Translations under genes and position numbers: made by a program
Notes under the pieces: generated by a model
Seen by the model: the letters and a program-made list of their open reading frames with translations, nothing else
What the model was told of the DNA's origin: nothing
The model's database searches: none
Part shown: positions 1-20,000 of the stretch, piece by piece
Position numbering within the stretch: the stretch's first letter is position 1
How the letters are laid out: each line of letters opens with the position of its first letter
Assembly: GCA_023231475.1 (NCBI GenBank)
Contig: JALJEE010003284.1
Coordinates: forward strand, 58,604 to 78,603
Length of the DNA: 20,000 nt
Reading direction: 5' to 3'
Source of the DNA: Seison nebaliae
Lineage: Eukaryota

Positions 1-177
1 CCGATCCACCATCGAAAAATCAGTTACATCAGCAGAAGTTAAACGACTCCTCTCCACATTCGGATCGATCAAACCATCACTACTTATCGCATGTTCCACA
101 CACAACTTCCTCCAGAATTCCATTCCGATCTGATTTCCACATTGTCCCAATTGCAACGTAATTATTCCACGTGGCAT
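1..177 (-). CDS. TUBG1: Gamma-tubulin, N-terminal 59 codons (gene continues off the left edge; absent from the ORF track)
   Basis: Minus strand from ATG at 177 reads [59 protein letters not shown]. This matches the gamma-tubulin N-terminus ([28 protein letters not shown]...DR). Confidence 0.95.
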
Positions 178-442
178 TTCTCAATTCCGAAAAGTTAAAT
201 TGTCTCTGATTCCCGAAAATATGATAAGGGATAATCGTAAAATATTGAAAGAAAGAATGTTTTATTTGATAAAAAAAAACAAATGTTTTCCTTTTTTTTT
301 TCAATTTAAAAATGTCAAAAAAATATATTTTATTTTTCTTTCAATTTTACATACATTTTCCAAATGTGAAGCTTATGAAGATATTTGGAGGAATTTTCAT
401 TTTATTTAACTTAAAACGCAAAACCGACTTACAAAACGACAT

Positions 443-2406
443 TTAAATATAAAGATCAACATCAGTTTTCGAAATTCTTTCGATTCCCAATTTCTGGAAA
501 TAATTATCAATTTTTTCTTGATCTATTTCAAAAAAGGAGAAATATATTTCAAATTAAAAAAGAAAAATTACAAATATAATTTAAACTTGCTAAATTGATA
601 ATTTTCTTCCAATAACTTCCGTAATCTCCCAAATCGTCCTCACCTGTCATTTCATCATTAGGACCTTTAGAATCGAAAAGTGAAATTTGAGAATATGATT
701 CTAATAATTGTCTCATATTATCTTCACTCAATGCATTCATTTCTAATAATTGTTTAATTTTTCCTTTTTTCGGTCGTGGTCTACCTTTCATTATTGGCGG
801 AATATTCTCAGCTCGTGGAATACGTTTTGTTGAATTATCCTCACAATTTCTCTTACGATAACGATTATTTTGAATAATGTTATTATTCCTAAAAACCGAT
901 TGTGCTGGCATCAAATCTTTCGAATTACAATTCCGAATAATTTTTATTGGAGTTTCAGCGATAGTCGTTACACGAGGAATCGTCATCATTTTATATTTGA
1001 CATTTGGTGGTTTGGAATGATAATTATTTTCAATTCGATTATTCATTGTTGATCGATATGGAATTTCTTTTGAAATTTTTCTCTTTAAATTTCCACGTTC
1101 CAATTTATCTTGACCATTCAAATTGTGAATTATTTTATAATTATAATTTTTCTTAGAAATATCATCGTCAATCTCTTGACCATCAACAGATGATTCATTT
1201 AATGTTAATGTTGAAATTGGTTGAGATGATGAATTTGAATCTATCGATTTCTGTGTCGAATCAATAAACGATGAAATTGTGGTGGAAGGTTGAAGTGAAT
1301 GATCTGAATTAATTTCTTTCAATTTGAATCTTTTCGATCTTCTCATCTTCTCGGAACTTCCCAATTTTCCTTCATTTCTCAAGCACATATCAATCAATGA
1401 GCAAATATCGACTTTCTTCTCTATTTCGAATTCATACAACTTCCTCAATAACATATCTAAAAATCATCATAATAAATTTTAAACGGTTTTTAATTACTAA
1501 CAAAATTCTCTACTTTGTTCCATTTTTGGTGTATTTATATGATGAGTGAATGTTTCCTTCAATCTGGAAAAATGAAACGAAAAATTATTTTCATCAAAAA
1601 AATTAACTGAATTAGATAATCGGAATAAGAATGTTTATCGCTCGGGAATTTGTTAATTATTCGATGAATTACTTCATAATCATATTTTATCTCATCAGTC
1701 AAATAAATTTCTTTAATAAAACGTTGAATGAATTCGTGAGTCTCAGTCAATGTCCATTTACCCACGGAAGAAGTTTGACCTAAAATAATTTATAAAAATT
1801 TAAAAAAAAAATATTAAAATTGAAATATAATTTAGATGAACTTTTATAATGTGCTTCTTCAAAATTCTTTCCTGATATTCTTTCTAAATCCGAAAGGAAT
1901 TGTTTATAGCAAGTCGAATGATATTTTGCTTTCTTATCCACCAAACCAGAAACATGATAAAAACGATAAATGTAAAGTGGATGAATTTTAGATAATTCTC
2001 GAATTTTTCGACATGTTCCTTGACGTTTCGCCAGAACGATACGCTCTGACGTTTCCATTTGACAGAAAATACATTTCACATAATCCACCACATACAAATC
2101 GTGAAGAAATTTACCGTTCTGATGGTTATGATTAGGTAGGTTTATTTTGACTTGAAGAAAATTTCCGTTTTTTTTTGCTAACATTGACATGAGACATTCG
2201 GAATTGTCGATCTCCTTAAACTTATGAGAACAGATGTAGGAGATTTCTTCATATTTCAATTCGGTATGTTTCACCGAATCATCAAAATTCAGATCTTTAT
2301 ATCCATTCCGTCTCAATTTCATATCCTCTTCCGATTCATAATCCTCAATCGCTTTCGACAACTCTTGGAACGAACTATATTTCGCATTATGCTTCAATTT
2401 CACCAT
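443..2406 (-). CDS. Uncharacterised ~582-aa protein: N-terminal MULE-type WRKY/FAR1/ZSWIM3_N-like Zn domain, a second CxxC...HxxC motif and a long S/N/K/R-rich tail
   Basis: Exons 2406-1842, 1779-1608, 1563-1502, 1456-587 and 522-443 join in frame through GT-AG introns of 62, 44, 45 and 64 nt (donors GTTCAT, GTTAAT, GTTAGT, GTTTAA) to TAA at 445-443. The pattern YSSFQELSKAIEDY...YEEISYICSH...C...LQVKINLPNHNH resembles MULE-derived DNA-binding domains, followed by KCIFCQ...AKYHSTCY. The last donor and the true start are less certain. Confidence 0.65.
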
Positions 2407-2830
2407 TTGTTCTCCGATAAATTTTTGATAACGATAAACCTTTTTCGCCTACTTAATTTTTTGAGAGAAAGTCTTAAGCTTAAAAATAGCACAATTCCAC
2501 TTTGGAAAAAATTGAGCTGAAAATTTTTGAAGAAAAAATTTGGAAAAAAATTTATTGATTTACAAATATATTTATTATGAACCATATTTTTATTAAGTGA
2601 GGTTATTGGAAGACTAGGTATTTGAGAGAATAACTCCAAAAATTATTATTCTTTATCGGACTTTTATTTTTAGTTATTTAAATTTTTTGAAGCTTTTTTA
2701 TAAGTTTTCTTCCATTATCAGTTCCATTAGAATCTAATGGAATCTAATGAATAGATACTTCAGCAACAATCCTTTTATCTAATTAGAATTTTAGCAATTA
2801 GAATCGAATGATTAGAAAATGAGGAACGAT

Positions 2831-4250
2831 TTAATTAATCAAATTCAAATTATTTATTTTTAAGATGATTTGTTGTTCGGGAAGATTGTTATTCAATTCT
2901 ATAATTCTTATCATACGATTTATAATCTTCTTGTATTTGTCGGAGAAGTGAATTGGTAAATTTTGAAGCATATCATTGTTCATCGACCGACTCAAAACAT
3001 TCAATTGACAAAAAGAAGTTTTTCTTAGTTTCTCCTCATTCGAAGACTTTTCCGATGGAGATTTCGTGATTTTCTCACAGATATTATAAAGAATCCGATT
3101 AAGTAATTTGAATCGAGCGATCTTATGGATAATTTTATTCGAATGATTGATCGTTAACGGTTTATTGCTTCGCATGAAACGGAAAAATTCTTGAATATTT
3201 GATGAACGATATTGATTTCCTAATTGTGATAGAAAAGTTTCTTTTAATACTTCGAAGATCATTTGATCAAATCTGGAAATATGATTGAAAATAAATTTAA
3301 AAAAATATTATAATATAAAAAAACTTTAAATATTTTTCAGCTAATGGTCTCATTTCTTCGATTTTTTTATTAGGTAAATAGTTTCCATTAGTTTTCTCAT
3401 TTTGAATGAATGCAAATAAATAGAAATCGATATGGATTTTATGAGAGAAGAGCAACAATGATAAATAGCTATACTCTTTCAATAAGATTAATTGATAAGA
3501 ATTTTTTAAACTGTTAATCCAATAATTTATTTTGTCGAGATCTGAGGAATGAGGTAAAAACTGCAATTTATCTTTTTGGCAATTGCTCAACAATGATTGA
3601 CATAATGAATTCCTGATATTGTTAATACATTGATAATGGAGATATTTGTTCGATATCGAATTCTTTCGTAGACTTTCATATTGAAAGAATTTTTCCGAAA
3701 TATTCAGTCGTTTCATCGAAAGGAAAAGTTCTTTGGCATCCGAGAAAACTAATCCCTTACAATGATTAGTTAACCAAACTTCGTCCTTCAGTTTATTCAT
3801 TAATGTAACAAAAGGATCTTCCAATAAAAGTATATTTAATGTATGAACATTCACTTCAAATTTACGACGTATCTTCTTTCTCTCGGCTAACGGAAATAAA
3901 TTGTATTGAAATGACTTTCCGGTATCTAATCGATTTTGAGCGATATTCTTCGATAGTATCGTACTTGGAATATTATTCTTAATGTTATTTCGAATAACAA
4001 CATACGCTGATTTCGTTCGATATTCCAAATTGTTTATCAATTTTAATTTATTCAAAATATTTCTAAAAATGGGATTTTGGAATTCTCCAATATATTGCAC
4101 CAAATAAATATCATGAGTTCGATATTTGTCCTTTTCATAATTATCATCCTCATTCGACATTAAATGACTCCAAACCACCCATATGAGGAAGCATGCTCCA
4201 ACATTCAGAAGAAGACGCTTTCTCCCAAACATCATTTCAAAATCGTTCAT
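2831..4250 (-). CDS. Galactose-3-O-sulfotransferase (GAL3ST)-like type II membrane protein, ~455 aa, with degenerate PAPS motifs
   Basis: Exons 4250-3325 and 3272-2831, with a 52-nt intron 3324-3273 (GTTTTT...CAG) joining YLK-FDQMIF. N-terminal TM segment LLLNVGACFLIWVVWSHLM. The blocks IFRNILNKL, ILLLEDPF and INSLKNSYQLILLKEYSYLSLLLF resemble GAL3ST blocks (QNIL.R, TILRDP, F.LV.I.EYFDESL.LL). Family call is by motif recognition only. Confidence 0.6.
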
Positions 4251-4294
4251 TCATTTTAGCCTCACCATCTTTATAAATGATGAAGGACGCTCAA

Positions 4295-4302
4295 TGACGT
4301 CA
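4295..4302. promoter_or_regulatory. Perfect CRE/ATF-type palindrome TGACGTCA ~45 bp upstream of the GAL3ST-like ATG
   Basis: Exact 8-mer in a promoter-proximal position; function untested. Confidence 0.25.
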
Positions 4303-5624
4303 AATACCAAATCTAGGCATTTGATAGATGTGCTAACGAAACTGAAAGTTTAATCTAAACAATTATCAACATTTTAAAATGACAATCAACGAATTATGGT
4401 GATTTGGTCACCTGCAAGATGGTTACTTTGGCTACGTATTTTAACAAAAACGATGATTTGGCCATCCATGTTCTACACAAAAGAGGTGGTCAAATCATTA
4501 TTAATCTTTTAGTGAATTATCTTTTTTTTTTCAACTTTTCCGAACTTACGTAGGAAACAATAGTTTGGAGAAATCATCGTGTGTCCAATCAACGTCGAAT
4601 GTTTAGCATTTGAATGTAAATTAGATAATCTCACTAATAGGATCTCCATATTGTCTCCAGACAATTTTAGTAACCAACTAAAAATAATGAGCATATTGAC
4701 TACATGAACAAGGACAGTTTTGATAGTTTCTTCTTAAGTTCGGATATTTCTGTTACTTATTTGTGCAATATTTAGATTTTAGAAAAGTTTTACATTCATG
4801 CATCTAATAAACGTATTACAGATGTTTGAAGAACAATATCAGTAATACTATGTAACTCTATAGTGACTATATATTACTAGTGACTATGTTATATAGTATA
4901 TAACATAAAATTTATACATTATTACTTTCCTTGTAAGCATCCTATTAGAAATTTATTATCATTAATATTTATTATTGAAATTTCAGTCAGGTTAAATAGG
5001 AAAATAATTTTAAAAAATTTCCATCTTCATCAACGTTGATGAGATATTTATTTATGAAATATATTATGTTAACGTTGATTTGATGAAACTACCATAAATA
5101 TGGAATAACATTAATCCTGATTATCTGATCATTTTAATTTTAGACTATTTATTACTTACAAAGTTAGTAAAAAAAGTTACTTATTGTTAGTTATTTTTTT
5201 TTTTATTATTATAATAACAAATCCCCGAATGAGGTTATATGCTCGATCGATGCAAAGTAACGATTTATGCGTGCTTGATAGGGAGATGGCGAGACCATAA
5301 ACGCCACAACAAAAAGTCACAAATAGACAAAGTTTCAAAGGAATTGAAAAGTATTTGCGCTTGTGATGAAAGGAATAAAACAACCGAAGAAATTTACAAT
5401 GGATCTTATCTGTCAAATCCGATGACTTCTTTTTGTTATCTATCAGACATCCCAGGAATTCAATTTCTTAAGCACACTACGAGCGGAAGAAAGCCAGCAT
5501 CCGAGAAGAGCATTGATGGGCTTTTCGAAAGCCAGTTCTTGTAGAAAGCGGAATACGTGTGTGGTTGTAAATGTTTAACCATAAGATGTCTGGTGACGGA
5601 TCCACTTATGTTTAAGCGATTGTA

Positions 5625-5770
5625 AAGTATTCTTTGTTAAAAGGCGGATTTTTAGCCGTGACATTAAGCTTAATCGAAAATCAGTTTAACATAAAACAAA
5701 TGTCTAACAATGTAAGAGGGTTTTTTTTAACTGTCTTGGATAAAAATCCGTCTTTGAACAAAGTATACTG
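5625..5770. mobile_element. Non-autonomous MITE, Tc1/mariner-pogo type (~146 bp, ~40-bp imperfect TIRs, TA target-site duplication)
   Basis: Left end aagtattctttgttaaaaggcggatttttagccgtgaca matches the reverse complement of the right end, cagtatactttgttcaaagacggatttttatccaagaca. TA flanks both ends (5623-5624, 5771-5772). No ORF inside. Confidence 0.8.
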
Positions 5771-6287
5771 TAAAGAGGATCGAATGAAGTGAAGGAACAG
5801 TTATATATATTATATTTATAATTTAGTAAATATTCATTAATTGTGGAAAGTTTAATATAATTCGGTTAGTGTTAAGTTGAGGAAAGACACTCACTAATAA
5901 GTAAGAGGTTGAAGTAACAGAATGTAAATAAGGTGAAAACGAGAAACTTCAACAATAAGAGAATAAATACAGGAAACGAGATAAGTAATGGTGTGGAGGA
6001 GACAATTTAAAATAATAGTCGTCGAGTAGATGAACATGCGTGAATTACACATCAGCACAAAGAACGAACGACAATTAAGAATGACGATAAAGAAAATAGA
6101 ATTTAAGATGACTAACGGAATTCTACGAGAATTCATTGGATTACTTAAATTTTGTGATCTGCGATAAAGTAACTTTCGAAATTTGGGCTTCCAATATTTC
6201 GTTGGATGGAATATTTTCTCATCATTTGGAATTCAATTACAACCTAAATTTTATGTAAAATAATTCATTTCAATTCTCATCACCCAA

Positions 6288-9200
6288 ATGACGTCCGTGG
6301 AACTTTATACAAAAGTTAGAAACGATTTTCATTCATCAATTCCCTCCAATATTCGCTAATTAATTGCTAACTAATTCTAATAAATTTCATTCTAATCTTA
6401 TTTCACAGCAACATAACGTTCTTTCATTCGGCTCTCGAAAAGAACACATTCGCAGTGTATGTCCATTCATTGAACACCAAAAGAAATTTCTTTCTTTTTA
6501 TTTCATTAAGTTTCAAAATCTTTATTTCTCATTTTTATTTTGCAATATTTTTTCAAAATTTTTTTCCTACGAAATTTATTCATTTAATTTTTTTTCCTCT
6601 TCTAAGTTTTTTTCCAAAATTATTTCCATTTCATTTTTTTTCAAAATAAATAAAAATTATTGTTATTAATAAAGGGCGCCCGGATATGGTTACCTGATGG
6701 TGATAGTGTGTGGGTGGGGGCGGAATTGCTTGATAATTATGCGGAAAATCAGACAAAGTATCGTGCTAAAGTAGATGATGGTGATTTGATTGAGATCAAT
6801 ATTCAACCAAATCTCATGCCACCGATGAGAAATCCACAAATTCTCACTGCCCAAAATGATTTGACTTCCCTCTCTTATTTAAATGAACCGGAAGTGTTGT
6901 ACAATATCCAATTACGTTTCCAATCTAGTCAGATTTACACGTATTGCGGAATCATATTGGTGGCGTTAAATCCATATGCAGCACTTCCTATTTATGGTAA
7001 TGAAGTGATCGAAGCTTATAGTGGAAACGATACGAGAGATTTCGATCCTCATATATTCGCCGTTGCCGAAGAAGCGCTTCAACAAGTTCGCACATATCAG
7101 AAAAATCAATCAATTATCGTTTCGGGTGAAAGTGGTGCAGGAAAAACTGTATCAGCCAAATATGCGATGAGATATTTCGCCAATGAAGGTGGTTCGAGTG
7201 AAGAGACTCAAATCGAGAAACGAGTTTTAGCCTCAAATCCAATCATGGAAGCATTCGGTAACGCGAAAACAACAAGAAACGATAACAGTAGTCGATTTGG
7301 AAAATATATCGAAATTAATTTCGATAAGAAATATCGAATAGTTGGAGCTAATATGAAAACGTATTTATTGGAGAAATCACGAGTCGTCTATCAATCAGGA
7401 AATGAGAGAAATTATCATATCTTCTATCAACTTCTCACACAACGTATGGAGGTCGATATGGAAATATTATCGTTGGATGAACCATCAAAATATCGATATT
7501 TGAATCAAGGTTCTCTATCTTTCTTTTCCGTTCAATATTTTTATGTTTTATCTAATTGAAATAATTTTTGGATTTATATTTCACGAAATCGTAATTTTCA
7601 TCTTTTTTCTCATCTCGAATTAATTCTCGATTATTGTTTGCATCTTTGGAATTTGAATGAATAATTTCCCCATTTTTTCCTTCTGAATATTTGAAAATTT
7701 TTCTTTTCTCTTTTCCATTTATTAATGTTTGAATATAATTTAATTAATTAATTCTCGAAAAATAATTTTTGAAATTTTTAAAAATTATTTTATTCAGGAA
7801 ATTGTCTGACGGTGGAGAGTATTGACGATGGTCTACGATTCCAGGAGATGTATGAAGCATTCCAGATATTGGGTATCGATGAACAAAACATCAATACCGC
7901 TTTCCGATTATTGGCATCAATTCTCCATTTGGGAAATGTGAAATTCTCATCGAGAGATTCCGAATCGTGTTATGTGGAAGATGGGAATGTGGAAATACAA
8001 TTGATATCTCAATTACTTCATATTGATGGGAAAGAATTAAGTAAGTGGTTGTGTGAAAAACGATTAGAGACGGTGGGTGAGACATTACAGATAAAATTGA
8101 AGAAAAATGAAACAGAACATGGACGTGATGCATTAGCGAAACATTTATATTCGAAATTATTCGATTGGATTGTTAATGAAGTGAATAATTCGTTTCATTC
8201 GAAAGAACGTCACAAATTCATCGGAGTATTAGACATTTATGGATTTGAAACATTTCCTACTAATTCATTCGAACAATTTTGTATTAATTATGCTAATGAG
8301 AAATTACAACAACAATTCAATCGACATGTCTTCAAATTGGAACAAGAAGAATATAAATTGGAAGAAATTAAATGGGCCTATATCGATTTTTATGATAATC
8401 AGCCATGTATCGATATGATCGAAGGTCGTCTCGGTATTTTGGGATTGTTGGACGAAGAATGTTTAATGCCACGTGGAAATGATATGAGTTGGTGTGAGAA
8501 ATTATATAAGAAATTTTTGAATACTTCACATTTTGATAAACCGAAAATTGGACGACAACATTTTACCATTTCTCATTTCGCTGAACATGTCAAATATGAT
8601 TGTCGCGGTTTTCTTGAGAAGAATCGTGACACTGTTCTCCATCAACAAATCGACGTAATTCGAACTTCACAATTAGATTTAATTGAATTATTATTCGCTG
8701 ATGAAATACCATCAATGAATCAAGATCGAAAATCAAAATTGAAACGAAAAAGAACGGTAGGAAATCAATTTAAAGAATCATTAAATTTATTGATGGAAGC
8801 ATTAGATTCCACTAATCCACATTATATACGTTGTATTAAACCGAATGATGAGAAAGCTGCTTTCAAAATCGATCGTCGTCGAGTCGTCGAACAATTACGT
8901 GCTTGTGGCGTATTGGAAACGGTGAGAATAAGTGCGGCCGGTTTTCCCTCACGATGGTCATATTCTGAATTCTTCCAACGATATCGTTTACTACTTACAC
9001 AAAAGACGGAAATGGGTGAAAAAATAAAACGTCGACGTCAATCGTCGGTGACATTAAGAATGTTCCATAAAACGATGTCGGAAGATATCATCAAACGAAT
9101 TATTCCCGATGAGGAGAAATATCAATTTGGTAAAACAAAAATTTTTTTTCGTGCAGGTCAAGTGGCATTCATGGAGAAATTACGATCGGAAAAAATGTAC

Positions 9201-12200
9201 AAATCTTGTATTCTTATTCAAAAGACTATTCGTGGATTTTTAGCGAGACGGAAATATGAAAAAATTCGAAATTTTTTGAAAATTCTTTTGAATCAATCTC
9301 GAGGATATTTAGCTCGAAAACATTTGAAAAAGATTCGATTGGACATTTCTGTATTGAGAATTCAATCATTCTATTTGACTTATGTTCAATGTAGAAATCA
9401 TAGACGATTGAATATGTTCGCTATTCTCTTACAACGTCAATGTCGAGGTTATTTGTGTCGAAAGAATTATGAAGATAAACGATTAAGACAATCATTAAAT
9501 ACGATTTCTTCTTTCATTTTAACGATGAAATGTCAAGAGAATTATAAGAAAGCATTAAATGGAATTGTGTTATTACAATCACATTATCGACGACGTGTTG
9601 CTAAGAAGGAATTGAGAAAGAGAAAAAGTGAAATGAGAAATGTTCAACATGTCCAATCTTTGAATAAAGGATTGGAGAATAAGATTATTGAACGTCAACA
9701 AAAAATTTCATTATTGGAAGAGAAATTGAAAGATTCGTCGAGAAATGTTTCTATTCTTCATAACGAGAAGAATGAATTGGATAATCGATTATCGAAGATC
9801 ACTCTCTCTCTCCAACATCAAGGAAAAGAAAAATTGACGTTAGAAGATAAATTGAAGGAATTGGAAGAGGAGAATGAAATGTTGAAAAAGAAGAATTGGG
9901 AAATGGAGGAAGGAATGAAGAAGACGAAAGAGGAATATGAGACACAAATTGAATTGATATCAGCTGATAATGAAAGATTGAAATATTTAGAACATCATCC
10001 AGAAGTAAGTAATCGACGTCGATCGACAATTCGTCGATTATCTGAAGTGAAAACGAATGAATTAACGAAAGTAGAAATCGATCAAACATTAAATGAAGAG
10101 AATGAAATGGAGAAAAATGAAGAAATGAATTTGATCGATTTTGATGATAATTCCAATATTTCGAAGGAAACATATCTTAGCATTATCCTTCGACAACAAT
10201 CCTTCTTACAACAAAGAAAAGAAGAGATTGATCAGTTGAAAGATGAGAAAAGTCAATTGGCAAACGGTCAATTAAATGATTCAATCAATTTGAATGATTA
10301 TGATTTGTCATCAAATCAATCTTTTATTATTCATCAATTAATTCAATTAGATAATCAGAATGAACATATTAAAGAGATTGAGAAGGAAGTTGGAAAATTG
10401 AATAATTTGCTTATAACAAAAGATACTGATACAATATTCAAAAGTATCATTCAAGATAATAAACGATTGACACAAGCAATTGATTTATTGAAGAATGAAA
10501 TGGGAATTATGAGAACTGCTCTAGTTCTCTATCAACAACAAGAAAATAAAGAGTTAACGAGAATTGAGGGAATGCCAAAAGAAGAACACAATCCTCTCCA
10601 ATCACCACAATCAGATAATGAATTAGTTGTCGCATATAAAACATCGAAATTTTTGAACAGGTTTCCAATTTTCTTTCCTTTCACTTTTTTCCTTCTTTCC
10701 ATCCCAAACACATTAACTCTAAAAATGAGTTTAAAGTAAAACATTCCAAAAAGTTTTTTTTGGAATTTTCAAATAGAAAATTTTTACACTCCAAAAATTT
10801 AACTCTATTTTTTTCTTCTTCATTTAAATTGTTTAGGAATGATGATTTTCATTCTCTTTCTATGGAAGAAAAACATATGAACAAGTAATTACATATTTCT
10901 TCTTTCCATATATTAATTACTTCAATTCTTCTCATTTAAATCTCCATTCTCTATTCAGTTTTCTTCATCTTTTTTTTAGAATTTTTTAATTTTTTTTTAA
11001 TTTTTAATTTTTTTAATTTTTTTTGTATTTAATTTTAATGTTAATTTAATTAATTTGTAAGTTTAAAAAGATAATTTTTCTTAAACTAATTTTATGTTAT
11101 TTGGTAACAGGTTATTGGAAATGCAGAATCAAAAGAGGAATGAAGATTTAGAGAATCAGTTGTTGGAATTACGAAAGAAGTTGAAAGATGAACAAAAGTT
11201 GAAGAAACGATTTGAGACAGATATCATGAATTATCAGAATGCTTCACAAGTCACTACAGCTACCGTGAATTTAACATTAGAGAATAGAGTTATCGTATTG
11301 ACGGAACACACGAATGAATTGATGGAAGAAAATAGTCGATTGAGGGAAGAATTGAAATTGTGGATGAGATTATTCAAACACATCACCACCACATATTATC
11401 ATGACTCAAAAGTTTTATTAAGGAATTCAGATGGCGTTCCCGATCAGCGATTGGAGAAAGTGTCGAAAGAATTAAATTTTGGTCATATGTTAACTAAATT
11501 CCAAGAAACGATAACGGCGTTAACTGAGAAGAAAACGAAAGAAGTTGAATATTATCGAGATATTATTTACAATAGTTCACCGGAGAATGAACAATTCAAA
11601 AAATACGGTTCGTATTTAACTGAATTAATTTCGTTTCATATTCCTCATCAAGGCGCCATGTCTGAAGAGATCAGTCGACAATCAATGTTCGAATTAGATA
11701 TGAATAATACTCGTACGATAATTGATGAATTCACGATAAGTTTGAAAATTTCTTAATCAATTAATTTTTACACCTAATCTCTAAAAAGAATATCCGATCG
11801 ATTTGTCGGTGAACTTGAATAAGGAAGAAAATCTGAAATTTAAAGAATTTCCATATATCGCCATGTTCATGTGTGTCCGATATCTGGATTCGTTGGAGAA
11901 TGAGGAGAATATGAACACTTATTTCACTATGATTTTCGAAAAGATTCGAACACTCTGCAGCAATATCCATAATAACGATAAAGATTTGGATAAGAAAATT
12001 AATCGTACAGTTTTCATATTTGCTATTTACGAACGTTTCACTAATTTGCTCAAACAATTCGGTAGTGAAAAAGTTTCTTTTTAAATTCAAATTAAATCGC
12101 ATTATTTTTATTCGTTTTAGTATCTGGCCTCCAGTCCTGAAGATGATTATCTTCAACATTATATGCTCCAGTCTTTCGAGTACAACGAATATTTCCTTCT

Positions 12201-13130
12201 ACTTCGTAAACATTTGACCGTGGCTCTTACTCGATTATTAAACGTGTTGTTCCAAAAACTTTATGAATGGGTGAGAGATCTATGTTGTAATAAGAAGTCG
12301 GAAGTGAATGGAACGAAAAACGATAACGATAAAATTGATGGTTTTGGACAAATAGCTCTATCGCCAATGGATAATGTGGATCCACCGGAAACCAGGAATA
12401 TTTTAGAGCAACTCAAACAGTATTATAAAATGATGAGAGATCACAATTTACATGAAGACACAATCGCTCTAATTTTCCAAAGAGTTTCTTTATTCATTCT
12501 CACAAATTTAATTTAGAATTTTTTTTTAGTTATATCTTTGTATTAATTCTAGTATTATTCGAACGATTTTACTTGTCGGATCTGTGTCATTAGAAAAAGG
12601 ATTCGCTATCAAGTTCGAAATTTCATATATTTTTTTTAAATTTTTATTTAATTAGATATTTGTTGGATCAATTACGAACTTTTGCTAAAGATCATCATTT
12701 GTCGAACAACCAAATCTTCGACGTCGAAGAGAATTTGGCTGCTGCTAACGAACTATCACTCATCATTTTCGTTCATGAAGATGTGAAGAAGATAGTGGAG
12801 ACAGCGAAACATATAAACGCTTTCCAAGTTCCAATATTTCTTATTTAAAATTTAAATTAATTTAACTTAAATTCTCTATTAAAGGTAAAACGAATATTGG
12901 AGAAATATAAAGGTTGTGAGGAACATGATAAGAATATCAAAGCCTCTTTCATTGAATCAGTGATGAGTGCAATGAAATTCAAACAAACTGGATCGGACGA
13001 AACATTGACCACCCCCGTCAAATCCATCATTTATGAAGAGATCACTTTCTCATATTTCTCCTGTCGAGTACATTTGGAAGATGTAGAAATCCCGAAACAA
13101 TTCCGAGATCTACTTAGAAGGAAAATCTAA
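6288..13130 (+). CDS. MYO5: Unconventional myosin class V heavy chain, ~1833 aa, 9 exons
   Basis: Exons 6288-6314 (MTSVELYTK), 6675-7509, 7798-10660, 11111-11739, 11789-12072, 12121-12483, 12530-12612, 12656-12827 and 12885-13130 sum to 5502 nt in frame. Motor motifs [24 protein letters not shown] and QLRACGVLE are present. Six IQ motifs have the class V 23-25-23-25-23 spacing, followed by coiled coil and a divergent dilute (DIL) tail (LKQFGSEK...FEYNEY; IFQRLYLCIN...KGFAIKYLLDQL). Confidence 0.96.
10837..10884 (+). other. Candidate 48-nt in-frame cassette exon in myosin V intron 3
   Basis: Pyrimidine tract and TTTAG acceptor at 10836; open phase 2-2 exon encoding [16 protein letters not shown]; donor AA|GTAATT at 10885. 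Confidence 0.5.
10971..11056. repeat. Low-complexity T(n)AA simple repeat in myosin V intron 3
   Basis: Repeated tttttaa units, almost entirely A/T. Confidence 0.6.
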
Positions 13131-13364
13131 TTCTAAAATTTAAATTTCTATAATATTTATTTAATTCTAATTCGATTATTTGTATATCATTCGAACATGT
13201 CAACACATAATTTATCATCTATTTTTTTATTTTCCCATATCAATTTATTTCGTCTATTTATTTGGAAAGTTCTTATTTCATTTTAGTTTTCTTCTTTTTT
13301 AGTCAATATTATTTATTTATAAAAACTGTTCACAACATGAAAGCGAAAGAAATTATTAAGAGAA

Positions 13365-14576
13365 TTATTCTTCTTTTATCGTATACATCGTATTCCAATT
13401 GATTCCATCAGCCGATTTGGGTTTCGACCAAAATAATGGAAATATTATATTGACATACCAATGAGATCCGAATGCATTCGCTAAATTGCGTCGAATGCCG
13501 AAATTATACGAATTCACTGAACGACTAAATTCATGAGAAGTTAATCCATTTAAAATTAATGCGAAATTATTAAATCCGAGTAAGAATGTGAAAAAGATCG
13601 TTGCCAATCGAATGAATAAAATGAGAATTGTAAAGAATTCAATTACCGTATATTCTTTAGAGATGATGGTACGATAAGCAGTCAATGGGAAGAAATATCT
13701 TGAATAAGAATATGGTGAATTAAACCTTGAATCACTTGTCACTATATCATGAATGAATGCAGGAAAGAAACAAAGAGCCACACCAATCGTAGCCCAAAGA
13801 CAAAAAATGATGAAATATCTCTCATTTTCAAAACCGACACACACCCCAGTGAATGCACAATGATGATCACGTTTCAATATACATTTGTCACATACCTTAC
13901 AATGATGACAACGAATCGGTTGATCGATCTTAAATATTTGGAGAAATATTTTGAAAAAATTTTTAGAAAATTAGGAAACTTGACAAATTTCACAAAATTT
14001 TGGATTACGACGAATTTCTTTGATTTGTTCAACTTTACCCACTTGTAACGAAGCTTCTTGTATTCGAATTAAACTTCTCCGAACAATTTCAATCTTCTTC
14101 CGGAATCTTCGACAACAAATTCGTGATTTCCAATCAAAATTTATGGGATTTGAGCTGCCAACGAATAGTTCTTTGTATAACGCTCTCCCATATGAGTTGA
14201 GATAAGAGAGTTTAATTCCTTTGAGTTTTGTGAAATAATTTCTCGTTGAAAACACTTGACATAACGTGAAATTGATGAAGACTTCGATATAAGAGATGAT
14301 TATCAAGTAGTGGGAATAGAAGAAGAATATATCGAATGTTTTCTTCCATTTATTCTCAGGAGAAATAATCAAATTCGCATTTTCGTAAATGAAAGGAAGA
14401 TGATAAAATAAGGCTTTATAAGTGATAAATAATGTGTAAATGTGGACGATTATGGGGATGAAGAAATTTAATAAAGTGTCTTGCATTTTCGGAGAACAAC
14501 ATCTTTTATTTTCATCTTCCTCTAAATTCATCGGGCAAACTTGACAAGGTATTTCGATAACTTTATCAGTTGTCAT
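13365..14576 (-). CDS. DHHC-type palmitoyltransferase (ZDHHC family), ~386 aa
   Basis: Exons 14576-13980 and 13928-13365. The 51-nt intron 13979-13929 (GTTTCC...TAAG) restores FCEICQ-IDQPIRCHHCKVCDKCILKRDHHCAFTGVCVGFENERYF. Two hydrophobic segments lie on each side, with LTSHE (TTxE-like) and YNFGIRRNLANAFG C-terminal motifs. Confidence 0.93.
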
Positions 14577-15010
14577 ATTTCCCTCTCACTCTCTCCCTTC
14601 TTTCTCTCTCTATGGTAACGAGTCATAAGCTTTTTCGTAAAGTTTAATTCAACCTTTTCAAAATATGAACTTTAATTTTAACATCTTAATATTTTCTTTC
14701 AATATAAGAACACTAATAAAACTAATAAGAATATAATTAATTAAGTTTATTATAATAATTCTAATATATTATTGTTTATAATCATAATTAAGAAAATTCT
14801 AATTTACTCTCGTGCTTAATCTTTAAAGAATAGACACATTATCTCAAAAAACCATTTCTGGCCTCTTTTCTGATTACTTTGATAACTTGGGGATTTAAAA
14901 AATTCACTTATTTATGATAAAAACAAATAATTATTGGAATAAAAACACTCCAAGAGAATTGCAAATGCCATTGAAATAAAAATTAAAAATTACTTTTCTT
15001 TAAAATAAAT

Positions 15011-16006
15011 TTACAGTTTTCTAGCATTTAAAGCAAAATTCATTTCTTTCGACTGACACCAATTCCATTTATTTGTAATTGGATTGAAGAATGTCCCTCT
15101 CACTGCAATCGTATCCAAAGTATCTTCAATTCGAAATATTTAATGATTTTGATGAATTAAAAAACTAACTTAATTTTAATAATTCTTCCAATTTTTTCAT
15201 GTCAATGAATTTATTCCAGTCATGAGTTCCTCTAGGAACAATGTTCAACACATATTCGGCAGCGAAAATTCCAAAGATATAACTAAATAGTGTTCGGTTA
15301 AGAGATGTGAGAAATAGTTGTCCATTACTCTTCAAAAGGAAACAAATGAAGAAGATTTAGAAAGAAAAAAAACTTTTAATAATTTCGATGAATTGCCTAT
15401 GAATTCTGATAAATTATCCACATGTTCTATTACTTCACTTGCCACAATAAAATCATATTTTTCTTGCTCATCTTCCTTTTCTACTAAATTCTCTATCGCC
15501 ACTAAATTATTAATAAATTATTTTGTATAAAAAATTTGACGGAAACTTGACTGATAATCGACTTTATTTGATTGAATCGTTTTCAAAGATCTTCTCTTGT
15601 TTTCTTCAATAACATCATTCACCATATCAATCGCTGTTACTTTGGCACCTAATCTGTTCAAACACTAAAATTTACTGAAAAGTAACAGAGAAAAATGAAA
15701 TAGAAGAACTTCCGATAAAATCCCACCACCACATCCAACATCTAAACATTTCAAATCTTTAATTTTTCCATCAAACTATAAAATTTTATTTATTTTGATC
15801 GAAACTAATCTTTAACAAACATTATCTTTAATCCAAGGCACTCTTAACTCATTATATCTCCGTAATGCAATAAATGGATCATGAGAATTTCCACTCGTGT
15901 TCCACCATCGAGATGAGAATTGTTCAAATTTCTCTAATTCATTTCGGTTAACGGACGAGGATAGTGATCTGGAAATTAATTTATTTGAAATTATTAATAA
16001 CTTCAT
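15011..16006 (-). CDS. COQ3: Ubiquinone biosynthesis O-methyltransferase, mitochondrial, ~256 aa, 6 exons
   Basis: Exons 16006-15821, 15775-15710, 15664-15547, 15501-15374, 15329-15170 and 15123-15011 (introns 45, 45, 45, 44, 46 nt) total 771 nt. Motifs: SVNRNELEKF...RWW, NELRVPWI, LDVGCGGGILSE, YDFIVASEVIEHV, LNRTLFSY...AAEYVLNIVPRGTHDWNKFI, FNPITNKW. The N-terminus looks like a transit peptide. Confidence 0.95.
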
Positions 16007-16164
16007 TTTCTTCTGCTTTTGAAAAAATTTTCAAATTTGTAAATAGAAATGGAAAGTAAATTATTCTAAATTAAATTTCCAGTTTATTAAATTCAAAAAA
16101 TTAAGCCAAAAACACTTTCCAGAATTTCGTTCAAATTTTTTTTCTTACTGTTGGAAATTATTTT

Positions 16165-16385
16165 AGTTTCAATTCTAATGAAACACATGCTGCCTTCAGT
16201 CGATCCTTCATCAGAATGTAGTAATTAGTCTTCGATTCAATTGTATTCGGAAGACAAAAAGTTGAGCAAATGTTTTTTAACGTTCCATCCATGTACCAAT
16301 GTTCATCTTCTAATTCGTTGTAATTCATCTCTGACGAATAATAGATGATATATTCTCTTTTGCGATGTCATCGAATGTTTTGTTC
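16165..16385 (-). pseudogene. Decayed MULE (Mutator-like) transposase fragment
   Basis: Minus frame reads YIIYYSSEMNYNELEDEHWYMDGTLKN...NYYILMKDRLKAA. WYMDGT (16298-16281) matches the MULE first-catalytic-Asp motif W(F/Y)xDGTFK. No start codon or full-length ORF; boundaries approximate. Confidence 0.7.
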
Positions 16386-16479
16386 AGTCGTACTACGTCG
16401 TAGTTCTCCTTATTGATGGTAAGTAACAACCTATTTCGTCATCATATTCGAATTATTTGATGTATTTTTGATATTATGA

Positions 16480-17117
16480 AGGACCTGTATCCACATGTTT
16501 TCAACATTTTGACTGTGAGCTTGAATATGACAAGCTTCTTACAAAAATGATGTTAATTCTCCGTGAATCATATGGCGAATGTCCATTGTTACCAAACGTC
16601 TTCTAATTCAGTTTCCAAGAAAATCCGGAAAATTAATATCATCAATTTTTCTGCAATCGGACAATTGCAACCTACAAGACCGATAAAAAGAAAGTCTTGT
16701 TTTTAGGTTCGTGGTTTGGTCATAAACAGATGGAGAATATAGACGTGGATGTAAAAATAATACCGGCGGGAACCACTAGTAAACTTCAACTATTAGATGT
16801 CTACTTTTTCCGCAAATACAAAATTTTTTTCAACAGAATCGATGAACAAATTAATATTCATCAGAAGCAAAACCCATTATTGAAGAGGAATATAATAATT
16901 CAAATTCATTCGATTGTGCATCACCAAATGCTATCGGACCAATTTCGACCTATGATATTATTCGCGTTCGCCCGTAGTCGCCCATTGTTCCATCAAATCT
17001 CCTTTCTCTAATGTCGTGCAGGTAAGTTTCTAAATTGTTTTTTCTAAATTAGAAGAACACAAATGTACTTTATGTGGAGATAATTCCTTTATATGTTGCA
17101 GCTGGTGTAGGAGACTT
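16480..17117 (+). pseudogene. Decayed pogo-like DDE-1 transposase, C-terminal half
   Basis: KLLTKMMLILRESYGE, then LFLGSWFGH...IIPAGTTSKLQLLDVYFFRKYK...RNIIIQIHSIVHHQMLSDQF (cf. LLLDSWxGH / IPxGTTxxxQPLDV), and after a frameshift a Cys tail CTLCGDNSFICCSWCRR. Stops and frameshifts are present and the catalytic D appears as G. Confidence 0.85.
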
Positions 17118-17149
17118 CTGGAAGTCTGGAACTAAGACTTAGACACACG

Positions 17150-17537
17150 TTGAAATACACTCTGGATTTAAATAATATGATAAACGTTTGTACCGATGGT
17201 GCATCTTCTATGATTTGTCCATAGAAGTAATAATAATTTTAAAACAACCATTTCCACAGATTCGCAGTTTGTGCTAAACATAAAGAAATTAAGTTAATTA
17301 CTGATAATGTTAGGTTTTATCAAACTCTTATCCAATATGAGCAGTATGAAGTATCCAGAAATAGTTTCTTTCGTTCAAAAAAATTTTTGTAAATTTGGTA
17401 CAACATATGCATTTTCTTCTTTGCACTATGTGAAAAATCGTTATCGATCACAATTAAAAGATGAAAAGTTATTAATTAATTTAGTTATTAATTCACTGAA
17501 CAAGAATGAGCCATTCGAAGATGGGGATACGGATTAA
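17150..17537 (+). pseudogene. Internally deleted hAT transposase remnant (Buster/Charlie/GTF2IRD2-like)
   Basis: KYTLDLNNMINVCTDGASSMI (hAT TDGA motif) lies only ~100 nt before a dimerisation-domain-like segment KYPEIVSFVQKNFCKFGTTYAFSSLHYVKNRYRSQLKDEKL. Confidence 0.8.
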
Positions 17538-17975
17538 TTTGAGGAAGATGTTAATCCTTATTTTGTCTAATTGAAAGAATTTAGATTTAAAAATTTATGT
17601 TTTACAGGTACTTTTTATAAATAATTAGTTATTTTTCAACTTCTCTTATGTAGTAAAGATGTAGGCTGTGTACTATACATGGAAAATAGTTTTATATAAT
17701 GAGGTATAAATCTTCCATCCTAAAAAATTTACGTACCTGCCATAGAACGTAAAAATCTAACAGAAACTTTAAAAGCGACAAAGAAGCTCATTATTCAATT
17801 TTAACTAATCCAGAAATGAAATCATTTTACGATATTCTTTCTTTTATTTTTCAGTACTCGTGTAAATTTTTTGAAATTCTACTCAACCGTTTCTATATTG
17901 TCAACAGTTTTTTGTATATAAATTGTTTTAAACGTTCGAGTTTTAGACTATTTTAATTCTTAATTCTACATTTAG

Positions 17976-18513
17976 AAATAAGTATATTGTTGAGCAATTG
18001 TTTCAAAGCGAATTGGAACGAACTTTATTCGTTTTTTGGAATTGGAATTGGAATAGAACTTCCAAAGAATTCCATCAATTCCTCCACTCAACAACCAGGG
18101 AAGAACATCAAATGTTCGTCTTGCCATTCTTTGATGGCAGTGATTCGGTGTATTTTCCGAAGATGGAAGATAATGATGAAGAAGATGATGATGGTAATAC
18201 TGAGAGTGTGCTCCCTTGTTGTTACCATAGGAATTCCCTGCATATGACGGTTGTTGGACAACGAAAAAGGATGATCATTATACAGAATGTTGCACTTATG
18301 GCGAAGGCATTAAATAAAGTTTTGGAATACTATGAATCACTTGAAAGTGGTTTCATTCGTCTTCTAGGACATTGGTTCTTCGATCGATCATGTCAAATAA
18401 TCGGTCTTGGTGAAGGAATAGGACAGTATTCAGTCGTTTACTCTAAAATGGTTTCATATCATAAAAATTTGTTTCACATTCTGGATGTGAAAAACAAAAA
18501 TTTTCCAAGTTGA
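17976..18513 (+). CDS. Unassigned ORF or exon (~175 codons), product unknown
   Basis: Long open frame after a TTTAG acceptor-like site at 17975, with coding-like composition and an acidic tract (EDNDEEDDDG). No recognised motif; I could not resolve the start or flanking exons. Confidence 0.4.
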
Positions 18514-19259
18514 TTCGCTGAAATTCAACAAAGACCAAGCATCTGGACAAGAACATCGCAACATATCTTCCAATCCGAATTGTCAATCATGTAATTGGAT
18601 GTTCGATATTAATTTTCTGATCAATATGAGTGAAAATCAAAAATTCCTAATACCTAATACCTAACTACTATTTAACAACTGAAATAATCAAATAAATTTT
18701 TGTAGATTATAACTAAACTTTTTTTAACTATACCTTGAAATAAATGTATAACTGTTGCATATGCAATGTTTTAAGATGTAAACGTTCTTTTTCAAAAACA
18801 TTTATGTTCTCCCATAGTCATGATGCCGTCAACATCTTTTTTTAACGACCAAGATCGTTAATTATCACTAGAAGTTTTGAATTCGAAAATCCACTGTATT
18901 GTATTACTATGAATGATTATAACATTTCGAAATCTTGGTCATTTAGGAGAAATGAATTATCGATTATTGATCGACTATTAAAATTAAAGAATTCAGTGAG
19001 CATTCTCGATTTTCTTTACCGTATTAGATTAGGTGGTGAGGAACCATTTCCCAACCATATTTATCATAATATTAATCGCCATTCGTTTTATACAACATAG
19101 ATCAGAAGAAATTTTCTGAATTACCCCTTTCTTTGTAATTTTTATGGAAAAGAATTATTTTTTAAATTTTATTATAATTTTGAAGGAACTTTTTTAGATT
19201 AAAGTGCAAAAAACAATAATATGATAACAAATTAAAAATATTATTAGATAAATATAAAA

Positions 19260-20000
19260 CTAGAGATATCGAGTTATAATGAAAAATTCCTGAATAATGA
19301 TTTCATCACATAAATGTAGTGTAGGATTACATAACATTTCACTCAATGGATAAAAGTTAAGGAATATTAATCTTTTTCGAACTGTGCTTTCCTCATTTCT
19401 TATCGACTTCCACATGTAATGGAGAAAACGAGAATTCATAAATTGTATGATCTCGGTCGACAATTTTAATGTTTGTCTAATAAACGGATTATATGATTTT
19501 TTGTAAGGTTCTAAGGTTCCACTCTTTTCCTGTTTTCCAGAACCCTTCAACATAAATTTTATATCAGGAATTTTTCTTAAAACTTCTACTATTTTTGTAG
19601 TTATCGATATCAATCGGATCTTATAAAAACTGTAAGCAAATGGTGCAACATGATGATCATAATTCATAACTATAGCTGATGGTGTTGGTTGTTTATCTTC
19701 GTATTTCTTTAAAACATCGTCCAATTGCTGTTCGATATCTATATAATGATCAACAACAATTTTACGGGATATCGGTATACCATGAGCTTGAAAGGTGAAG
19801 GTGAAATTGAGACCATAAATATCATTAACTCTAATGTTAGTGTATTGTTTCGCATCTTCCCATCCTATTTCTGTCAATTTGAACATTTTATAAACCACAT
19901 GTACAAATTGTCTCAATGTGGAGTCTCCCATGAATATGATATATTTATTTTGGATTTTCTTTTTCATATGTTCATCCGTTGAAAGTTTTCGAACTATTTT
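19260..20000 (-). CDS. NXPE family (neurexophilin/PC-esterase, SGNH-like) protein, C-terminal part; gene starts beyond the right edge
   Basis: Frame is open from the window end (KIVRKLSTDEHMKKKIQNKYIIFMGDSTLRQF). GDSTLRQ, QAHGIP and the C-terminal LHLCDEII...ITRYL* fit the NXPE C-terminal domain pattern. Confidence 0.8.
   Translation of the reverse strand, partial: KIVRKLSTDEHMKKKIQNKYIIFMGDSTLRQFVHVVYKMFKLTEIGWEDAKQYTNIRVNDIYGLNFTFTFQAHGIPISRKIVVDHYIDIEQQLDDVLKKYEDKQPTPSAIVMNYDHHVAPFAYSFYKIRLISITTKIVEVLRKIPDIKFMLKGSGKQEKSGTLEPYKKSYNPFIRQTLKLSTEIIQFMNSRFLHYMWKSIRNEESTVRKRLIFLNFYPLSEMLCNPTLHLCDEIIIQEFFIITRYL

Follow-up and report, generated by a model that had tools for sequence, protein, structure and literature searches.

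The DNA under study is a 20-kb window (the whole stretch analysed) from Seison nebaliae, a small marine rotifer, with five neighbouring genes and at most 22 intron donors (Table 1). Three of the genes have NCBI protein models and encode a myosin V, a DHHC palmitoyltransferase and a COQ3-like methyltransferase. A fourth shows a weak match to ZSWIM3_N, and the GAL3ST-like label that the preliminary description gave to the fifth found no support in Pfam.

Table 1. Genes, introns and cassette exons of the window; a slash marks the exon-intron boundary and two dots the intron interior.
Gene	Feature	Position	Strand	Basis and remarks
Myosin V, SNEBB_010734	Gene, 9 constitutive introns and 2 cassette exons	6288..13130	+	
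Myosin V	Intron AAA/GTTAGA..AAG, phase 0	6315..6674	+	NCBI model and foreign proteins; cassette exon 6409-6456 inside
Myosin V	Cassette exon, 48 nt, donor AGT/GTATGT at 6457 (GTA exception)	6409..6456	+	Isoform P0122 only
Myosin V	Intron AAG/GTTCTC..CAG, phase 1	7510..7797	+	NCBI model and foreign proteins
Myosin V	Intron CAG/GTTTCC..CAG, phase 2	10661..11110	+	NCBI model and foreign proteins; cassette exon 10837-10884 inside
Myosin V	Cassette exon, 48 nt, donor CAA/GTAATT at 10885 (GTA exception)	10837..10884	+	Not in isoform P0121
Myosin V	Intron ACG/GTTCGT..AAG, 45 nt, in frame	11608..11652	+	NCBI model; donor chosen with 2/5 foreign references
Myosin V	Intron TAA/GTTTGA..AAG	11740..11788	+	NCBI model only
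Myosin V	Intron AAA/GTTTCT..TAG	12073..12120	+	NCBI model and foreign proteins; matching L005 position GTACGT
Myosin V	Intron AGA/GTTTCT..TAG	12484..12529	+	NCBI model and foreign proteins
Myosin V	Intron CAA/GTTCGA..TAG	12613..12655	+	NCBI model and foreign proteins; matching L005 position GTAAGA
Myosin V	Intron CAA/GTTCCA..AAG	12828..12884	+	NCBI model and foreign proteins
DHHC palmitoyltransferase, SNEBB_010735	Intron CAA/GTTTCC..AAG	13929..13979	-	NCBI model
COQ3-like methyltransferase, SNEBB_010736	Intron 1 AAT/GTTTGT..TAG	15776..15820	-	NCBI model
COQ3-like	Intron 2 GAA/GTTCTT..TAG	15665..15709	-	NCBI model
COQ3-like	Intron 3 CAA/GTTTCC..TAG	15502..15546	-	NCBI model; in-frame rival GTCAAA at 15540 unused by model
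COQ3-like	Intron 4 AAA/GTTTTT..AAG	15330..15373	-	NCBI model
COQ3-like	Intron 5 TAA/GTTAGT..AAG	15124..15169	-	NCBI model
Gene at ~443-2406 (weak ZSWIM3_N match)	Intron AAA/GTTCAT..TAG	1780..1841	-	Frame evidence only; no rival
Gene at ~443-2406	Intron TCA/GTTAAT..CAG, 44 nt	1564..1607	-	Frame evidence only; no rival nearby
Gene at ~443-2406	Intron TTT/GTTAGT..TAG, 45 nt	1457..1501	-	Ambiguous: in-frame GTAGAG at 1513
Gene at ~443-2406	Intron CAA/GTTTAA..TAG, 64 nt	523..586	-	Ambiguous: in-frame GTAATT at 571 (49 nt), GTTATT at 616
Gene first called GAL3ST-like	Intron AAA/GTTTTT..CAG	3273..3324	-	Frame evidence only; no rival

The preliminary description listed 19 introns, all opening with GTT, and took most of their junctions to be fixed by reading frame and conserved motifs. 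All 19 donor hexamers lie where it placed them, and its tallies hold (-1 A in 15/19, -2 A in 16/19, +4 T10/C5/A4, +5 G in 6/19). The list missed a GTT donor (GTTCGT at 11608) and two GTA donors (6457 and 10885), so that +3 is not always T; both GTA donors close 48-nt exons that are not shared by all three NCBI isoforms. For 14 of the 19 introns no other GT..AG pair reproduces the NCBI proteins SNEBB_010734/5/6, and each of the 17 annotated junctions can be placed at just one GT..AG pair that restores the conserved reading frame, as in U2-type GT-AG introns. Among the five donors that lie outside a protein model, three have no in-frame rival between -39 and +30 nt, and those at 1501 and 586 have GTA rivals. 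Seven of the eight myosin donors listed earlier were recovered from non-Seison proteins with a spliced aligner whose sole splice-site knowledge is GT/GC and AG, six of them with 5/5 references and 6315 with 4/5. The donor at 11740 was recovered with 0/5 foreign references and the DHHC junction with 0/2, both of which end short of it; these two stretches are poorly conserved. Intron removal here rests on the NCBI isoforms and the reading frame, and four sequencing runs compared with 11090-16100 yielded only short scattered pieces, with no joint at any intron, and are uninformative.

A GTT start, where animal introns ordinarily open with GTA or GTG, is found in 15/15 constitutive annotated introns, in 15/17 annotated introns overall and, with the frame-only introns included, in 18-20/22, depending on the ambiguous 1501 and 586; it is thus prevalent, and not universal as first described. 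GTC or GTG occurs in 0/20 donors. At +4 the 22 donors carry T 11, C 6 and A 5 (small numbers), +5 is G in 8/22, the exact GTTTGT appears in 1/22, and +6 is G in 0/22. The introns are mostly short (43-51 nt in 15/22). Perfect GTAAGT motifs within myosin exons, at 8041 and 10005, are unused. GTAAGT intron-like sites are also found in the remains of a transposase and in one further stretch of the window. In the myosin coding sequence AAGTT is seen 6 times vs 10.1 expected from a codon shuffle (p 0.09) and AAGTA 8 times vs 7.9, which is not decisive, and GTA (44 vs 61 expected) is depleted as much as GTT (62 vs 85).

For comparison, relatives were taken as the loci that group with Seison in trees (support 99 in FastTree with 50 rows and 90 under a quick mixture model with 23 rows, with long branches at the Seison join). 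Judging by the tree and by their 44-65 nt introns, these loci are likely bdelloid. By the same method GTT donors number 6/20 in one of them (L005), 11/32 in four other relative loci and 24/204 in other eukaryotes, against which the Seison count of 15/17 gives Fisher p values of 6.5e-4, 3.5e-4 and 4e-11, respectively. The relatives' GTT donors nearly always carry +5G, and GTT without +5G, present in 9/17 Seison donors, is found in 0/20, 1/32 and 4/204 of these sets. The A at -1 is partly common to the relatives (8/20 in L005; p = 0.1 for Seison vs L005). The myosin intron after ELYTK, which the preliminary description matched in position to an intron of vertebrate MYO5A, is also present in the relative L002, and the proposal that old introns were converted is borne out at three of five shared positions, where GTATGT, GTACGT and GTAAGA in relatives (L002/L005) correspond to GTTAGA, GTTTCT and GTTCGA in Seison; the remaining two are GTT in relatives and Seison alike. 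This lineage specificity, the converted introns and the uninformative pairing with canonical U1 described below support a shifted donor code in the Seison window.

An Rfam search returned no match in the window, snRNAs included. Canonical U1 duplex energies are similar for Seison donors and other GT sites (-1.1 vs -1.3 kcal/mol, AUC 0.42), whereas in L005 they separate the two well (-3.6 vs -0.7, AUC 0.90), so the complementarity to canonical U1 that characterizes U2-type introns is lacking in the Seison window. The best-fitting U1 variant reaches an AUC of 0.94, which is a prediction and not support, because it was fitted to the same donors. By contrast with L005 (AUC 0.55), a count of pairs with U5 (exon A) and U6 (+3 to +6) sets Seison donors apart from other GT sites (0.89) as well as from those in intron bodies (0.83), and the greater reliance on U5 loop 1 put forward in the preliminary description has gained support in this way. 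The +3 base is U and never C, although G44 of U6 would pair best with C, which suggests that its partner is an A or that a reader specific for U is at work. U12-type introns, whose donor motif is RTATCCTT, were considered and rejected, as no donor has ATCC and GTTTCY occurs in only 5/22. ZMAT5, too, is scored missing in Seison, and likewise in both acanthocephalans, in the supplementary BUSCO table of PMC12256650.

Altered splicing factors had also been proposed, and of these a change in METTL16 gained support. METTL16 is scored Missing in Seison alone among 25 syndermatan genomes, the 24 others, acanthocephalans included, having it as Complete, Duplicated or Fragmented, while SNRNP27 and PRP8 are scored complete in Seison; the parts of the same supplement that were searched hold no match for U1 proteins or LUC7 (PMC12256650). 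A Missing score is noisy, since 76/526 genes found in an acanthocephalan (14%) are scored missing in Seison, where the missing genes include LSm2, U5-40K and SPF45. Loss of METTL16 is tied to a change of +4 from A to U (PMC10581693; PMC11732430). The +4 composition of Seison (T 11, A 5) relative to L005 (A 12, T 6 of 20) follows this direction, with +4U preferred over +4A as in METTL16-loss donors (small numbers), and the +3 purine of that donor type is not kept in Seison.

In the literature searched, an earlier description of a GTT-type change in the start signal was found only for Entamoeba amoebae, whose GUUUGU donors are accompanied by a compensatory U1 ACAAAC (Roy and Bowser, bioRxiv 10.1101/2022.06.08.495308); the preliminary remark on this genus (GTTTGT with +4 to +6 conserved) leaves that U1 out. 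Entamoeba and Seison share a dominant +3U (15/17 annotated donors in Seison), a +4 that is most commonly U, the replacement of the old GUAAGU code and possibly extra pairing with an unchanged U6 ACAGA. Entamoeba is, however, intron-poor with 88-90% exact GUUUGU, whereas the animal Seison is rich in introns and has alternative exons, and its donors show infrequent +5G, an added exon AA signal and no strict +4U, +5G and +6U. Saccharomycotina that lost METTL16/SNRNP27K, and the corresponding mutants, show the +4 A to U shift and the greater reliance on U5 loop 1 proposed for Seison, but keep a +3 purine and unchanged snRNAs, while Seison has +3U, an SNRNP27 scored complete and A, not G, at -1 (PMC10581693; PMC11732430). 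In Fritillaria borealis, too, the U2-type spliceosome of an animal works on altered donors, and m6A on U6 is reduced, yet most introns there leave GT-AG and have G-rich starts, whereas Seison keeps GT-AG and changes only -1, +3, +4 and +5 (PMC13326754). For Seison or rotifers no description of a donor shift was found in the literature searched; the annotation paper of Hagemann et al. (2024) may show splice-site logos, and the abstract, passages and term-searched supplements (both) of PMC8351084 hold no splice-site content.

The splicing machinery of Seison has likely been retuned to another start signal, and the shift to +3U is very probably species-wide. Our preferred reading, with a probability of about 0.45, is that a U2-type spliceosome was retuned to AA/GUUY through a U1 with a changed 5' end and an unmethylated U6. 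Constitutive introns, which open with GTT and mostly follow an exon with AA at its end, would then be read as AA/GUUY by an otherwise ordinary U2-type spliceosome, and U1 is predicted to have A at position 6 (pairing with +3U), U at position 9 (pairing with -1A) and A or G at position 5 (pairing with +4 U/C). U5 loop 1, through its U run, would pair with the exon AA(A) after hand-over, and U6 would contact +3U by a wobble at G44 and +4U by a pair with unmethylated A43, contacts by which +5G may have become dispensable. GTA donors would now form a weak class that survives on regulated, skippable exons. The fullest version, a genome-wide rewrite to AA/GUUY with as many as three pairing positions of U1 altered, METTL16 lost and GUA donors reduced to a weak, alternatively spliced class, is put forward tentatively and is itself rather unlikely. 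Against retuning through U1 and U6 stand the 2/17 annotated GTA donors and possibly two more, so that splicing at GTA persists, or at least does so in the gene models, and the small base of five neighbouring genes with at most 22 donors. The complete score of SNRNP27, whose loss in yeasts tends to accompany METTL16 loss, also speaks against it, and the position known to shift when METTL16 is lost is +4, not +3.

A possible but doubtful alternative leaves U1 canonical (or marginal or lost) and has donors picked mainly at hand-over, by U5 loop 1 with exon AA(A), by unmethylated U6 ACAGA with UUYNU, and by proteins on the U-rich intron start, within short introns defined end to end. It is favoured by the Seison-specific U5 and U6 pair count, by the shortness of the introns and by what looks like a see-saw between U5 and U6, in that all three donors with -1T carry +5G vs 5 of the 19 donors with another base at -1. 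Among lineages whose donors have shifted, most have kept a canonical U1, including all 227 Saccharomycotina candidates, Thecamonas and Micromonas (bioRxiv 2022.06.08.495308; PMC10581693), Fritillaria has two versions of U1 that do not differ at the 5' end, its change lying in m6A (PMC13326754), and U1-independent splicing has been reviewed (PMC11732430). Selection at hand-over nevertheless leaves unexplained why +3 is never C (0/20) when ~20% of intron pyrimidines are C; the pair score partly restates U-richness, and the base that pairs most strongly with U6, +5G, is at the weakest position in Seison. Relaxed selection on +3 to +6, with drift to the intron make-up and no specific reader of +3U, is unlikely, even though T makes up 51% and G 3% of intron starts, 29/44 intron-body GT sites have T as the next base and +4 to +6 look near background composition. 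Tested against 51% intron-body T, the GTT excess has p = 4e-5 (15/15) or 0.0015 (15/17), and against the harsher 29/44 it has p = 0.002, 0.04 and, for the worst case of 18/22, 0.09. Drift fits poorly with the 0/15 constitutive annotated donors with +3A where 27-33% are expected (p = 0.002), with +3T in 20/20 donors vs 21/31 intron-body GT sites (p = 0.003) and with the relatives, which keep +3A at equal T content (51% in the four other loci); relaxation would itself require an altered spliceosome.

It is quite improbable that the pattern is local or a modelling effect, arising from unrepresentative genes or from a predictor trained on skewed donors combined with a reader expecting GTT. The single 20-kb window, the two donors with GTA rivals and the GTAAGT intron-like sites mentioned above would fit such an effect, but for seven myosin junctions the position came from foreign proteins and an aligner that takes no account of +3, and five unrelated genes on both strands agree. 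We know of no way in which neighbouring genes could share a private donor code. Atypical human donors have reportedly been described by Roca and Krainer in 2009 as read in a register shifted by one base. These begin with GUU as in Seison but need a conserved G one base further in, where Seison has +6 G in 0/22. A canonical U1 in this register, or in the one shifted by 4 nt that the preliminary description envisaged (AA/GU with U1 ACUU), is highly improbable. The 4-nt shift is the sole register above chance (AUC 0.65, p = 0.01), yet its mean gain is only 0.3 kcal/mol, it is unspecific, being higher in L005 (0.78), and it predicts -3U (seen in 4/20) and +3A (seen in 0/20), while one-base shifts give AUCs of 0.46-0.49; shifted-register reading is thus largely refuted.

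In animals the donor consensus is regarded as fixed, as is the 5' end of U1, and their coevolution has been reported only in amoebae, mostly with massive intron loss. If the retuning of the Seison spliceosome is true, old donors were converted in an animal that has alternative exons and whose introns number in the thousands, and the code would be movable at high intron number. The standing question of whether U1 pairing or U5/U6 hand-over sets the donor consensus would become testable with public data, as would the order of events, METTL16 loss coming before or after the donor change. Bdelloids, acanthocephalans (in which METTL16 is scored present) and two diverged Seison strains offer the comparisons, and the shift would also bear on gene prediction in the rotifer group of Seison.

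The exon encoding the myosin motor matches SNEBB_010734 (myosin V) of the seisonid rotifer Seison nebaliae with 100% identity; this gene adjoins SNEBB_010735 (DHHC palmitoyltransferase) and SNEBB_010736 (COQ3-like methyltransferase) on one 78.6-kb contig; the window has a G+C content of 30%. All 19 donor (5' splice-site) hexamers of the preliminary description are present as given, and the GTT bias is real in the window, but its claim that every intron begins GTT was overstated, since the NCBI gene models add GTA donors. The mapped NCBI proteins, with a single GT..AG solution per junction, agree at 14 sites (eight myosin, one DHHC, five COQ3-like) and add one GTT and two GTA donors (see table). 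GTT is therefore found at 15/15 constitutive donors (those not on cassette exons) and at 15/17 annotated donors. Five further donors, in two genes that have no model, are placed by frame alone; three have no nearby in-frame rival and two have a GTA rival. The GTT total thus ranges from 18 to 20 of 22 donors, and the set contains no GTC.

Features of the window, and one of the related locus L005
Feature	Position	Strand	Sequence	Details
Gamma-tubulin-like gene start	1-180	-		no donor in window
Intron-like segment	4506-4549	-	TAC|GTAAGT..AAG	44 nt, host-typical length; degenerate coding-like region, no match in Pfam search
Cassette exon donor	6457		GTATGT	48-nt exon, in only some of three isoforms
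Myosin motor domain	6675-10660
Unused perfect sites in myosin exons	8041, 10005		GTAAGT
Cassette exon donor	10885		GTAATT	48-nt exon, in only some of three isoforms
Missed intron donor	11608		GTTCGT	45 nt, in-frame; NCBI protein mapping
Transposase remnant	16161-17133	+		broken DDE type; weak DDE_1 match
Intron-like segment in remnant	17022-17052		CAG|GTAAGT..TAG	31 nt, canonical; joins frame to Cys-rich tail
Canonical-looking donor	17736	-	ATGGCAG|GTACGT	outside assigned genes
NXPE4-like gene end	19263-20000	-		no donor in window
Ala-rich ORF (in L005)	16899-17567	+		repetitive

The comparison drew on 80 myosin loci found by scanning metagenome contigs. In loci outside the Seison-related clade, 354 introns were called with the aligner described below; a flank-identity filter left 214 non-redundant introns, and 204 of these begin GT. 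Their +3 base (the third of the intron) is A in 109, G in 64, T in 24 and C in 7, with G at -1 in 184, although many are orthologous introns of related animals and so are not independent. Nine loci form a clade joining Seison (support 99 by FastTree and 90 under a mixture model, with a long-branch warning). They are likely bdelloids, as their introns, mostly 44-65 nt, resemble the 42-70 nt given for bdelloids in passages of PMC3464624. In L005, one of the nine, GTT opens 6/20 introns, every one with +5G. GTT without +5G occurs in 9/17 Seison introns vs 0/20 in L005, 1/32 in four other clade loci (33 introns called, one dropped; L008, L011 and L017 excluded as near-duplicates) and 4/204 in other eukaryotes. 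The ORF listed for L005 presumably resembles LEA proteins.

A local or modelling effect is very improbable: a purpose-built spliced aligner, whose splice-site scoring is limited to GT/GC and AG and so removes the dependence on gene models, placed 7/8 myosin donors identically from five non-Seison myosins, with a few spurious calls in the poorly conserved tail; the donor at 11740 was recovered by 0/5. Drift towards T-rich composition is disfavoured, though somewhat less improbable. T makes up 51% of Seison intron starts, and 29/44 GT sites inside intron bodies have T as the next base; under this harsher null the worst case of 18/22 gives p=0.09, but 15/15 constitutive donors give p=0.002 (15/17, p=0.04; 20/22, p=0.008), and the four clade loci, equal to Seison in intron T content, have GTT in only 11/32. 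Within introns, G at +9 to +30 is only 3% in Seison vs 9-12% in related loci.

The introns are U2-type GT-AG, and their donors fail the canonical U1 test. When 20 GTT donors were compared with 200 sampled from 456 other GT sites, duplex energy with the canonical U1 5' end did not separate them (AUC 0.42, vs 0.90 in L005), and perfect GTAAGT goes unused in myosin exons. U1 has either changed or ceased to select donors by pairing. The shifted-register pairing of AAGU with U1 suggested earlier is scarcely credible: a 4-nt shift was the only one of nine registers above chance (AUC 0.65), but it scores higher in L005 (0.78). A retained canonical U1, with donors selected as they pass to U5 loop 1/U6 pairing, is possible though doubtful. 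Counting exon A's (U5 loop 1) and pairs to unmodified U6 ACAG separates Seison donors both from GT sites in general (AUC 0.89) and from a set of 31 in intron bodies (0.83), but does not do so in L005 (0.55), and most lineages with shifted donors retain canonical U1, according to passages of bioRxiv 10.1101/2022.06.08.495308, PMC13326754 and PMC10581693, which counts against a changed U1. However, U6 G44 would take C best, and GTC donors are absent.

A changed U1 acting with unmethylated U6, which would read the shifted donors, is given a probability of about 45%. Passages of PMC11732430 place +3 opposite U6 G44 and +4 opposite m6A43, and report that losing the METTL16 mark shifts preference towards +4U and towards exon pairing with U5. 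Among the 25 genomes of the BUSCO table, in the part of PMC12256650 consulted, METTL16 is Missing in Seison only, and SNRNP27, PRP8, SNU23 (ZMAT2) and DIM1 are Complete; its absence is only a lead, because such Missing calls number 76/526 and include LSm2. METTL16 loss explains +4, not the strict +3U, for which the preference of G44 would predict GTC. An A opposite +3 is favoured instead, and in a changed U1 it would resemble the Entamoeba ACAAAC (a passage of bioRxiv 10.1101/2022.06.08.495308). Among 32 variants of U1 positions 5, 6 and 9, A or G, A, and U scored best (AUC 0.93-0.94), a prediction only, as the fit was made on the same donors. Seison donors are like those of Entamoeba at +3 and of METTL16-loss yeasts at +4, but show the defining features of neither in full. 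No account of a donor shift in Seison or any rotifer was found in the literature searched, which did not extend to the 2024 annotation paper; the passages and supplements searched of the 2021 Seison genome paper (PMC8351084) contain no splice-site analysis.

Acceptors are AAG in 9/22 introns (7/15 constitutive annotated) vs 4/20 in L005 and 15/204 in other eukaryotes, and the 3' site may be relaxed too. The transposase segment is shorter than every host intron and is perhaps a fossil from another host; the 44-nt segment may represent either one more GTA donor or a dead element.

The donor code has very likely changed, in a shift that appears lineage-specific as far as relatives show at their myosin loci. 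Five Seison introns match L002 (another clade locus) or L005 in position and phase (one off by a residue); three are GTA there and GTT in Seison, and two are GTT in both, so old introns were converted, as originally proposed. In the starting state GTTTGT/GTTAGT already formed a minority class, and -1G had already relaxed (7/20 in L005, 16/32 in the four other clade loci). The motor domain retains one internal intron vs 11 in L005, with one exon of 2.9 kb, and intron loss therefore accompanied the donor change. Both annotated GTA donors close skipped exons (n=2), which fits GTA now being a weak donor class.
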